NCBI GenBank assembly: GCA_025611195.1
Contig: GCA_025611195.1_4718.1
Reading direction: 5' to 3' (one strand)
DNA length: 64,000 nucleotides
From: a phage
Of this stretch, positions 1 to 64,000 are shown piece by piece. Each line of letters opens with the position of its first letter. Positions within the stretch are counted from its first letter, which is position 1. The position numbers and the translations under genes were made by a program. The notes beneath the pieces were generated by a model. That model searched no databases. It was not told the DNA's origin and worked only from the letters and a program-made list of their open reading frames with translations.

Positions 1-3
1 GTA

Positions 4-1257
4 ATGCTTGAAGACACCGACAGAAACCCGGTCGATACCGTCGAACAGGCATTACATAGTTTCGCTCGCGTCTACCAGTCTGGTTTCCCGTTGGGTGAAA
101 CTAACCCAATGGATATCATCAACGCGTACGAACGAAGCTCGATTCGATTGAAGGTTGAGGGGAATAACCCACGCTTCCCGAAATTGAATACAGATGTCAG
201 CGTTGAGCAGCGTAACTATCAGTCTCCTGATAACGAATTGATGGATCGTTACCGCCGTGACCATTTCATGGGTTTGGGAGTTTCTCCAGAGATTATCGAT
301 ACTTCCTACCAATCTGAATTCGCGGCTTCTGTGATTACCGCCAACGCGATGCAAGAGAAGCAGTTCACGGTTTGTCGTGAGGTTATCACGAACGGCTTAA
401 CTGATCACATCAAGAAGTACACGGCTTACAGTCCTGTATTGTTGACGTCGCTACGAAACACGGTTCGTGCGAACATGTCTAAGCTCTCCCAAGCACAATT
501 GAAACAGCTTTTTGGTAGCGATTTCGAAAACGGCGTTATTCGTAACGTTAATGCTTATCAGGAGATCGACGACCAGTCAGCAACAATGGACCTGGATTAT
601 TCTAAACCGGAAGTTCAGGAAGTTATTGCCGATGCTTATGTATCCATGTTCTTAAACAGTCTGCAGGTGCGTTTACCGAACAGCAATGCTCGCCGCCTTG
701 AAGATCAGGTACGTGAATATAATCAGTACAAGGAAGCGATTACAGCGCAACTTGATGATTATTTAACCCCTGATTACGTCATGGGTCTGGGTGGGGTTGA
801 TGAAACAACACTGCAGATGATCCGCGCATGCATTATTGGTACCGCGATGCGTACGTGGGCAAAAGAGAACAACTTCAATCAGGAGCTGGCTGATCTCTTC
901 AGTCTTGACGATAAGAAGAATGCCGTGCAAGATTGGAAACGTGCATCCATGGAGCATATTGAAATCATGGGTAAATGCATGGGTGATTTTGCATTGTATA
1001 TTCAGAATCTGACGAAGAAGATTGAAGAGAAGATGGGGGATCAAGCACAGGACGGCAGCGTTTCATCTGATGGTTCTTGGTCGTCTGATTCAAGTAGTGA
1101 TACCGGTTCTTCTGATGACTTTGGTGGTGATGATTTCGGGGATACCGATTTCGATACCGAAACGATGGAGGAAACCTCAACAGAGGAGACAACCACGTCT
1201 GAGGATACGACTACCGACACAACGTCAGAAGACGAGACTTCAGGTGATATTGTCTAA
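4..1257 (+). CDS. hypothetical protein with acidic Ser/Asp/Thr-rich C-terminal tail; ORF is open to the window edge so the true start may lie upstream
   Basis: 417-codon ORF; last ~70 aa low complexity (SSDGSWSSDSSSDTGSSDDFGGDDFGDTDFDTE...); hairpin 1289-1323 follows stop. Confidence 0.6.
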   Translation: MLEDTDRNPVDTVEQALHSFARVYQSGFPLGETNPMDIINAYERSSIRLKVEGNNPRFPKLNTDVSVEQRNYQSPDNELMDRYRRDHFMGLGVSPEIIDTSYQSEFAASVITANAMQEKQFTVCREVITNGLTDHIKKYTAYSPVLLTSLRNTVRANMSKLSQAQLKQLFGSDFENGVIRNVNAYQEIDDQSATMDLDYSKPEVQEVIADAYVSMFLNSLQVRLPNSNARRLEDQVREYNQYKEAITAQLDDYLTPDYVMGLGGVDETTLQMIRACIIGTAMRTWAKENNFNQELADLFSLDDKKNAVQDWKRASMEHIEIMGKCMGDFALYIQNLTKKIEEKMGDQAQDGSVSSDGSWSSDSSSDTGSSDDFGGDDFGDTDFDTETMEETSTEETTTSEDTTTDTTSEDETSGDIV

Positions 1258-1288
1258 ACGGATGTAAAAAAAAATAACACATAGTTAA

Positions 1289-1323
1289 CCTTCTCCCCAA
1301 CCCGATGAGGGAAGGGGAGAAGG
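1289..1323. terminator. palindromic hairpin element (CCTTCTCCCC-AACCC-loop-GGGAA-GGGGAGAAGG) between convergent genes; A-run on plus side gives a U-run on the minus transcript
   Basis: perfect inverted repeat read directly; member of conserved hairpin family. Confidence 0.55.
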
Positions 1324-1339
1324 GCTATGCGCTATTTAA

Positions 1340-1618
1340 TTATTTTCGAGAGGTTAACCACGATTCAATTGCGGTGAGGTTGCATTTCAGTTCACGCCAA
1401 CTAGGGTGTGGTGGGATCACAGCACCTTTGTCGATTACGGTTAGCTGAACCTGGTACTTCTGTTGCATACGCGCTACCGTATCGCTTACCGAGAGGAAAA
1501 GCTGGTAACGTTCGTACGCTGTCAGTTCGCGGTCCTGATAAACCGCGTAGGTGGCTAACGTAACTTCGCGTAAGTCCTTTGCGTCTACAGAGACGGTGAT
1601 GAGTTTATATTGACTCAT
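1340..1618 (-). CDS. hypothetical protein (92 aa)
   Basis: ORF between two hairpins, co-oriented with downstream genes. Confidence 0.5.
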   Translation of the reverse strand: MSQYKLITVSVDAKDLREVTLATYAVYQDRELTAYERYQLFLSVSDTVARMQQKYQVQLTVIDKGAVIPPHPSWRELKCNLTAIESWLTSRK

Positions 1619-1637
1619 ACGGTTTCCTTATCGACTA

Positions 1638-1660
1638 GGGTATTGCAAACTACAATACCC
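1638..1660 (-). terminator. stem-loop GGGTATTG-loop-CAATACCC downstream of the 852-aa gene
   Basis: 8-bp perfect inverted repeat in the intergenic gap 1619-1680. Confidence 0.4.
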
Positions 1661-1680
1661 GTCATCGGATGATAACTTAA

Positions 1681-4239
1681 TTACTGCTCTTCACGTTCCA
1701 ACAGATACTCGGAAGCGGTAATACCGTTTACCGTACGTACTGCTTTCAGACGAGTATCATCACTCAGAATCACGGTAACAGACTGCAGACCTTTTACTTT
1801 GGTCTCGAAGGTCTTGAATACCTGATCCAGCATACGAGCAATGCTTGGGTTGGTTGCAGCCGATGCGTGAGTGTAACCATTCTGGTTCAGCTTCAGAATC
1901 TTGGCGTTGGTTGGTACACGAAGAACAACATGCGGACGCATTGCGAACACACTGTGGTTAAACCAGTAAGCATCGTTACTATCTTCGTCGGTGACGATGT
2001 CTGGATTAACACGCATGTCTTCGGTAGCCGCGTCTGCCAAACGACGTTCGATTTCGTCAGCATCCAGAGAGCCGTCCTTCTCCAGTTCTGCACGATACTC
2101 ACTCATGGCAACCAGATGACGTTCACGATTCGCTGCAGATTTTTCGTGAGCGGCTTTCAGGTAGTCATGCATGTTGTACAGTTCTGCTATGGAAAGACGA
2201 ATGTTCCACTGACCTTCGCCGTCACGATTGCAGTAGAGACACTTCAGCATGTTGACCCAGGTGTAGTAGCAATTGGAGAACTCATCTTCAATGAACTTTT
2301 GATCCATTTTAAGATCGTGAATCAGCCAACCGGACAGTTCTCCGATATCATCAACGAAGCTAGAGATGGTGGTTTCAGAGAAGTTCTTCGGTACGATACG
2401 TTTGATCAGCTTGTTAACGTCTTTGGTCATGCTATCGTTCAGGAAATGCCAAATACGCAGAGGGATGACGTCACGATACTGTTGCATGATCTGACGATAA
2501 GCTTTGATATCGTCGCTACGACCTTTATCAATAGACAACGCGTCCAGGAATTCATGGATAGCATCCAGCTCTTTGTCGGTATAGGTTCCCAGATAGGAAT
2601 TGACCGTGGCAAGGAATGCTAATGCGTCGTTTTGGTTGACGTCAGTGTTGGTCTGCTGAATGATCGCTACTGCAGCTTTGGTTTCAGCATCCTCAACGCT
2701 TGACGCTGCGATCGCGTCGGTAACAGTAAACAGTTTCATTTCGCGCTGTTCGCCGACAACGATCGGTTCACGTTGAATCGGTTTGTTAAGACTAACGCGA
2801 ACAACTTCTGCTTGCGCGATACGATCCAGTTTTACCATTTCCTGCTCTGCCATACGACGAGCGGTTGGATCTGATTCAAGTTCGATGTATTCCACTTCTT
2901 CCTCCGTGAGGGATGTAATGTCAACAATGGTTTCATGAAGAATTCCGTTTTCGTCGATACGTGCTCGACGAGCGAAGTGTCTGAAGTCATACAACGTTGG
3001 CCAGCGACAATTCGGCGCGTAGTCTTTGGCCTTCAAACGCATCTGCATAAATTCTTCATGTTGAACAACACGACCGTAACGCTTAGCATCTTCGGTCGCA
3101 TCAATTGGATTAACGGTCTTTGTTACCGTAGCGGAACGAGCCGTACGAATGGGTTCCGGTTTAGTCTGCACAGGTTCAGGTTGAACGGATTTCTGTTGTC
3201 CGGCCTTAACATGCCATTCGGGTTCTTCGTACCGTTCAGCAAATTGCTCGGCTGCTGCAAAGATATCATTGATGCCACCAATATCTCCTTCTGGGTTCGT
3301 CGAATATACCCGTGGTTGCGGTGCCTCATAACGCGGCGCTGCGGTAGCAGGTGCGTCATTAACGATAGGATCGTCATCACCAACATCGTACAAACGGTTG
3401 AACGCACAATCCTTCGAATCGATATACGATGGAGCTTGTGGTTGGATAACCGTCGGTCGAGGCTGTGCGCCGTATCCCGGCATTGTTGGAGCCATACCAC
3501 GCATAACTGCCGGGTTAGGTTGGTATTGTGGTTGTGGGTAGGTTCCACCATACGTGGGATATGCGGGCTGTTGCGGTTGACCGTACCCACCGCCAACCAT
3601 CGCATTTGCTTGCGGCCCACGGTAAGTCATCCCCAGTTGCATTACCTGCTGCTTCAGACCACGGGACTTCTGCGCTATTTGCGCTAGACTCCCACTTTTA
3701 TTTAGCTGCGTGTACTTATTCGCGGCTTCCGGGTTAATGCGCGATAATTCAATCGCACGATAATATTCCGGGTATTGATTGGCTTCAAAGAGCCAGGTTA
3801 CGAGGTGATACAGCGCAACTGTGCTCACAGCAGCAGAGACGATCTGGTCGTTGGACGCATTCTGCGGCATCGGGTTGATGTAAGAGAATACGTTCCAACA
3901 ACAGTCTTCAACAAGCGATTCCATCATCATATCGTTATTGGTGTAACGTGCGACGAACTCGGTTTGTATTTTATCCTGTTGGGCGAAGTCTTTCAGGACA
4001 TTGAAGACGGCTTGACGGATTTTGACGATCGTCGCTTCTTGGGTGATGAAGTTATAGTTCTGCTGATATGATGGTTGTTGGTACTGTGGTTGTTGATAGG
4101 TGTTATTCGGGTATGCGCCGTACGGTGGTTGCTGGTACTGTTGCTGGCGAACCTGCTCAGCCGCATAATTAATCGTGCTCGCATAAGGGTTTTCGCTGTA
4201 GCCCATTTGCTGATACATGTTGTTACTGCCATTATACAT
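1681..4239 (-). CDS. large hypothetical protein (852 aa) with Gln/Tyr/Pro-rich low-complexity regions
   Basis: long ORF; N-terminus MYNGSNNMYQQMGYSENPY...YQQPQYQQPSYQQNY and internal GGGYGQPQQPAYPTYGGTYPQPQYQPNP. Confidence 0.7.
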   Translation of the reverse strand: MYNGSNNMYQQMGYSENPYASTINYAAEQVRQQQYQQPPYGAYPNNTYQQPQYQQPSYQQNYNFITQEATIVKIRQAVFNVLKDFAQQDKIQTEFVARYTNNDMMMESLVEDCCWNVFSYINPMPQNASNDQIVSAAVSTVALYHLVTWLFEANQYPEYYRAIELSRINPEAANKYTQLNKSGSLAQIAQKSRGLKQQVMQLGMTYRGPQANAMVGGGYGQPQQPAYPTYGGTYPQPQYQPNPAVMRGMAPTMPGYGAQPRPTVIQPQAPSYIDSKDCAFNRLYDVGDDDPIVNDAPATAAPRYEAPQPRVYSTNPEGDIGGINDIFAAAEQFAERYEEPEWHVKAGQQKSVQPEPVQTKPEPIRTARSATVTKTVNPIDATEDAKRYGRVVQHEEFMQMRLKAKDYAPNCRWPTLYDFRHFARRARIDENGILHETIVDITSLTEEEVEYIELESDPTARRMAEQEMVKLDRIAQAEVVRVSLNKPIQREPIVVGEQREMKLFTVTDAIAASSVEDAETKAAVAIIQQTNTDVNQNDALAFLATVNSYLGTYTDKELDAIHEFLDALSIDKGRSDDIKAYRQIMQQYRDVIPLRIWHFLNDSMTKDVNKLIKRIVPKNFSETTISSFVDDIGELSGWLIHDLKMDQKFIEDEFSNCYYTWVNMLKCLYCNRDGEGQWNIRLSIAELYNMHDYLKAAHEKSAANRERHLVAMSEYRAELEKDGSLDADEIERRLADAATEDMRVNPDIVTDEDSNDAYWFNHSVFAMRPHVVLRVPTNAKILKLNQNGYTHASAATNPSIARMLDQVFKTFETKVKGLQSVTVILSDDTRLKAVRTVNGITASEYLLEREEQ

Positions 4240-4274
4240 TTCTTACGATCCTTTTTATTTTATTCGGTTATGTG

Positions 4275-6071
4275 TCAATCGATTATGTCACGATCGTTAA
4301 TTTCTACAATTTCTTCATCGAATCGACCGACGTCTTTCTTCAAGCCTGCATTTGTTGCTGCAACGTCATTTGCGATTTGTGGGGTAATGATTAACCGACC
4401 GCGTTCATCGATAGGTGCGTACATACTGAACTTCTGACGTCCGGTTGGTTCGGAGTGTGGAAGATTCAGATAGCTTGCGCAGAACGGGATGGAACCACTC
4501 ACCAAACGACTCTCGTCAGCCAACGCAGCACCGCCTGCATTTTGGCTCTGGAGAACAACATGCGTGCTCACTTTGAACAGCATGCAATCGCCCGGTGACT
4601 GAATCGATGTTGCCACTTTCTCACGCTTATCACGATTGCTCTGGATATTGAGAATCGCTTCCGTTGCAACTTGATTGCGCAACGCCTTCTGTACATCGCG
4701 ATTGGTCATCTCTTTACGGTTGTTCTGTCGTTTACCACGTTCCGTGGTTTTAAGATGGAACCCCAGTTTAAAGATGCTTTTACGCACATCCTCCATGACG
4801 TATTCCAACACCATCAATTCCTTACCGAACATCGTCGTGGTATCAACACGACTCATTTCGATAGTAACGTTGTCAATCAGATACGCCATAAATTCGTAGA
4901 AGTCGTCGCAAGGAATATTTTCCTGTTTGAACTTCTTCTGTTGAATTTCATCAACGTAAAGATCGAGACTGTCGATGTGGTGGTTTACATCACGCAACAA
5001 ACGCGCATCCGCATTGTTGTTATTAAAGATAATCAAACCGAGTAATGTACGCCAATGGTCTGGCGCATTAGCGAACTCTTCAACCGGATAGTCTTCCGGG
5101 AAACGATCGTAATAACGGTCGATGAGATATAAGAACGCGCCGACAAGGCCAAGAACAATACGTTCCGTACCTCCACGTCTTACAGCGATTTGAATATCGG
5201 GATGTTTATAACGTACAGCGTTAGCGCTACGGCTTTTACCGCTTTTGCTGATACTAAAGCCTTTAGGAATAACCCCCATGGTGCGATAGATTACCCATTG
5301 GTCGCGCGGAAAATCGCGTTCAGCAAGATTCCGTCCGGTGACGGCTTCGACGCCAGCAAAACGTCGGAAACATTCACCCACCCCATACTTCGCAAAGAGA
5401 TAGTGACCCAGTGTGGTTACGCTGGTGTGGTTGATGTTGTCACCGTTCACTTTACTTTGTTTGGTAAGATGATAGATTTGCGACCAGGGTAACGACAGGT
5501 AATGACGATAATCGATACCCGTTGGTGTATCATTGCTCAGGAACTGATACGGTGTACGTTTAACCGTGATTTTGTCACGCGGAAGCATGATGAACGCCAT
5601 GTCTTTCGTGTAACTGATTACAGGGTCAGCGAGCACTGCACTGAGAATGAAGTTCGCACCACGTAGACGCATTTTACCACCCTGACCTACCGCGGGCAAT
5701 AGGAGAGGATGTCGGATAATGCAGTAGTCCTTTCCTGGTTCGCGGCGGTCACCTGATTCCATCGCACCATACCAGCGGAATTCTAGCATCACCATAAACA
5801 CGTCGGAAGGTGCAAGGTCGAAGGTCAGCTTACCGCTATCCTTCCCTTTGGTTTTCTTTCCTCCGCTTAAGTAGTGGAACTGTTCGCGGGCCATACAACG
5901 ACGCAGGCCATGATACACCAGATCCTTAGGTAAACTATCTTTGCTGTTCCGCCAAAGACGATCAACATAGGACTCAACATCTTGCATCTTATCGACGACG
6001 ATGTTGCGTGCTATCTTCTCGTTCATCTTCGGTGCAAGCTCAGCGACAGCTTTGCAGAATCTAGGATCCAT
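4275..6071 (-). CDS. hypothetical protein (598 aa)
   Basis: long ORF tightly packed in minus-strand gene string; no motif recognised. Confidence 0.7.
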   Translation of the reverse strand: MDPRFCKAVAELAPKMNEKIARNIVVDKMQDVESYVDRLWRNSKDSLPKDLVYHGLRRCMAREQFHYLSGGKKTKGKDSGKLTFDLAPSDVFMVMLEFRWYGAMESGDRREPGKDYCIIRHPLLLPAVGQGGKMRLRGANFILSAVLADPVISYTKDMAFIMLPRDKITVKRTPYQFLSNDTPTGIDYRHYLSLPWSQIYHLTKQSKVNGDNINHTSVTTLGHYLFAKYGVGECFRRFAGVEAVTGRNLAERDFPRDQWVIYRTMGVIPKGFSISKSGKSRSANAVRYKHPDIQIAVRRGGTERIVLGLVGAFLYLIDRYYDRFPEDYPVEEFANAPDHWRTLLGLIIFNNNNADARLLRDVNHHIDSLDLYVDEIQQKKFKQENIPCDDFYEFMAYLIDNVTIEMSRVDTTTMFGKELMVLEYVMEDVRKSIFKLGFHLKTTERGKRQNNRKEMTNRDVQKALRNQVATEAILNIQSNRDKREKVATSIQSPGDCMLFKVSTHVVLQSQNAGGAALADESRLVSGSIPFCASYLNLPHSEPTGRQKFSMYAPIDERGRLIITPQIANDVAATNAGLKKDVGRFDEEIVEINDRDIID

Positions 6072-6110
6072 TACTCACTCCTTTCAGAAAGTTGCTTAAG
6101 CAGATTAAAG

Positions 6111-7553
6111 TTACTTTTTCGATGACGTCTTCTCAAGAATCTTGAAAAAGGTCATACCTATACCGACAACGGCCGCAGTTATACTCGCAGCGGCTTTCCA
6201 AACATCGACGTTACGTTGACGTCGCGCTTCTTCCGCTTCACGTTGTCTTTTTGCCTCTTCATCACGTCGACGTATCTCAGCAGCAAACTCGTCGTGCTTA
6301 CGTTTGGCTTCTTCGTCTCGACGACGAAGTTCAGCGACGAATTCTTCATGTTTGCGTTTGGCCTCGTCATCACGACGTTTTAAATCAGCTTGATAATCTT
6401 CGTGTATTTGTCTACGTAGATCATCTTGACGTTTCATTTCGGCTTGGTGTTGTTCCATCCTACGTTTTGATTCGTCTCTAAGCTGATCGAGTTCGGCTTT
6501 GTGTTGTTCATCGCGCAGCTTTGCGTCGGCGCGATGCGCTTCGTGCATCTGTGCGATAACCGCCTTGTGTTCATCCGCCATACGCCGCATTTCAGCCATC
6601 ACCCCTTTAAGGGTTTCTTCTGATGACTTACGTTCATAGCTACGCTGGTCGAAATCATTTTTGTAGGCTTCTTTTTGGATGGGGTCGCGCCAATGCAATG
6701 CCGATTCACGTGTCGGAAAAACATTATACTTCCACATCTCTTTTTCCAAATCTTCGACCGGTACGAAGACGGAGTCGTTATTCCCGAAGGTAACCAACAT
6801 ACCTGGCGCGCCTGCTCCATTCGTTGGTTTTATTTCGAACGCTTTCCCCAGCACGTTAACCCATAGGCTATACGGATTATGAAAGTCGGGCGGCGTCCAA
6901 TGGATAGTGAGTTGCGTTCCGAGAATCCGGAAACCCTCTGTCTTTCCTGTCAAGCTCCGCGCACATGTTGCGATGTAGGGGTGATCAATCCCTTTCGTAA
7001 CATGGTCTGCGCTTTTGTATTCTCCTTTAACTTTTACGATTGCCACGTTGATTTGCGCGACATAAATAGGTTGATTAAAGTTCAACGTGTTGAGGTCAAT
7101 TTGACATATCTCATCCAGCGTATCGTACCAGTCTTGCTGGTCTAATAGACGCGGTATTTTCTCTGTGTTAACGGTGCGATGGATATGCGGTTTCCTTATC
7201 GCATAACCGGTGCCGTTTTTAACGCGGAGTATATCCCGACGTCTACCCGCGTAGACGAAGTTTCTGAATGCACCATTCGCATTAGATATGTCATGGCTGT
7301 CAACTATTACAGGACTACGAAATTTTGAACGTCGTACGATCCTGAATGTATTGCCGTCCTCAACTCTACCAGGAATGTACTGGAACATATTGTCGGAGGT
7401 GATAACCAACACGGTATGGCCGGATTCATTAATACATGCCCACCCTAATTCCAGGTCATACAACGGTTCAGCATAACCGTCAATGCGATATGCGTGCGTA
7501 CCATCCCACGGTTCGAACGCGGTATCACATATTGGCATGGAGGGCATCGTCAA
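6111..7553 (-). CDS. hypothetical protein (480 aa) with C-terminal charged coiled-coil repeats and C-terminal transmembrane anchor
   Basis: repeats RRRDEEAKRKHEEFVAEL / RRRDEEAKRKHDEFAAEI then hydrophobic WKAAASITAAVVGIGMTFFKIL at C-terminus; preceded by promoter-like motif 7695-7716. Confidence 0.7.
   Translation of the reverse strand: MTMPSMPICDTAFEPWDGTHAYRIDGYAEPLYDLELGWACINESGHTVLVITSDNMFQYIPGRVEDGNTFRIVRRSKFRSPVIVDSHDISNANGAFRNFVYAGRRRDILRVKNGTGYAIRKPHIHRTVNTEKIPRLLDQQDWYDTLDEICQIDLNTLNFNQPIYVAQINVAIVKVKGEYKSADHVTKGIDHPYIATCARSLTGKTEGFRILGTQLTIHWTPPDFHNPYSLWVNVLGKAFEIKPTNGAGAPGMLVTFGNNDSVFVPVEDLEKEMWKYNVFPTRESALHWRDPIQKEAYKNDFDQRSYERKSSEETLKGVMAEMRRMADEHKAVIAQMHEAHRADAKLRDEQHKAELDQLRDESKRRMEQHQAEMKRQDDLRRQIHEDYQADLKRRDDEAKRKHEEFVAELRRRDEEAKRKHDEFAAEIRRRDEEAKRQREAEEARRQRNVDVWKAAASITAAVVGIGMTFFKILEKTSSKK
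6205..6400 (-). repeat. in-frame tandem direct repeats (~54 bp unit, about 3 copies) encoding the charged coiled-coil segment of the 480-aa protein
   Basis: repeated DNA blocks ...cgtcgacgtatctcagcagcaaactcgtcgtgcttacgtttggc / ...cgtctcgacgacgaagttcagcgacgaattcttcatgtttgcgtttggc. Confidence 0.6.
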
Positions 7554-7694
7554 CCTCCATCAGATTGAAAACTATCACGCATAATGCATTTCCCTTTTCT
7601 TGTTCTTATCAAGCCGACAGCCGACGGTTTCAGCATCGTCCCTAGCGCGAGAACGACCTTACGTGTTGTCTATGCCTTATTAATCGCAGGCGTC

Positions 7695-7716
7695 TGTCAC
7701 CTAGGTAATGTAAGCG
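7695..7716 (-). promoter_or_regulatory. early-promoter-like motif (minus-strand reading CGCTTACATTACCTAGGTGACA), degenerate copy of the motif at 15865-15888 and 53555-53578
   Basis: shared core TAC/TATTACCTAGGTGA upstream of a minus-strand gene start and just downstream of a hairpin. Confidence 0.4.
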
Positions 7717-7755
7717 TCAAATTTTTTCTATTTATAACGATAAACGGCATAGAAA

Positions 7756-7785
7756 CCTCCCCCAACCCTTACGGGCTGAGGGAGG
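7756..7785 (-). terminator. palindromic hairpin element (CCTCCCCC-AACCC-TTAC-GGGCTGA-GGGAGG) downstream of the 740-aa gene
   Basis: inverted repeat; same AACCC...GGGAAGG-type architecture as the other copies. Confidence 0.5.
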
Positions 7786-7884
7786 CTGACTTATGTATCA
7801 CGGTGCCGGATGAATGTCCGGTGCAATGAAACCATCCGCAACGTTGTCGTCAAGAATATCATCCAACGAAGCAGCTACGGTAGT

Positions 7885-10107
7885 TCAGTTAGTCTGAACC
7901 GGCAGCTTGATGTTTTCAGTGTAGACCTTACGCAGGTTCACAACGTTAATCAGACCCAGCAGCGGGCAGTTGTTAACGAAGCGGCAGCGAGGCTGAACCA
8001 TGGTTTCTTTAGAAACCTGACCGTTACGGGTAACCTGAGCAACAGATACCAGTTCCGGTACATACAGGAACATACCGAAGGTCAGCGGATCCGGAGAACC
8101 CTGGATACCACGAGACAGGGTCACGAAGATCTTATCACGCAGCAGGACGTTCGGGTTATCTACAACCACGAAGTTGAAGCTTACACCAACGGTACGGAAA
8201 TCACCATCGGTCTGCAGGAACTGCGGGATGTAGTTGTCGGTTGCTACTACGCAACGCGGTTTCTCATCAGCGTTGGAAGACAGCAGCTGCAGAGCTGGCT
8301 GATAACCAGACTCGGAGTACATGCGATATGCCATCTCACGAATCACGTTCATGATCGCAGCGGACACTTCGGCACGACGTTCTGCAGTGGTGGTACCCTG
8401 AACAGATTTCGCCAGGTCCAGATTGATTTCTTCGAACCACGGACGGATCAGGTAACGACCGAAACCTTCGATCTGGATATCACCGAACTGACGGAAGCGA
8501 GAGGTCGCAACCGCTTTCAGTGCATCTTTGTAGCTGAACAGTTTCTCAACCATCAGGTTGTCGAAACGTGCGTTAGCAGCTTGGATCAGAACGTCCAGGT
8601 CAGCAGCGTTTTCTTCCCAATCCAGCGGACGAGGAATAGAGAACGGAGCCAGCAGGCCGATTGCGTAACGTTCTTGCTTCATGTTGAAGTCAAGGTGTTT
8701 ACCACGTTCACGACGGTTGCTGTTGTTACGGCGAATACGCAGTTCGTAACCAACCAGTTTGAAGCTCAGGTCGTCAGCCAGGTCTTTAAATTCTTGGCTC
8801 TTACGCGGCTGTTCGATGTTGTCCTGATCAACCAGGCGATACAGTTCAGCGTTAGCACCGTTAACACGCAGACCTGCTTTCTCTACGTTGGAAGAACCGT
8901 AAACTTCGATAGCCAGCTGAGCAGCAGATTTCGCATCGATGATGTCCTGCAGCGCTTCAGCTTTCGCGCCTTTAACGTCAACGGTGTTCTCATCAACGAA
9001 GATGGAGTGGGTGTCGAACGCCAGGGTCATTTTGCGGAAGTCGCCTTCCAGGGATTTCTGGAAACCGTTGGTAATCAGACCGGATACGTCGAACGGAACG
9101 TAAGAGGTCTTGCTGTGCTTGGCTGATTTGATTTCCACCAGGATTTTGGTCAGCGTGATCTGAGCATCCAGCGCGTCGGTGTTGTCGCTGTAACCGTTAG
9201 CCAGAATGCTATCGTCTTCAGCGATACCGATCATGTCGATCAGTTTATCAACAGCCAGGTAAGACGTTTTGTAAGTTACGCCTTTGATCTCGATGTCGCG
9301 CGGAGCAACGATAGTTTTGTCAACGAAGTACTGCGCGTTAGCATCGTCAGCACGATAGATCGGATGCAGATCGGTCACGTCGTTGGACAGAACGTCGTTG
9401 TACATGAACGCATCCAGCAGCGGACGACGTACCCAATCAGCCGGAGTACCGTCAGCGTTACGACGCAGGTGGTTGAACACCAGCGGACGACGGAAAGATA
9501 CATCATAACCGATCTGGTTCGGAGCCAGAACGATGGTGTTGTACAGTTCGTTACCCATGCGGCTCAGACGAGAAGCCTTCACGTTGAACACAACGGAGTA
9601 CGGCATCATGTCACGCAGTTCTTTCTGGTCGTAGGACAGCTGAACCAGTTCTTCAGATTCGCAACCGCAGGAATCAGCAGCCATCATGACGAAGTTAGAG
9701 CTGTCAACTTCACGGCCAGACGGAGTGGTGCTGATGTTCATGGAACGTGCTTGTTTAGCATATTCCACCGGGTTGCCATGAGCCAGCATGATCAGTGCTG
9801 CTGCACGAGCCTGCTGTGCGTTCATGGTGAACAGCTGTTCTTCAATACGCTGCTTCTCTTCCGGAGTGGTGGTTTCGAAGCCCAGCATGGACAGAACCGG
9901 TTCTTCTGCTTTACGGATGTCGCTGCTGAAGCTCTTAACATCCATATCGTTAACCAGTTTGTCCATGGATTTGAAATCAACCTTAGAAGCAGATTCCATA
10001 GACAGGAAGGTGTTCTCCAGACCTTTGTCTGCTGGTTTGCTACCATTAGCGGTCAGGAACTGGCGAGTGGCCGCGACCTGTTGGCTAAGAAGGGTTTTAT
10101 CATTCAT
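7885..10107 (-). CDS. abundant protein, candidate major capsid protein of a jumbo phage (740 aa); identity not verifiable from sequence alone
   Basis: strongly biased codon usage (cgt/ctg/gaa/ggt-rich) typical of very highly expressed genes; size fits phiKZ-type MCP; N-terminal LSMESA motif shared with paralog family; hairpin after stop. Confidence 0.7.
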   Translation of the reverse strand: MNDKTLLSQQVAATRQFLTANGSKPADKGLENTFLSMESASKVDFKSMDKLVNDMDVKSFSSDIRKAEEPVLSMLGFETTTPEEKQRIEEQLFTMNAQQARAAALIMLAHGNPVEYAKQARSMNISTTPSGREVDSSNFVMMAADSCGCESEELVQLSYDQKELRDMMPYSVVFNVKASRLSRMGNELYNTIVLAPNQIGYDVSFRRPLVFNHLRRNADGTPADWVRRPLLDAFMYNDVLSNDVTDLHPIYRADDANAQYFVDKTIVAPRDIEIKGVTYKTSYLAVDKLIDMIGIAEDDSILANGYSDNTDALDAQITLTKILVEIKSAKHSKTSYVPFDVSGLITNGFQKSLEGDFRKMTLAFDTHSIFVDENTVDVKGAKAEALQDIIDAKSAAQLAIEVYGSSNVEKAGLRVNGANAELYRLVDQDNIEQPRKSQEFKDLADDLSFKLVGYELRIRRNNSNRRERGKHLDFNMKQERYAIGLLAPFSIPRPLDWEENAADLDVLIQAANARFDNLMVEKLFSYKDALKAVATSRFRQFGDIQIEGFGRYLIRPWFEEINLDLAKSVQGTTTAERRAEVSAAIMNVIREMAYRMYSESGYQPALQLLSSNADEKPRCVVATDNYIPQFLQTDGDFRTVGVSFNFVVVDNPNVLLRDKIFVTLSRGIQGSPDPLTFGMFLYVPELVSVAQVTRNGQVSKETMVQPRCRFVNNCPLLGLINVVNLRKVYTENIKLPVQTN

Positions 10108-10256
10108 TGAAAGTATCCTTTACAGAATTAACTTATATAAGTCGGTCGATAGACCATAGCGTACACGCGTGCATGCGCCACTATAGTATCAGTAAACACT
10201 TACCGTTATTGAGGTTGTGATACAACACTAAAAATGCCGCATAACTTTTCCCTACG

Positions 10257-10877
10257 TCACAAACGACGCAGGCGATAATGGATGGAACGATTGGTGCAAT
10301 ATGAACGGAACAGCGGCAATTGCGCAACTTCCGCAAGACTCATATTAATTCGCAGATGTTCAATAACGGCGCTGTAGTTATCAGCAATACGATCGCTCAA
10401 TAACTCTTCTGCCAATAAAGGAAGACAATCGACAACAATCGCGATCACATCCTCATTAACATAACGCACCCGAACACTCAACGGACGTTTGTCTGGGCTG
10501 TAAGTTGGATCCGCCAAACGACGTTCAATATCACGCGGATAGCTCGTCAGTAAATGGTAATAACCATTGTCATAACGATTGATGTACTCACACAGCACAT
10601 CAACATTCTTCTCCGACGGCAAACCTGTTTCGTCATAGTGATACGCAAACATACCACCAAGTAGGTTGTTAAGATGTACCGCAGGGTTCGCTTGTTCGTG
10701 TTCTTTCGTGATGAAGAAAGGCACGTTTTGGGCTGCGAAATAAAAACCTACATCATTGGGCGATAGTATGCCGAAAAGACTTTTAGGATCCAACAGCACC
10801 TGTAAGTCATCACGCGCATTTCGAATAATCGCGTGTTCTACCCAATTCGGAACGACGAGATATCGGAGTTCCTTCAT
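10257..10877 (-). CDS. hypothetical protein (206 aa)
   Basis: ORF with SD-like AGAGGT upstream of ATG. Confidence 0.6.
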   Translation of the reverse strand: MKELRYLVVPNWVEHAIIRNARDDLQVLLDPKSLFGILSPNDVGFYFAAQNVPFFITKEHEQANPAVHLNNLLGGMFAYHYDETGLPSEKNVDVLCEYINRYDNGYYHLLTSYPRDIERRLADPTYSPDKRPLSVRVRYVNEDVIAIVVDCLPLLAEELLSDRIADNYSAVIEHLRINMSLAEVAQLPLFRSYCTNRSIHYRLRRL

Positions 10878-10916
10878 TATGATTACCTCTTTGCAAGTAT
10901 CGAAAGGATTGAGTCG

Positions 10917-12527
10917 ATGGACCCAAAACAGATAGCCATTAAGATTATTACGTTACTGTTTCGTAACGCACAATTGAACCATCCCGATCCCAGTACGATC
11001 GACCATGTTAAATCCGTCTTAGATAAAGTCGAACCCCCGAAAAACCATCTCGCTACGGACATAGATAGAGAGGTTTTCAACAACCTGATGAATACCATTC
11101 ATTGGATGCTGGAACAACCGTTATCGGAACCTTTCGACAAACAACAGTTGTTACAAAGGATACGTTTAGATTGCCTTGAGCAAAGCAATCTTTACGAGAT
11201 TCTTGCCGACGGACTGTACGATATCGAAGACGATGCTCATATCAGTAAGGTCTGTTCGCTTTATTACAACGAATTGCGTAACCTGGTTACCCGCCGTCGT
11301 GTTTTCGAAACCTTTAGAAACACGTACATGGATATCAGTAACGGGCGACTTGGGGATAAAGAATTTTTCGATGCGATGGCGAATTTGAAATTATCGCTTG
11401 ATAGTATCGAAATGGATACCGAAAATCCCGAAGAGATGTCGTGTATGGTTGATGGCTTTATTGCCGACAGCGAAGACGATATCGAGAAAGTCGAACGCAT
11501 GTTCGTCAAAGCGATGGAACGTAACAGTCCTGAAGGTGGGTTTGTAACCGGCTGGCAAGGTTTTAATAAAATGTTGGGGTCGGTCGGCGTTTTACGTCGC
11601 GGTACCTTAGGACTGATTGGTGCAATGCAGCACCGAAATAAATCGGGTGTGTTGTTAAAACTGTTCACGCATCTGGCATTGTACAATAAACCTCATTTCT
11701 TTTTTCCGGAGCGAGCAAAGAAAGCATTACTGATTCATTTGTCAACAGAAAACGAAGTAGAAGAAAACACGCTTCAGATATACAAGAACATGCGAGAACA
11801 GGAAACAGGCGAATATGTCGATATTCGTAAGATTGACCCTCGCGAGGCATCACGTTATGTGTTGAAGGTGTTCAACGATGCGGGTTTCTCTGTTTGTATG
11901 CGCCGTGTTGACGGGATGAGTTACAAACAACTCGCTAATCTCATCGACCATTTCGAACGCATGGGTTATGAGGTCATGGCGTTGTTCATTGACTATCTGA
12001 AAATGTTCTCATCGGAAGGGCTGGATAGAAATGGACCGACCGGCGCATGGCTACAAGAACTCTTCAACAAAGTCCGTAACCTCTGCAGTGTTAAACGTAT
12101 TTTAGGTATGACCGTACACCAGCTGTCATCCGACGCGAAGATGCGCGCACGTGATGGTAACGACGAAGAGTTTGTTGACCAGGTCGCAGGCTTAAGTTAC
12201 TGGGATGGTTGTAAAGGGATTGACCGTGAGATCGATCTTGAAGTGATTGTTGATATCGTTAAGGAACCGGGTAAACGTCAAAGCTGGCAAGTCTTTGCAT
12301 TAGGGAAGGACCGTCAACCGGATAACGGTTCAACAAAACCTGAGGATAAACATTTCACAATGCCATTCCAAACCATCGGGATGCTTCCTGATGATTACGG
12401 TAAGAAAGCAGTATACTGCCGTAAGGTTGGTGGACAACCGGTCTCCGAGGGAGGTAAAGGTCCGTGGAACAAATTCGATGAAAATGCAGCACCGAGTAAT
12501 GAATTACAATTTGATTTAGAATTTTAA
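10917..12527 (+). CDS. hypothetical protein (~536 aa); start moved to internal ATG with AAAGGA Shine-Dalgarno
   Basis: track ORF 10833-12527 overlaps divergent gene start; ATG at 10917 has SD at 10903-10910. Confidence 0.65.
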   Translation: MDPKQIAIKIITLLFRNAQLNHPDPSTIDHVKSVLDKVEPPKNHLATDIDREVFNNLMNTIHWMLEQPLSEPFDKQQLLQRIRLDCLEQSNLYEILADGLYDIEDDAHISKVCSLYYNELRNLVTRRRVFETFRNTYMDISNGRLGDKEFFDAMANLKLSLDSIEMDTENPEEMSCMVDGFIADSEDDIEKVERMFVKAMERNSPEGGFVTGWQGFNKMLGSVGVLRRGTLGLIGAMQHRNKSGVLLKLFTHLALYNKPHFFFPERAKKALLIHLSTENEVEENTLQIYKNMREQETGEYVDIRKIDPREASRYVLKVFNDAGFSVCMRRVDGMSYKQLANLIDHFERMGYEVMALFIDYLKMFSSEGLDRNGPTGAWLQELFNKVRNLCSVKRILGMTVHQLSSDAKMRARDGNDEEFVDQVAGLSYWDGCKGIDREIDLEVIVDIVKEPGKRQSWQVFALGKDRQPDNGSTKPEDKHFTMPFQTIGMLPDDYGKKAVYCRKVGGQPVSEGGKGPWNKFDENAAPSNELQFDLEF

Positions 12528-12553
12528 ACGCAAAAAAAAAAGATTGTACGGTT

Positions 12554-12585
12554 CCCTCCTCCAACCCGTAAGGGAAGGAGGAGGG
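12554..12585. terminator. palindromic hairpin element CCCTCCTCC-AACCC-GTAA-GGGAA-GGAGGAGGG between convergent genes, A10 run on plus side
   Basis: perfect 9-bp stem plus inner CCC/GGG; conserved family. Confidence 0.6.
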
Positions 12586-12600
12586 TTATGACCGCGGTGG

Positions 12601-12927
12601 TTAACTTATCGTCATAAATTCGCTTGGTGAGAATTTCCAACCATTCTCATTGAGAAGTGTGTTGAGTTTCGCTGCGACGATAAGCCATGCATGCATAGCC
12701 GTTATGTCGTATTGGCGATTCACTCGACGTTGGTTTTCGATATTGATTTGCTCCTGTTCAGTGATGTTTGGATAGAGTGAGATAGCGCTGGGCTTACCCA
12801 ACGCGCTAGTCATCACCGCAGTACATTCACTGATAATGTTGTTTAAGTGGTAGTTGTATACCGTTCCACGCATGACGCGATGACGGCATTCGATAATAGC
12901 GTCGTAAATGATTTCTCGAGTAATCAT
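12601..12927 (-). CDS. hypothetical protein (108 aa)
   Basis: ORF in minus-strand gene string. Confidence 0.5.
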   Translation of the reverse strand: MITREIIYDAIIECRHRVMRGTVYNYHLNNIISECTAVMTSALGKPSAISLYPNITEQEQINIENQRRVNRQYDITAMHAWLIVAAKLNTLLNENGWKFSPSEFMTIS

Positions 12928-12933
12928 GATAAC

Positions 12934-13335
12934 TTAAAACATACGTTCGTTTTTAGCACGTGCGGCCATTACCAGATCGTAGATACCCGCGGTTCGTAAA
13001 CATTCGTCGTAGTAACGATGTGCGCCTTCCTCAGCCATCCATGATAACCCACGACTATCCGCAACAATAACCAATTTGTTATTGTTGAATGCACACACAA
13101 CACGGTAAGTCGCGTTGTTATTCGGATCGCGAGTGATCAGTTCATAGACACCGTTAACAGGTTTACTGAATTCGCCATTTAACGGGACGAGTTCGGTAGT
13201 ACCTTCAGCAAACGTTACGTTGATCGGAGAAGGATCTTTAGCGATAACAGTATATTCCACATTGTGTTCTTTACTGGTCATAATGCCGAAGTAAGAACTG
13301 ATAGGAGAACGCGGTACACTAAGAATATTAAACAT
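12934..13335 (-). CDS. hypothetical protein (~134 aa); start moved to ATG at 13335 with AAGAGGA SD
   Basis: longer track ORF would overlap upstream gene; internal start has strong SD. Confidence 0.5.
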   Translation of the reverse strand: MFNILSVPRSPISSYFGIMTSKEHNVEYTVIAKDPSPINVTFAEGTTELVPLNGEFSKPVNGVYELITRDPNNNATYRVVCAFNNNKLVIVADSRGLSWMAEEGAHRYYDECLRTAGIYDLVMAARAKNERMF

Positions 13336-13405
13336 GAAAGTTGTCCTCTTAATTGGATATAAATTGTTGAGTTTGTGATTGGGAAATGAAAACGTTGTTT
13401 CGGTT

Positions 13406-13978
13406 TTAGACGATGAGTGACCAGGTGGTAAGCACACCGCTTGCGAATTCGAGCTTAAGACGTTTACCGATAAGTTGTTGTTGAATCATCTTTTCAGTGA
13501 TACGTCGATCTTGCTGAACCGCTTTATCAAACGCTTCTTTCGCTTCGGCTTGGTAGAAGTTCGTTTCTTCGTTGTCGTCGATCTCTTCGAGAGCGTCATC
13601 GTCGATGTCAGCAAGTTTCACTCGACCGTTTTCATCAGGTTGTTCTGCAGGCTCATTGTCATAAGGCGTGTCTTTTGTTGGTGCGACACGATGATGCAAC
13701 TCGACCTGTGTTAACATGATCTCCATCTCACCATCGATAGGGATGATTTCATCGGCGCAGCCGTTTTCGGTCAGCTCTCGACTTTCCAGTAATGTCGTGG
13801 TGACAGAGAACACCTCTTCAACAGGAACCTCATCATCGTCGATAGTGTTAACCGTATTGCTGGTAACTTCGGCAACGACCATCAAATCGAATGCGTGAGG
13901 ATCACCTGGCATTTTGATTCCTGGAAGTTTGTTGAGGTACCAAGGATCGAGAATCATGATTTCTGGATTAAACATCAT
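13406..13978 (-). CDS. hypothetical acidic protein (190 aa)
   Basis: ORF; Asp/Glu-rich. Confidence 0.55.
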   Translation of the reverse strand: MMFNPEIMILDPWYLNKLPGIKMPGDPHAFDLMVVAEVTSNTVNTIDDDEVPVEEVFSVTTTLLESRELTENGCADEIIPIDGEMEIMLTQVELHHRVAPTKDTPYDNEPAEQPDENGRVKLADIDDDALEEIDDNEETNFYQAEAKEAFDKAVQQDRRITEKMIQQQLIGKRLKLEFASGVLTTWSLIV

Positions 13979-14049
13979 TTTACCTTTCTATGTTAGGTGG
14001 ATTGCGGATAGAAGAATCAATGCATAAACTAATTTAAGTTTGTTAAGGT

Positions 14050-14952
14050 TTACTTAGCCTTTGAGTTATGCGGACTAACATGCTGTTGTACTCGTTGGAT
14101 TGTATCGTAGTACGGGTTAGATTGGTTGAACATGTTGTTGTGTGGGGGATAGCCATATGGCGCATTTTGCCTTGTTGGTGAGAAACCTTGTTGAGAAGGA
14201 CGGTTTGAATTAACCGCGAGTACGTAGTAAACCAAATTTTGACGGTCGAATGTTCCTTCGTTTTTGAAAGTGTCGGCGTAGGCTTTTACCGCTGGAGTGA
14301 GCCTATCACCATCGGCTGTAATAATTGTACCGTCTGGGTAAACTTCCCGAACGACGCACCATGTTCCGATGAGAACATCTTTAGGTGCTGTATTACCATA
14401 TCCGGTTGTAACGGTAAGGTAAGTATCGAACCCTTCAGAACAACAAGGATGACGATAGATGGGTCCTGTCATTTCCGTTCTATCGGTATCGCTACATTGT
14501 TCTATTGAGAGCGATGATGTGTCGGTTTTGAAATTGTCAAATTCTTTCTTTAAGTCGATTACGGGTTCTTTCGTATAGTACTTCTTGATTGCTTTGACGT
14601 AAAGATCAGGAACGGTTGTCAGCAATCCGTTATACCTGATTCTCAGGTTTTCGAGTAATCCAAAGATGCTCGCGCATGCCTGTTCGCGAGGTTTTGTAAG
14701 ATAAGAGATCCCCTCAGGAACGCTGGGATCTTTGAGAAAGAAGATTGCGTTATTGTCGTTGTGCGATGCGTTGAAGAAAACGATTGATTCGATATATACG
14801 GAGCATAGGCTGTCATTGGCGTCGTCAGATAACACCCAGATGCACTCATCGGTCGTCTTGTTTAAAAGTTCTGTTTTGTCGACCAAACGTTGTTTCATTG
14901 CGAGGAAATGTGCCTGTTGTTCAGCAGTTAATTCACGATAAATAGTGGTCAT
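14050..14952 (-). CDS. hypothetical protein (~300 aa), paralog of 15038-15811
   Basis: start at ATG 14952 with AAGGAG SD; C-terminal block HPCCSEGFDTYLTVTTGYGNTAPKDVLIGTWCVVREVYPDGTIITADG matches HPECHTTYDRYLTITGGVAAPSPVDIGEWRMIREIYPDGRIVTFCG in the neighbour. Confidence 0.65.
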   Translation of the reverse strand: MTTIYRELTAEQQAHFLAMKQRLVDKTELLNKTTDECIWVLSDDANDSLCSVYIESIVFFNASHNDNNAIFFLKDPSVPEGISYLTKPREQACASIFGLLENLRIRYNGLLTTVPDLYVKAIKKYYTKEPVIDLKKEFDNFKTDTSSLSIEQCSDTDRTEMTGPIYRHPCCSEGFDTYLTVTTGYGNTAPKDVLIGTWCVVREVYPDGTIITADGDRLTPAVKAYADTFKNEGTFDRQNLVYYVLAVNSNRPSQQGFSPTRQNAPYGYPPHNNMFNQSNPYYDTIQRVQQHVSPHNSKAK

Positions 14953-15037
14953 GTTGGGCTCCTTGATTACGATAAGGATGATTGCGGTTTTGTGGGTTTG
15001 GTAGGGCCCTAAACAAAGGAACCCTACCAATATTAGG

Positions 15038-15811
15038 TTAATCAGGATCGGCGTAGAAATGGTGAGGATAGCCGGAGTACGATCCTGCGTTACCGGCTAT
15101 GGATTCTTTCTGGGAATCGACGACGAGCGCATAGAACTGTCGGGAATTTGTTAGCGTTGAGAAATAAGCGGAAAGGACTTTTTCATTCAATGCATCACAA
15201 GGTAGGCAGGTGCGACCGCAAAACGTCACGATACGGCCGTCAGGATAGATCTCACGAATCATTCTCCACTCACCGATATCCACTGGTGATGGCGCTGCTA
15301 CACCACCTGTTATCGTTAAGTAACGATCGTACGTGGTATGGCATTCAGGATGAATATAGATCGGCTTGTTCGTTTCGACAGGTTCCGAAGTATCTCGACG
15401 ACTAAGAAGCTCAACGACTTCAAGATAAATCGTTGGTAGATCGCGGAGAATACCGGTGCTACGACGTTTCTTTGTGATTCGCGGACGAATCTCGTTGAGA
15501 GCGTATTCGAGCTTACGTTCAGCTTCGTACGCATCGAGTTTTATCAAGCGACCCGGTTCATCGGAATGATCCTGAGTTACGTAAACGAAATACGTGTCGC
15601 CTTTTGCAGCGTGAAAGATTCGAGCGACCTTAAATGTTTCTACGGTACGATAACCAAGGCGCGATTGATTTTCCACAGGAGAAAATATCCAATGCCGTCC
15701 TTCGTCAGCCTCAACAATTTCGTTGAAACTATCTGTCTGTTCTGGGACCTGGTAGTCAGCCAGTAATGTGTCGAGAGCATCATCAGCCAGTTTGATGTAA
15801 ATATCTGTCAT
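15038..15811 (-). CDS. hypothetical protein (257 aa), paralog of 14050-14952
   Basis: shared C-terminal domain with adjacent gene; preceded by promoter-like motif. Confidence 0.65.
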   Translation of the reverse strand: MTDIYIKLADDALDTLLADYQVPEQTDSFNEIVEADEGRHWIFSPVENQSRLGYRTVETFKVARIFHAAKGDTYFVYVTQDHSDEPGRLIKLDAYEAERKLEYALNEIRPRITKKRRSTGILRDLPTIYLEVVELLSRRDTSEPVETNKPIYIHPECHTTYDRYLTITGGVAAPSPVDIGEWRMIREIYPDGRIVTFCGRTCLPCDALNEKVLSAYFSTLTNSRQFYALVVDSQKESIAGNAGSYSGYPHHFYADPD

Positions 15812-15864
15812 GTTTGTATCCTCGGTTATTAAGAGAAATTTACAGTGATAACAGTAAGCGTTGT

Positions 15865-15888
15865 TATCACCTAGGTAATATAGTCGCG
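15865..15888 (-). promoter_or_regulatory. conserved early-promoter-like motif (minus-strand reading CGCGACTATATTACCTAGGTGATA) followed by 5'-UTR inverted repeat AGTGATAACA...TGTTATCAC (15844-15870)
   Basis: near-identical to motif at 53555-53578; placed between a hairpin and the next gene start. Confidence 0.5.
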
Positions 15889-15924
15889 AAATAAACTGGA
15901 GTAATGCGCTTAAGACAGCATAAA

Positions 15925-15957
15925 CCCCTCTCCCAACCCGTCAGGGAAGGGAGAGGG
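15925..15957 (-). terminator. palindromic hairpin element CCCCTCTCCC-AACCC-GTCA-GGGAA-GGGAGAGGG
   Basis: inverted repeat immediately after stop of 15962-17329. Confidence 0.55.
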
Positions 15958-15961
15958 AATA

Positions 15962-17329
15962 TTAAACGGTTGGACGAACGGTATTGTCTTTTTCTGGTGC
16001 GATCCATAACGTGACCGTACCATGGCATGTCCACTGTGGTTCACGTACAGAAGAACCCGCCATCGTTACAGCGCAATCGGTACGCATGATGACCCCATAT
16101 GCTTCGCAGAGGTTGTTATCCTGCATCCACACAACTTTAGCGGGCATACCGGGATACAACAGATCCATGTTTGCGTATTCCCACACCAACTGCATTGTTC
16201 TACCGCGTAATCCAGCAGTATTGCTTATTTCACGCCATCGGTTATCGGTTACGCGTCCCATCCCTTTCGCCACCTTCACGTTATCGCTACGCTCTTCAGT
16301 TACGTACTCGCTAACGTTTACGGTACGACTGATTATGGTATCGCCCCCCTTTGATAATGTCATCCCCTGACTCATCTGACTTGCCGAAACAAAACGCCCA
16401 CCCGCATTACCTAACAACGAAGCCGCGTTATTGACGTCGCTTACCGACGCCCCTCTCGTACATGCAATTTCCACGTATTTGTCGCGATTGATCCAGGTCT
16501 TGTCCATACCCGGAAACATATCGGCAGGATAGTTGTAAAAGATAGCTGTACGTCGACCGTCAGAGAAACGGGTTTCGTCGTATAAGGGGTAGATATACAG
16601 ATACGGGGATTGATAATAACAACCGACATCTGCTGAATAAATACCAACCTGGTTCTGGATTTTATCTACGAGATCCATCGCATTGGTACCGTGTGGAAGA
16701 ATAAGCAACTTGAATGGGTTGTCGTTATTCGGTGCAACGATATCCACACCCTGCATTTTGAATCCGGTGTCAGCTTCAACCGCAGAAAGTATCTTGCTGA
16801 ATTCAAGGCGCAACACATCCAGCACTTTCGATCCAGTATAGTTCTCACCGGTTTCTGATTGCATGAAGCTTTCAAGAACAGGATCGAACAGTTGAAATTG
16901 AAGATCGACCATTTGTTCGTAGTCTTTCTTCGAAGAATCGGTTGCGGTACGTTCGTCGGTAGCAGACATACGACTGTCTACGGTTGTTAAACAGACCGCC
17001 CGGTAGACATAAGCCTGTGCGGCATCGTCTACGGTTTGGCGTTGTCCGCGCATCAGGCTGTACGCCTGCACGATGATGCGCATTTTAAGTTGTTGTTGGT
17101 ACGGTAGAATGTATTTTCCGTAACTGCCTGGTGGAAACTTTACAGAGATATAAAGTTCATCCCCTGCGTTACGTTCATAGTCTCGATACGTGTGGACTTG
17201 AGTCACTAAAGGAACAGACACCGTCATTGACGGCGTGATTAATTCCGCGGTGACTTTATACGCAACAGCAACAGCTTCCTGCGCAAACGTACCGATATAC
17301 CGTCCTAACGGCGTCTGTTTGTAATCCAT
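15962..17329 (-). CDS. hypothetical protein (455 aa), probable structural-module gene
   Basis: long ORF in tightly packed co-directional block 15962-21178. Confidence 0.7.
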   Translation of the reverse strand: MDYKQTPLGRYIGTFAQEAVAVAYKVTAELITPSMTVSVPLVTQVHTYRDYERNAGDELYISVKFPPGSYGKYILPYQQQLKMRIIVQAYSLMRGQRQTVDDAAQAYVYRAVCLTTVDSRMSATDERTATDSSKKDYEQMVDLQFQLFDPVLESFMQSETGENYTGSKVLDVLRLEFSKILSAVEADTGFKMQGVDIVAPNNDNPFKLLILPHGTNAMDLVDKIQNQVGIYSADVGCYYQSPYLYIYPLYDETRFSDGRRTAIFYNYPADMFPGMDKTWINRDKYVEIACTRGASVSDVNNAASLLGNAGGRFVSASQMSQGMTLSKGGDTIISRTVNVSEYVTEERSDNVKVAKGMGRVTDNRWREISNTAGLRGRTMQLVWEYANMDLLYPGMPAKVVWMQDNNLCEAYGVIMRTDCAVTMAGSSVREPQWTCHGTVTLWIAPEKDNTVRPTV

Positions 17330-17331
17330 GT

Positions 17332-17937
17332 TTAACGACCCCGTTGCTGTTGTTGAATGATGAATTCTTCGATCTTCGTGCCACGGAATTCGCTGTGACG
17401 AACTGCTTGCAGCTGCTCTTCAACGGTTGGACCAGCGTGGAGACCACCACGACGTGCACGGTTGATGCCGATGCGACGACGTTGACCGATTTCACGCAAA
17501 CGTGAAGATAATCCGCTCATTTCGGTTGGGTCTTTAATACGACCGCGTGCAACGTTCCACAGACCACCCATGAACTCTTCGAGAATACGACTGGCTTCGA
17601 GAGATGGTACGCGTGCGTTAGGATCGTTTTCGAGATTGTATTTAACGTATTCCGTGTGTTCCAGAAGAAGCATGAACATCTTCATGGCGTTCACGTCAGG
17701 ATTTGCAATACGCATAGGGACACCACGAGAATGCTTCTCAGCAGCCTGCGGTACGGTGAGCTGTGCGGGCACCTCTTCGTTCATGGTCATATCGTCGATT
17801 TCTGCAACCCCTGAAGAGTAGACACCGCTGACCTCATTGGTGTAATTGTCCACCATGAATTTACGGGGAATCCAGAATTCGAATTTACGTTCAAATAGAC
17901 GTTTGGTTGGAGTATCTTTAACGTGTTGTAGACTCAT
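17332..17937 (-). CDS. hypothetical protein (201 aa)
   Basis: ORF, overlaps neighbours by a few nt (coupling). Confidence 0.65.
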   Translation of the reverse strand: MSLQHVKDTPTKRLFERKFEFWIPRKFMVDNYTNEVSGVYSSGVAEIDDMTMNEEVPAQLTVPQAAEKHSRGVPMRIANPDVNAMKMFMLLLEHTEYVKYNLENDPNARVPSLEASRILEEFMGGLWNVARGRIKDPTEMSGLSSRLREIGQRRRIGINRARRGGLHAGPTVEEQLQAVRHSEFRGTKIEEFIIQQQQRGR

Positions 17938-19250
17938 GGCTCAATAGCTCCTGCTCGTAACAGCATAATAACGAACGGTGTGAAATAATAACGGTCCAGC
18001 GGAGAAAGCAACGGTAATGCGTCAACCATCTGTTTCAGTGCTGGGTGACTGATCGCTTTCTCATCGACCATATCACGCACCATACTCTCAATGATTGTCA
18101 TTGGGGCTTGGTTGCGATAGAAAGCCTCTGTGAAAACATAGTACGGATCGTCTGCTACCGATGGAAATAACGGAACGTCGTCATACTCCATCGATGTATG
18201 ATTGGTCACCAATGGGTTTGTCGGCGGTGTGTTTTCAGGCACAGCCAACTCTTTACCTACGTCTTCACCGAGCGACGTGGTCGCAGGCCACATACAGAAT
18301 CGCGCCCCGCTAAAACGAATCCCACCTGCAGCTGGGTACTGATAGAAACGCTTTGTTGACAACAGTGTGAATTTCACCGTCAACCGCGCCTCGTCTTCCC
18401 GACGTCCGTCCATGACCCATTCAAAGACAGAAATCGCGTTCGCTTCCTGGCTATCATCTACATTAAGACGTCCGAAGTTCCATGAGGGTTTTCCTTCAAG
18501 CGACGACCATAATTTCGTAAACGCGTTAACACACCAGGGGTCGTAGGTTGCAGCATCTTGACCAGGAACAAGCAGCGTGTTTAATTCACGGCTGTAAAAT
18601 TCGTGGTAATACGCGTGACAAAGTCCCAGCGCACGACGGAGATAATCATACTTACGATTGTATTTCTCCGTTGCCATTACGGGATGTTTTCCGTGCTTTA
18701 ACTGGTCTTGGTCGTACAGTGTATCCTCAACGATTTTCGCTTCCAGTTCGATAAGCTGTTTTTCGTCAAGAATACGCTGGAAGGAAATATCGCATTCGTA
18801 AGCCGGTGCTAAGCTGATGTTCTTCGGTGTGATTCTGGTGATAGTGTACACCGCGATACGATGATCGAGACCGGAGATTAACAGCATGTTACCTAAAAGA
18901 GGAACCGATACTGCCGGAAGTATACACGTACCCTCGGATTGAAAACGTGCGGTACCGTTGTCGTACGACGGCGTCAATGACGACATTAACTTGATAGGGT
19001 AATGTCTGATACGACGGTACTGTTGTTCGGCGATATCGCGGTTAGCTTGAAAACTGCTTTGTTCATCATCACGACCGAGAATCTGTTCGTAATAATCACA
19101 TTCTACGGAATAACCGGATGCGTAATTCACCAGTCCGATTTGACTATTGTATTGCTCATCCACCACCGCAGAACGATAAACATCGTCGCGAGCCTTCGCA
19201 GGCTGTTGGGGGTTGATGATGGGTTTCGCGGGCTTCTTAGCGAGCGCCAT
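17934..19250 (-). CDS. hypothetical protein (438 aa)
   Basis: long ORF, 4-nt overlap with downstream gene. Confidence 0.7.
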   Translation of the reverse strand: MALAKKPAKPIINPQQPAKARDDVYRSAVVDEQYNSQIGLVNYASGYSVECDYYEQILGRDDEQSSFQANRDIAEQQYRRIRHYPIKLMSSLTPSYDNGTARFQSEGTCILPAVSVPLLGNMLLISGLDHRIAVYTITRITPKNISLAPAYECDISFQRILDEKQLIELEAKIVEDTLYDQDQLKHGKHPVMATEKYNRKYDYLRRALGLCHAYYHEFYSRELNTLLVPGQDAATYDPWCVNAFTKLWSSLEGKPSWNFGRLNVDDSQEANAISVFEWVMDGRREDEARLTVKFTLLSTKRFYQYPAAGGIRFSGARFCMWPATTSLGEDVGKELAVPENTPPTNPLVTNHTSMEYDDVPLFPSVADDPYYVFTEAFYRNQAPMTIIESMVRDMVDEKAISHPALKQMVDALPLLSPLDRYYFTPFVIMLLRAGAIEP

Positions 19251-20829
19251 AGCGTTTCACTCCTACGATGGTACCGACAAGAATTCTCGGTACGAATAAA
19301 CTACGATGTTTGAACCATGAAGCGGTTGTTGGGATACGTTTGATGGCTTCGATAAGCCCGATTAGCGTATAACATCCCCGGCTGTTCTTCTTAGGCCAGT
19401 ACTTTTTATCTAAACCTAATACCGCAAACAGTTCATCCACCAGATTGGGATAACAACACAACGCTTCAAGCGTCTCAACCTGTAACTGACTTAAATCTAA
19501 CAGTATCGCCAGACGAACGTGGTAATCACTCCGTAAGTCTAACTGATCTTTCGCTTCAAGATCACCAACGTCGGTTAATGTCCACGCGTCTCTTGCGTAG
19601 CGGTATTTACCCTTCCAAACCTCAAGGAAAAAAGGAGATTGGTAATGGCATTTTGACCATTCTGGGTACTCGCGGAACCACCGAACAAGATCGGGATGGA
19701 ATTCACCTTCTTCGGCTAACGCGTCCAACGTCACCAACAGGTTAGGTTGTTCAGGATCGATAGCGAGTAGCGCGGTGAAAAGCGTGCTTGATGGAAGCTC
19801 GGTCTCCACGCTCGATGGTGGCAGCCATTCATCCAAATCGGGATACCGATACGCTTGAATCGATGCACCCTGTTCCGGCAAGAACGAATCACGAAGAATG
19901 TCCTGATACTGCACCACCATACCACCACGACGTGCACGGGATTTATCACGCACCGAGAGGCTCGGTTTGTAAAGGTACTCTTCGGGGAGTATCTGTTGGT
20001 GTACTTGAACCGGATACCGTGCTACGATGTGTGTTGGTGTGTCGTACGTGTAACGGTAAGAGAATGTAGCGTTGTACGAAGAACTGTTCTCATTCTTCTC
20101 TGGCTTCGGAGCGTCAGTGAAATCAAATTGACCAGAGATCTCTTCTTGCATTTCCCTGATAACCAATTTAACGCTCTTACCGTCACCTGCGACTGTCGTC
20201 ATGGTGGTTGCACGGTTGTCGAACCCGTCTCTAAGGTATTCGCTGAACTTATCCTTGTAACCCGCTATTGCTTCTCGGTGTGTGTGAATAACTTTTAACA
20301 GCATGAGAAACTGTGTAGGGATCGCATAGCTGTATTCAGCACTGAGAAACGCGGCAACATGCTGACTTGTGAGCAAACGTTTCATGTCGTACCACCAACG
20401 TTCGGCGGTGACCTGATCCTCGAACCGTTTGGTGATCTGCATGGTCGCAACCATCGTACTGTAAACAGGTACTAGCGATACGCCAAGGTTACGGTCTTCA
20501 AATACTGGAAGACTGTTTCGTTTGTAAACGGTATCGTACATGGACGCCTGTTCTTCAGGAACAACGTTAAGCTCGATTTGGATAAACCCGTCAGCAGGCC
20601 CTTTTACATCCTGATCAACAACTTGCGGCGGTTGCTCGTTCGCAGCGCTCATTTTAGCGTGAAGAGCTTCCCCTCGAAAAAGAATATTCTCGCGATTGTA
20701 ATCCCACCCGCAAAGCTCGCTGATCTGCCGTAATACCGCGATTGCAACTGGACGTGTTACCGTCGCGTATACGTCATTGATTTTTCGATCAAGTTTAGGC
20801 ATCGATGTCATCCTCGCTAATTTCACCAT
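19237..20829 (-). CDS. hypothetical protein (530 aa)
   Basis: long ORF. Confidence 0.7.
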   Translation of the reverse strand: MVKLARMTSMPKLDRKINDVYATVTRPVAIAVLRQISELCGWDYNRENILFRGEALHAKMSAANEQPPQVVDQDVKGPADGFIQIELNVVPEEQASMYDTVYKRNSLPVFEDRNLGVSLVPVYSTMVATMQITKRFEDQVTAERWWYDMKRLLTSQHVAAFLSAEYSYAIPTQFLMLLKVIHTHREAIAGYKDKFSEYLRDGFDNRATTMTTVAGDGKSVKLVIREMQEEISGQFDFTDAPKPEKNENSSSYNATFSYRYTYDTPTHIVARYPVQVHQQILPEEYLYKPSLSVRDKSRARRGGMVVQYQDILRDSFLPEQGASIQAYRYPDLDEWLPPSSVETELPSSTLFTALLAIDPEQPNLLVTLDALAEEGEFHPDLVRWFREYPEWSKCHYQSPFFLEVWKGKYRYARDAWTLTDVGDLEAKDQLDLRSDYHVRLAILLDLSQLQVETLEALCCYPNLVDELFAVLGLDKKYWPKKNSRGCYTLIGLIEAIKRIPTTASWFKHRSLFVPRILVGTIVGVKRYGAR

Positions 20830-21178
20830 ATCCTTGTTGTCGATATCCGGTATAATGAATCAGACTGCTCTGTAGAAGCTCTTTAACGAGCCCTAGACGC
20901 GTTTTATCTGCTTCATTGGACGTTTCCATTAATGTTTCTATTTCGTTGTTTAAAACAGCGTATAGCGCTTCTAACGGCAATCCTTGGATGATTGGTTTGC
21001 TGGTGCCTTCTGGCAATGCCGCAACAGGAATCTGCACGACGGTTTCATGCGCAGTATGCGGGTTAATACGACAAATATACATACCTGGTACTGAATGTCG
21101 CGGGCACGCCGCTACCAAGCATGTCTGTTGTTGCGCACCGTTAAGTGCGAGTGGTAGAAATTTTGCTTCACGTCTCAT
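20795..21178 (-). CDS. hypothetical protein (127 aa)
   Basis: ORF at head of block, after hairpin 21229-21251. Confidence 0.5.
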   Translation of the reverse strand: MRREAKFLPLALNGAQQQTCLVAACPRHSVPGMYICRINPHTAHETVVQIPVAALPEGTSKPIIQGLPLEALYAVLNNEIETLMETSNEADKTRLGLVKELLQSSLIHYTGYRQQGYGEISEDDIDA

Positions 21179-21228
21179 CGCAGATTCCTGTTTGAAAGAT
21201 AAGATATCACATGATGGTCGACAGCATA

Positions 21229-21251
21229 AAGCCCACCCCGAAGGGCGGGCT
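21229..21251 (-). terminator. hairpin AGCCCACCCC-GAA-GGGCGGGCT downstream of the 1127-aa gene
   Basis: GC-rich inverted repeat in intergenic gap. Confidence 0.45.
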
Positions 21252-21266
21252 GTTTATGCGCACGGA

Positions 21267-24200
21267 TTACTTGTAGGCACCGCAGTGTGCTTTGATGAGG
21301 AAAAGCACCGCTTGCATCGGTTTATTGAACTGTTGCCATAACGTCAATGCCGGATGGAACAACCAATCTTCCAGGCCAAGAACAATACCGTAGTTAACGA
21401 CATTATTAACATCGTTCTCAACGTTGAGTTCGCTATCCAGGAATTTATCGATTGAACGCAGGGCCTGCATGGCGTTGTCAGCAATAAGCCACGCTTCATG
21501 CGCTTCACGAGCCGCACGGAGCAATGCTTCCAGTTCGCTGGTGCTGGCTACCGGTAACTCCTCACTGGTGAGGTCGTCAGAAACCGTAAACTGGCGATTG
21601 ATACCGGTGTAGATCCACTGCATCAGTTTCGCCGCTTCCTCGTTCGGGTTGTTACGTGTTGTCGCATAGGTCGCGCTCATCTTCACGATATGCGTTTCAC
21701 CAAGATACGCTTTGGACCCAACGCCTTTACGATCGCTGTCTTTCCACGGCTGTACGGTAGCGACCATGAGCTTATCCCATTTCTGAATAGGAATACGCTT
21801 CAGACCAACAACCGATCCGGCGGATGTTTCGGACTGGTTGCTCTTCCGCACTTCGCCGAGTTCACGATCGATAGCAACGATTAATTCACGCGTCATGTTA
21901 CCAAGCATTTTGATTTCACCCAACGCAGCGATAAGCTTCTTCACATCGGTAATCGGTTCACCACCGATGGTAAGATGACGGATGAAACGTTTCAGAATAA
22001 TCCGTTCTGCTGCTGGGTTACCGCGACGCGCTTTAGCCAACGCTTGCTGTGTTTCGGCGAACAGCTTATCCCATGGAGCCGTAGCGGCGGTATAGTAACG
22101 GTGGTTGGTTTCAATCCAGTTACCGATACGGTTGACCGCACTCTTAACGGTATCCATGAATCCTTCCATCGCAATTTCGGTAGCTTCGACGTTACCCTGG
22201 AAGTTATCAGGACCGATCTCGCGTGCCGCTACCAGAATACCTTCCACCGCACTCACCGCATGCCGACCGATAGCCAGATTTCGCTGTGCTTCTTCAGCAC
22301 GCTCAACGAATTCCACCACTGCAGGATCGTCAACGATTTCCGCCTCGACAACAACACGTGTACCCGCATCACCTTCCAATGTCTCGATAGTGACAACCGG
22401 ATCGTTTTCACCAGCAACATCCTGGTACTCTTCCTGTTTGAGTTCGCCGTTATCGGCCGCTGCGACAGCGGTGAGTATACGGACGGTAACATCACCGAGT
22501 TCTTTCGCAGCGAATCCGTAGACGGTGCATGCTGTTGTCGCAAAGTTCATCAGTGCGCGTGTGCGTTTAACGATGTAGCCAACGCCGTAGTCACTACCGT
22601 TCTTATCGAGGTCGCGGATTAACCGTTCAGCTGTCTCCTGAAGTTGTGTAGCTGCTTTCAGAAGGTCTTCGTTAAACAGTTTCGTTGACGCATCGATCAG
22701 CATATCAACGCTAACGTTAGACGGTACGGCATCATCCTGCTGTTTCATGGCGCTAAGTTCGTCGCGGAACTTACGGATACCGTCTAAAGCGGCGTCGGCA
22801 CTATGTCCGAACGCGGCCACGCCAGACATTGTTGTTGCTGTCAGCATGTCCGTATCAGCGTTTGGACTTTCGCCTTCTTTAAGATCCTTCAGCTGGTCGA
22901 AGAACTTACGGGATGCTTCAGCGATACGTTTGCTGTCTTTTACCGCGTTTACGATTTTATCGACGGATTTAGCATCGTTCGCAAGCAGCGTATCGAGTTT
23001 GTTCCATTCGACGTTGACTTTCTTTTCATCCGAAGTATTACTCGGTGGAGGAAGCAGTTTCATCACCGGTGCTGTGCGTTGTTCTTTGGTCAGCTTGTTG
23101 GCCTTCCCTTCGATTTTTTTCTTATTAACACCAAAGAGATTTTTCAAACGCGCCACGAGGGCTTTTAAGAACTTCGCGACCGCTTCGTAAACCGATTTCA
23201 GAATCTGTTTAAAGCGACCCGGCTGCTTTTCCCCGTCTTCCAGATTAAGATCGCTGTTCAGCGCGACATCAAGCTGTTTGTACGATTCCATGATGTATTC
23301 GTCTTTGATTTCAGGACGAATCTCGAAGCTTTCCATCGGACCTTCAGCCGGACGGAATTCCATTTTCAGTTCGCCTTGCAGAGTAGGGTCGACAATGGCG
23401 ATCGCTTCACCCTGACCATCAGCGTTAAAGCGTTCAGCGTAACGAGTACGACGAACAATAACACTCTTATCCCCATCAAGACGACGTACCACCATGGTGC
23501 CAGGAATGTACGGTTGTTCTGTTTCAATGACGGTAACATCTGTCTCACCTTCACCGAGAATAACCGATGCGCGCTGTTCAACAACAGGAACATCTAATAC
23601 ACCACGGGCTTCCAGCTCTTGATGAATTTCGAACGACTCTTGTTTCAGATCTTTATCTTCTTCGTTTTCGTCGTCTTCATCGTCACCTTTGGTGTTTTCA
23701 TCACCCTCGGTGGTTTTGGTGTCGGCAGCATCAGCATCGGCGTCTGCGTTGGTGGGTTCTTCGGACGCAGGTTCGGCGGTGCCGTCCTCGGTAGGCGTTT
23801 CATCAGCGTTATCGACATCAACATCGCCTTGCAGTTCTGTTTCCTGAGCAACTGCTTCGGCTTTCTGCTCGCCGGTATTACCGTCATTAGCGTCGACAGC
23901 AGGTTGTTCGTCAGCGACGGTATCTTCAACCTTTTCTACTTTCTCTACGACACGTTTAATCACAGTGACTTTGATGGGTTCTTCCGTTGTTTTGGTTTCT
24001 GGTACCGCATCGGCTACCGCAGGTGCTGTTTCAACAACAGGTTCTGCTTCTTCCGGTTCGACGACACTACCTTTAACACCCTCGGTAGTTTCCGCAGGTT
24101 GTGCTGCCTGTTCGATTTGTGTTGGGTTGGTTGGATCGATGGCGTTAGCCGCATCCTGAATCTTGTTCTTCAGGTTATCGCGGTCAGCGTTAACGGTCGG

Positions 24201-24650
24201 GTCATTGGTCACTTTCGGTGCCGGTGTTTCGGTCGGTGCGTTTGCCGGATACGGGTTCTTCGGCTCTTCACCAGGTGCGGTTGGTACCGCGATCAGAACG
24301 AACGGTTGAACATCGTTACCGTCTTCCATGGTCACGCCACCGTTGCTCGGTGTGAAACGAATTCGTAAACTACCATCGATAGGACGGGTCACAATAACAG
24401 CACGCACGACATCCTCACCGTTTTCATCCGTGCTACGAATCACACGAACGGCGTCATCAACAGTAGCCCCTTCCTCGAGCGTATCTGATTCGATCGTCGC
24501 TTCGATGCTGTCTGGCCGTGCCGCTGTAGGTAATGCGATCACTTGCTCTTCTTTATCGGTAGAAAGCGTTGCTTTGACTTCGATGGGTGTATCGCCGCTT
24601 TCCAGGTTAAGATGCGACTTACGCATCAGATCAGCTAACGATTTTTTCAT
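21267..24650 (-). CDS. very large hypothetical protein (1127 aa) with long acidic low-complexity linker, virion-protein-like
   Basis: long ORF; ~250-aa Asp/Glu/Thr/Pro-rich region (…ADADADAADTKTTEGDENTKGDDEDDENEEDKD…). Confidence 0.75.
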   Translation of the reverse strand: MKKSLADLMRKSHLNLESGDTPIEVKATLSTDKEEQVIALPTAARPDSIEATIESDTLEEGATVDDAVRVIRSTDENGEDVVRAVIVTRPIDGSLRIRFTPSNGGVTMEDGNDVQPFVLIAVPTAPGEEPKNPYPANAPTETPAPKVTNDPTVNADRDNLKNKIQDAANAIDPTNPTQIEQAAQPAETTEGVKGSVVEPEEAEPVVETAPAVADAVPETKTTEEPIKVTVIKRVVEKVEKVEDTVADEQPAVDANDGNTGEQKAEAVAQETELQGDVDVDNADETPTEDGTAEPASEEPTNADADADAADTKTTEGDENTKGDDEDDENEEDKDLKQESFEIHQELEARGVLDVPVVEQRASVILGEGETDVTVIETEQPYIPGTMVVRRLDGDKSVIVRRTRYAERFNADGQGEAIAIVDPTLQGELKMEFRPAEGPMESFEIRPEIKDEYIMESYKQLDVALNSDLNLEDGEKQPGRFKQILKSVYEAVAKFLKALVARLKNLFGVNKKKIEGKANKLTKEQRTAPVMKLLPPPSNTSDEKKVNVEWNKLDTLLANDAKSVDKIVNAVKDSKRIAEASRKFFDQLKDLKEGESPNADTDMLTATTMSGVAAFGHSADAALDGIRKFRDELSAMKQQDDAVPSNVSVDMLIDASTKLFNEDLLKAATQLQETAERLIRDLDKNGSDYGVGYIVKRTRALMNFATTACTVYGFAAKELGDVTVRILTAVAAADNGELKQEEYQDVAGENDPVVTIETLEGDAGTRVVVEAEIVDDPAVVEFVERAEEAQRNLAIGRHAVSAVEGILVAAREIGPDNFQGNVEATEIAMEGFMDTVKSAVNRIGNWIETNHRYYTAATAPWDKLFAETQQALAKARRGNPAAERIILKRFIRHLTIGGEPITDVKKLIAALGEIKMLGNMTRELIVAIDRELGEVRKSNQSETSAGSVVGLKRIPIQKWDKLMVATVQPWKDSDRKGVGSKAYLGETHIVKMSATYATTRNNPNEEAAKLMQWIYTGINRQFTVSDDLTSEELPVASTSELEALLRAAREAHEAWLIADNAMQALRSIDKFLDSELNVENDVNNVVNYGIVLGLEDWLFHPALTLWQQFNKPMQAVLFLIKAHCGAYK

Positions 24651-24665
24651 AAAGCGTTATTCCTC

Positions 24666-25772
24666 TTAAAAGTAATATTTCAGCGCCTCGCGAGAGACCT
24701 CAAGCATAGCCGCCGTTGAATTCGTAAAGAACTCGGCATAGCCCACAAGCGGCACCTTGATCCACGCGGTATACGCTGTAAGGTATCGAGAAAGGGCTAC
24801 CATAGCATCATCAGAAGCAGTAGTAACTGACAACTGACCTTGTTGACGATAAACGTCGTTAAGTTTTGCTTGTAGATTCCCTGCAATTTCGAGTAACTCA
24901 CTGGCGTACTTTTTACGATGGTAACTAACCAGTAAATCAACACCCGTATTCACAGACTCGAGCAGAATACCAACTTGTTCTAATGTTGGCATTGTAACCA
25001 CCATATCCCGTTCAACGGACGGTACGTCCTGGACTTCAAACCGTGCGGATTGAATGGCGAGGGACTGTTGAATTGATCCGGAACCTGAGGCGGTAACCTG
25101 ATCGAGTCGCAGCATACGGTTGCCCAGTAACGTTACGTTGACGAGTCTCGATTCGTTCAGCGTACTGTAGACTTTATGCAATAACGTATACGCATCGCGA
25201 TTAATCACATCGATTAATGCGGTATCCGTCTGTTTTAAGATAATGTCGAGCGCTCTATCTAACGTATTAGCGAACTGCTTGAAATCATCACGGAACGACG
25301 AAGACAAGAGATATTCAGCGATTGCCAAATTCTGTTTGTATAATGTATTCCCGGTCGTGAAATCGAACCCAAAACTGTTCCCATACCGTAGATGTGGTGC
25401 CAGCATTGTCGAAGCTTCGAAGCTTTGCGCGATGGGTTTACGACCAACGGCTTTTGTGTAGTGGCGACGGATGTTACTGAGTTCGAGTTGTAGTGCGCGA
25501 CTACGATCGATAAACCGTGCGATAAACGCAGTAATGTTCCGCAACGTTGTCCAGATTGCATCGATGATGGCTTTGATGATTTTCATCGCAAGCTGATTGT
25601 ACGATTCCATCGTGAGGAGATCAGCACTTTCTGTGGTATAGCTGGTCGGCAGCATACCGCCCGCTTGTTGATAAATAAGCTGGTGAATTTGTCGTTGCGT
25701 TGCTGTCTCTGGCACAGGTAATGTCTTTAACAAGCTTAACGCTTGAATCTGTCCATCATAGGTCTGCAGCAT
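24666..25772 (-). CDS. hypothetical protein (~369 aa), member of E-[SG]-[FY] paralog family
   Basis: start moved to ATG 25772 with GAGGA SD; motif LTMESYNQLAMKIIKAIIDAIW. Confidence 0.65.
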   Translation of the reverse strand: MLQTYDGQIQALSLLKTLPVPETATQRQIHQLIYQQAGGMLPTSYTTESADLLTMESYNQLAMKIIKAIIDAIWTTLRNITAFIARFIDRSRALQLELSNIRRHYTKAVGRKPIAQSFEASTMLAPHLRYGNSFGFDFTTGNTLYKQNLAIAEYLLSSSFRDDFKQFANTLDRALDIILKQTDTALIDVINRDAYTLLHKVYSTLNESRLVNVTLLGNRMLRLDQVTASGSGSIQQSLAIQSARFEVQDVPSVERDMVVTMPTLEQVGILLESVNTGVDLLVSYHRKKYASELLEIAGNLQAKLNDVYRQQGQLSVTTASDDAMVALSRYLTAYTAWIKVPLVGYAEFFTNSTAAMLEVSREALKYYF

Positions 25773-27057
25773 TGCCGGTTTCCTCAAGTTCGAGATGTGC
25801 ATCAAGATAATCATTAAGACCGTCGATGACGTCACAGACAGTTAACAGGAATCGGGCAAAAGCGACCGCCTGGAAACCGACGACGTTACGCGCGATACCC
25901 ACACGCTGAACGATAGCGGATGAAGCGGTATCGTTGTTGTCCATCTGTTGTAGCAAACGTTCATAAGGCTGAATCCATTCGTCCTGGTCGGCAAGGCTTG
26001 CTTCAAGACACCGTTTAAATTCCAACTGTCGTAGCGTAGACCATAACGTACTTAATGCGTTGATAATCGCGTTGGTTCCGTCGATAACATCGTTCAACGG
26101 CAAGAAACGGAATCCGTCTTTTGCTGATTGGAAAGATACGGCTTCCCACACAACGCTGAATTGCGTTCCTGTTGCGTCTTCGATGTCGTGTACTTTAAGA
26201 TAGGAAGCACCAACAGGTACGTCAACGACGATATCGTCTGTTCCGGTAGGCTTTAACGGCTTCTCGCATAACGCATCGTTGATGGCCTCGAGAATATTCT
26301 CCCAACAGGCTTCGTTTTCTGCAGCGATACCTTCTTTGTTATCCGCTGATGGTGCTTTTAGTAGCTGCATTAATAACGGATCGAGTTGACGATGCCATGC
26401 TGCGAGGATCCCTGTGTTCGTTACGATGTTTTCTGCGGTTTGCCGTAAATCAGCAATACTGCTTACCGCACCGCCTTTCGGATGAAGATATCGCCAGTTG
26501 TAGGGAAAGTTCTCCCAGAATGCGTTATCTTCATTAACATCGTATTCGGAAATAGTTTTCAACGCAGCCGCTTTCTTTAATAACGGCTTCACCTGACGAA
26601 CGAATCGACGATAACAACGATTACAGATATCGATCGCGTAGCGGTATAACTCGTTCATGTAAAGCCATAATGCACGGGTTGCTTCTTTTGAGGTCTTGTC
26701 AAAACTTTCCATGTTCAAGCTCATCCCGCTGGAAGTTTCCTCTTCCAGACCCTCGATGATTTGGTTTGGGTCCATTCCCATTCCGGCTGCTGCGGTTGTT
26801 GCGATATGTTTGATCGTGCTGATATCGCGTTCTTCAACTTCAGTCATGTTTGGGACAATATCCAGCCGGAGTTTATTTAATGTTTGAAGGTGTTGTTCAC
26901 CTTCTTTCATCACCGTGTTTGTTTCGTCGATTGAGTGAAACTGATTCTCAATATTACTGGCATCGAGAATATTGCCAGCGATACCGAACGATTCTACAGG
27001 TTCATCATCAATCCCTTGAAACAACGATGTCATGGGTTGTTGTAACACGTTTTCCAT
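25756..27057 (-). CDS. hypothetical protein (433 aa), member of E-[SG]-[FY] paralog family
   Basis: motif LNMESFDKTSKEATRALWLY; same architecture as neighbours. Confidence 0.7.
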   Translation of the reverse strand: MENVLQQPMTSLFQGIDDEPVESFGIAGNILDASNIENQFHSIDETNTVMKEGEQHLQTLNKLRLDIVPNMTEVEERDISTIKHIATTAAAGMGMDPNQIIEGLEEETSSGMSLNMESFDKTSKEATRALWLYMNELYRYAIDICNRCYRRFVRQVKPLLKKAAALKTISEYDVNEDNAFWENFPYNWRYLHPKGGAVSSIADLRQTAENIVTNTGILAAWHRQLDPLLMQLLKAPSADNKEGIAAENEACWENILEAINDALCEKPLKPTGTDDIVVDVPVGASYLKVHDIEDATGTQFSVVWEAVSFQSAKDGFRFLPLNDVIDGTNAIINALSTLWSTLRQLEFKRCLEASLADQDEWIQPYERLLQQMDNNDTASSAIVQRVGIARNVVGFQAVAFARFLLTVCDVIDGLNDYLDAHLELEETGNAADL

Positions 27058-27163
27058 TTGGGACTCCTACGTAGGAAAATCTTGGCGGGTGATCATGTCC
27101 GCCATTTACCTTCTGAACCGTTGATTCAGAAGTCAAAAGATAACCGGATACCAACGCCATAAA

Positions 27164-27195
27164 CCTTCCTCCAACCCAACAGGGAAGGAGGAAGG
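27164..27195 (-). terminator. palindromic hairpin element CCTTCCTCC-AACCC-AACA-GGGAA-GGAGGAAGG
   Basis: inverted repeat directly after stop of 27206-28495. Confidence 0.55.
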
Positions 27196-27205
27196 GATAT
27201 AGTGG

Positions 27206-28495
27206 TTATGCTTTTTCGGTCACGGCGTTAAAGTATTTCGCTGCAGCAAATACGGCATCCGCATATTGACGTATCGAAGCGCGAAGAATCTTGGTTGACA
27301 GTACCGTACTTAAACGCGCCATTTCAGAAACCGCGCCTACATAAGGACGGATGGTTTCACGATCGGCTTCAGGCAACTTGTCGAGCATATCACCCCACTT
27401 CGTTTTGATTTTCATACCGTTGAGTTTAGCGGTACGCTCCACAGAACCAGCCAAAGCTTCAACCATGTGAAAATAAGAGGGGTCGATCGTACGGAACACG
27501 TTAAGATAGGAAGTTAACGCACCCTTCAGTTCGTTATCGTCTTTGAAAATGTTTGCGTTCTCTATCTCACCGGCCACCGTCATCTCGGCTTCAACCCGAA
27601 TATTTTTCACCAACGTATAGGCTTTAATCGCGTCACGTTCGTTTTCAACAGCATCGAGACCTTGAATAACGAATTCCTTCCCACCGCTCTCTGGAAAAAC
27701 AACTTTATTCAGCGCGGATTTGATCGCCAGCAGGTATTTGTCTAAGATAGACGGAAGTAGAGTTAGGTCGGTGAGGTCTGCGACCTTTTTATTGATATCA
27801 GCTACTTGCTTAAACAGTGAATCTACCCCGCTTGCGCTTGCAGCGAGTTGTTCGATATGCTTGCTTGCAAACATGGCATTCGCTGACTTCGCGTTAGGGA
27901 ACATATTGACCATATTTTCAGTGGGTTTATCCAGTTGTTTGATATGGCGTTCACCTTTATTCACGGCGGTTGCGATGCCGACAATTTTGTTGTATGCGAT
28001 GACCAGGTTCTTGAACAGCATCTGGAGCAGTTTGAACAGCTGCTCAGCGATATTTGCAATGATTACCCAGACAGCATATAACGCTTGTGCTGCGCGTTCT
28101 TTAAAGCCTTCCAATACAATAGCTTGCCCTTCCACTAACTTATCATTAGCCTGGAACATGTCTTCATCGGACATCCCCAGGTTAGCCGCTGATGTCGAAG
28201 CGATCTGACGGATAAGTGCGACGTCGCTCGCACGTGCTTCCAAGATCGTTGGTGCGATCATGTATGCTGTATCTTCCAGCGTTGCTGAGGTACGCACTGC
28301 AATTTCAGCCAGTTCGCTGGATTCATCGATTGTCTCGTCGGTACGTTGAATCACCAACTCAACTTCACCCTCTTCAATTTCTGCGTTAGGATCGTGCTGC
28401 TCCGCCGGAATCGTCGCGAGAAGATCTTCGGCGCTCAATAGAGAGAGTTCGAATGCGTTTTTATTGACGTTATCAAAAAGAGAAATACGTGCCAT
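27206..28495 (-). CDS. hypothetical protein (429 aa), member of paralog family
   Basis: shares ...DVALIRQI...LEGFKERAAQALYAVWVII with 28505-29821 (...DVALVRNV...VEGFKDTVVKAMKKIWDII). Confidence 0.7.
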   Translation of the reverse strand: MARISLFDNVNKNAFELSLLSAEDLLATIPAEQHDPNAEIEEGEVELVIQRTDETIDESSELAEIAVRTSATLEDTAYMIAPTILEARASDVALIRQIASTSAANLGMSDEDMFQANDKLVEGQAIVLEGFKERAAQALYAVWVIIANIAEQLFKLLQMLFKNLVIAYNKIVGIATAVNKGERHIKQLDKPTENMVNMFPNAKSANAMFASKHIEQLAASASGVDSLFKQVADINKKVADLTDLTLLPSILDKYLLAIKSALNKVVFPESGGKEFVIQGLDAVENERDAIKAYTLVKNIRVEAEMTVAGEIENANIFKDDNELKGALTSYLNVFRTIDPSYFHMVEALAGSVERTAKLNGMKIKTKWGDMLDKLPEADRETIRPYVGAVSEMARLSTVLSTKILRASIRQYADAVFAAAKYFNAVTEKA

Positions 28496-28504
28496 GTTAG
28501 TTCC

Positions 28505-29821
28505 TTAACCTTTGGTATAGGCTTTAACGAGAGTGTTGATAAATGAAGTCAGTGCGCGAAGATATTGGTAAGCGAATTGGTTTTCAATACGGTTCTCTTT
28601 ACCGCAAAGCAGAATCGCGCGCTTAACGAGTTTAGGGTAGATCTCGACGTACGGTTGGTAGCTCGCATCAAAATTCTGCTCGTTGAAGCGTTTCATGGTG
28701 ATTTCCTGGATGCGCTCCATGGTGCGAATTTTATTGCGAGAGAACATCTCAGAGAAAGCGTGTCCGCGTTTTGTTACCATCAACAGATCTTTCGCGAACG
28801 TCAGCTGTCGAACGCTACGCAAATCGTCAGGTGTTGGTAGGACGTACGTTTCCGGTTCACTATCCCATTCAACATCTTCAACGATAATATCCAAGTCGAG
28901 GTAACGTTTAACCGCATCGATGATGTTGTCTTTTGACGCATCGAATTCTTTCAAGAAGACTGCGCCGTTGATGTAGCGGATACGTTTTCCGGAAACCGTT
29001 GGGGTGATAACGTCAGCACCTTCCACAGAACCACGATTTTCCAGCGTTGATTTGACAGCGTGCAAGAAAGACAGATAATCAACGGGAAGTTTTTCGACCT
29101 TATCTAAATGGAAGTCGAAGATGTTTAATCCTAAACCATCAATAACTGAATAGCCGTCCGATTTAAGGAACATCTGATTGAAGGTATCGATGTTGCTTTT
29201 CAGTGTGTCTACACCACCAACTTTGTTACGGTTAGGGAAAAGTGCCCACCATTCAGGTTTAAACGCAACCTCTTTATTTTCCGTGTATTTGCCTTTGGGC
29301 ATTTGTTCGAGGTTCGCAACGGCTTTCTGAAAATTGCGTGTTTCGTCGTAAACAAGACGGGTGAGCTTCTCGAAGGCTGCTGCCAGAGTCAGGGCAATAT
29401 CAACGATGATATCCCAGATCTTTTTCATGGCTTTTACAACGGTGTCCTTAAACCCCTCAACAACCAAAGCTTCTCCAACCTCAACACGATCGGTTGGAGT
29501 CAGCAACGCTTCGGAGGGCAGACCCAGAGCAATCGATGCGGATTCTTGAACGTTACGAACTAATGCAACGTCACAGTAGTTAGCCGATTCGATAGTCGGA
29601 GCAACATCAAAACTGATTTCCCGCAGTGCAGCAACAGCAGGGAAAGCACGATCGAGTGCATCTTCATGTTCGTCGATTGTCGCCAAACGTAATTCAACAC
29701 CATCGGCATCGATGACTTCAGCGGTAGGCTCCACAGCAAGCGCTTCAGCAACAATAGGATCTTTTTCAAACGCCTCAAGGCTGATATCGCCTTGTGTCGT
29801 AAATAGTGGTATGTGTACCAT
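28505..29821 (-). CDS. hypothetical protein (~438 aa), member of paralog family
   Basis: start moved to ATG 29821 with GGAGA SD; paralogous to 27206-28495. Confidence 0.7.
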   Translation of the reverse strand: MVHIPLFTTQGDISLEAFEKDPIVAEALAVEPTAEVIDADGVELRLATIDEHEDALDRAFPAVAALREISFDVAPTIESANYCDVALVRNVQESASIALGLPSEALLTPTDRVEVGEALVVEGFKDTVVKAMKKIWDIIVDIALTLAAAFEKLTRLVYDETRNFQKAVANLEQMPKGKYTENKEVAFKPEWWALFPNRNKVGGVDTLKSNIDTFNQMFLKSDGYSVIDGLGLNIFDFHLDKVEKLPVDYLSFLHAVKSTLENRGSVEGADVITPTVSGKRIRYINGAVFLKEFDASKDNIIDAVKRYLDLDIIVEDVEWDSEPETYVLPTPDDLRSVRQLTFAKDLLMVTKRGHAFSEMFSRNKIRTMERIQEITMKRFNEQNFDASYQPYVEIYPKLVKRAILLCGKENRIENQFAYQYLRALTSFINTLVKAYTKG

Positions 29822-29869
29822 GTGTTGTCTCCAGTAATGATTCAAAAGATAAACCTGGACGGCATATAA

Positions 29870-29901
29870 CCCTCTCCCAACCCGTAAGGGAAGGGAGAGG
29901 G
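29870..29901 (-). terminator. palindromic hairpin element CCCTCTCCC-AACCC-GTAA-GGGAA-GGGAGAGGG
   Basis: inverted repeat after stop of highly expressed 441-aa gene. Confidence 0.55.
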
Positions 29902-29923
29902 AATATATCAGTCTATTAACTGA

Positions 29924-31249
29924 TTACTGCTGTGCTGCGTCAGCCGGTTTCTCAGCCGCCTGGCCGCCGTACTCTTTCAGCATTTTAGCAGCGCCGTCCA
30001 GGACAGCGTTACCTGCCTGAACACCGTATTTCATCAGACCAGTCTGCGGGTTCACGTAGCAGGAACGTGCGTCTTTCAGTGCAGACAGTACAGCTTGAAC
30101 ACGCTGTTTTTCCTGAGCGGAAACTTCGCCTTTCTTAGACAGATCAGCTTCCATATCGTCACCGAATTTAACAGCGTCTTTGAAGCCCTGGGATTTCTTA
30201 CCGATGTTGCCTTTCAGCGCCAGCAGTTTGTCAGCCAGTACTTCAACACCGCTAACCGCAGCGGCCAGCTGATTCAGGGACAGGACGGTAGCTTCAACTT
30301 CTTTTGCTTCACCGGAGCGTTCCCAGGTTACTTTACCGTCGTTGGTTTTGAAACCCCAACCTGCCGGGCCAGCAACATCTGCGATTGCCGGTGCGTTCAG
30401 TTTATCAGCGTACTCGGTGTGAGATTTAGCAACAACGGTGTTGACGAATTTATCAGCACGGTCGTCAGCAGCCTTCATTGCTTTCTCGAAGGTGTCAGCG
30501 ATTTTGGTCGCACCGGTAACCAGATCGTCGCCACCGATGTAACCTGAAATGCCGCTACCCAGGGTAACTTTGGCATTTTTAGCAGCGCCTTTACGTTTGG
30601 CAATCATTTCTTTCAGTTTAGCAGCGCGTGCTTTCAGTTTGGTTGCGCCGTCGAAGATACGATCCATGAACTTCACGAAGGTTTCCCAGGAAGTTTTCAG
30701 GAAGTTCTTGATGGTTGCCCACAGTTTCTGCCACCATTTTTGTTCTTCCAGGAAGATCATGTTGGTTGCGTCGTAACGGGAAGCGGAACCACCGAAGCTT
30801 TCGAAGGACGGCATGGTTTCCGGCAGTTTGAAACCGATAGTACCACACAGGCGTTTCAGGTTACGCATGTGTTCCTGAGCGGTTTGTGCAGACATACCAC
30901 CGTCTTTTAGGTAGCTTTCGGTTGCAACAACGGTTTCCGTCAGTTCGTCCATGGCTTCGTCCATGGCTTCTGCGGTTTCGTCGTCTTTTGCAATTTCGAT
31001 AACAACAGCATCAACCTGCTCGATATCGCCACGAACTTCGATAGCCAGTTCGGTTTCAGCTGCGGTATCTTCAGCGATTTCAGCGCGTTCGGTCAGTTCA
31101 GCTACAACGGTTTCATCTGCTGCTGCTGCGGCATCAGCTGCCGGTTCTGCTTCAACGGTTGCCGCTGCATCTGGATCGATCTCAGCAGCCAGTTGAACCA
31201 GCTGTGCGTTAGATGGATTTGCGACAAGACGATCAAAAATAGAAGGCAT
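29924..31249 (-). CDS. abundant hypothetical protein (441 aa), likely virion/head-associated; distant member of paralog family
   Basis: very strong codon bias like the 740-aa gene; Ala/Glu/Asp/Lys-rich; ATESYLK motif. Confidence 0.75.
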   Translation of the reverse strand: MPSIFDRLVANPSNAQLVQLAAEIDPDAAATVEAEPAADAAAAADETVVAELTERAEIAEDTAAETELAIEVRGDIEQVDAVVIEIAKDDETAEAMDEAMDELTETVVATESYLKDGGMSAQTAQEHMRNLKRLCGTIGFKLPETMPSFESFGGSASRYDATNMIFLEEQKWWQKLWATIKNFLKTSWETFVKFMDRIFDGATKLKARAAKLKEMIAKRKGAAKNAKVTLGSGISGYIGGDDLVTGATKIADTFEKAMKAADDRADKFVNTVVAKSHTEYADKLNAPAIADVAGPAGWGFKTNDGKVTWERSGEAKEVEATVLSLNQLAAAVSGVEVLADKLLALKGNIGKKSQGFKDAVKFGDDMEADLSKKGEVSAQEKQRVQAVLSALKDARSCYVNPQTGLMKYGVQAGNAVLDGAAKMLKEYGGQAAEKPADAAQQ

Positions 31250-31274
31250 AATTTGTTTCCTTTACAATAAATTG

Positions 31275-31290
31275 CACATTAGCTAATGTG
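31275..31290. promoter_or_regulatory. perfect 16-bp palindrome CACATTAGCTAATGTG upstream of the 441-aa gene
   Basis: exact palindrome read directly, ~25 nt upstream of start codon region. Confidence 0.35.
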
Positions 31291-31292
31291 GC

Positions 31293-31317
31293 TTAAGTGG
31301 ACCGTTAGCCCACTTAA
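31293..31317 (-). terminator. stem-loop TTAAGTGG-loop-CCACTTAA overlapping stop codon of 31314-31844
   Basis: 8-bp perfect inverted repeat. Confidence 0.4.
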
Positions 31318-31844
31318 AAGCCCTTAAAACCCGGTGCCATAGGTTGCCCAAACACCGCATTCAAAGTACATATGATGTCCTGGATGCCATTGTCCCAATG
31401 GAGCCAAGTACGCACCATCTCTTCGTCTGACAACGTGATATAACTCATAAGTTTACCGCTGCTTTCCAGACGTTGGTGTGAACTTAGCGACTGACGATCT
31501 GACCAGTTATCAATCAATTGACCGGCAATCTGAACGTTCGTGTCTCGTCTACCCGTGTGAATGAACCGCAGTGTATCACGGATAAACTCCAGACTGGTGA
31601 AATTCAGATTTGGGTTATGGCTGTTCATTTCCACCCAATCGGTGATGGGGTACATCAAACGATAAAGGGTAGAAAGAACCTGACGTTCATATTTCCAGTC
31701 GTCGAGAGGGGTACCGTCGACCAAACGCTGATACAAACTAACAACGTCACGATCGTAGTTCTCCTGGCGTTTTACACCGTTAACCGGAAATCCAAAGAAC
31801 CCGGTACCGTATAACGTTAAAGGGACGTCACGAAGTGCACTCAT
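31314..31844 (-). CDS. hypothetical protein (~176 aa)
   Basis: start ATG at 31844 overlaps stop of upstream gene in ATGA arrangement (translational coupling). Confidence 0.6.
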   Translation of the reverse strand: MSALRDVPLTLYGTGFFGFPVNGVKRQENYDRDVVSLYQRLVDGTPLDDWKYERQVLSTLYRLMYPITDWVEMNSHNPNLNFTSLEFIRDTLRFIHTGRRDTNVQIAGQLIDNWSDRQSLSSHQRLESSGKLMSYITLSDEEMVRTWLHWDNGIQDIICTLNAVFGQPMAPGFKGF

Positions 31845-32743
31845 ACAGCCGCCTCTTCTTTTCGTTTGATGTCGTAACGAAGTTTCTTCAGTCGCTCTTC
31901 GTGATATTCGATCTGCTGCTGGATTTTTGGATCGTTGCCCGCATTCTGTTGCTTTTGCTTCAGTGACAAAATCCAATACTCCAGTGCTTGGGCTTCTTCT
32001 TTGGCCGCTTGCAATGATGCTTCTTCACGTTCGCTGCGCCAGATACGGAAACGGTAAACGAGCGTGTCGGTTACATCACCGTTAGCCCACGAACCCATAC
32101 GCATCGGGTCAGTATTACCCGCGTTGTACAACCCATTACCAACACCGTCTTCATCAGAAACCACGACATCCGGGATTTTATCCAACCCAGCAAGGATCTG
32201 TTGTTTCTGTCCACACAGCACTTCGGTGGCAATGGCGAAACCGTACATATTGGCGGTCAGGTAAGCAATCTCGTTTTTGGTGAAGAACTCACCAAGTGCT
32301 TTATCACCACCTGGCATGCTTTCGCAGATGACCGTCGCACGAAGCAGTGTACGAGCGTAGCTAACGTAGAAGCCCAAGGACTCAACAAGACGTACCAGAG
32401 CGGCTTCTTTGAAACTTAGACCGTCGGCAGCAACATCGATTTCCAGGTTTTTGTTAACACGTTTAACAATTTCTGGAATCAGGTCAACAGCATTACGTAA
32501 CGCTAAGTGAACGTTTTCTACCCAGCTTCCAGATCGAACGCGGGTTAAACGCTGGTGCAGATCCTTGTCAGCGAGTTTCCATAATGCGCTTTCTCCCTTT
32601 TGGAGAAGCGAAGCGGATGTCTCGTAGTAAGGAATCGCGGTGTTGTTGATTTCGTCACGGATTGATTCAAGTGCGTCAGCAACACCGGTGCGTTTAAAAA
32701 GCGGCTTCAAACCGCGAATGAATTCTTTAAAATCGATTGCCAT
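31841..32743 (-). CDS. hypothetical protein (300 aa)
   Basis: ORF. Confidence 0.65.
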   Translation of the reverse strand: MAIDFKEFIRGLKPLFKRTGVADALESIRDEINNTAIPYYETSASLLQKGESALWKLADKDLHQRLTRVRSGSWVENVHLALRNAVDLIPEIVKRVNKNLEIDVAADGLSFKEAALVRLVESLGFYVSYARTLLRATVICESMPGGDKALGEFFTKNEIAYLTANMYGFAIATEVLCGQKQQILAGLDKIPDVVVSDEDGVGNGLYNAGNTDPMRMGSWANGDVTDTLVYRFRIWRSEREEASLQAAKEEAQALEYWILSLKQKQQNAGNDPKIQQQIEYHEERLKKLRYDIKRKEEAAV

Positions 32744-32782
32744 GAGTGAGCACCTATGCTATTTCGAAACAGGTTACGTGTA

Positions 32783-33889
32783 TTAACGAATCTGTGGGAC
32801 GTTTCCGGTACGGAGCGCCTGGAGGATCGTCAGAAGATCGGAACCCGAGGTTGACGAACTGTTGGATTTTTCCAGCTGCTTGAAGCTTACGGTGGTCCCT
32901 TGATCCAAGCTGTGGAAATAGAAGGTCACCATCTCTTCAGCTTCGTCGATGATGATCAACTGCATTGCAAGGGCTTCAGCCATGACTTTCTGACGTGTGT
33001 TATAGTCAGATAAACGACGTCCGATCTTACGCTCGATGGCTTCCTGGTTAGCCTTAGAGATGATATAGGTGGAGGCGATTGCTCCAGAAGAAGGGATCTT
33101 TGTGCTCGCTGCTGCTTTTGCGGCATTGATGCGCGCAGCATTAACAGCCTTGCGGATACCCTCTTTATCCATGCGTGAGATTCGTTTATGTTCACGAACC
33201 AGATCGCTAAGCAGGATCATATCGCTCCAGAAAGATAGCTCACCGGCCATCATGCGATGCCAACGTGCTCGCCAGGTGTTCTGTGGACCGCCAATCGCTA
33301 AAATCGCTGCAAGCACTTCCGCTGGCGAACTCGCGATACGCATGCTGATGTTCAACGGCATTTTCATCGTTGCCTGACCATCGGTCAGCGTTACGGTTAA
33401 GAACTTGCCGGTAACCGCGTTCGCATCTTTGTTCAGCAATTCGATCGCAGCGTCGCTGGCTCCAACATCGGCGATGTTTTTTTGTTTCCCCTGCAGGTTG
33501 AATCCTTTGTCATCAAGGAAAACAAGGCTTTTGCTATCCGCACTTTCCAGTGCTAATTTAACAGCCTTATCCATCAGGTTAGCGTTACGGTTTGGGTTCA
33601 CACGACCCAGCGTTTTATCGACACTGATATTACCCACCTGCATGATGGTGTTCAACGCCAGTAAATAGAACCCGGTATACATGTTTTCAGCGGTGCGCAT
33701 GCAGTTGCCTAACGCATTGCGTGCGTCGCTATAATACAACTCACGTTCAAAAATCAACGGCGCGATAACGCGTGAAGGTTGTGAGAGTTCAACCAGCGAA
33801 CCTGGCTGGATAAGTTTATTAACTTCGTAGACTTTAGCGATACCGGACGCAACAACGTTAACAGCGTCGGCAATTTCTGATGCTACCAT
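32783..33889 (-). CDS. hypothetical protein (368 aa)
   Basis: ORF. Confidence 0.65.
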   Translation of the reverse strand: MVASEIADAVNVVASGIAKVYEVNKLIQPGSLVELSQPSRVIAPLIFERELYYSDARNALGNCMRTAENMYTGFYLLALNTIMQVGNISVDKTLGRVNPNRNANLMDKAVKLALESADSKSLVFLDDKGFNLQGKQKNIADVGASDAAIELLNKDANAVTGKFLTVTLTDGQATMKMPLNISMRIASSPAEVLAAILAIGGPQNTWRARWHRMMAGELSFWSDMILLSDLVREHKRISRMDKEGIRKAVNAARINAAKAAASTKIPSSGAIASTYIISKANQEAIERKIGRRLSDYNTRQKVMAEALAMQLIIIDEAEEMVTFYFHSLDQGTTVSFKQLEKSNSSSTSGSDLLTILQALRTGNVPQIR

Positions 33890-33923
33890 ATTGAAATCCT
33901 TATTTACAAATAAAGGAAAGAAA

Positions 33924-35129
33924 ATGTCTAATTACTACGACCAAGCTATTCAAACCATTCAGGAGAATAATGCGTCGTTAACACCCGAAGCTGTGGAGGC
34001 AGCGGGCAATGCGGTGTTATTCACTGATTCGGATTGGGCAATAGCGCGGAAGAATATTCGTACCAGTGTCGGTCAAGGGACATACGAGGACAGTATCGCC
34101 AGACGGTATCGGAATGTGTCACCTATTCCAGGTAACAGCCCGATTCCGATTAACCGCGATCATGCCGGTATTACCTTCTTCACACGACCTAATTTACATC
34201 TTACCGACGCGAACTTAAAACGAGATCGACGTTTGTGGTCGTTACGCACGGATAACCCTAACAGTATTCAGGCTGTTGTCCGCGACTACTTGGACCCTGT
34301 GGGTGCCAGAAAGCGGAACCATCGAGGACGTGCCATCGTCGATGAGCGCAATCCATTCATAAGTATACTGACGGACAACCTAACGGATATCAGTGGCTTC
34401 AACGACATGGAAATGCAGGTTTACCAGGGTAAACCGGGATTACGTCAAGAAACCGTTGTGATGGCTGACGGTTCAGTGGATATGTTCCAGCCCTATAACC
34501 TGAACGCGACGTTCAAGAACATCATGGGTAACCCCATCATGTTCCTTCATTATATTTGGTTGATTTACATCGCAGGCGTGCATAATGGCGAACTGACGCC
34601 AAGCCCTCAGGCCATCATTGATAATGAAATGGATTACTGGACAAGATGCTATCGTATCATCTTGGATCCGACTGGGATGTATGTTCGTTATATCTTCGCA
34701 CCGACCGCGATGTTTCCTGTCGGGTTACCGATCGGTAATATGGCTAACTACAGCGTCGATAAACCCTTCACGCAAGATAACGAACGTATCACTATCCCAT
34801 ACCAAGCGGTTGGTAACAACGCATTCGATGAAATTCTGAAGGATGAATTCAATCGCCTTGTTCTGATGTTCTATTACGGTGAGAACGATACCCGTACGTT
34901 CCTTGAAGATGAGGAGTTGGTACCTATCTCACCCTACGAGCGTCGAATCATGTCGTATCGTGTCGATATGTATCCATTTATTCATCCGTTGACCTCAGAG
35001 CTTCTTTGGTTCGTACCCGCTGATGCTTACAACGAATTCTATCTGGATCTTGAGCCATCGGCGTTACCACCGGATACGTTCAGTCGCGATCTTGTCCGTA
35101 CCACCATTCCGCAAAATTACGAGGGATAA
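33924..35129 (+). CDS. hypothetical protein (~401 aa)
   Basis: ATG at 33924 preceded by AAAGGAAAG; immediately followed by 997-aa gene. Confidence 0.65.
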   Translation: MSNYYDQAIQTIQENNASLTPEAVEAAGNAVLFTDSDWAIARKNIRTSVGQGTYEDSIARRYRNVSPIPGNSPIPINRDHAGITFFTRPNLHLTDANLKRDRRLWSLRTDNPNSIQAVVRDYLDPVGARKRNHRGRAIVDERNPFISILTDNLTDISGFNDMEMQVYQGKPGLRQETVVMADGSVDMFQPYNLNATFKNIMGNPIMFLHYIWLIYIAGVHNGELTPSPQAIIDNEMDYWTRCYRIILDPTGMYVRYIFAPTAMFPVGLPIGNMANYSVDKPFTQDNERITIPYQAVGNNAFDEILKDEFNRLVLMFYYGENDTRTFLEDEELVPISPYERRIMSYRVDMYPFIHPLTSELLWFVPADAYNEFYLDLEPSALPPDTFSRDLVRTTIPQNYEG

Positions 35130-35132
35130 TAA

Positions 35133-38126
35133 ATGAGCGTAACCAACAAAGATCTTGCTGAACAGCTCAATCGCTATATGCTTTCACCTATTGAGATGCA
35201 GGCTGTTGCAAGCGATATGATCCGTTTGGCTTCTGATGGTGAATTAACCCTGGTTGACCCCAGCTGTCCGTTTGTTTATCTGCTGGAGGTTGCAACGGCG
35301 ACGGCTGCGAACCAGAACGCACGGGATGAGTCCCGTGTTCGCGAACTGTATCCAAAACTTGCAACGAACTGGAATCAGCTCTATCGTTGGATGTATGATG
35401 AGTCGTACGTCGGACGTTTCGCAATGCCGGGTAAAACGGAAATCATTTATTCGTTAGGGTATCAGGAAATCCTCGATCGCGCTGTAGAAATTCCAAACAC
35501 CGCTTCCTCCGATGATTTAAGCCGTTCTTACAGCCGTAAGTTAGTGATACCACGTACGACGGCGTTTACGGTAGCCGGAATGGATTTCGGGTTGCATTAT
35601 CCCATCGAAATCCAAGTGCAGGCGCACGACCAGATACGCGTTGTTTATAACACGGATAACATCAGCCCGTTGCAAACCTTGGAGAGTAACCAAGTTGAGT
35701 ATGGGGTTGTTCGTGTAAAAGCGGGCAAAGTGTTGGTGATGCGTATCCCGCTGTTCCAGTTTAAAACGCTGGTAAAAGATGTGCCGTTTAACAGCGTTCA
35801 CGGGATGAACAGCAGCATTACCTTCGAAGATCAGTTTTACCATTGTCGTGCGTACATGTCGTCGGATAACGATACCTGGACGGAGATAGCGACAACCCAC
35901 AGTCAACAGATCTACGATCCGTTAACACCGACCATCGCGTTACAAGTAGAAGGGAACAAACTTAACTGGCGTGTTCCTGAAATTTATTTGTCTCAAGGTA
36001 CGATGGATAAAAGCACCATTCGACTTGAGGTGTTGACGACGAAAGGGAAAATCAGCGTCGACCCGTCTGATTACGACGTGACCGATTGGAAAGATAACTA
36101 CATCGATTTGTCACCAAAAGCCGAACAGAAATACAGTGCGCCGCTAAGTGCGTTCAACATTAAAGGGATTTATAGTGAAGGGGCGTTGTCGGGCGGACGA
36201 TCCGCATTAACGTTCGAGGAGCAACGTGAACGCGTTATGGCAGGCGTGAACAAAACCAAGGTACCGATCACGGGAACACAGGTAGAGCTGGTGCTTCAAG
36301 ATGCGGGTTATGGGATGGTAACCACTATCGACAACGTAACAAATCGTTCGTTCCTGGCAACCCGAGATTTACCGCAATTGAGCGACAGCGTGCCGCAGGC
36401 CGGTTCGTTGATGGGGTCTTTCTATACGTCAGCCGCAGCATTGGTGAAAAGTAAGTTTGTCGCCGATAACGGCGATCGTATCACGATTAAACCTGACTGC
36501 CTGTATCGTGACAGTAACGGAAGTATCGCGCTGTTGTCAGACGATGAAATTGATCGTATTAATGCAGGCGACTCCGATGCGAAGTTGAACGCAGTAAACA
36601 ACGCCATGTTGTTTTACAGCCCGTTTCATTACGTGTTGGATGCGACAAGCGATTTCGACATTCATGCTTATTACCTGGATGCTCCTAAGATCGGCACACA
36701 AGCATTCCTCGACGCGAACGAGACAATCCCGTTAACCGCTATGGTGACCGGATACCGTCTGGACCGTATCGCTGAAGGATATCGTCTAAGCCTCATCGTC
36801 GAAGGTAACGACGCATGGAAAGCGCTCGACGATAAAAACGTGCATGTGCAACTGGGATTCAATCCGCGGGGTGAGGGTGATTACGCAACGATGTTAGCAT
36901 CGCCTACAACCGATGATGAAGGTCGTCGTTTGTTCACCTTCGATATCACCACGAATTATGATTTTACACGAATCCTGGCTGATGATTCCACAGCGTATGA
37001 ACCGTATATCGCACTGACGTCCTTCTCGATGTATGAATCCACACCACGCGATTACTGGGCGTCATTACAACAGTACCTGGAAATCTTCCATGTGGTGACG
37101 GATTACGCGCCGGAAGATGTCGACGGTATTTTACACAGCGCTTCCGATAATTACCTGGTTAAGAAACTTACGCTTCAAAATGGGTATTGTTTCTACCGTG
37201 AACGTCTCACCGCAACCTTTGGTTATGATCTGGATGGTCTTTGGATGCGCTCTCGTACGGTAGCCTCGGAGATTACGTATAAACGTTACACCGAGAACAT
37301 TCCGTGGGTGTATGAAGAAGATATTCCAGCGACGGATGAGACCGGTTCGGTTATCATTGAGCAAGGTGAAGACGGTACGTTGTCGGTTAAATACCTGCAT
37401 CGTAAAGGTGACCCGAAATTAAACAGTGATGGAAGCCAAGCCTATCGTTATCTGAAAGGCGACATCATGAAAGATAATTACGGTAATCCGATTCCTGTCG
37501 ATGAACGTGAAGTTCTGCGTAACCTGGACATGTTCTTTATCGATGCGTCGTATCTGCTAGCGAACGATACTGACGTGATTGACTATCGTAATGCGATTCC
37601 TACGCAGCTTATCGAGTGGATCAAGAACGATATCATCACGTTCAGGAATTTCTGTTATGAGGAAACGGAAATTTCACTGTATCCTAAACAATCGTTGGGG
37701 TATGTGGACGTTATTGTGGAGAACGGATTGGAAACGACGCTTCCTGCTGCCCTATCGTTTAACGTAACGCTGTACTTACCGGCTAAGCAATACGCGGATT
37801 TGGATCTACGTCAAGTCCTTCAAGCGATGGTATCGAAAGTCATCAATAAATGCTTAACATCCCGTACAGTGGCTAAAGCAGAAATGATCGCGATGATTCG
37901 TGAGGAAGGTGGCGACGACATCCTTAACGTTGAAATCGATGATTTTGGACCAGGTAAGAACCTCAGTGTTTATACCGCGAAGAACGACGGTGTTCGTTGT
38001 GCGGTGAAGAAAGAGCTTTATGTGAAAGCGGATGGTATCTTGTCCGTACGTGAAGCGATCGATGTAAGTTTTGTGAAACATGCACAAAGCAACAGTTCGG
38101 CATTAGCGCAAGGCCTTCGTGTCTAA
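35133..38126 (+). CDS. large hypothetical protein (997 aa), probable virion component
   Basis: long ORF, hairpin after stop. Confidence 0.75.
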   Translation: MSVTNKDLAEQLNRYMLSPIEMQAVASDMIRLASDGELTLVDPSCPFVYLLEVATATAANQNARDESRVRELYPKLATNWNQLYRWMYDESYVGRFAMPGKTEIIYSLGYQEILDRAVEIPNTASSDDLSRSYSRKLVIPRTTAFTVAGMDFGLHYPIEIQVQAHDQIRVVYNTDNISPLQTLESNQVEYGVVRVKAGKVLVMRIPLFQFKTLVKDVPFNSVHGMNSSITFEDQFYHCRAYMSSDNDTWTEIATTHSQQIYDPLTPTIALQVEGNKLNWRVPEIYLSQGTMDKSTIRLEVLTTKGKISVDPSDYDVTDWKDNYIDLSPKAEQKYSAPLSAFNIKGIYSEGALSGGRSALTFEEQRERVMAGVNKTKVPITGTQVELVLQDAGYGMVTTIDNVTNRSFLATRDLPQLSDSVPQAGSLMGSFYTSAAALVKSKFVADNGDRITIKPDCLYRDSNGSIALLSDDEIDRINAGDSDAKLNAVNNAMLFYSPFHYVLDATSDFDIHAYYLDAPKIGTQAFLDANETIPLTAMVTGYRLDRIAEGYRLSLIVEGNDAWKALDDKNVHVQLGFNPRGEGDYATMLASPTTDDEGRRLFTFDITTNYDFTRILADDSTAYEPYIALTSFSMYESTPRDYWASLQQYLEIFHVVTDYAPEDVDGILHSASDNYLVKKLTLQNGYCFYRERLTATFGYDLDGLWMRSRTVASEITYKRYTENIPWVYEEDIPATDETGSVIIEQGEDGTLSVKYLHRKGDPKLNSDGSQAYRYLKGDIMKDNYGNPIPVDEREVLRNLDMFFIDASYLLANDTDVIDYRNAIPTQLIEWIKNDIITFRNFCYEETEISLYPKQSLGYVDVIVENGLETTLPAALSFNVTLYLPAKQYADLDLRQVLQAMVSKVINKCLTSRTVAKAEMIAMIREEGGDDILNVEIDDFGPGKNLSVYTAKNDGVRCAVKKELYVKADGILSVREAIDVSFVKHAQSNSSALAQGLRV

Positions 38127-38147
38127 AACAAAATAGCATGAGCATAA

Positions 38148-38179
38148 CCCTCCTCCAACCCAACAGGGAAGGAGGAGGG
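38148..38179. terminator. palindromic hairpin element CCCTCCTCC-AACCC-AACA-GGGAA-GGAGGAGGG between convergent genes
   Basis: identical to copy at 60307-60338. Confidence 0.6.
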
Positions 38180-38188
38180 AATATGTTG

Positions 38189-40981
38189 TTATCTTACGTT
38201 GCTGCTATTCTGCTGTTCGCTGAACCAACAGTACACCTTGAGATCGGTACCGTATTTCAATGCGATATACGCATTCAGTGCGGCACAGAACAAAGACGCG
38301 AATGCCCATATCAGCGAAGGATCAACATCTTCCGTTACTACCGGGGGAGTATTATCCGGTTCCCATGATGGAGAACTGTCCATGAACGTCGTGTACCATT
38401 CCCGCCGTTGTTCTTCAGTGGTAAAGTCGCTATGAGGTTCCAACGCTTCTTTTGCCAGACGTCGATATTCGAACATATGCGTTGCTAAAGCCGATGAGTT
38501 ACCAGATTCGCCTTCATAGTTCGGATCCACCGCATAACAGAGTTCTGTGGAATTTAACAAAGCAATCGCTTGTATGATGCTGTCGGCAGTGCCTGCACTA
38601 TAGAGCTCGATAGACCGCGAAAGCTTTTCACAGAACGTATTTAACGCGGCAGGATTGGACACCTGAAGGTCGAGGCCTAATGTCCACGGATAGTTACTGA
38701 ACACGCCCGTAAACCGCGGCATAACACCCAACAGATGTTGTCCGATTACGGCACGGTTATAAACAGCCCGGTTATAGACTTGAAACGCAGCCTCCAAGGC
38801 TTGGTTATAATGACGACGAAGTTCATCACGCGAGTTGCGGAATCTGTTTGCCGCAAGACTTGTGGCTGCGACGCTACAAACATCGTAATCGGTGGACGAG
38901 AGCACAGTTTCGTTAAGATCGAACGCTTCCTGTTTCAACGTTCCGCTAACAGCCGCTGCTTCGCTGTTTGCTTTATCGACAACTGTACTCAAAGCGTTGA
39001 TGTAACGCTTAGCTCGGACCTCCAACCATTGTGCGATGCCGAGAATATCCACCGCAGCTTTAGCAAGGTCGCGTGCGTTCACGATTTCGTTCTTCAACGC
39101 ACCTAAACCTTTATTCTCAGGCGATGAGGCTTGTTGACGAATCATGCTGTTCAACATGGTAAGCAGATTATCCAACTCGTGTCCGCTGACCTTGTTACGC
39201 GCATCGGTAACTGGCCCTTGCAGGAATTTACGGCAACCATCGTTGTATCGAATCAGTTTATCCACATCGATCGATTCGTTCGTGGATTCCTTGAACTGAT
39301 CCTTCAATTCTTCACGGTAGTCATGGATTTCACTTGCGAGATTATCGATAGTGATACCATCGTGTCCAAGAAGAACTTTATTGAAGTTACCTTTCTCGAA
39401 TGCAAGAGCAAGACCTTCACGAATCTTAGCGAGTTTATCCTGATCGAGTTCACGACCGTTCGATAGCTCTTTCACTTCCGAGCTGATTAATGCCGAAACG
39501 TTACCCAGATTGTCGGTAACCCCTTTGAACGCTCCCGACCAAATCGTTCCTGCTTCAGCGTATTTCGCAATGGTCTGAATACCGACGGTGTGCAGCGATG
39601 CTAAACGTTTCTTCGTGCCTTCGGTAAGCAATGCGTCTTTAGCTCGCGTAAGTTGACTGTTATTAGCTTCCGCCTGCTGAATCGCTGCTTTCGCACTTCC
39701 ATTACGCCAGCTCTTAACCAGCCAATCAACCAAACGTTTTAGGATATTGACGGTGTATTCCATTGTCCGCCGTAACGTTTCCCACGCGCTTTCTGCGGTA
39801 TAGATGCCGTACCCTTCCATCTTCGTTGGGTCAAAGAAACCTTCCTGCACGAGATCGGTACGTGTGTAGCCATCAGCAGCTTCTACTTCCGCCTGGGTTT
39901 TATCCCAGAAGTCGTCACTCTTTGCAGCAATCGCTGTATCTTTAACGTCCAGGATGATCTGACCAACCGTTTGTGCAAACAGCAAGGCCGCACGTACCGA
40001 TTGTGCGAACATCCGCTGATATTTGATTCGAACGCATTGCATCTGGGTTAGCAGATTCAGTTGTGCGATCCCATCCAAGGTGCTATCCTGAGCAAGCCCT
40101 TCGGCTTTAGCGATAACCTGTTTTACACGTTCAGCGACATCACCGTACTGCTGGCAAACATCCCGCAGAATACGTACCGCGAAGACCCCGGTACCGATAT
40201 AGTTCAATAGGTCTTTTAACGACCATTCGGTCGGACAATCGGTCGGCGCAATAGGGAGTAAGCAACCATCACCGTCCATGAATCTCTCTAATGCGTTAAT
40301 ATCCTGATTTTCTACGCTCATGGGGATATCGACATCAGCCGCTTGCAGATCCAGCATCTGTTGTAGGATGTTGGTATCGGCTTGTACAAGCGTCGCAAGC
40401 GCTTGGCTGTGTGCGATTATTGGTAACGCAGGCGACCATACTGCAGCAAGCTTGTCGACGTGACGTTGAATGGCATACCCCATATCCTCGATCACATCGG
40501 GATGCTCGATAACCCCCTGAAGCGTTTGATGTAGCTCACCGAGTTGCTGAGACAGATCGACCATCATGGTGTTGAAGGTTTCGCCATCCTCTTTGTGGTT
40601 GTCCAGACGCTCGAGTTCATGTCGAAGCAATGTAACGAGCTGTCCGTTGCCTTCTTGCTTCAGCTTGCTTTCCATTAACGTAATGGCTTTATCGACGATC
40701 TGACACGCTTCACGAAAACCGGTTGTGGAAGGAAGCTCTGTCCATAACGCCAGCGGTTTACCGTCAAGGGCTTCCGGCATCGATAACGAAAGCATAGACA
40801 GTTGTTGACGTGATACTTGCTGTTCACGGTGTAATGTTTCTTTTAACGCCAGGAGATCGTCAAGAAACGCGCCGTTAAGGGTGGTCGTACGCGGTGTTGA
40901 ATTAATACCGTCAGTTAACGATTCAAGCACCAGGAGACCGTTATCAGCTGAAGAGAGTCCCGCGGCAAGATATTTGTTCAT
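38189..40981 (-). CDS. large hypothetical protein (930 aa), long member of paralog family
   Basis: long ORF; N-terminal ...TTGFREACQIVDKAITLMES... Confidence 0.75.
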   Translation of the reverse strand: MNKYLAAGLSSADNGLLVLESLTDGINSTPRTTTLNGAFLDDLLALKETLHREQQVSRQQLSMLSLSMPEALDGKPLALWTELPSTTGFREACQIVDKAITLMESKLKQEGNGQLVTLLRHELERLDNHKEDGETFNTMMVDLSQQLGELHQTLQGVIEHPDVIEDMGYAIQRHVDKLAAVWSPALPIIAHSQALATLVQADTNILQQMLDLQAADVDIPMSVENQDINALERFMDGDGCLLPIAPTDCPTEWSLKDLLNYIGTGVFAVRILRDVCQQYGDVAERVKQVIAKAEGLAQDSTLDGIAQLNLLTQMQCVRIKYQRMFAQSVRAALLFAQTVGQIILDVKDTAIAAKSDDFWDKTQAEVEAADGYTRTDLVQEGFFDPTKMEGYGIYTAESAWETLRRTMEYTVNILKRLVDWLVKSWRNGSAKAAIQQAEANNSQLTRAKDALLTEGTKKRLASLHTVGIQTIAKYAEAGTIWSGAFKGVTDNLGNVSALISSEVKELSNGRELDQDKLAKIREGLALAFEKGNFNKVLLGHDGITIDNLASEIHDYREELKDQFKESTNESIDVDKLIRYNDGCRKFLQGPVTDARNKVSGHELDNLLTMLNSMIRQQASSPENKGLGALKNEIVNARDLAKAAVDILGIAQWLEVRAKRYINALSTVVDKANSEAAAVSGTLKQEAFDLNETVLSSTDYDVCSVAATSLAANRFRNSRDELRRHYNQALEAAFQVYNRAVYNRAVIGQHLLGVMPRFTGVFSNYPWTLGLDLQVSNPAALNTFCEKLSRSIELYSAGTADSIIQAIALLNSTELCYAVDPNYEGESGNSSALATHMFEYRRLAKEALEPHSDFTTEEQRREWYTTFMDSSPSWEPDNTPPVVTEDVDPSLIWAFASLFCAALNAYIALKYGTDLKVYCWFSEQQNSSNVR

Positions 40982-40996
40982 AAAACACTCCGTTGG

Positions 40997-41027
40997 CCTA
41001 GGGGAAGGTTTTCAGCCTTCCCCTAGG
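40997..41027 (-). terminator. hairpin CCTAGGGGAAGG-loop-CCTTCCCCTAGG (12-bp perfect stem)
   Basis: perfect inverted repeat after stop of 41041-43845. Confidence 0.55.
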
Positions 41028-41040
41028 GTTATAAACACAA

Positions 41041-43845
41041 TTAAGCTAATTTACCGAAACCGGCTTTCTGTAGTTTCTCGTTGATGATTTTCGCTTCAGC
41101 GAAGACGTAATCGCGGTAGGCGGTCACTAACGCATCCACACGTGAACGCAAGGCTTCTTCGAAGCTATACCACGCTGCGATTTCACGAATCTGTGCGTTG
41201 ATATAATCAACGGTTGAGCGAAGCTCGGTTGCGTTTTCTTGCGGGATGGCTTTCACCTGGCGAGCAACGTCATTTAAACGACGGAACTGTGTTTCGATTT
41301 CTTTAAACTTACTGTCGGCAAGTTTGCTGAATTCGTCACCGGAACGGGTAAATAACAGATAGCTGTTGCCGTCAAGTGCGGTCGCTAACTGCTGAAGTAC
41401 GTTGGTGTCCGGATACACAGGAGTACCGCTTTGCAATACTTTCTCACCGAATTCCGCGAAGTCCTTCGGCGGTAAGTGTGCAGACGTTGTCAACTCGTTG
41501 AAACGGAAAGTCAGCGAATTATCATAAAGCATCCGGTACGCTTCCATACCCTGTTTCATGGTACCAGCCAGGTTAGCCAGACGCGGAGCAATCTCACCTT
41601 CTTTAGCGCGTTTCTGATCTTCTAACGCCCCTTCGAGTTCTTTACACTGGTCATTCAGATACACGATACGATCGGGACGCAGACGACGCATCTCACGAAG
41701 AATAGTATCCAGCTTACCTTCCTGGAAATAACCTAACGTTAAAGACGTACACGCTTGCTGAAGACGATCGAACACCGGTAAGGTCACCATCTCTTTACGG
41801 ATACCATCAACAATCGCAGAAACAGCCGAAAGTTTCTGTTCGGTGGTTAATGGAGCGTCAGAGACCGACTTGCTGGGCGCGCCAACAACGTTACGCATTG
41901 CGTCGGTATCCTCGGTTTTATCAACCTCTTTACGAACGTTCTCATCAGGAACATAAACGTTCGCGTTACGTTTCGCCTGCTTGATGGCGTCGTTGGCTGC
42001 TTTTTCGGTGGCCGCTACACTATCGGCACGTTTCTTCAAGAGTTCAATAATCCAGAGCAACAGACGACGAATCGCTGTATAGGCTGTCGTGATGATGACA
42101 CCGATAACAGCCATCTTCATGATACCGAACGATTCCATGGTCGGCTCTAACGCCCGGTCTGGCATATACCGTTCACGCAGTTCCAGATAGATCTGCTCAT
42201 CTGGTTTGCTGATCTCACCACGATGCGAAGTCCGATAGATGGCTTCGTCAATCTCAACAAGATCTTTACGTGCTTGACGGTCTGTTTCGGTCAAATAAGC
42301 GCAGCCGGATACGTCGTCTTCAAAACTTTCGAACTTAAAGAAATCGACAACCATCTTGGCAAGCGCCTCTTTCTTAGCAGGATCGAGCGTCTTCGCATCC
42401 TCTTTTTGCTTATCCATTTTTTCCTTGAATTTCTCTTTATAGTCATTCAAGGGTTTTACCGCTCTTGCCTTCAACGCGTTATAGATAGCTTTCCACTCAT
42501 CGTCACGTTCGAGGACAATGAAATGGTTCTTGAGTTCGAAAGCACGATAGCGTGCAACGAGCTGTTCTACCTGAATGTGAGCGAGTTGGATATCCATTAA
42601 CCAACGCGACATCGCCGAGATCAAACGGCTATAAGCGAACAACGTTTGGTAGGTTAACTTCATGTATGTTTCATACAGCTCAATATCGCCGCTCTGAATA
42701 TTGGCTGTTGGATTCATTTCCTTTGTTGCCCTGAAGACCTGTTCTGCTTCTCTCAGCGTCTTTTCGAACTTAACGTCATTAAACGCAGTGAATGGTTCAG
42801 CCAACTCATGCATTTTATCGTGGAGTTCGCGGATCCAAGATTCCTTGCTGTCGCGGATGGTGTTTTCATCATGGAGCGCAGTCTGATGTTTTCGTACCCA
42901 TTCTTCCACGATATCAGCAGCTGCAACCACCTGGACACGATCTGAAATCAATGGGACAATCGCGTGAAGTGCCCCAACACATTCTGGCGTGTCCCAGTGT
43001 TTCTGGAGGTCACCACGGAAACGGTCGATGTCTTTTAAGGTGGTACCTAAGTCAAGGAAAGTGCCGCCATTATGACTCATTTGTGCGACAAGATCGGCAA
43101 ATACCTTTTGTTTTTCGATGACAAAAGGAACCATCCGCATAAGCCATTCAGCAGTTGCTTTAGCCTTTTCTTTCAGATTTTTGTCGGCGATTTCTTTAAG
43201 GTTAATCGCGCTACTGTATCCTGCAAGTTCGTTGTAGACGTCGTTAACCGTCATCTCTTTATCCAACATTTCTTTGAAACGTGGATAATCTGCACCTAAC
43301 GCGTCGATGACTTCTTGGATGATGTCGTCTGTGGTGGCGATAAATTTATTTGTGCCACCGTAATGTTTCCAGATTTTCTGTAGCATCTTCTTAAAGAATT
43401 CGAAGACGAATGTCCAGATACGCTTGATGAGTTCCCAGACTTTCTTCGCGCCATCGACAAACAGTTTAGAGACCTTGGCAACGAATCCTTCCTGTACCAA
43501 CTCAACGCCGTTACGTGATGGGATTTCCGTGAAGAAAGCATCTGGCAGTTGTTTCGGGAACGCATCGCCAAGACGCATACGTAGTTCAGGTACATCGGCA
43601 CGAGAGATACCGCGTGTTACTAACTGTTCGTGAAGACGAACATTTTCTTCACCAGAGGCTACGAATTCGTTAACGTCAAATGAAACCAGTTCTTGATCTT
43701 CGGTGGTGACGACGCTTGAACCATCACTGGTTTGGATGTCTTCGTCAGGGAACGCCATCAGCATACCGTGACGCATTTCAACCACTCCGTAATCGGTTGC
43801 TAAACCGAATTCGTTGTGATCGGGAGTAATAACTGGGATACTCAT
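41041..43845 (-). CDS. large hypothetical protein (934 aa), long member of paralog family
   Basis: N-terminal ...GVELVQEGFVAKVSKLFVDGAKKVWELIKRIW matches EGF-helix motif of the ~430-aa paralogs. Confidence 0.75.
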   Translation of the reverse strand: MSIPVITPDHNEFGLATDYGVVEMRHGMLMAFPDEDIQTSDGSSVVTTEDQELVSFDVNEFVASGEENVRLHEQLVTRGISRADVPELRMRLGDAFPKQLPDAFFTEIPSRNGVELVQEGFVAKVSKLFVDGAKKVWELIKRIWTFVFEFFKKMLQKIWKHYGGTNKFIATTDDIIQEVIDALGADYPRFKEMLDKEMTVNDVYNELAGYSSAINLKEIADKNLKEKAKATAEWLMRMVPFVIEKQKVFADLVAQMSHNGGTFLDLGTTLKDIDRFRGDLQKHWDTPECVGALHAIVPLISDRVQVVAAADIVEEWVRKHQTALHDENTIRDSKESWIRELHDKMHELAEPFTAFNDVKFEKTLREAEQVFRATKEMNPTANIQSGDIELYETYMKLTYQTLFAYSRLISAMSRWLMDIQLAHIQVEQLVARYRAFELKNHFIVLERDDEWKAIYNALKARAVKPLNDYKEKFKEKMDKQKEDAKTLDPAKKEALAKMVVDFFKFESFEDDVSGCAYLTETDRQARKDLVEIDEAIYRTSHRGEISKPDEQIYLELRERYMPDRALEPTMESFGIMKMAVIGVIITTAYTAIRRLLLWIIELLKKRADSVAATEKAANDAIKQAKRNANVYVPDENVRKEVDKTEDTDAMRNVVGAPSKSVSDAPLTTEQKLSAVSAIVDGIRKEMVTLPVFDRLQQACTSLTLGYFQEGKLDTILREMRRLRPDRIVYLNDQCKELEGALEDQKRAKEGEIAPRLANLAGTMKQGMEAYRMLYDNSLTFRFNELTTSAHLPPKDFAEFGEKVLQSGTPVYPDTNVLQQLATALDGNSYLLFTRSGDEFSKLADSKFKEIETQFRRLNDVARQVKAIPQENATELRSTVDYINAQIREIAAWYSFEEALRSRVDALVTAYRDYVFAEAKIINEKLQKAGFGKLA

Positions 43846-44282
43846 GCATTCTCTCCTTGCAGTGCGTTAGCGAAAGCTGTTGCAAGTTGCGCAACCAGTT
43901 TCGGATCAACGCCTTCGATAACGTCGGGCAGCCCCGCGGTTTCTTGGTCACGAACAGCAGCTGCTAATAACAGCATGGTTTCAGGTGCTGTCGGCTCATG
44001 CACCATGCGGTAACGCAGGCACCAGAAGTAGCGGGCAACGTCTAACGCATCAGCCAACCCAATAACCAGCACCTTGTTCAGCTTATCCAGCCCTTCACGG
44101 ATTTTAGGGAGATGTTCACGAACGAAAATGCTATCTGCGGTCAGATCTTCTTTTTCAGCGAATACCGGCATGCTGTAACCAGCGATGTAACCTGCGGCAA
44201 TACTCAATGCACGGGTCTGTTGTTCGGCCGGGAAATCACGTACCAGGTCTTTCAGCTGAACGGCGAAATCAGAAATATTCAT
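43842..44282 (-). CDS. hypothetical protein (146 aa)
   Basis: ORF, 4-nt overlap with downstream gene. Confidence 0.55.
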   Translation of the reverse strand: MNISDFAVQLKDLVRDFPAEQQTRALSIAAGYIAGYSMPVFAEKEDLTADSIFVREHLPKIREGLDKLNKVLVIGLADALDVARYFWCLRYRMVHEPTAPETMLLLAAAVRDQETAGLPDVIEGVDPKLVAQLATAFANALQGENA

Positions 44283-44311
44283 GTTAAATTCCTTTATAGT
44301 GAGGTTAAAGA

Positions 44312-45631
44312 TTAGGCGACAATAGAGTCAAGTGTTGCTGCCGTTTTAAACAGATCGTTGTTGATAACCGTAGACAGTGTTTTCTGAACCTGCTCCTGCT
44401 TCACGGCTTGCTGAACATCAGAACGCAACGCGATGGTAATGAGCTCCATAACGGTACGATTATCGTTGACCGTTTTCAAGATCTTGTCGATTTCTTTTAT
44501 CGCGTCTAGTGTCGAAACGCGGATATCCTGAGGTAAATCACGATCTTTAAGACGTCCAACCAACTCTTGTTTTAATTTCGCAACACGATCCTTGTCGCTG
44601 GTGTACGTGGAATAGGTAAAGTCGTATAGTGTTATTGTTTTCAGGTTGACGAAAAGAGCTACCGTACTCATTGTACCCAGGATTGGGTTAATTAACGATA
44701 AACCAACGATTGCGCCAATAACGGACAATGAACATACAGCATATTGCGTCCAAATACTATTGCGATCCCTTACTGATATTTTTCCGAGACGTTTGTAAAT
44801 TTTTGCTAGCGCGTCTGCCATTGCAGCTCCGCCGCCATGACGGGTGACGAATTGATCGGCGACAAATTCCGCTGAAGTATCGGAATAGCGACCCATGTGC
44901 GTTGCGACACGTGTCTGCTCTTCTTTATTGCTTATATACACGGTGTACCAGGTGGCAACATCGCTTGATTCCGCAATGACGTTGACGTCAACCGTTGTAC
45001 CCATCGCATCGTTTAATGATTTCGCGAGCGTGATCTTTTTCTCTTTATCTGTTGTTTGTAGTAATTCGCGTGCGGCGGTTGCGAGAGAAAAATCCGTCTT
45101 AGCGGATTCGGCGATAAATTCCAGGAAAGTAAAAGCGTGCCCAACTTCGTGCAATACAAACGCTGCTTTGTTTTCCGGAGTGAATTCCGTATCACGAATA
45201 AATCCGTCGGTTACAAATACGCGGATAACGATTTTCTCGAACGCACCTTTCACCCTACCATTGACAAGATCGACCACACCGACGATTTCATCGATATTCT
45301 TACTTAACTGTTTAAAATCTCTGTTTCGATAGAACTGTTTACGCCATTCTTCAATAAGCACATTGTTTTTTGTAATGTCTGGAGTAATACAGGAACAGTT
45401 AATTTCACTCATGTTCGGTATTACTTCTGTCTGGATGGTCAACCCAGTGTGTTTGCGTATTAAATCGGATAGTGGCTTACCACTGATATATTTTACCTTT
45501 TCTTCATAGCTGGTAAGATTATCCATTGTTTTGAATAACTCGGTCATTTCCTTGAACAAGGAACCATCTTGAAACTTGATGGCCTCCATCGTTAATTCGT
45601 CATGACCATACACGCGTTGTAGTAATGACAT
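44312..45631 (-). CDS. hypothetical protein (439 aa) with HExxH zinc-metallopeptidase-like motif and C-terminal hydrophobic segments
   Basis: AFVLHEVGHAF motif; later hydrophobic stretch VIGAIVGLSLINPILGTMSTVALFV. Confidence 0.65.
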   Translation of the reverse strand: MSLLQRVYGHDELTMEAIKFQDGSLFKEMTELFKTMDNLTSYEEKVKYISGKPLSDLIRKHTGLTIQTEVIPNMSEINCSCITPDITKNNVLIEEWRKQFYRNRDFKQLSKNIDEIVGVVDLVNGRVKGAFEKIVIRVFVTDGFIRDTEFTPENKAAFVLHEVGHAFTFLEFIAESAKTDFSLATAARELLQTTDKEKKITLAKSLNDAMGTTVDVNVIAESSDVATWYTVYISNKEEQTRVATHMGRYSDTSAEFVADQFVTRHGGGAAMADALAKIYKRLGKISVRDRNSIWTQYAVCSLSVIGAIVGLSLINPILGTMSTVALFVNLKTITLYDFTYSTYTSDKDRVAKLKQELVGRLKDRDLPQDIRVSTLDAIKEIDKILKTVNDNRTVMELITIALRSDVQQAVKQEQVQKTLSTVINNDLFKTAATLDSIVA

Positions 45632-45852
45632 TGTACACTCTCTAAATTTACGTAAATTTAAGGGCTAATGGATCGGCTGGCCGCACCAATCACAATGTGT
45701 TCGTTGCTATGCAACGGCATTCATAGAAATACCTTTTGACGGTAACATCACCGTTCATACCCCAAGCGATAAGAGTGGTCGGTTAAAAACAACAGAACGT
45801 GGGGATGATATAGAAAATCACCTTTTAACACTTATTACGAGTTTAGCAAGCC

Positions 45853-47604
45853 ATGAGCGAACAAGAACGAAAACCTAAGAAGAAACTGCTCGGTATTCAA
45901 TGTCGACACATCAGCTATAACGAAGCGAACGATGGTAGTAAGAACGACCTCATGATCGCAAAAGAGATCATGTTCTTCGATGATAATACGCAAGCGACGA
46001 ACCTTCGCTTCTTCGAGAATTACAAACGTCCGTTTTGGGTGACGGTAGAGAGTAAACGCAAGAACAAATATAAAAAGGAAAGCGAGAAGCTCTCGCACGT
46101 GCGACGCTACGATGTCCGTCAAAGTGAGCTGGTTGAAAAGATCAGCTCGGTGCTTTATAAAAGACGTGCTGACGATAACACCCGTTTACAGCAGCTTGCA
46201 CGGAGTCCCTACCTCTATGGCACGGACGTTAGCGCCAGCTGTTATTTAAAAACCCAATACAATACAAAATGGCCGGAATACGTCGATAAATTACCCGCGT
46301 CTATCGCATGTTTCGATATCGAAACCGATGTTGTCCACGGACACGGTAAGATCGTCTGTATGTCTATTACAATGGGATACAATGCGATCCTTTGCTATAC
46401 CAAGGACTTCGTTGGTCATATTCCGAATGCGATTGAGAAAACCCATGAGAAGATTCGATATTACCTGGCCGAACGTCTGAACACCAAAGAAGATCCTCAT
46501 GCGTTCGAAAAATATCAGTACGATGTTCGAATCGTAGAAAGCCCAGCACAAGCGGTCATCCAATGCATGCAGAAGGTTCACGAATGGCAGCCGGATTATC
46601 TCCTTGGCTGGAATATCGCGTTCGATATTCCGCGTATGCTCCAGGCACTGAACGAGGAAGGGTATCGTCCCGAGGATGTTTTCTCCGATCCTCGTGTACC
46701 ACCTAAGTATCGTATTGCTCGCTGGGTACCACCGAAGACCGACAAGGTATCTGCTTCAGGTCGTAAAACCAACCTTACCCTTGAGCAAACCTGGCCGATG
46801 TTTTATACGATGGCCACGTATCAGGTTATGGATGCGATGTGTGGTTATAAGTTCGTTCGTTTAGGAAGACCGGATGAGGGGAGATACTCACTCGATGCGG
46901 TGTTAGAGCGAAATAAATGTCATACGAAATTAAAAGCAATTCCTGGTACAGAGGGGTTCACGGAGCTTGCGTGGCACGAAGAGATGCAAACGAACCATCA
47001 AATCGACTACGGCGTATATAACCTTTGGGATAACCAGGGTATCGAGGCGTTGGACCAGAAAACAAAAGACTATTCGATGACCATCCCTATTCGTTTGGCA
47101 GCATCGGATTTGAAAGATTTCAGTTCTAACCCTAAACGTATCTGCGATAAACTTTTCTTCGTTTATCTTAACCGTGGGGAAGTCATGGGATGCACCGCCG
47201 ACGACATGACCCAGGAAGAAGATAAGTGGGTTATCTCACGAACCGGACATATCGTCACATTGCCATGCGATCTCATGGCGGACAACGGCATCCATCTCTT
47301 CTGGGATATGCCGAACCTGAGAAGTTATATCCGTCTATTCGTTGCAGACCTCGACATTAGCAGTTCATACCCGAATGGGCAGATCCTGTTGAATCTATCC
47401 AGAGCATGTGTTTTTCGTGAGCTCTCACGCATTGAAGGCGTCTCTGACTATCAGTTCAGGAAGTTAGGTATCAACTTTATTACCGGAGGTAAAACGAACG
47501 CTGTAGACTTCTGTAGAATCGTTTATAAAGCACCATCGATGTTCGAACTCTTAGAACATTTCGATGCAACGCGTCCAAAAGGGGAAGCGCGGACCATCGA
47601 ATGA
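45853..47604 (+). CDS. family B DNA polymerase, N-terminal fragment (3'-5' exonuclease domain plus polymerase motif A); polymerase appears split
   Basis: Exo I CFDIETDV, Exo II LLGWNIAFDIPRM, Exo III YNLWD, motif A ADLDISSSYPNG; no motif B/C before the stop. Confidence 0.7.
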   Translation: MSEQERKPKKKLLGIQCRHISYNEANDGSKNDLMIAKEIMFFDDNTQATNLRFFENYKRPFWVTVESKRKNKYKKESEKLSHVRRYDVRQSELVEKISSVLYKRRADDNTRLQQLARSPYLYGTDVSASCYLKTQYNTKWPEYVDKLPASIACFDIETDVVHGHGKIVCMSITMGYNAILCYTKDFVGHIPNAIEKTHEKIRYYLAERLNTKEDPHAFEKYQYDVRIVESPAQAVIQCMQKVHEWQPDYLLGWNIAFDIPRMLQALNEEGYRPEDVFSDPRVPPKYRIARWVPPKTDKVSASGRKTNLTLEQTWPMFYTMATYQVMDAMCGYKFVRLGRPDEGRYSLDAVLERNKCHTKLKAIPGTEGFTELAWHEEMQTNHQIDYGVYNLWDNQGIEALDQKTKDYSMTIPIRLAASDLKDFSSNPKRICDKLFFVYLNRGEVMGCTADDMTQEEDKWVISRTGHIVTLPCDLMADNGIHLFWDMPNLRSYIRLFVADLDISSSYPNGQILLNLSRACVFRELSRIEGVSDYQFRKLGINFITGGKTNAVDFCRIVYKAPSMFELLEHFDATRPKGEARTIE

Positions 47605-47652
47605 ATCAAGTATGTTGATCCTCGTTTAACAAAAAGAAAACGCATGCGAAGC

Positions 47653-47684
47653 CCCTCCCCCTGGCGGAAGCCGGAGGGAGGGGT
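47653..47684. terminator. hairpin CCCCTCCCCC-TGGCGGAAGCCGGA-GGGAGGGG between convergent genes
   Basis: inverted repeat. Confidence 0.5.
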
Positions 47685-47701
47685 GGAAGTTTTATGTGTT
47701 T

Positions 47702-48151
47702 TTAATTATTGTTGATGGGGTTATCGTCCGGCTTATATTCGATGCCGTAGGCGACGTAACGGTCTGTCGTATGGACGACAAGCGAGATGGGGAAATCATA
47801 ATGCGTGGTTTTGTCTCGGACGAGCTGAGTAAAGAGATCCATATAACGTATTAAGTCTTCACTGGTGTAATCAGAAGGGAAGAAGACGTCGATGGTTATT
47901 GAATCTTCATAGAGGCGTATAACCAACTTATCCAGAAGGTCGGCATATTGGTTAGCCGGGGTGACGTCCAGCTCACAGATATCACGATCTCCTTCGTCTC
48001 GTGATACCCACATCATGGTATCCTGTAATGAGGTTTCAAGGATCTCGAAAATGCATTTTGCTGTAAGTTTTAGTTTATTTGTTACGTCATGGTTAGGTGA
48101 ATAATGGTCACGGATGTTTTTCACTGCGTCTTTGATAGAGAAAGTCATCAT
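47702..48151 (-). CDS. small paralog array member P1 (149 aa)
   Basis: AAGGAG SD; C-terminal YDFPISLVV...EYKPDDN motif shared with P6-P9. Confidence 0.65.
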   Translation of the reverse strand: MMTFSIKDAVKNIRDHYSPNHDVTNKLKLTAKCIFEILETSLQDTMMWVSRDEGDRDICELDVTPANQYADLLDKLVIRLYEDSITIDVFFPSDYTSEDLIRYMDLFTQLVRDKTTHYDFPISLVVHTTDRYVAYGIEYKPDDNPINNN

Positions 48152-48161
48152 TGATGCTCCT

Positions 48162-48671
48162 TCAAATGAAATTAATACGTGCGGCTGTCGAAACGAGTTC
48201 GCTTGTAAAGCAATGCTTACCGTCGGTGTTTACCGTGTATGTAAGTTTACAAACCTTAGCGGCAGGGTTAGCACCGATAACAAGGACGGTCGTCATATCG
48301 AACAGTTCCACACGTTGAAGAAATGCCGTATCGGCTACCTTCTGTAAACCGGTTGCTTCAAAATCGATGTGGTCGTTAAGAGGCACCAATTGGATTTCAA
48401 TGCGTTCTTTGAAAAGTTTAAACGTTACTGAAAACCGATGAGGTTCGGTATTAAGCCATAAAGGTCCACGTTGGAAGTGCTGATATGCTTCATTCGCGGT
48501 GTTCTCGAAAACCCAGCAGTCGTGGACAAGAGAAGCCTCTTGTAACGATGATTCCAGGTAGTCAAATACCTTGTTTATCGTTTTCTCAAGCATAGGCGCT
48601 AGTGAACCAGGGTATCCGGCAAATGCTGCTTCGGCAATCGATTTTATTGATACGATGTTGTTCTGACTCAT
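48162..48671 (-). CDS. small paralog array member P2 (~169 aa)
   Basis: start moved to ATG 48671 with AAGGAA SD; same size class and context. Confidence 0.55.
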   Translation of the reverse strand: MSQNNIVSIKSIAEAAFAGYPGSLAPMLEKTINKVFDYLESSLQEASLVHDCWVFENTANEAYQHFQRGPLWLNTEPHRFSVTFKLFKERIEIQLVPLNDHIDFEATGLQKVADTAFLQRVELFDMTTVLVIGANPAAKVCKLTYTVNTDGKHCFTSELVSTAARINFI

Positions 48672-48675
48672 TTCT

Positions 48676-49128
48676 TTATTCCTTGTTGGCTTCTTCAATG
48701 TGCTTGGTGTCGTAAGACAAATGCTGAATTAATTTTCTAGGTTCGATGAAAATACGACATGTGATAAACACATCAGGGTTGTATTGTTCCACGCAACGTC
48801 CGAAGGCTCGTTTTGCGGACTGACGCATCAATGTTAATTCCTGATCGTTCATCTCATCATCAAATTCGATGTGTATCGTGATTTTATCGGGAAATAAATA
48901 GATAGAGTAGTCGCTACCGATATCACCGTCGTCAAAACGATAATCGTTGTGGTAATGGTGGAGTTTACCTTCGTGTATCGTCTGGTACCACCCAACGATA
49001 CTATCAAGACCCATACCCAGGCGTCCGAATGCTTGAGTAATAACATCCTCAACGACGGATGCGGGCGTGGGACCATTGAATAGACGATCTAAGCGCTTTT
49101 TCATTGATTTGTCGGTTTTCATGTTCAT
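48676..49128 (-). CDS. small paralog array member P3 (~150 aa)
   Basis: start moved to ATG 49128 with AGGAAA SD; AFGRCVEQYNPDVFITCRIFIEP resembles family C-terminal motif. Confidence 0.55.
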   Translation of the reverse strand: MNMKTDKSMKKRLDRLFNGPTPASVVEDVITQAFGRLGMGLDSIVGWYQTIHEGKLHHYHNDYRFDDGDIGSDYSIYLFPDKITIHIEFDDEMNDQELTLMRQSAKRAFGRCVEQYNPDVFITCRIFIEPRKLIQHLSYDTKHIEEANKE

Positions 49129-49158
49129 TGTTTCTTTTCCTGTGTAGTCGGTATACAA

Positions 49159-49190
49159 CCCTTCCCCGGCCTGATGGCTAGGGAAGGGGC
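49159..49190 (-). terminator. hairpin CCCTTCCCC-loop-GGGAAGGGG inside the small-paralog array
   Basis: inverted repeat between P4 and P3. Confidence 0.45.
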
Positions 49191-49202
49191 TATGCTACGT
49201 TG

Positions 49203-49601
49203 TTATGCTTCGCAATCAGCTGAAGACGTCGCGCCTTTCTTACCAGCGATACGCCAAATCCGACACGCTGGATAATGGTTAACCTCTAGAGAGCAAGGAA
49301 TGTTATATTTCTCTTCCAGCGCATAAAGACATTTCGTTAGCTGCTCCAGCGCGTTCTCGTCGTGTCGTAACGCGTGGTGGCCTAATCGATGTTGGTCGTT
49401 CTTTATATACGCCTCGAAGAGAACATGTTGGCGATGTACGCTGACGTTTACAGCCTCGAGTATAGCTTGGTCGAGCATACGACTAAAGCACATCAACGAG
49501 TCAGATACGTTTTCTCGCTTAACCAGATCGATCATGGCGGGAATATACGAATGGTCGATGTTATCGATGACCGCTTTAGCGACGGAATCAGCAACGTTCA
49601 T
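49203..49601 (-). CDS. small paralog array member P4 (~132 aa)
   Basis: start at ATG 49601; N-terminus MNVADSVAKAVIDNIDH and C-terminus LEEKYNIPCSLEVNHYPA near-identical to P5. Confidence 0.65.
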   Translation of the reverse strand: MNVADSVAKAVIDNIDHSYIPAMIDLVKRENVSDSLMCFSRMLDQAILEAVNVSVHRQHVLFEAYIKNDQHRLGHHALRHDENALEQLTKCLYALEEKYNIPCSLEVNHYPACRIWRIAGKKGATSSADCEA

Positions 49602-49637
49602 CTTTTTAATCCCTAGTTTGTTATTGATCACGTATAT

Positions 49638-50033
49638 TTACTCTTTGACGTCAGTTGTCGTTTCGACATGCTTCTCACTACTGACGTACCAGAGCAGGTA
49701 CGCTGGGAAAAGATTGACCTCTAAGCTAAATGGGATATTGTATTTCTCTTCCATTTTACAGAGATGTTCTTTAATTAAATTTCTCGCGTCTCTGTCACCA
49801 CGAACAGAGTGCCAGTCTAGTTCTTTGTTCTCCTTTACCAGGACCTCTACGATGATACGTTGCTCGTGAACCTCGGTTTTCACAGTGAAAAGTAAATCGC
49901 TGCTATCAAAACGGGTAAAACGAATGTATGAACCAGGTGTTTTTTCTTGTTTAATAATATCGATCATGGTAGAAATGCGCGGATGATCGATGTTGTCGTT
50001 AACAGCTTTAACGATGGATTCTACAATGCTCAT
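49638..50033 (-). CDS. small paralog array member P5 (131 aa)
   Basis: MSIVESIVKAVNDNIDH...MEEKYNIPFSLEVNLFPA; tandem duplicate of P4. Confidence 0.65.
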   Translation of the reverse strand: MSIVESIVKAVNDNIDHPRISTMIDIIKQEKTPGSYIRFTRFDSSDLLFTVKTEVHEQRIIVEVLVKENKELDWHSVRGDRDARNLIKEHLCKMEEKYNIPFSLEVNLFPAYLLWYVSSEKHVETTTDVKE

Positions 50034-50065
50034 TTTTTATCCTTAATGTTATCGATTTGGAAATA

Positions 50066-50833
50066 TTACTTATTTTTGCTTTCTTTATAGACAGTTGTTA
50101 CCCACGATGGGAAAGCCGGATGGAAACAGAGCGTGAACGTAACTGTCGTATCGTATTTAAACGCGCAGTTCACTAACCGGGTATCGAACGTTTTCCTTAG
50201 ACCATCATCATCGTTATCGATGACAGCCATATCTCTTAATATCCCAAGCACGTTAACGCCGTCGAGTGTCTGGGTTACGACAAGTCGTCGTAATGGCCCG
50301 CATGTATAGTCACGTACAAATCCTTTCTTCGGGTCCGATACCCTGTTTAACGCATCGTGATTTTTGATGAATTCATCGGCGATACAATAGGTTTGTTCCC
50401 TTGCTTTATCGGGATCGTATTCTGCTAATAGTTCCTTCGTGTCGAACGTTATCATGTTATTATCATTCGATTCAGAAGGGAAACATAAAACTAAACGAAC
50501 AGGGTATTCGTATTGATCTGTTCTTGTTTCGAAAGCATTAGCTAGACACGGCTTGTATGCCTTTGCGTCGACATTGTCCAAACATGGATGCAATAATGCA
50601 TGAATAACGGCACCATCGTCAGTTAAACCGAATTCCAGAAATTGTACTTTATCAGTATCCGCTACGGTTTTCTGAAGATACGCTTTACCGTTTACGATAT
50701 CGGTATCCCACATATCGTCGTTTAACGATTCTTCAAACTTATCGAATATATGGTTTACGAGATTGACGAGTTCATCAATACGGCACTGTTGGTTGAATTC
50801 GATTAATCGCTGAACTTTATCTTTGATAGACAT
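50066..50833 (-). CDS. small paralog array member P6 (255 aa, possibly a two-domain fusion)
   Basis: contains AFETRTDQYEYPVRLVLCFPSE motif mid-protein and second related half. Confidence 0.6.
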   Translation of the reverse strand: MSIKDKVQRLIEFNQQCRIDELVNLVNHIFDKFEESLNDDMWDTDIVNGKAYLQKTVADTDKVQFLEFGLTDDGAVIHALLHPCLDNVDAKAYKPCLANAFETRTDQYEYPVRLVLCFPSESNDNNMITFDTKELLAEYDPDKAREQTYCIADEFIKNHDALNRVSDPKKGFVRDYTCGPLRRLVVTQTLDGVNVLGILRDMAVIDNDDDGLRKTFDTRLVNCAFKYDTTVTFTLCFHPAFPSWVTTVYKESKNK

Positions 50834-50835
50834 GA

Positions 50836-51294
50836 TTACCCCTTAGTTTCTTCTTCGTCTGGAGAGTACTCCATTGTGTAGAATTCATAACCATCGGAAA
50901 ACTTGAGTGTTAATGTAATAGGGAAATCGCACGGCATAGCTGATTTCGTAAACGCGTTATTAGCAACATCAGCCAACCGACGTATAGCATCAGTCCCGCT
51001 GACGCTGAACGGTAGTTGTATGTTGATAAGGATGCGGTGCTTGTAAACATGGAAAACAACGGTACTGTCAAGATAAACGCTATGGAACGGTATTGTTGGG
51101 ATGCGTTCCACGATGGTAAAATACGTCCCGTCATTATCGCTATGTCCCATCGACCAAATATCGGATTTGCGTAGATTTTGTTTGAGGGATTCGATACTTC
51201 GAGTGACGGTATCAACAACAGGCGTGACGTAAGTGTCTTTATGCGAGTCGAAAAGTTCGTTGACGTTAGATTCGAATGAATACATTGTTGCCAT
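50836..51294 (-). CDS. small paralog array member P7 (152 aa)
   Basis: C-terminus AFTKSAMPCDFPITLTLKFSDGYEFYTMEYSPDEE; start overlaps P8 stop (TAATG). Confidence 0.65.
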   Translation of the reverse strand: MATMYSFESNVNELFDSHKDTYVTPVVDTVTRSIESLKQNLRKSDIWSMGHSDNDGTYFTIVERIPTIPFHSVYLDSTVVFHVYKHRILINIQLPFSVSGTDAIRRLADVANNAFTKSAMPCDFPITLTLKFSDGYEFYTMEYSPDEEETKG

Positions 51295-51773
51295 TATTCT
51301 ACCTCTTTCTTCATCTTCATCGGAACAGAGAGTGCTGTTATCTCTGTTCCATTATCCGGTTCATACTCCAATGTAACGAGATTGCAGCCATCCGATAATT
51401 CATAATCGATCGCTAGGGGGAACGAGACACCGTGCGACTTTATGCATTTACCAAATGTCTCGTTGGCTGTATACATTAGAAGTTGCTTTGCGGCAAGCCC
51501 GTTTACGCTGAAAGGTAATCGTGCTGTCGCAGCGATACGATTATTGTAAACTCTGATATCGGTGATATCTACAATCGTAGCATTGCCGTGTTGTGTCGTT
51601 GGAACGGATAGGCTGTAGAAGTAAGGTTCGGAGTCGGAATCGGGCTCGTTAAATAATTCCCAGCACCCGTCCTCCTGCAATCTTACTTCGAGTATTTCAA
51701 AGCTTTTAATTATCGATTCTACCAGCTGCTCACCGTAAGAATCCCATGTCGTCATTTTTAACACCTTCGACAC
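51294..51773 (-). CDS. small paralog array member P8 (159 aa)
   Basis: C-terminus TFGKCIKSHGVSFPLAIDYELSDGCNLVTLEYEPDNG. Confidence 0.65.
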   Translation of the reverse strand: MSKVLKMTTWDSYGEQLVESIIKSFEILEVRLQEDGCWELFNEPDSDSEPYFYSLSVPTTQHGNATIVDITDIRVYNNRIAATARLPFSVNGLAAKQLLMYTANETFGKCIKSHGVSFPLAIDYELSDGCNLVTLEYEPDNGTEITALSVPMKMKKEVE

Positions 51774-51825
51774 CTTTTAACCGATGCGTGCCCCACCTAA
51801 CAAGGGACACGATATCGTTGATTAA

Positions 51826-52326
51826 TTACTCTTCTGTGTTTTCATTGTCAGGATCGTAATGGAATTCGAACAGCCCTGAACCGTCATGTCCGTTGATTGT
51901 TAGTATAACGGGCATATCGAATCCTCGGACGCGCGAATGAAAACACTGTGCTAATTTTAGTTTGGCGTATGCCGCTATTTCATTGACGGCAATACACGAC
52001 TCACCTGTTATACTCAGTATAACGTCGATACTAACAACGTTGTCGTGCAACGCAAAACGCCAGCGATCGATACGATTATTATCTTTAGCAGCTGTCTCGT
52101 TTACGAGATAGACTTTATCGTCAACTGACAAAGCAGGGCTCCAGCAACGTTCGTTTATTAAATTCGCCTGGAGTTTTAGTATCGTCTGATCAATAATATC
52201 CCAACACGCAACCAGTGTGGTGTCGGGCACTGAACAGAGAAGGGCGAGCACTTTATCCTTTATTTTAAGTGCTTCCACAGAGCGTCCGCAAATACCATGC
52301 ATTTCAACCTTCTTATTCATATTCAC
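51826..52326 (-). CDS. small paralog array member P9 (166 aa)
   Basis: C-terminus LAQCFHSRVRGFDMPVILTINGHDGSGLFEFHYDPDNE. Confidence 0.65.
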   Translation of the reverse strand: MNMNKKVEMHGICGRSVEALKIKDKVLALLCSVPDTTLVACWDIIDQTILKLQANLINERCWSPALSVDDKVYLVNETAAKDNNRIDRWRFALHDNVVSIDVILSITGESCIAVNEIAAYAKLKLAQCFHSRVRGFDMPVILTINGHDGSGLFEFHYDPDNENTEE

Positions 52327-52363
52327 CTCTTTCTTAATCTAAATGTTAGTTGGGGTGGGATGC

Positions 52364-52966
52364 TTACATGCTTTCTAGCATATTGACGATCATGGAACCC
52401 ATACCGAAACTCGGTCTCTCGCCAATGTACTCAGCAAGCTGACGATGAACGTCTTTTGGATTCCCTTCTTCACCGTCGGCGTCGATGTAAACCGAAAAAG
52501 AAAATGAATCGCAATCCACGCTGATAACCAGACGACGCTCATTGCGTTCCTTGAGTGTGTCGACAATAGCTGCTTTCAGTACTGCGATCGCGTTCATCGC
52601 GTGCAAGATATCTCCATCGGGTTTCGGCAGATCGATCTTTTCTTTCAGGTCGATATTGATGTTGGTTACAATTGGATTGAGGTCGACCTTGACATAATCG
52701 TTAGGGTACATGCGAATAATCGCACGATCGATATCTGAACCGTAAAAGTCAACACGCGGCTTTAACACTTCTTTGTTTGGATCCATGTTTTCATCCATAC
52801 CCGCCTGTAGAAAGCGTTCTACGTTATCCAGTTCACGATAGATTGACGCTTCGATTTCTTTCAGATAGTTGGCTGCGGTTTCATGTTCTTTACGCAGCTC
52901 GTCTTTAAGGAGCTGTACGGTGGTTTCACTGGAACGAATGCTGTTTGCGAACTGGGTAATTGACAT
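52364..52966 (-). CDS. small array gene P10 (~200 aa)
   Basis: start moved to ATG 52966 (AAGGAA SD) because the longer track ORF runs through the terminator at 53014-53043. Confidence 0.55.
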   Translation of the reverse strand: MSITQFANSIRSSETTVQLLKDELRKEHETAANYLKEIEASIYRELDNVERFLQAGMDENMDPNKEVLKPRVDFYGSDIDRAIIRMYPNDYVKVDLNPIVTNINIDLKEKIDLPKPDGDILHAMNAIAVLKAAIVDTLKERNERRLVISVDCDSFSFSVYIDADGEEGNPKDVHRQLAEYIGERPSFGMGSMIVNMLESM

Positions 52967-53013
52967 ATCGAATTCCTTAAATTCTCTTGAGTTCAATTGA
53001 TGATGAAAAGCTG

Positions 53014-53043
53014 TTAAAAAAATGGTGGGGTTCTCCCCCACCA
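53014..53043 (-). terminator. canonical intrinsic terminator: stem TGGTGGGG/CCCCACCA with U7 tract on minus-strand transcript
   Basis: inverted repeat 53023-53043 plus A7 on plus strand 53016-53022 immediately 3' (minus sense) of hairpin. Confidence 0.6.
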
Positions 53044-53066
53044 AAACGTCAGACACACGCAGAAAA

Positions 53067-53489
53067 TCAATTCAGTGATGCATACAACGCATAACGACTG
53101 TAGATTTCAACCGCTGGTCCATTATGCGTTAACAGACCATCTCGGTTGTAGTATTGGAAAAATGAATAACGTTTGTCGAAGTGATAAACGAAAGCAATGT
53201 CTTTGCCAAGACCTGTGATGTGCGGTCTGTTTTTATCTAGCAATGCTTTGACTTTTAACAGTGTTGCCGCACGCGCTTTAACATTAGGGATTAATCCATC
53301 ACAGTCGATATAAATCGTGTAACCTGTTTCTGATGCTGCGACAGTTGTATTGCGATTGACGCGAAAGATTTTTGTTTTGTATGTATCATCTTCAAGGATT
53401 GGGTTTTGTTTTTCGTATTTTCGTTTACGCAGAAATTCTACAACGGTAATATAGTTAGCGGTAATATGTCCGGTTATAGCTTGTAACAT
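53067..53489 (-). CDS. first gene of small array, P11 (140 aa)
   Basis: AAGAGGA SD; immediately downstream of promoter-like motif 53555-53578. Confidence 0.6.
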   Translation of the reverse strand: MLQAITGHITANYITVVEFLRKRKYEKQNPILEDDTYKTKIFRVNRNTTVAASETGYTIYIDCDGLIPNVKARAATLLKVKALLDKNRPHITGLGKDIAFVYHFDKRYSFFQYYNRDGLLTHNGPAVEIYSRYALYASLN

Positions 53490-53554
53490 CTTGACATCCT
53501 CTTATATTGGATTGATTACAGTTATCTTAAATAGGTGATAAGATATCTTGCTCT

Positions 53555-53578
53555 TATCACCTTAGTAATATAGTCGTG
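53555..53578 (-). promoter_or_regulatory. conserved early-promoter-like motif (minus-strand reading CACGACTATATTACTAAGGTGATA) followed by 5'-UTR inverted repeat AGGTGATAAG...CTTATCACCT (53533-53562)
   Basis: near-identical to 15865-15888; sits between hairpin 53618-53660 and start of P11. Confidence 0.5.
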
Positions 53579-53617
53579 AAATAGACTGCGTTAACAAGAA
53601 ATAAAAACAGCATAAAA

Positions 53618-53660
53618 CCTCCTCCCCCATCCTTCAAGAGGACGGTGGGAAGAGGGAGAG
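53618..53660 (-). terminator. degenerate copy of the pyrimidine/purine-arm hairpin element
   Basis: imperfect inverted repeat CCTCCTCCCCCATCC...GGACGGTGGGAAGAGGGAG after stop of 53664-54065. Confidence 0.35.
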
Positions 53661-53663
53661 AGA

Positions 53664-54065
53664 TTAAATGTCGTGGACGGCAATGCCGTTTAACCAGCAA
53701 TACAGCTTAACGCGACACGGATATCGCTTCGTTGCAGCAGCCATTTCATCGCGTAAACGCTGGTAGATTTCATCCTGGTGTTCACGTTCAATGGGGTAAT
53801 CAGCCCAACATTCGATCATGACGTCACCATTAGTCAAAATCGTCGTACGCATCCTGTCCTGGACACGACGATCTTTCCCAGCATTAGGGAAATACATTCC
53901 TTCAGTACGAATAAGGTCGCCACAGGGCATGACTAACCATTCGTTCGTTTTGCTGGTATTCTTATAATCCAATACAGCTTGCATTGCGGTGTCAACGCTA
54001 AAAGAAACATAATTCCAAACGGGGGTCCAACGATAGATTGCAGGTTGTTCAAGTGTTTCGTTCAT
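53664..54065 (-). CDS. hypothetical protein (133 aa)
   Basis: ORF. Confidence 0.55.
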   Translation of the reverse strand: MNETLEQPAIYRWTPVWNYVSFSVDTAMQAVLDYKNTSKTNEWLVMPCGDLIRTEGMYFPNAGKDRRVQDRMRTTILTNGDVMIECWADYPIEREHQDEIYQRLRDEMAAATKRYPCRVKLYCWLNGIAVHDI

Positions 54066-54117
54066 GAGGCGCTTTTCCTATTTTTTATTTTCTGCACAGG
54101 ATAAATTCAACGGCATA

Positions 54118-54152
54118 AAGCCCTTCCCTGCCCTTATATGGGGCGGGAAGAG
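54118..54152 (-). terminator. degenerate hairpin element (CCCTTCCCTGCCC-TTATAT-GGGGCGGGAAGAG)
   Basis: imperfect inverted repeat in 215-bp intergenic region. Confidence 0.35.
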
Positions 54153-54280
54153 TTTATGACCGCAATGAGAATCTCTCACGACAAGCTCACGACGATTATC
54201 GCATCACCCCGCGAGTGAGGGAGATCAGGATCACCTCCTACGTCGTAATGACAGCAATCCTGTTAACGTCGCCTTAGGCA

Positions 54281-54919
54281 TTATGCAAAGCGACGCATGT
54301 AACCTGCCAGATAGTTACGCGTATCGAAGTAGGCGATTTCAGGAATTGCGATATTAAGGTCGATAGCGCGGATTTCAACTTGGCGACGGCTTTCATCATA
54401 GATCGCATCCATCAGACGCAGTACTGTCAGGAAAGCCATGCGGGTATGGTAGTCCAGCGGCATGTTATCGATACCGCGATACAGATAACGGTTTGCGTTA
54501 AACGCCCCTTCACTGTTATCTTTCCAGATCTTCAGAATATCAGCAAAAGCGGCGCGGAAAACCTCAGGATTATCCACATCCAGTAACGCACGGAAGGCAG
54601 ACATCAAAGATCGCTGATGACGGATCAAGGACTGCGGCGTTTGCGGCATGGTCGGACCCATTTCTTCCGCATATTTCTGGAACGGGGCGACCAGGGTTGC
54701 GGCACGAGAAGCAACGATAGAAACAGCAGGCGATTCTTTCACCGCTGGTTTCGCAGGCTTTTCTTCAACGGTGGTTTCCTTCTTCTCAACAGCAACCGTT
54801 TCCGGTTGTGCTACAACGTTGTTGGTCGGAGCAGCAGTCGCACCATTTTCCACGGCGGTCTCTACTGCTGTAATCTTTTCTTCCATTTGTGCGGAACGTT
54901 GGTCTTTATTCTTGCTCAT
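54281..54919 (-). CDS. hypothetical protein (212 aa)
   Basis: ORF downstream of RNAP fragment gene. Confidence 0.6.
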   Translation of the reverse strand: MSKNKDQRSAQMEEKITAVETAVENGATAAPTNNVVAQPETVAVEKKETTVEEKPAKPAVKESPAVSIVASRAATLVAPFQKYAEEMGPTMPQTPQSLIRHQRSLMSAFRALLDVDNPEVFRAAFADILKIWKDNSEGAFNANRYLYRGIDNMPLDYHTRMAFLTVLRLMDAIYDESRRQVEIRAIDLNIAIPEIAYFDTRNYLAGYMRRFA

Positions 54920-54944
54920 GTCTATTTCCTTTCATTTAACAAGG

Positions 54945-56246
54945 TTAACTAATATAAAGTTCAGGATCGTAAGGCGCTAATGATACACTGGCGTTATGCA
55001 TTGCTTTCATCATAGTGTTCATGAAAACGTTGTTTACACCGGTGATCTCTGCCCCGATCGCGTCTGGGGTTGGAGCCATCGCGTTACCGCAACAGGTAGC
55101 ACAGTATTCCAATGGACCTGCTTTACAGCGCTGAGGATCGCGTAACTTGATGGTTTGTCCTTCCAAGGAAGCGAGTAATTCAGCATCAATAAGTTTAAGC
55201 GCTGCGCCGTCGATCATGTAACGGCCGACAAGTAGCTTATCTTTGATGTGGTCGCGGTTTACCGTGAACAGAATATGTTCTTGGGTGCCGCAGTCGTCCA
55301 TCGTGATTTTAAGGTTCTGTGTTGCGCGTTGTGATTCTTTAGCCGTTTGTCCAGCTAAAGCGGTCAACGCACCACGTGAGAACGAACCAGCACGTGCACT
55401 GTTGTTGTACTCCGCCCAATGGTCGACACGCATCCCTTCAGCCAGGCTGTGTGTGATAACGTTACGTTTACCAGGGTCAACGAAGTCAGCCTCAACCCCC
55501 ATCATGATGTGCGTTTTCTTTCGAGTATTACCGAAACTCTTGCCAGGGTTAATATAGAACCCTTCCGATTCATCGCCCTTAAAGGATTCCTTATCCATTT
55601 TGGTTAGCGTGGCTTCGAGTTTGATCAGTTCTTCAGGCGTGAACTTACCTTCCTCTTGCAAACGCGCTAACTCTTTATCACGATAGGCAATAATATCATC
55701 GTCGACCGTTAACGCTTTATCGCTCATCGATGGCACAATCAAACGGTTGATAGCGGTTAATGCGCTGATATTGTTGGTGAATTTCTTCACTTCGCTTGCG
55801 TATAGCGGGCCAATCGGACGTTCGTTAGGATCGGGTATTCCCTCTTCAGGGTCGTCTGCTACGCGTGGCGCAATCAGTGATTCTAGTGTACCGCTGGTCA
55901 ACCGTCCTGCCTGATATTCAATCTGAATACCGAAAGCATCATAAAGGACGTACATATTGAACAACGCTTCACCGAAGGTTGTGGCGGTTGTGTTCTTAAC
56001 CGACGGTAGATCACCAGGTGCAAGCTCCAACGGCTCCCAGAAATTCAACAAGGGTTTTGTTGGTTCTGTTTCCCATTGGTGTTCTTCACCGTCGATGGTA
56101 ACCGTAACGATGTTACCTTGACGACGTAATTTAGGCTGATACTTCTCAGCACCGCCTTCCGTAAAAGCAAATGCGTCGTTAATCCATTCAAGATAACGGT
56201 AGTGCCCTTCACGCAACGCGTAAAGGAAATAATCACGAGGTGTCAT
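54945..56246 (-). CDS. multisubunit RNA polymerase beta-prime-like fragment (bridge helix to start of trigger loop), 433 aa
   Basis: ARAGSFSRGALTALAGQTAKESQRATQNL resembles bridge helix ([22 protein letters not shown]); LRDPQRCKAGPLEYCATCCGNAMA...DAIGAEITGVNNVFMNTMMKAMH resembles LRSPxTC...CxxCYGxDLA...[24 protein letters not shown] of bacterial RpoC (recalled from memory). Confidence 0.65.
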   Translation of the reverse strand: MTPRDYFLYALREGHYRYLEWINDAFAFTEGGAEKYQPKLRRQGNIVTVTIDGEEHQWETEPTKPLLNFWEPLELAPGDLPSVKNTTATTFGEALFNMYVLYDAFGIQIEYQAGRLTSGTLESLIAPRVADDPEEGIPDPNERPIGPLYASEVKKFTNNISALTAINRLIVPSMSDKALTVDDDIIAYRDKELARLQEEGKFTPEELIKLEATLTKMDKESFKGDESEGFYINPGKSFGNTRKKTHIMMGVEADFVDPGKRNVITHSLAEGMRVDHWAEYNNSARAGSFSRGALTALAGQTAKESQRATQNLKITMDDCGTQEHILFTVNRDHIKDKLLVGRYMIDGAALKLIDAELLASLEGQTIKLRDPQRCKAGPLEYCATCCGNAMAPTPDAIGAEITGVNNVFMNTMMKAMHNASVSLAPYDPELYIS

Positions 56247-56259
56247 GTAACAACTCCTT

Positions 56260-57138
56260 TTAAACGTGGGTCAGGTCACCGTGACGTGAAACGAACTCTG
56301 ATAACGCTCGGGTTGCTTCTTTGGATTCTTCAACCATCGGGAAGTTTGTGGTAACAAGTTCTCGTAGGACAGGAATGATTTCATTATCTTCGAGATCGGA
56401 AGCTAACGCGAATGCGATCAGTTCTTGGGCGTACGCATACGGCTGCTGACGTAATGCGGCAAGCTGATTCCGACACTGCGACATTAGCAGGTCCAGTGGA
56501 ACCGCTATTGTACCCCCTTCATCAATATACTGACCGAATACCGGTGGGAACGCATCGCTGATTACACGAATTCGTCGACGGATGCGATCAGGAATCTGGA
56601 CGTTTTCTTCGTCGGCGATATTTTCGCTGTCTTTCTCCAGCTTCTTGGTTAACACCTGCTGGATACGTGGGAGCAAGCTTGAATGCACGAAACTGATTAA
56701 TGATGCTACGTCCACAGCATCGACACCGTAAATATAACGCGTGCATTCCGCTAGCGTTTCAGCTGCGGTGTAGTCTTCATCTTCAACGATGGCGAGTAGA
56801 AAAGCGGTATCGTCGTGTGTTTCCAGGTCTAATAACGTAGACGTCAACGCATGAAGATATTTCAGGCTATCCAAAGATAGTTGCCCTTCGTTAACTCGGA
56901 TCCCGAAGGCAAGCAGTTGTTGTTTATAAAGTTCGATACATCCGTTTGTTAAAATGATATCGAGTTCGTTTAAATCGTATTGTTCCCCAGCACCTGACAA
57001 CATCGTACTACAAAACGTTTCCAGTTGCTCGCATTTAAAATCTTGGTATAAACGATGCATGCAGTGCTGTAACAGCGTACGCCTTGTTTCAGGGATCTTA
57101 CCTTCTAACAAAGCCAAGACGGAATCAATCATATCCAC
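56260..57138 (-). CDS. hypothetical protein (292 aa)
   Basis: ORF directly upstream (in transcript sense) of RNAP fragment gene. Confidence 0.65.
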   Translation of the reverse strand: MDMIDSVLALLEGKIPETRRTLLQHCMHRLYQDFKCEQLETFCSTMLSGAGEQYDLNELDIILTNGCIELYKQQLLAFGIRVNEGQLSLDSLKYLHALTSTLLDLETHDDTAFLLAIVEDEDYTAAETLAECTRYIYGVDAVDVASLISFVHSSLLPRIQQVLTKKLEKDSENIADEENVQIPDRIRRRIRVISDAFPPVFGQYIDEGGTIAVPLDLLMSQCRNQLAALRQQPYAYAQELIAFALASDLEDNEIIPVLRELVTTNFPMVEESKEATRALSEFVSRHGDLTHV

Positions 57139-57228
57139 TCCGATGCGGTAAATGTCTACTAGCTCTCATAATCTATTGAAGAAACTACCAGCTTACGCCA
57201 ACTTAGATTAATCAGGAGTAACCATCCC

Positions 57229-57702
57229 ATGCCAGTTTCATCCAAACCAAGAAAAAAATCAGTAGGAAAACCTAAAGCTCAGGAAACAACAGCGATTCGT
57301 TGGGACGAGTTACGTGAACCTATCGAAAACTGCGAATTGTTATTAGGCACCCTGGGTGCGGCTATTTACCAGGCAACACAACCTTGCCGTTTACGATTAA
57401 CCCAAAACAAGCGTGATGAGTTCGTTGCGTTATCAACAAGCACGAATAAAGATCTGACCGAACTTCAAACCGAGTTGACGACGATCAAGAACTCCATTAC
57501 GCCGATGTATGGTAAAGAAGTCGACGAACAAAGTATTCTGTTACAGTACAACTACGGGATGTCGTTAATGAACATCCTGGAACGCGCATCCGATATTCTG
57601 CGTCCTGACGTTGCACGCCTGAGCCAACTGCGTGTTGAAGGGATGGAGAACCAGATTCGATTCGCCAACAGTGTTAAATCTCAAGGAGCCACCGAAGCAT
57701 GA
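57229..57702 (+). CDS. hypothetical protein (157 aa)
   Basis: ORF, 4-nt overlap with following gene. Confidence 0.6.
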   Translation: MPVSSKPRKKSVGKPKAQETTAIRWDELREPIENCELLLGTLGAAIYQATQPCRLRLTQNKRDEFVALSTSTNKDLTELQTELTTIKNSITPMYGKEVDEQSILLQYNYGMSLMNILERASDILRPDVARLSQLRVEGMENQIRFANSVKSQGATEA

Positions 57703-59357
57703 GCGAACAAGAAAAAGATGTCGTGACGAATCAGGAAGCCACCGAGCGTTCAGAGTCGTCCGTTGAAACTACGATCCCAGCAAGTGAGGGTAAAGACGAA
57801 GCCGTCGCTACCGAAGGAGAGGTAGCGGCTCCAGAAGCAACCCGTGAAGAAGAACCATCACATCCACCGCTGGTTGATTTCTCGAAGGCGACGATACGTT
57901 TCCAATGCGAAGACATTCGTCCTAAGAGTCCGAAGAAAACAAAACGTCAGCCGTTGGTGTTACCGCTGTATTCTCCGCGTGTACAGACAGCGTATTACAA
58001 GGAATACATCAACGAAGCAATGGATACCGTGCAAGCCATTGTCGCTCAACGCGGTAAGCCTTCGGACGAGCAATTTGATAAATTCAGTAAAGCGGTAGTG
58101 CAATCGGTTGCTGATGGGCAATACCAACCGCGCGGGCCAGCTCATGATCGTGCGTTGGAGCGTAAGGGCAGTCAGTGGACTAACGTACCCGTAGACTCAT
58201 CGGGCGTTGGTCGTGTTATTCCTGGCATCCCACAACCGAACCATATTCCTGATGATGTCGAAGCGCCGCTGACAGGAACCGACGCAATCTATTTTGCAAT
58301 CCGCAATACGAAATCGGGCGCACCTGCGGTAATGCCGTTATGGCATAGCGGTATTAAGCTGCAGTTCAATCCACCGTCAAATGAACGTGTCGCAATTATG
58401 CATGAACGTATTGCACGCGATAAAATCCTGGGTGGGCGTGATAGTACCGGTTTCCTGTTTTCGGCAACCTCGATTATCACCATGAAGCACGCAATCGAAT
58501 TAGCATTAGAATGCTGTTACATGGCCAACGTACCGAACCTGGATATCCAGCGTTTGAAAGACATTATCCCGGTTACCGATGTTCCGGCACTGTTGTTGAA
58601 CGTGCTGGTAACCATGTACCCGTACGGGTATCCTTACGTGCAGACCTGCTATCAGAATCCAGAAACCTGCGACTATCGTGTTGAAGATACCGTAAGCTTT
58701 GCGAAGCTCTATCAAGTTGACAACAGCGCAATTACCAAACGTATGCGACAGATCATGACCGAAGGTCCGGTCATGACCGATGAACTTTTGCGTGAGTATG
58801 CGAACGAGCTGGGCGAAACAAACTCCCGTACGCTGGATCTGTCTGACAACGGTTCGGTTATCATTGAGCTTGAAGTACCGAAGATTTCACGTCAGATCGC
58901 CATGGGCGAACGCTGGTTAAGCGATACACTGGAAGATCTGCGTGATATTCTATCGCGTCCGTCAATGACCGAAGAAGAGCGTGATCGTGTTATTCGTGAG
59001 CGTCAGTTCTATAGCTGGATGCGTCAGTATGATGCGTGGATCAAATCGATGCATGTGTCGGTAAACGGTACCATGCGTCGTGTAAGCGATGCAGATACGG
59101 CAACGGTATTAGCACAGCTGTCTCGTGACAGCGACCTTCGTGAACGCTATATCGATGGGCTGATGCAGTTCATCGGTGATTCGACGATTGCGCTCGCAGC
59201 GATGCCTGCCTGGAAATGTCCGAAATGTAATACCGATATTGCTGACAATCTGCGTGACCAGAAATACTACGATCTGATTGCTTTGGATGTACCCCAGCTT
59301 TTTTTTACCCTAAACTCCGTCCAATCTCTTCAGGAGGGGATGGACGCGGTATTCTAA
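57699..59357 (+). CDS. hypothetical protein (552 aa); 3' end contains U-UUU-UUU slippery heptamer and may be extended by -1 frameshift
   Basis: long ORF; T8 run at 59299-59306 in X-XXY-YYZ register; -1 frame open from the run into 59420-59779. Confidence 0.7.
   Translation: MSEQEKDVVTNQEATERSESSVETTIPASEGKDEAVATEGEVAAPEATREEEPSHPPLVDFSKATIRFQCEDIRPKSPKKTKRQPLVLPLYSPRVQTAYYKEYINEAMDTVQAIVAQRGKPSDEQFDKFSKAVVQSVADGQYQPRGPAHDRALERKGSQWTNVPVDSSGVGRVIPGIPQPNHIPDDVEAPLTGTDAIYFAIRNTKSGAPAVMPLWHSGIKLQFNPPSNERVAIMHERIARDKILGGRDSTGFLFSATSIITMKHAIELALECCYMANVPNLDIQRLKDIIPVTDVPALLLNVLVTMYPYGYPYVQTCYQNPETCDYRVEDTVSFAKLYQVDNSAITKRMRQIMTEGPVMTDELLREYANELGETNSRTLDLSDNGSVIIELEVPKISRQIAMGERWLSDTLEDLRDILSRPSMTEEERDRVIRERQFYSWMRQYDAWIKSMHVSVNGTMRRVSDADTATVLAQLSRDSDLRERYIDGLMQFIGDSTIALAAMPAWKCPKCNTDIADNLRDQKYYDLIALDVPQLFFTLNSVQSLQEGMDAVF
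59299..59306 (+). other. homopolymeric T8 tract / candidate -1 programmed ribosomal frameshift or slippage site
   Basis: 0-frame codons CTT TTT TTT ACC; -1 frame has no stop until 59779. Confidence 0.4.
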
Positions 59358-59419
59358 TCGATCCGCGATACGGGTTACACGACGGACAACTTGTTCGTAA
59401 TGATGAAAAAATCTGGGAA

Positions 59420-59779
59420 TTGCTGTTAGCGCGTAAAGGCGACGGTGGCATGAAGCTGAACATCGAAATGGGTATTGCGTACGACACCATGTTTGGCTTG
59501 TACGATCGTGTTAACGACTGGACGCCGCTGAAATGGGTTGCTCAGCATCCCGCTGAAGATCCCTGGGACAGATTAGGGATTAAGCCCTTAATCGAAGATT
59601 ATGTTCGATTCGGTATTAAAGAGTTCATGACGCTGGATGCGTTTTTACAAGCACCGTATCCTTACGCGCAAACGGTACTCAAAATCGCACAAGACGAACT
59701 GCGGAAACGTAGTGCGGTACTGGACGACGATGAGGACAAGTTACGACGAGAAGAAGAACGTTTACGAAACGGAAAATAA
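59420..59779 (+). CDS. ORF in -1 frame relative to 57699-59357: either frameshift extension of that gene or a separate small gene with weak initiation signals
   Basis: annotated start is TTG; first ATG (59450) lacks a good SD; frame is open upstream across the T8 run. Confidence 0.4.
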   Translation: MLLARKGDGGMKLNIEMGIAYDTMFGLYDRVNDWTPLKWVAQHPAEDPWDRLGIKPLIEDYVRFGIKEFMTLDAFLQAPYPYAQTVLKIAQDELRKRSAVLDDDEDKLRREEERLRNGK

Positions 59780-59780
59780 A

Positions 59781-60290
59781 ATGGCGAGATTTACCAGTTT
59801 GATTGGGTTGGATATTTGGGAAACACCGGCTGACGTTCGGGTTATTCCTGTCAACACCGTCGGTGTGATGGGGCGCGGTCTTGCCAAACAGGCAGCAGAT
59901 CGCGTGCCCGGTCTTCTTGAAGCGTACCGTAAGCAGTGTCAAGATGGGTTTAAGGTGGGTGAAGTCGTATCGTATCAGCATGGCGATAACGATCAACTCA
60001 CCTACGTGTTGTTTCCATCAAAATCGGATTGGCGTGAAAGAACACGACGCGAGTATATCGTTAACGGCTTACTGGCGTTAAAAGCATGGTTATTGGAGCT
60101 TCAGTTCGAAAGAGACGGCTTCTCATACCAGCGTCCGGCTGAACCGCTGATTGTCGCAATTCCTCCGGTCGGTTCTGGTTGCGGTAATATCGGTTACGGA
60201 CAATCTGAAACAATCCAGCCTCAATGGGTACGCGCACAAATCAAACAGTATCTTGCCACCGTACCGAACGTTCATTTCTACTTGTTCTAA
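59781..60290 (+). CDS. macro-domain-like protein (putative ADP-ribose binding/hydrolase, TARG1/DarG-like), ~169 aa
   Basis: VIPVNTVGVMGRGLAKQAADRVPG resembles N-x-x-G-x-M-G-x-G-[IL]-A macro signature; LIVAIPPVGSGCGNIGYG...W..V...I resembles the second glycine-rich loop; ATG at 59781 right after upstream stop. Confidence 0.55.
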   Translation: MARFTSLIGLDIWETPADVRVIPVNTVGVMGRGLAKQAADRVPGLLEAYRKQCQDGFKVGEVVSYQHGDNDQLTYVLFPSKSDWRERTRREYIVNGLLALKAWLLELQFERDGFSYQRPAEPLIVAIPPVGSGCGNIGYGQSETIQPQWVRAQIKQYLATVPNVHFYLF

Positions 60291-60306
60291 TGCACAGATA
60301 GCATAA

Positions 60307-60338
60307 CCCTCCTCCAACCCAACAGGGAAGGAGGAGGG
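60307..60338. terminator. palindromic hairpin element CCCTCCTCC-AACCC-AACA-GGGAA-GGAGGAGGG between convergent genes
   Basis: identical to copy at 38148-38179. Confidence 0.6.
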
Positions 60339-60355
60339 AATATGTTGCTTTGCTA

Positions 60356-60730
60356 TTAATGTTCGTTCCAGATGGCATCTTCCGGTGGAACAATAGGATC
60401 TTTCTTCGGCATTGACGGTACTTCATGACGATGCTTACGGAATTGCCTATCGATAACCTCACGAAGCCGGTACGCATCAACCCACGTTGATTTATTGAAC
60501 AGCTCCAACGTCACAGTTAACCGCGTTCTTGACATTGAATAGCTTTTCTTTGCAATCAAATCGGGATAATTCAGTTGAGCGAACCATGCCCGTATTTGTG
60601 CTTCGGTAAAAGCGATGCTGTAATAACTAAGTTTACCGTCATTAAAATCGTGCGCGTGGGTGTAACGTCCAGCGTAACGCCAAACAAGATGCACATTCAG
60701 ATCTATCCATGGTGGGGTGGTATCAGCCAT
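60356..60730 (-). CDS. hypothetical protein (124 aa)
   Basis: ORF. Confidence 0.55.
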   Translation of the reverse strand: MADTTPPWIDLNVHLVWRYAGRYTHAHDFNDGKLSYYSIAFTEAQIRAWFAQLNYPDLIAKKSYSMSRTRLTVTLELFNKSTWVDAYRLREVIDRQFRKHRHEVPSMPKKDPIVPPEDAIWNEH

Positions 60731-60739
60731 GTGTTACCC

Positions 60740-61309
60740 TCAACGATTTTTCATCACTTTACCCAGGCTTTCGATATTATCCCAAAAGCGATTTTTACTT
60801 GGCGCATCGCCGACGATAACCGACATCAAATCACGACGTTCGCGACTGATGATGCCCTGCGATTTCCAGATCACCATCGTCCAGCAAGCTGCCAGAACGA
60901 ACAGGTGGTTAATACTCGGTTTGGTTTGCGCGATGAATGCAAGCCATGCCCAGATACCGGTATATACTATCGTCACTAAAAAGAGAGAGATTGTTGCAAC
61001 GACAACAACGAAGTTTTGGATGGCTGGCTGATTGGCGTTATCCTGAAAAGCGGTAAGATCGGGAAGATTACCTTCAACGGAACTCGTATCATCGATTTCC
61101 AATTCTTCGATTTCTTTTCGTGTGTCGGGAGCTAATCCGGCATCATCAAGATGCTTCTTTAACCGCTGAATACTTAATCGTTGACCGACAGGGATATTAA
61201 TGTTGTCGTAACTATTAAGCGCATCAACCAGGGAGCGTCCGTCAACGAGAACCAAGCTCGCAGTACCCATCGTCTGCGGTTTTATTTTGTAAAGGTCTTT
61301 TACTTTCAT
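60740..61309 (-). CDS. hypothetical membrane protein (189 aa)
   Basis: two hydrophobic segments (FVVVVATISLFLVTIVYTGIWAWLAFI and LFVLAACWTMVIW). Confidence 0.6.
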   Translation of the reverse strand: MKVKDLYKIKPQTMGTASLVLVDGRSLVDALNSYDNINIPVGQRLSIQRLKKHLDDAGLAPDTRKEIEELEIDDTSSVEGNLPDLTAFQDNANQPAIQNFVVVVATISLFLVTIVYTGIWAWLAFIAQTKPSINHLFVLAACWTMVIWKSQGIISRERRDLMSVIVGDAPSKNRFWDNIESLGKVMKNR

Positions 61310-61330
61310 GTAGGCACCACCTCCAACGTG

Positions 61331-63943
61331 TTATACGTCCGGCGTAAAATCAAAAGGAACGTCCGTACGAATGATATCATAACGTTTTCCTAAGAAATAG
61401 AACTCTTCGGGAACCAGACCGGGAATAATGCTATCGCCGATGAACTGTGGGTATGCCCAGATGTACTGAGTGAGTCCTTCGAACATATCCAGGTTATTTG
61501 CGTGGTTACCCATGATACGTTTCCAGAGTTCGCGTTTATACGGTGTTTTGACATCGAACCCATAAAGCGGTGCGAGGTCTTCGCCAGGAACAAACCCCAG
61601 GTAATAGTGGATCTGACTAACCGGGAACCCAAGCGTATCTCGCGGAATGGTGATCGCTTGCTCAGCCTTGGTGACATGCGTCTCAATAATCCAGTCGTAG
61701 CACTCCGAATAGAACCGATCGAATTTCTCTGGATTATACCACGCTTTGGGAAGATTCAGTTTCTCCGTGAACGCGTTCGACATGATCGTCGGCAAGAACG
61801 GAAGAACGCCGGTTTTGATCTGCGTGTATTTCGATTTTACCCGATTGACCAGATTCCAGCAACTGTATCCTAATTGATCGTTGCAGAACTCAACGTAGAG
61901 ATCGTAATCCCCACCCGATAATGGATTATTAATATCGCCGATGTCTGCCGCATATTTGTTGGGGTATCGGTTATTGAAAGCCAGTTTGGTTTGGTAATCG
62001 TAAATGCACGGTTTATTGTTCTTCGTGTTAATCCACCACCAGGGTTCACCCACCTGCACACAAATGTCTTGGACATGCGGGTAGATGATATCAGCAAACG
62101 CGGTTAACACATCCCCTAACCACGCCATCGCGTGCTGGTTGCATGGCGACAACAACCAAGACGGCGGCGTATATCCGGTTGCTGCTATGTTTCCTTCCCA
62201 ATCCTGCTGCGCCCACTCGAACGGGCATGCCGTACTCATCAATTCGTAACTTAAACTGATGGTGATAGAGAAATGGTGTTTTGCAGCGTATGCGGCGAAA
62301 GCTTCATGCCATGCGATACAGGGTGGGTTGAGTACATCTGTGGTGTTCACCAGTAACTTACTCGCACTTGGTGTCCAGACAGTATCGTAGAAATGCGACA
62401 TTCCAACATAGTGCACTAATTCATCTTGATATCCCGCATAAACCAGGTTCTCAAATACGCGTTCCGGCGTGATATTGTAATGGTCGTCATAAGCGGTTAT
62501 CGCACGAAGCTCGTGTGGTGTACATTGGTGACGATTAACCGTCATTTCCTGATACACCCCATCAATAGGAAGAATCTCGACGGTTAAACCAAGGTCGATC
62601 GGTGTTTCCAGGTAGGTTGTTTCGGTCGCGGCTTCCTTATAATGTCGAGAACTCATGCTGAACATCAACGACGTGACCGATTCAAGGTCGATAGGTTCGT
62701 CAGCATAGAACCCCGCCATCGCGTCGTTGAAATCGATCGTCACGATTGCGCTTGTACCGTCTTCAGAGACATCTGTCGCATATCGGGTTAATGAGATATA
62801 CTGACGACTATCGTCTTTGTGTACAATGGTTAAAACCGGCGGGTTTTCGGTATCGGCAAAGTTACGCTGGTCACCGGTAAACGTGATCTTGGCTTTAAAG
62901 ATCAAACCGAACAACGACGTCATGGGATCATACGCAACACAACCATGATCTAGCGTATCCGTTGTCCGCCATTCTATCCCTACCAACCCGTTAGCGGTAT
63001 GGCATCGCATATACGCATTAAGTGTCATGTCTTTACTAACAACCGCGAAGTTCTCTGTAGATTGACCATTGATAATCCAATACATCGGTTGCCAGAGGTT
63101 ACGCGTGCCTTTTGCGTAGCGGTAGGTTGGTGCGCCTTTAGGGTTGCCGTTATTGAGATGGAATACGGCAGTACCTTGGTAATGATCGTTCGTGTTAATC
63201 GGAACACTGTACGCGTCGCCGAGGTCCGTACGTTCGACCTTCGTGACAGTTGCGTTTTCAAACAGCCCGCGTAGTGTAGGAAGACCAATATCATCAGGCG
63301 CGTTTTCTCGACGAATTGCGTCCGCGATGCGGTGGGCTAGGGCGGGGTAAATGGTCTCACCCTGCTGTAGGTTTGCCAGACCTACAAAGCGATCGGGGTT
63401 GATACCAGCAATCAATAACTCGACATCGCCCTTCGTTCTATCGTCATGGAGGTATTTCAGTCCAGTAAGATCAAGATGTTGAATTAACGACAACAGATTG
63501 TACTTACGGTTTTCAACAGTCAGTGCAAGATCACCTGCCCAAACCAAACTTCCCTCATCCGCCGTTACTCTAACGGATTGGCGGCCTGTGATGGACGTTG
63601 TTGTCGTTTTATTTAATTGTCCTTGTAGGAAGTCGGTTGCGAGGTCAAAGGCAACGCCGTAACGGTCAGCGACCGCCTGCATGATTTCACGTAACTGGGT
63701 ATCTTCTTCAATGATGATCTTGACAGGTATTCCCAAGAACGCCTTGGCGAGGTCTCGCTTAACCATCGAGACGAATACGGATTTGTAATATCGGCCTCCA
63801 TCTTTCCCTTTAAAAAGAATGGAGGTTGTTTCGGGTGACGATAGAACACGTGCAAATTCAACATCGTCGAAAGTAAGAGAAAGTCCGTTTTTCTCGTTGG
63901 TTAATCTTAGTATTTCATTTTGCGCGGTTTCATGTAACTTCAT
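61331..63943 (-). CDS. large hypothetical protein (870 aa), Trp/Tyr-rich, possibly virion-associated
   Basis: long ORF; no motif recognised. Confidence 0.75.
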   Translation of the reverse strand: MKLHETAQNEILRLTNEKNGLSLTFDDVEFARVLSSPETTSILFKGKDGGRYYKSVFVSMVKRDLAKAFLGIPVKIIIEEDTQLREIMQAVADRYGVAFDLATDFLQGQLNKTTTTSITGRQSVRVTADEGSLVWAGDLALTVENRKYNLLSLIQHLDLTGLKYLHDDRTKGDVELLIAGINPDRFVGLANLQQGETIYPALAHRIADAIRRENAPDDIGLPTLRGLFENATVTKVERTDLGDAYSVPINTNDHYQGTAVFHLNNGNPKGAPTYRYAKGTRNLWQPMYWIINGQSTENFAVVSKDMTLNAYMRCHTANGLVGIEWRTTDTLDHGCVAYDPMTSLFGLIFKAKITFTGDQRNFADTENPPVLTIVHKDDSRQYISLTRYATDVSEDGTSAIVTIDFNDAMAGFYADEPIDLESVTSLMFSMSSRHYKEAATETTYLETPIDLGLTVEILPIDGVYQEMTVNRHQCTPHELRAITAYDDHYNITPERVFENLVYAGYQDELVHYVGMSHFYDTVWTPSASKLLVNTTDVLNPPCIAWHEAFAAYAAKHHFSITISLSYELMSTACPFEWAQQDWEGNIAATGYTPPSWLLSPCNQHAMAWLGDVLTAFADIIYPHVQDICVQVGEPWWWINTKNNKPCIYDYQTKLAFNNRYPNKYAADIGDINNPLSGGDYDLYVEFCNDQLGYSCWNLVNRVKSKYTQIKTGVLPFLPTIMSNAFTEKLNLPKAWYNPEKFDRFYSECYDWIIETHVTKAEQAITIPRDTLGFPVSQIHYYLGFVPGEDLAPLYGFDVKTPYKRELWKRIMGNHANNLDMFEGLTQYIWAYPQFIGDSIIPGLVPEEFYFLGKRYDIIRTDVPFDFTPDV

Positions 63944-64000
63944 TGAAAACCTCAGCCCTTTAGAATTAGATGTACTGCTTACCGCCCACGAAGGAAGTTA

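Follow-up and report, generated by a model that had tools for sequence, protein, structure and literature searches.

Conserved slippery site and -1-frame extension suggest programmed ribosomal frameshifting in the core gene cg18 of nucleus-forming jumbo phages

The core gene cg18 of nucleus-forming jumbo phages is likely to be subject to programmed -1 ribosomal frameshifting, from which, judging by comparative sequence analysis, isoforms of 552 aa and 693 aa would result. The window, i.e. the whole stretch of 64,000 nucleotides that was analysed, originates from a Goslar-like chimallivirus, and all features described here lie on its plus strand. A sequence-only reading of the window had proposed a frameshift-type link between the 552-aa gene and a downstream ORF in the -1 frame. 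This link is supported by the orthologues, which keep the T run, the -1 placement of the downstream ORF and a frame that is open from before the run, mostly without a start codon before the conserved portion of the downstream product.

The cg18 gene and its genomic neighbourhood

Nucleus-forming jumbo phages, examples of which are phiKZ, PhiPA3, 201phi2-1, Goslar and RAY, are intensively studied and used in phage therapy. Prichard et al. defined 72 conserved core genes (cg numbers) for these chimallin-encoding phages, cg18 being one of them, and a later paper gives 68 unique core genes; cg18 is listed in Table S3 of PMC10299810. In the window it is the frame-0 gene at 57699-59357, an ORF of 552 aa that is orthologous to Goslar gp081, phiKZ gp77 and RAY gp267. 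The encoded protein shares 96.6% aa identity with Goslar gp081 and about 24% with PHIKZ077, and it matches the profile phrog_4585 (E = 4.6e-67). A tblastn search with cg18 gave matches in 160 phage records including PHIKZ077; when the 552-aa gene was used in two word-indexed protein searches, six close relatives came back and no more.

The synteny of cg18 is conserved: it is flanked by virion RNA polymerase and helicase genes and adjoins the gene of the virion RNA polymerase beta subunit, which the records of Goslar, phiKZ and Noxifer annotate as “RNA polymerase beta subunit”. A macro-domain gene follows directly 3' of the -1-frame extension in the window, as had been stated for the proposed fused product.

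At its C-terminus the 552-aa protein has a zinc-ribbon-like CPxC motif and ends in the conserved tail FFxLxxx(R/K). Sequence searches of Pfam, NCBIfam and PDB with single sequences and profiles gave nothing informative for either the cg18 protein or the extension, the sole match being a sub-threshold YgiT-type zinc finger at the CPxC motif. The model of the 552-aa part predicted from a 7-sequence alignment (pLDDT 34) was unusable.

Slippery site and reading frames in the window

Near the end of cg18 a T8 run is located at 59299-59306; Goslar has the same run, and so do relatives that share 51-87% aa identity. Frame 0 reads ...CAG CTT TTT TTT ACC CTA... (PQLFFTL) at this point, and the heptamer T_TTT_TTT (59300-59306) thus stands in the exact X_XXY_YYZ register with TTT at 59301-59303 as the P-site codon and TTT at 59304-59306 as the A-site codon. 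The register noted at first reading was thereby confirmed. The second TTT is followed by 16 sense codons and the stop codon TAA at 59355-59357. The -1 frame is open from 59258, i.e. 43 nt upstream of the first TTT, to a stop at 59777-59779, and hence through the ORF at 59420-59779, as the sequence-only reading had claimed. A -1 shift would exchange the last 16 residues for 157 others (536 + 157 = 693 aa instead of 552 aa), in agreement with the earlier estimate of about 158 added residues.

The stretch 59306-59357 would accordingly be a dual-coding overlap, with frame 0 encoding the tail of the short isoform (TLNSVQSLQEGMDAVF*) and the -1 frame the linker of the long isoform. For the trans-frame product of the window the junction peptide YYDLIALDVPQLFFYPK is predicted, in addition to peptides from the gap, for which with the junction the phiKZ equivalents would be ...STFFYFGGLEVKPDGVVNDLR and LEATFTEDSGHILHPNFGYDK; a record of the junction peptide was not found in the text supplements of the Goslar virion paper. 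The run is the only one of at least eight T in the 64-kb window, where about 1.6 are expected. The T8 run alone is not beyond chance; its significance rests on the comparative data.

Conservation of the site and of the frame arrangement

The comparison set of about 45 orthologous loci, which includes loci from IMG/VR, phiKZ and Noxifer, the Goslar clade and further named isolates, spans a GC content of 25-59% and proteins that are only about 20-30% identical. The downstream ORF lies in the -1 frame in every one of these loci. Throughout the 35 loci from IMG/VR, phiKZ and Noxifer, no stop interrupts the -1 frame from a point 5' of the conserved Phe-Phe until 136-170 codons beyond the stop of frame 0, whereas the +1 frame stays open beyond that stop for only 1-86 codons, and for at most 25 codons in 29 of them. 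The same openness of the -1 frame was found in the 7 loci of the Goslar clade and the 9 further isolates. Orthologues with two conserved genes and their own initiation signals would have spoken for separate genes; across the family this comparison came out the opposite way.

The site conforms to N_TTT_TTY, preceded by T in 23 of 30 loci and by G in the remaining seven. The tetramer U_UUY is invariant in all orthologues but one, an isolate with U_UUG, whose sequence GTT TTT TTG encodes Leu in place of Phe and yet keeps a T7 run. Since Phe-Phe is conserved as protein, the amino acids dictate some of the conservation of the T run, and independent weight attaches only to the synonymous positions. 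At these positions all 29 lineages have TTT as their first Phe codon despite a preference for TTC elsewhere in these genes (for example 0 TTT vs 14 TTC, 0 vs 12 and 1 vs 15). A mere requirement for Phe-Phe was consequently rejected as the explanation at the synonymous positions, and likewise by the Phe-Leu isolate with its T7 run.

In all 28 lineages the stretch from the site to the frame-0 stop is free of -1-frame stops; the probability of this is about 1e-19 when computed against the -1 stop density of each gene, and the summed log10 P for the retention of TTT against codon bias is about -15.6, both figures treating the lineages as independent. The nearest upstream -1 stop is found only 13 nt before the site in several lineages. 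The shift is thereby bracketed to a stretch of about 45 nt, in which UUU_UUY is the only invariant slippery element.

The frame-0 tail FFxLxxx(R/K) is itself conserved, and a natural in-frame fusion (“Rosetta stone”) was detected neither in any locus nor among 16 homologues from a database of 1.84 billion representatives. The continuous ORF in orthologues that the sequence-only reading had allowed for was thus not encountered. The lack of a continuous fusion suggests that both isoforms are needed, and in combination with the conserved tail it argues that both products have been kept.

The -1-frame extension

The extension at 59306-59779 comprises 157 codons (YPKLRPISSGGDGRGILIDPRYGL...RLRNGK) and the stop codon at 59777-59779 and would form the C-terminal part of the predicted 693-aa product. 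It is homologous to Noxifer gp072 and to the -1-frame peptides at all orthologous loci, and it matches the profile phrog_12109, to which the annotated downstream ORFs belong, with E = 1e-8, residues 57-146 of the extension being aligned with profile positions 48-140 of 147. According to this alignment the N-terminal part of the profile falls upstream of any start codon in the window. The extension consists of a Pro/Ser/Gly-rich linker and a conserved helical domain, which measures about 120 aa and has a long helix as its last element. Its predicted model is all-helical (pLDDT 74); a fold search gave no PDB match, and in BFVD it matched only uncharacterised chimallivirus proteins.

The stretch 59358-59449, which is called intergenic in Goslar, is open in the -1 frame without a canonical start before the TTG at 59420. 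Within it the motif G(I/H/A)(L/I)(I/V)(D/N)Px(Y/F)GL is conserved, the predicted gap peptides include LRPISSGGDGR, GILIDPR, YGLHDGQLVR and IWELLLAR, and the substitutions in comparisons with relatives fall mainly on third positions of the -1 frame (13 of 17, 8 of 12 and 2 of 2). By its substitution pattern the annotated intergenic stretch evolves like -1-frame coding sequence. Goslar gp082 as annotated, with 109 aa at 59450-59779, would represent an N-terminally truncated gene call.

As stated in the sequence-only reading, the downstream ORF offers only a TTG or a poorly signalled ATG as start. The first ATG, GTG or TTG of the -1 frame after the run is the TTG at 59420 (codon +38), followed by the ATG at 59450 (codon +48) with a weak AAGG ahead of it. 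Of 28 lineages, 22 have none of these codons between the site and the first conserved extension motif GHVxxxxFG, and in phiKZ the earliest start codon is codon +86 of 165. The annotated starts of the downstream “gene” are spread over extension codons 18-83 and include ATG, GTG, TTG and even CTG, the database proteins ranging from 80 to 182 aa. The AGGAGG at 59332-59337 was considered as a Shine-Dalgarno (SD) sequence for a non-canonical start or as a stimulator and was rejected, because it is not conserved in relatives at 51-55% identity.

Candidate RNA stimulators

A candidate 3' stimulatory hairpin of 7 bp is located at 59316-59344, 9 nt past the heptamer, in which UCCGUCC (59316-59322) pairs with GGAUGGA (59338-59344); a second hairpin is next in line at 59345-59366. 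The fold has a z-score of -2.1 to -3.0 and ranks at the 6th percentile of windows from the same gene, and one related locus (L039) has CUCCAUC/GAUGGAG at the equivalent position. The local hairpin might contribute to the shift in the window.

Per-locus folding revealed lineage-specific hairpins only, and these in some clades. Tests against the same-gene background, which covered local folds, revealed no 3' stimulatory structure common to the family (Wilcoxon p = 0.23 and 0.73). The consensus fold of the Goslar clade was weak and without covariation, no conserved upstream SD-like sequence was seen, and Rfam gave no match.

Proposed mechanism and alternative explanations

According to the proposed mechanism most ribosomes would read CUU UUU UUU ACC in frame and terminate 16 codons further on, releasing the 552-aa protein, whose C-terminus is a short conserved helix. 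Some ribosomes would move back by one nucleotide on U_UUU_UUU with tRNA-Phe in both the P and the A site, or, alternatively, slip on the tetramer U_UUY, which involves only the tRNA in the A site. The shifted ribosomes would continue in the -1 frame through the linker into the helical domain and produce a 693-aa protein composed of residues 1-536 and 157 new ones. The two isoforms, presumably both functional, would share the N-terminal body and differ in their C-termini, the ratio being set by the slip efficiency. Goslar gp082, PHIKZ076.4 and Noxifer gp072 would then be the 3' part of the recoded cg18 instead of a separate gene.

U_UU.Y ranks second among the tetramers for shift-proneness in E. 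coli, where the H_HH.U_UU.Y heptamers, U_UUU_UUY included, belong to the most efficient ones (PMC4066793). The slip efficiency at cg18 may nevertheless be low, since U_UUU_UUU is far less shift-prone in E. coli than A_AAA_AAG (PMC5009743). Imperfect re-pairing of the P-site tRNA is to be expected in the seven lineages with G_TTT_TTY.

The same 693-aa product could be obtained if an RNA polymerase, either that of the host or the multisubunit enzyme of the phage, stuttered on the A run of the template and inserted an extra U into some mRNAs, since one added U leads precisely to reading of the -1 frame. The T8 run in the window and its clade and the T7 run in most lineages would suit such a process, UUUUUUU has been noted as prone to transcriptional slippage (PMC4066793), and the absence of a general 3' RNA stimulator is no obstacle to it. 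However, efficient bacterial slippage has been described for runs of about nine A or T (PMC5009743), as opposed to T8 here and T5-T7 in most of the family. Many lineages have T6 only (T_TTT_TTC or G_TTT_TTT) and the Noxifer group T5 (GAG TTT TTC), and still the whole arrangement is kept. What is invariant is U_UUY in codon register, which corresponds to a requirement of tRNA re-pairing. We therefore consider transcriptional slippage unlikely as the general cause, although it may add to the yield in the T8 clade, and presume that it is the ribosome that slips and not the RNA polymerase.

An even less probable explanation is that cg18 and the downstream ORF are two genes, the T run just encoding Phe-Phe and the downstream protein being initiated independently at TTG 59420, ATG 59450 or some non-canonical codon, or through reinitiation once ribosomes have terminated at the cg18 stop. 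Every GenBank record of the locus is annotated in this way, the extension forms a domain of its own in the predicted model, the ATG at 59450 has its weak AAGG, and one lineage (L017) possesses an ATG with an SD sequence before the conserved motif. Yet conserved motifs and third-position-biased substitutions extend upstream of the starts in the window, most lineages lack a canonical start before the first motif, and in phiKZ initiation at the first start would remove half of the domain. Reinitiation, moreover, leaves unexplained why the -1 frame is free of stops upstream of the frame-0 stop in all lineages, why the ORF is constantly placed in the -1 frame and why TTT is retained against codon bias. 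A sequencing error in the homopolymer or a recent frameshift mutation (pseudogene) in one continuous gene was the other alternative named in the sequence-only reading, given that homopolymer runs are error-prone and that one extra T would join the frames. Goslar, which was sequenced independently, a Salmonella-associated contig and several metagenome assemblies have exactly the same T8 run and frame arrangement, and the identity of the run down to 51% protein identity speaks against a homopolymer-length error. Together with the two-frame architecture common to all of the about 45 loci from independent projects, the conserved frame-0 tail and the absence of a continuous fusion from loci and database proteins, this conservation excludes error and recent disruption for practical purposes.

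Under a further, rather doubtful reading the frameshift would be independent of mRNA structure and stimulated in trans or by the nascent chain, or else the unusual multisubunit RNA polymerases of the phage would slip on runs no longer than T5-T6. Stimulation could come from the conserved peptide (I/V)P(L/I)D-x4-FF while it occupies the exit tunnel, or from a ribosome-binding factor encoded by the phage, and the ratio of the cg18 isoforms would then be set or regulated by the state of infection. On this reading the hidden C-terminal domain could be a core part, hitherto overlooked, of the machinery for replication or transcription in the phage nucleus.

Comparison with known frameshifting systems

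The predicted frameshift of cg18 resembles that of the T7 genes 10A/10B, where a -1 shift on a U-rich Phe site near the ORF's 3' end generates an isoform that is longer at the C-terminus and has the N-terminal body in common in full. The T7 site used by bacterial ribosomes is G_GUU_UUC, to which the G_UUU_UUC variant of the Noxifer group is close, and in both systems no strong hairpin is apparent immediately 3' of the site, the T7 stimulator being reported about 200 nt downstream (PMC5009743). In contrast to 10A/10B, cg18 belongs to an unrelated family and is not a capsid gene, its extension of about 157 aa forms a conserved domain, and its putative site is conserved through an entire family of viruses that differ greatly in host and GC content.

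The tail assembly chaperone G/GT of lambda likewise involves a conserved -1 shift near the 3' end of a gene which adds a second domain to some of the molecules. In lambda and many tailed phages, as in cg18, the position and the two-ORF architecture are conserved beyond the sequence (PMC5009743) and are routinely missed by annotators. Unlike G, cg18 with its 552 aa is no small chaperone, has no adjoining tape-measure gene and uses a U-rich motif.

Two isoforms with a common N-terminus and a -1 shift on a homopolymeric heptamer are also known from dnaX (tau/gamma). In some bacteria the longer dnaX product is the frameshift product, and Thermus reaches the same result by transcriptional slippage (PMC5009743), which parallels the slippage alternative discussed for cg18. 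However, the heptamer of dnaX is A_AAA_AAG, accompanied by a 3' stem-loop and, upstream, an SD-like element; the cg18 site shows conservation of none of these, and cg18 has no sequence or domain similarity to dnaX and no P-loop. The OrfAB proteins of IS3/IS911-type elements are similarly produced by -1 frameshifting that joins two overlapping ORFs, U_UU.U_UU.C and U_UU.Y being among the motifs that serve IS elements (PMC4066793). Unlike these, cg18 is not a mobile element, and the shifts of IS elements need defined pseudoknots or three-way junctions, no such structure having been detected among the local folds at cg18.

Significance for the chimallivirus family

No description of a frameshift at cg18 was found in the literature searched, including reviews and the core-genome paper, or in the GenBank records searched. 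If the proposed frameshifting is true, every published genome of the family mis-annotates the locus as two hypothetical genes, the second with an arbitrary start, and knock-down, transposon and CRISPRi data on “gp082 / gp76.4-like” genes would be data on a cg18 isoform. It would also represent a deeply conserved case of U_UUU_UUY frameshifting in bacterial viruses, with hosts from Vibrio to Pseudomonas and a GC content of 25-59%, which is apparently maintained without a common RNA stimulator. The recoding site would offer a simple handle on the function of cg18 by means of short-only and long-only forms. The extension domain of about 150 aa would be a hidden core coding region missing from the core-gene list.

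Reading frames at the 3' end of cg18

The phage in the window is closely related (95.3% nucleotide identity over 57000-60400) to Escherichia phage Goslar, a nucleus-forming jumbo phage in the Chimalliviridae. The Goslar counterparts of the 552-aa gene at 57699-59357 and of the ORF at 59450-59779 are gp081 and gp082 (109 aa), respectively, each labelled 'hypothetical protein' in the Goslar record. The 552-aa protein gave tblastn matches in 160 phage genomes, phiKZ gp77 among them. Its gene is core gene cg18 in Table S3 of the chimallivirus core-genome study, and the downstream ORF is absent from the core list of that study (PMC10299810).

A T8 run is located on the plus strand at 59299-59306, where cg18 reads CAG CTT TTT TTT ACC (PQLFFT), and the heptamer T_TTT_TTT (59300-59306) lies in exact X_XXY_YYZ register with the cg18 frame. 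After this putative slip site cg18 continues for 16 sense codons before its TAA at 59355-59357. The -1 frame is stop-free from 59258 to its stop at 59777-59779; past the T8 run its first ATG, GTG or TTG is a TTG at 59420, the next ATG being at 59450. A -1 shift at the T8 run would yield a product of 536 + 157 = 693 aa. The sequence-only reading, which had proposed such a frameshift, had described the register, the open -1 frame, the available starts and the added length correctly, as re-inspection showed. Given a chance expectation of ~1.6 T8 runs in 64 kb, a single T8 is not improbable in itself, and the case for recoding rests on the comparison across genomes.

Two other homopolymer runs, A10 at 12532-12541 (region 12528-12590) and A9 at 1266-1274, were rejected as recoding sites; both lie just past the stop of a plus-strand gene at convergent gene ends. 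Behind the A10 run, CCCTCCTCC...GGAGGAGGG forms an inverted repeat that resembles a bidirectional terminator hairpin.

Conservation of the probable slip site and of the two-frame arrangement

A homopolymer-length error as the source of the T8 was ruled out by identical T8 runs and frames in independent assemblies. The same arrangement was detected in the independently sequenced Goslar genome, in two metagenome contigs 100% identical to the window, and in a Salmonella-associated contig and further assemblies with 86-87% protein identity. It is also common to three remoter relatives (51-55% identity), which retain the 24-nt string TTTTTTTTACCCTAAACTCC(G/A)TCCA and the -1-frame peptide YPKL(R/H)P...

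The wider comparison comprised 34 IMG/VR loci, phiKZ, Noxifer, Goslar, seven loci of the Goslar clade and nine further named isolates, with GC contents of 25-59% and proteins mostly 20-30% identical to the window query. A Phe-Phe pair 8-37 codons ahead of the frame-0 stop was invariant in every usable locus, one Phe-Leu isolate excepted, and the DNA of the site reads N TTT TTY, preceded by T in 23 of 30 and by G in 7 of 30 loci. The exception, Erwinia phage pEa_SNUABM_54 (L048, ~2800), is the sole orthologue with Phe-Leu; its site reads GTT TTT TTG, with an intact T7 run and the heptamer U_UUU_UUG.

In every usable locus the next annotated gene after cg18 lies in the -1 frame, whose open span starts 13-304 nt 5' of the site and ends 150-179 codons past it. 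The +1 frame, in contrast, runs on for just 1-86 codons past the frame-0 stop (at most 25 codons in 29 of 35 loci). In AT-rich phiKZ the 218 'intergenic' nucleotides between gp77 and PHIKZ076.4 (4411-4628 of locus L004) contain no -1-frame stop and encode VVNDLRYSRL...GHILHPNFGY, homologous to peptides of Noxifer and other phages. PHIKZ076.4 (80 aa) covers only the second half of the extension domain.

The first Phe codon of the site is TTT in all 29 lineages, while TTC is the preferred Phe codon in the rest of the gene in most of them (TTT:TTC of, for example, 0:14, 0:12 and 1:15). The per-lineage probabilities of keeping TTT against this bias multiply to ~10^-15.6, and the absence of -1-frame stops between site and frame-0 stop in 28 lineages has a chance of ~10^-19, computed from each gene's own -1-frame stop density; both values take the lineages as independent, a generous assumption, though at such divergence synonymous sites are saturated. 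Since the nearest -1-frame stop lies only 13 nt 5' of the site in several lineages, the frame change is confined to ~45 nt, within which UUU_UUY is the sole invariant slippery element.

The frame-0 tail past Phe-Phe, a predicted helix, has a conserved pattern of its own, FFxLxxx(R/K); read in the -1 frame, the overlap encodes a weakly conserved Pro/Ser/Gly-rich linker. A continuous in-frame fusion was found neither in any locus nor in 16 homologues among 1.84 billion representative proteins. The two-frame arrangement is thus maintained rather than resolved, as expected if the short and the long isoform are both needed, and the two products appear to be retained.

The downstream ORF as a probable extension of cg18

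Although annotated as a gene, the downstream ORF is very probably not an independent one. The -1-frame peptides share the conserved motifs GHVxxxxFG(L), AYxxxFGI, PLxxVxxHPxED and GxSxxEFLxxP. In 22 of 28 lineages the stretch from the slip site to the first of these motifs is free of ATG, GTG and TTG. In the window this motif (GILIDPRYGL) occupies codons +13 to +22 from the site and the earliest TTG is at +38; in phiKZ no start codon appears before +86 of 165. Substitutions in the 'intergenic' stretch 59358-59449 relative to the 86-87% relatives fall on the -1-frame third position in 13 of 17 and 8 of 12 cases, as do both of the two that separate Goslar from the window there. Furthermore, the first 47 of 147 positions of the PHROG family profile align 5' of any window start codon. 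Annotated starts scatter over extension codons 18 to 83 (ATG, GTG, TTG and once CTG), and database versions of the protein therefore range from 80 to 182 aa.

In Ralstonia phage RSL2 (L053, 2580) annotators assigned a CTG start to the ORF, indicating that no normal start was available there. A perfect AGGAGG followed after 2 nt by an in-frame ATG (59332-59342) lies inside the last cg18 codons and falls within the loop and 3' flank of a predicted hairpin; being unconserved in the 51-55% relatives, it is probably non-functional as a ribosome-binding site. Two loci of the same sample series (L045 and L046) differ by an indel close to the extension ORF's 3' end (128-aa and 150-aa calls), probably an assembly or strain difference.

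Mechanism and putative stimulator

Apart from U_UUG in the Phe-Leu isolate, all lineages share the tetramer U_UUY in codon register, and most extend it to U_UUU_UUY. In E. coli, U_UU.Y tetramers are second in shift-proneness behind A_AA.G, and the most efficient heptamers include those of the form H_HH.U_UU.Y (PMC4066793); U_UUU_UUU is far weaker than A_AAA_AAG (PMC5009743). Judged by this pattern, the site probably acts through -1 ribosomal frameshifting, in which tRNA-Phe would slip back on U_UUY or U_UUU_UUY to give the extended product. Transcriptional slippage on the T-run would lead to the same protein and is conceivable for the T7-T8 clades; however, characterised bacterial cases involve runs of ~9 (PMC5009743) and many lineages keep only T5-T6, so that we consider it improbable.

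For ribosomal frameshifting a candidate stimulator is a 7-bp hairpin predicted by RNA folding on the plus strand (59316-59322 pairing with 59338-59344), 9 nt past the heptamer, with z = -2 to -3 and ranking at the 6th percentile among windows from the same gene. A few other clades have hairpins of their own at equal distance. No covariation was found in the Goslar-clade consensus fold, no excess structure 3' of the site relative to the rest of the gene in 33 lineages (p = 0.23 and 0.73), and no Rfam match to the site region. Frameshifting may accordingly be inefficient, or be stimulated from a distance, as T7 gene 10 is reported to be (PMC5009743), or by something other than an RNA structure.

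Protein parts and gene neighbourhood

Pfam, NCBIfam and PDB searches with both parts gave no significant match. The single hint of function is a CPxC zinc-ribbon-like motif that the common part carries near its C-terminus; the AlphaFold model of this part (pLDDT 34) was too poor for use. For the extension a helical fold ending in a long helix is predicted (pLDDT >90 for residues 90-157), and its model matched no solved structure. The first ~60 residues of cg18 (57699-57880) are acidic and of low complexity, and orthologues differ greatly there in both length and sequence; this N-terminus swamped the word-indexed protein search.

A gene for a virion RNA polymerase subunit is always located close to cg18 (Goslar, phiKZ, Noxifer), and in phiKZ and Noxifer so is a helicase gene. 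In the Goslar record the downstream macro-domain gene (region 59730-60290 of the window) begins with the ATG that corresponds to 59730 and so shares 50 nt with the extension ORF. The ATG at 59781, one base past the extension TAA (59777-59779), is the more likely start; it gives a 169-aa product with a Pfam Macro match, as called in relatives.

Relation to known recoding events

Mechanistically, the proposed cg18 event would be a textbook -1 frameshift close to a phage gene's 3' end. Its closest parallel is T7 gene 10A/10B, with G_GUU_UUC, a Phe site and a C-terminal extension, and lambda G/GT and dnaX tau/gamma resemble it in logic (PMC5009743); cg18 belongs to none of these gene families. Full-text literature searches and targeted reading, which took in a 2026 review of jumbo phages, the structure papers on phiKZ and Goslar, the core-genome study (PMC10299810) and a large recoding review, brought up no mention of the event, and the GenBank records inspected carry no ribosomal slippage annotation at this locus. 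The cg18 site probably represents a deeply conserved case of recoding that had gone unrecognised in a core gene, although the phage family has been studied a great deal.

What the first reader, a model, noticed from the sequence alone, without database searches (positions are those of the whole stretch)
59781..60290. Macro-domain-like (ADP-ribose hydrolase) gene, candidate anti-defence factor
The ~169-aa protein carries VIPVNTVGVMGRGLAKQAADRVPG and later LIVAIPPVGSGCGNIGYG...QPQWVRAQIKQYL. These resemble the two glycine-rich loops of TARG1/OARD1 and DarG-type macro domains (PVN...G-x-M-G-x-G-[IL]-A and P-x-[IV]-G-x-G ... W), as I recall them. Macro domains remove ADP-ribose from proteins or DNA, so a phage copy could reverse ADP-ribosylation-based immunity (for example DarT-like DNA ADP-ribosylation) or process NAD-derived signals. 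It is the last gene of a plus-strand operon whose preceding gene has a frameshift candidate.
Basis: partly seen in the sequence, partly recalled or inferred. Interest (0 to 1): 0.75.

Follow-up and report, generated by a model that had tools for sequence, protein, structure and literature searches.

The report
Phage anti-DarT macrodomain (AdfM), already published

Summary
Window 59781-60290 (+) is a 169-aa ORF carrying the quoted motifs. It is the last gene of a plus-strand operon and is followed by a GC-rich hairpin.

- Pfam Macro passes its curated cut-off.
- The best solved-structure relatives, by sequence and by predicted fold, are the DarG macrodomains of T. aquaticus and M. tuberculosis, followed by TARG1.
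- The DarG active-site Asn and Lys are present (N25, K81) and invariant in the family.
- It is a single-domain "orphan antitoxin": it has no DarT-binding domain and no DarT gene lies next to it.

It is not new. The window is about 95% identical to Escherichia phage Goslar, and the protein is 97% identical to Goslar gp83. Morgan et al. (Cell Rep 2026) list gp83 as a member of AdfM, a nucleus-imported enzyme that removes DarT2 ADP-ribose from DNA. They demonstrated this for PhiKZ gp104 and PhiPA3 gp108. The Goslar-type protein itself remains untested, and it is only about 31-34% identical to the tested proteins.

A U_UUU_UUU slippery site in the gp081-like gene (a PhiKZ gp077 homologue) and an open -1 frame running into the next gene recur in all 11 chimallivirus lineages examined.

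The parts
59781..60290 (+). adfM-type gene: a 169-aa single-domain DarG2-like macrodomain protein, orthologue of Goslar gp83 (stop codon included)
   Evidence: ORF and translation. 97% identical to Goslar gp083, YP_009820768.1. Pfam Macro above its cut-off. DarG models match. Fold search puts DarG macrodomains on top.
59847..59888 (+). Glycine-rich loop 1, P23-K36 (PVNTVGVMGRGLAK), including the catalytic-site Asn N25 (codon 59853-59855)
   Evidence: P23, V24, N25, G28, M30, G31, G33, L34 and A35 are invariant in 14 homologues. N25 aligns with T. aquaticus DarG N22 and PhiKZ AdfM N23. In the paper, N23A reduces PhiKZ AdfM activity. The model is confident here (pLDDT blocks 90 and 85).
60021..60023 (+). 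Codon for K81 in FPSKSDW, equivalent to the DarG active-site lysine
   Evidence: K81 and W84 are invariant. K81 aligns with the K of FPTK in T. aquaticus DarG (K80 in the published numbering) and with PhiKZ K78.
60162..60185 (+). Glycine-rich loop 2, P128-G135 (PPVGSGCG)
   Evidence: P128, G131, G133 and G135 are invariant. A lineage-specific insertion follows it (roughly residues 136-147) and is modelled at low confidence: pLDDT is below 50 for residues 136-139 and the 131-140 block averages 56.
60307..60338 (.). GC-rich hairpin (9-bp arms, 14-nt loop) between the convergent genes; probably a bidirectional terminator
   Evidence: Sequence read directly; arm coordinates. Goslar annotates a terminator at the equivalent position. 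The simple terminator scan missed it because it has no T-tract.

Best explanation
The gene encodes an AdfM-type orphan antitoxin, a stand-alone DarG2-like macrodomain made by a Goslar-like nucleus-forming jumbo phage (Chimalliviridae). Proposed mechanism: on infection the host's DarTG2 system releases DarT2, which ADP-ribosylates thymidines in TNTC motifs of single-stranded phage DNA. This impairs DNA replication and genome packaging. AdfM binds the ADP-ribose through its two glycine-rich loops and hydrolyses the thymidine-ADP-ribose bond using the DarG-type active site (N25, K81), restoring unmodified DNA. It lacks DarG's C-terminal DarT-binding domain, so it acts purely enzymatically on the DNA lesion and not by sequestering the toxin. 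By analogy with PhiKZ, PhiPA3 and Asesino AdfM, it is probably imported into the phage nucleus, where the replicating genome lies. Shown here: the fold, the family placement, conservation of the active-site residues, the single-domain architecture, the absence of a DarT gene nearby, and orthology to Goslar gp83. Inferred from published work on 31-34% identical homologues: the substrate (DarT2-modified ssDNA), the protective phenotype and the nuclear localisation.
For: Macro fold: Pfam PF01661 scores 25.9 bits against a cut-off of 22; the AF2 model has pLDDT 87. DarG-type: the best PDB matches by sequence are 5M31/5M3E (5.7e-15), 5M3I (3.9e-11) and 7OMU (1e-4). The best matches by fold are the same four entries, ahead of TARG1, Poa1p and viral macrodomains. 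PADLOC DarG gives 4.1e-22 and NCBIfam antitoxin_DarG gives 8.4e-23. Active site: N25 and K81 are invariant among 14 homologues and align with T. aquaticus DarG N22/K80 and PhiKZ AdfM N23/K78 (residue roles from PMC13309987 Fig. 1 legend). Orphan architecture: the DarG profiles match only over positions 7-146 of 338 and 8-143 of 329. None of the five neighbouring ORFs scanned has a DarT or other toxin hit. Identity: the locus is 95.1% identical at the nucleotide level to phage Goslar and the protein is 97% identical to Goslar gp83, which PMC13309987 lists among the chimallivirus AdfM proteins. Function of the family: PhiKZ AdfM removes ADP-ribose from DarT2-modified DNA in vitro, rescues DarT2 toxicity, localises to the phage nucleus, and its deletion sensitises PhiKZ and PhiPA3 to DarTG2 by 3-6 logs. 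DarTG2 works as a phage defence in E. coli, and the T4 macrodomain Tk.4 counters it. The gene order 157 aa / ~550 aa / ~110-120 aa / macro is conserved in the relatives whose contigs span the region, L005, L007 and L004 (88%, 84% and 47% AdfM identity); the short contig L008 shows only the macro gene and its two neighbours.
Against: No experiment exists for the Goslar-type protein; it appears in the paper only in an alignment. It is only 30-34% identical to the tested PhiKZ and PhiPA3 proteins. It is no closer to them (79-83 bits) than to uncharacterised single-domain macro proteins from metagenomes (81-82 bits). It also sits at a different genomic position: the neighbouring genes share no similarity with those of PhiPA3. 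It may therefore be an independent capture. Two lineage-specific insertions (roughly residues 108-122 and 136-147) flank the second ligand loop and are modelled with low confidence, so substrate specificity could differ.
Confidence: 0.8

Rival explanations
1. It is a de-ADP-ribosylase with a different or broader substrate than DarT2-modified thymidine. Candidates are ADP-ribosylated protein carboxylates (as for TARG1), ADP-ribosylated RNA, or DNA/RNA ends. On this reading it would counter another ADP-ribosylating defence, or reverse modifications made by host or phage ADP-ribosyltransferases.
For: TARG1 is the next-best structural neighbour (E about 1e-9, TM 0.68) and shares the catalytic-lysine chemistry (my knowledge of the TARG1/DarG class). 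The Goslar-type protein is as distant from tested AdfM as from uncharacterised macrodomains. It carries insertions next to loop 2.
Against: By sequence, profile and fold the DarG macrodomains rank clearly above TARG1. The authors of PMC13309987 place Goslar gp83 with the DarG2-like AdfM proteins. Every tested member of this phage/DarG group acts on DarT2-modified DNA.
Confidence: 0.12
2. It is a metabolite-processing macro enzyme, either an ADP-ribose-1''-phosphate phosphatase or an O-acetyl-ADP-ribose deacetylase of the Poa1p/YmdB type. Legacy database labels suggest this: 'phosphatase', 'Appr-1-p processing', 'Macro_Poa1p_like', 'regulator of RNase III'.
For: phrog_335 is labelled 'phosphatase'. 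Goslar's record cites CDD Macro_Poa1p_like. JGI names some homologues O-acetyl-ADP-ribose deacetylase. Poa1p structures are retrieved (E about 1e-6).
Against: Poa1p ranks only from position 22, with 16% identity and rmsd 5.0-5.8 A, against 2.1-3.2 A and 26-29% identity for the three stand-alone DarG macrodomain structures 5M3E, 5M31 and 5M3I. The labels are generic transfers that predate the discovery of DarG and AdfM. The DarG-type catalytic lysine is invariant.
Confidence: 0.05
3. It is a catalytically inert ADP-ribose-binding module, acting as a reader or a sponge for ADP-ribose-derived immune signals and not as a hydrolase.
For: Some macro domains are binders only (general knowledge). Loop 2 is modelled at low confidence.
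Against: Both active-site residues and all loop glycines are invariant. Homologues are demonstrably catalytic.
Confidence: 0.03

Closest known systems
Goslar gp83 (YP_009820768.1), listed as a chimallivirus AdfM in Morgan et al., Cell Rep 2026 (PMC13309987)
   Same: Orthologue. It is 97% identical, with 5 substitutions (D40E, Q54R, K58T, D69E, Q117H; window residue first), none at a conserved site. Gene order and downstream terminator are the same.
   Different: RefSeq models Goslar gp083 as 186 aa from an upstream ATG that overlaps gp082. Comparative evidence favours the 169-aa form. Neither protein has been assayed.
AdfM of PhiKZ (gp104) and PhiPA3 (gp108), the experimentally characterised members
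   Same: Single-domain DarG2-like macrodomain of about 160 aa encoded by a nucleus-forming jumbo phage. The N-terminus (MAxF...) and the catalytic Asn/Lys are shared, and the alignment is full-length.
   Different: Only 30-34% identity. The genomic neighbourhood differs. The Goslar type has two insertions, at roughly residues 108-122 and 136-147. Activity, nuclear import and protection have been shown only for the Pseudomonas phage proteins (localisation also for Asesino).
DarG2 antitoxin macrodomain (T. aquaticus 5M31/5M3E; M. tuberculosis 5M3I; Thermosipho DarTG 7OMU)
   Same: Closest solved structures by sequence and by fold; same active-site N and K.
   Different: DarG is about 330-340 aa with a C-terminal DarT-binding domain and is encoded next to darT. 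The phage protein has only the macro half, scores 81 bits against a 250-bit equivalog cut-off, and has no darT neighbour.
T4 Tk.4, also named AdfM (HIDEN-SEQ preprint, bioRxiv 10.1101/2025.11.20.689424)
   Same: A phage macrodomain that is conditionally essential against DarTG2 in E. coli. This is the same concept in the same host species.
   Different: It belongs to a different phage family with no phage nucleus. I did not compare the two sequences directly.
TARG1/OARD1 (human terminal ADP-ribose glycohydrolase, 4J5S etc.)
   Same: Second-best structural class, the same macrodomain subclass with a catalytic lysine.
   Different: 16-20% identity. It is a eukaryotic enzyme known chiefly for protein substrates (my knowledge). 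It ranks below every DarG entry.
AdfN (T4 30.3), a NADAR-domain orphan antitoxin against DarTG1
   Same: The same strategy: the phage carries the enzymatic half of the host antitoxin to erase DarT marks from its DNA.
   Different: It has an unrelated fold (NADAR), acts on guanine ADP-ribosylation by DarT1, and does not act against DarTG2.

Membership tests
Macro domain (Pfam PF01661) | Profile match above the curated gathering score | tested here: met
   25.9 bits against a cut-off of 22; residues 23-141 match profile positions 3-113 of 118.
Macro domain (Pfam PF01661) | Mixed beta-sheet/alpha-helix macro fold with two glycine-rich ligand loops | tested here: met
   AF2 model with pLDDT 87 and pTM 0.85, built of alternating strands and helices. 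157 PDB matches at E<=1e-3, and the listed top 50 are macro domains or designed proteins with a similar fold. The loop glycines are invariant. Loop 2 is modelled at lower confidence (block mean 56).
DarG/TARG1-type macrodomain subclass | Active-site lysine (T. aquaticus DarG K80) and asparagine (N22) | tested here: met
   K81 and N25 align with these residues and are invariant in 14 homologues and in the 5-way alignment with PhiKZ, PhiPA3 and T. aquaticus DarG. Residue roles are from PMC13309987.
DarG/TARG1-type macrodomain subclass | Closest solved relatives are DarG macrodomains and not other macro classes | tested here: met
   Sequence search: 5M31, 5M3I and 7OMU are the only three PDB hits below E=0.001. 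Fold search: ranks 1-4 are DarG, ranks 5-9 TARG1, Poa1p from rank 22, alphavirus nsP3 from rank 24.
DarG antitoxin of a DarTG toxin-antitoxin system (NCBIfam NF048014 equivalog) | Full-length architecture with a C-terminal DarT-binding domain; score above the equivalog cut-off | tested here: not met
   81.2 bits against a cut-off of 250. Only profile positions 7-146 of 338 are matched; PADLOC matches positions 8-143 of 329. The protein ends at residue 169.
DarG antitoxin of a DarTG toxin-antitoxin system (NCBIfam NF048014 equivalog) | Encoded next to a darT toxin gene | tested here: not met
   The three upstream and two downstream ORFs have no significant Pfam hits; nothing reaches a curated cut-off and DarT is absent. 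Only the macro protein itself was scanned against PADLOC. The locus is a phage structural/unknown-function operon.
AdfM (chimallivirus anti-DarT factor macro; PMC13309987) | Homologue of PhiKZ gp104 / PhiPA3 gp108, single-domain, encoded by a chimallivirus | tested here: met
   tblastn to PhiPA3 gp108 gives 1e-14 over 96% of the query; phiKZ-type phages give 2e-14 to 9e-14. 97% identical to Goslar gp83, which the paper lists by accession. The locus is 95% identical to Goslar.
AdfM (chimallivirus anti-DarT factor macro; PMC13309987) | Removes DarT2-installed ADP-ribose from ssDNA; neutralises DarT2 toxicity; protects the phage from DarTG2 | not testable with these tools
   Shown for PhiKZ gp104 and, by deletion phenotype, for PhiPA3 gp108. 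No data exist for the Goslar-type protein.
AdfM (chimallivirus anti-DarT factor macro; PMC13309987) | Imported into the phage nucleus (PicA-dependent) | not testable with these tools
   Shown by GFP fusions for the Asesino, PhiKZ and PhiPA3 proteins. No import signal is defined that could be searched for.
Poa1p/YmdB-type metabolite-processing macro enzymes | Closest similarity to Poa1p/YmdB | tested here: not met
   Poa1p appears only at ranks 22-34, with rmsd 5.0-5.8 A and 16% identity. No YmdB or Poa1p chain is among the PDB sequence hits.

The most novel reading that the evidence does not exclude
The Goslar-type macrodomain may be an independent capture of a DarG-like domain and not a vertical orthologue of PhiKZ AdfM. 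It is not syntenic with the PhiKZ gene, and it is as distant from PhiKZ AdfM as from unrelated metagenomic macrodomains. Its two lineage-specific insertions beside the second ligand loop could give it a different or wider substrate range, for example other ADP-ribosylated nucleic acids, or they could serve as its nuclear-import determinant.
Probability: 0.12. Interest if true: 0.5.

Novelty: already known. Interest (0 to 1): 0.2.

Why it matters
For the finding itself, the value is confirmatory. It shows that a sequence-only reading correctly recovered a counter-defence gene that was characterised experimentally in 2025-2026. It also corrects the start codon of the RefSeq Goslar model. The E. 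coli/Goslar branch of AdfM has still not been assayed, so a direct test against E. coli DarTG2 would extend the published Pseudomonas result to a second host and a divergent subclade.

The more valuable by-product is the upstream gene pair. Comparative evidence points to a -1 frameshift, programmed ribosomal or transcriptional, that is conserved across the nucleus-forming jumbo phages. I found no report of it. If it is real, current annotations, including phiKZ's, miss a roughly 690-aa fusion protein of a widely conserved gene family of unknown function (homologues in 160 phage records).

Tried and rejected
1. Synteny with PhiPA3/phiKZ around adfM. The neighbours (PhiPA3 gp106, gp107) show no similarity to the window's upstream genes, so genomic context gives no extra support for orthology with the tested proteins.

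2. Simple sigma-70 promoter and intrinsic-terminator scan of 57000-61400. It gave nothing useful: 1 promoter-like site against 7.5 expected, and 0 terminators. The hairpin after the gene has no T-tract, and these phages use their own RNA polymerases.

3. The weak Pfam DUF7242 hit (17.9 bits, below its cut-off of 27). Disregarded.

4. For the frameshift side issue:
- I tested whether the phrog_12109 profile would extend into the -1-frame extension. It did not, which is neutral.
- RNAalifold finds a stem 9 nt downstream of the slippery site in the close Goslar group, but it is broken in the 47% relative, so no conserved stimulatory structure is established.
- PDB sequence searches with the 552-aa protein and with the -1-frame product found nothing.
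- The Goslar virion-structure preprint does not mention gp81-gp83 or a frameshift.

5. A true DarG antitoxin of a phage-borne DarTG system was considered and rejected. There is no C-terminal domain and no darT gene.

Full report
**1. Observation**

Window 59781-60290 (+) is an ATG-initiated ORF of 169 codons plus a stop. A longer in-frame ORF (217 aa, from 59637) exists, and RefSeq models the Goslar orthologue as 186 aa. In three relatives (L007, L004, L008), however, an in-frame stop lies 1, 2 or 6 codons upstream of the equivalent ATG. The N-terminus MA(R/N/E)F is also shared with PhiKZ and PhiPA3. The 169-aa form is therefore the real one.

The gene starts 1 nt after the stop of the preceding ORF. 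It is the last gene of a plus-strand run (57229-60290). A GC-rich hairpin follows (60307-60315 / 60330-60338), and then convergent minus-strand genes. Goslar annotates a terminator at the equivalent position.

**2. What it is**

Sequence and profile evidence:
- Pfam Macro scores 25.9 bits against a gathering score of 22.
- phrog_335 gives 1e-18.
- The PADLOC DarG model gives 4.1e-22.
- The NCBIfam antitoxin_DarG model gives 8.4e-23, or 81 bits.
- Only three PDB chains match by sequence below E=0.001, and all three contain DarG macrodomains. They are T. aquaticus 5M31/5M3E (5.7e-15), M. tuberculosis 5M3I (3.9e-11) and Thermosipho DarTG 7OMU (1e-4) (descriptions).

Structural evidence: an AlphaFold2 model built on a 14-sequence alignment is confident (mean pLDDT 87, pTM 0.85). 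Foldseek against the PDB returns the same four DarG entries at ranks 1-4 (E 7e-14 to 2e-11). For the three stand-alone macrodomain structures, rmsd is 2.1-3.2 A and TM is up to 0.88 on the target. TARG1 follows (E about 1e-9). Poa1p and alphavirus nsP3 macrodomains come well behind.

Active site: N25 and K81 are invariant in the homologue alignment, together with G28, M30, G31, G33, W84, P128, G131, G133 and G135. N25 and K81 align with T. aquaticus DarG N22/K80 and PhiKZ AdfM N23/K78. The published work designates these as the active-site residues.

Architecture: the DarG profiles match only over their N-terminal macro halves (positions 7-146 of 338 and 8-143 of 329), and the NCBIfam score is far below the 250-bit equivalog cut-off. 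The protein therefore lacks DarG's DarT-binding domain. None of the five flanking ORFs has a DarT or other significant Pfam hit. It is a stand-alone "orphan antitoxin".

**3. Where it comes from**

The 4.4 kb around the gene is 95.1% identical to Escherichia phage vB_EcoM_Goslar, a chimallivirus. The protein is 97% identical to Goslar gp083, which RefSeq already labels "macro domain-containing protein". It differs at five positions (D40E, Q54R, K58T, D69E, Q117H), none of them conserved.

Homologues occur in 167 phage records, mostly nucleus-forming jumbo phages: PhiPA3 gp108, phiKZ-type phages, 201phi2-1, Psa21 and SPN3US-like phages. Metagenomic relatives at 88%, 84% and 47% identity whose contigs span the region (L005, L007, L004) keep the same four-gene order. 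The short contig L008 shows only the macro gene and its two neighbours.

**4. What is already known**

[quoted passage not shown] They report the following:
- PhiKZ gp104 removes DarT2-installed ADP-ribose from a TNTC ssDNA substrate in vitro, and the N23A mutation reduces this activity.
- It fully rescues DarT2 toxicity in E. coli.
- AdfM from PhiKZ, PhiPA3 and Asesino localises to the phage nucleus.
- Deleting it sensitises PhiKZ and PhiPA3 to two cloned DarTG2 systems by 3-6 logs, and modified phage DNA accumulates.
- Goslar gp83 (YP_009820768.1) is named in their Figure 1 alignment. Goslar appears nowhere else in the main text, so it was not assayed.

Independently, the HIDEN-SEQ preprint found that the T4 macrodomain Tk.4, which it also named AdfM, is conditionally essential against DarTG2 in E. 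coli.

**5. Mechanism and residual uncertainty**

The best explanation (confidence 0.8) is enzymatic reversal of DarT2's thymidine ADP-ribosylation on phage ssDNA, probably inside the phage nucleus, with no toxin binding.

Three things limit the confidence:
- The Goslar-type protein is only 30-34% identical to the tested proteins.
- It is no closer to them (79-83 bits) than to uncharacterised single-domain macrodomains from metagenomes (81-82 bits).
- It sits in a different neighbourhood and carries two insertions (roughly residues 108-122 and 136-147) that are modelled at low confidence next to loop 2.

The rivals are ranked well below: a different ADP-ribosylated substrate (0.12), a metabolite-processing enzyme as legacy labels suggest (0.05), and an inert binder (0.03).

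**6. Side finding: the "frameshift candidate" in the preceding genes**

The gp081-like ORF (57699-59357, 552 aa) is a homologue of phiKZ gp077 and PhiPA3 gp074, and its family has hits in 160 phage records. Eighteen codons before its stop it contains CAG CTT TTT TTT ACC (59295-59309), which forms a U_UUU_UUU heptamer at 59300-59306.

*Evidence within the Goslar group*
- The next gene (Goslar gp082) lies in the -1 frame. That frame is open from 59258 through the slippery site and across the 92-nt "intergenic" gap into the gene.
- The 24-nt block around the T-run is identical even in the 47%-identity relative L004. There the -1 frame opens only four codons before the T-run.
- Among three diverged relatives, the "intergenic" stretch 59358-59449 shows 10-12 synonymous against 3-4 non-synonymous codon changes in the -1 frame. 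In the other two frames it shows 0-3 synonymous against 11-14 non-synonymous. So the stretch is translated.
- No start codon is conserved in that frame. The TTG at 59420 is CTG in L007, and the ATG at 59450 is ACC in L004.

*Evidence across chimalliviruses*

I surveyed 11 lineages: the window, L004, Noxifer, phiKZ, PhiPA3, Special G, RP12, Machina, Vibrio phage C-ZP2022, RSL2 and Eowyn.
- The downstream gene is in the -1 frame in 11 of 11.
- That frame is open back past the upstream stop, to the conserved Phe-Phe codons, in 11 of 11.
- A canonical X_XXY_YYZ heptamer sits at those codons in 9 of 11.
- The annotated starts are inconsistent (ATG, TTG, GTG and CTG, with gaps from -1 to 218 nt).
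- The first Phe codon at the site is TTT in 11 of 11, although TTT makes up only 27% of the other Phe codons in these genes. The naive probability is about 6e-7.
- In phiKZ the -1 frame runs from just before ACT TTT TTT ACT through 218 nt of unannotated sequence into PHIKZ076.4. Its translation is homologous to Noxifer's upstream of both annotated starts.

*Interpretation*

The simplest reading is a conserved -1 programmed frameshift. Ribosomal frameshifting is one possible mechanism. Transcriptional slippage that adds a U is the other, and these data cannot separate them. In this window it would produce a 552-aa product and a predicted 693-aa fusion (536 + 157 aa).

I found no report of this in searches for Goslar, phiKZ or Chimalliviridae together with frameshift terms, or in the Goslar virion-structure preprint. 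The searchable library is incomplete, however.

**7. Verdict**

The novelty rating is "already known", because this is AdfM and Goslar gp83 is explicitly listed in the paper. Interest in the finding itself is low (0.2). The upstream conserved frameshift deserves its own follow-up.

Noticed in passing
window 59295-59779 (+): slippery T-run 59299-59306; -1 frame 59306-59779; upstream gene 57699-59357: Likely -1 frameshift fusing the 552-aa gp081-like protein (phiKZ gp077 family) to the gp082-like ORF, giving a predicted 693-aa product. The evidence: a U_UUU_UUU heptamer whose 24-nt context is identical in a 47%-identity relative; the -1 frame is open from just upstream of the heptamer; the 'intergenic' 59358-59449 is under purifying selection in the -1 frame only (10-12 synonymous against 3-4 non-synonymous changes); and no start codon is conserved.
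   Followed up: yes
L010 (phiKZ gp077/PHIKZ076.4), L009 (Noxifer gp073/gp072), L011 (PhiPA3 gp074/gp073), L012-L017, L004: The same geometry recurs in all 11 chimallivirus lineages checked. The downstream gene is in the -1 frame in 11/11. That frame is open back to a conserved Phe-Phe site in 11/11. A canonical heptamer is present in 9/11. The first Phe codon is TTT in 11/11 against a 27% background. In phiKZ, 218 nt annotated as intergenic is open and homologous to Noxifer's -1 frame. I found no report of this.
   Followed up: yes
L001 8737-9297 (Goslar gp083, RefSeq) against window 59781: The RefSeq Goslar gp083 model (186 aa, overlapping gp082 by 50 nt) probably starts 17 codons too early. 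Relatives have in-frame stops 1-6 codons upstream of the MA(R/N)F ATG.
   Followed up: yes
window 59781-60287 protein, residues ~108-122 and ~136-147: Two insertions specific to the Goslar clade, relative to PhiKZ/PhiPA3 AdfM and the bacterial homologues. They flank the second glycine-rich loop and are modelled at low confidence (pLDDT block means 64 and 56). Their role is unknown.
   Followed up: partly
P0001: A 99%-identical copy of the protein (the 217-aa maximal ORF) is deposited at NCBI as a hypothetical protein of Salmonella enterica serovar Muenchen, on an 809-bp contig. Near-identical copies stand for hundreds of member sequences in the Logan run assemblies. Goslar-like phages therefore seem common in enterobacterial sequencing data, possibly as contaminants or carried phage.
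   Followed up: no
window 61331-63943 (-), 870 aa: Orthologue of Goslar gp86. The Goslar virion-structure preprint describes gp86 as a DUF7941-module protein with predicted carbohydrate-binding or glycoside-hydrolase domains, a candidate host-recognition protein.
   Followed up: no
window 59331-59342: A strong Shine-Dalgarno-like AGGAGGGG followed by an ATG lies inside the 3' end of the 552-aa gene, in the 0 frame. It would encode only MDAVF*. It sits between the slippery site and the stop, and its significance, if any, is unknown. It could also form part of a stimulatory element such as an internal SD.
   Followed up: no
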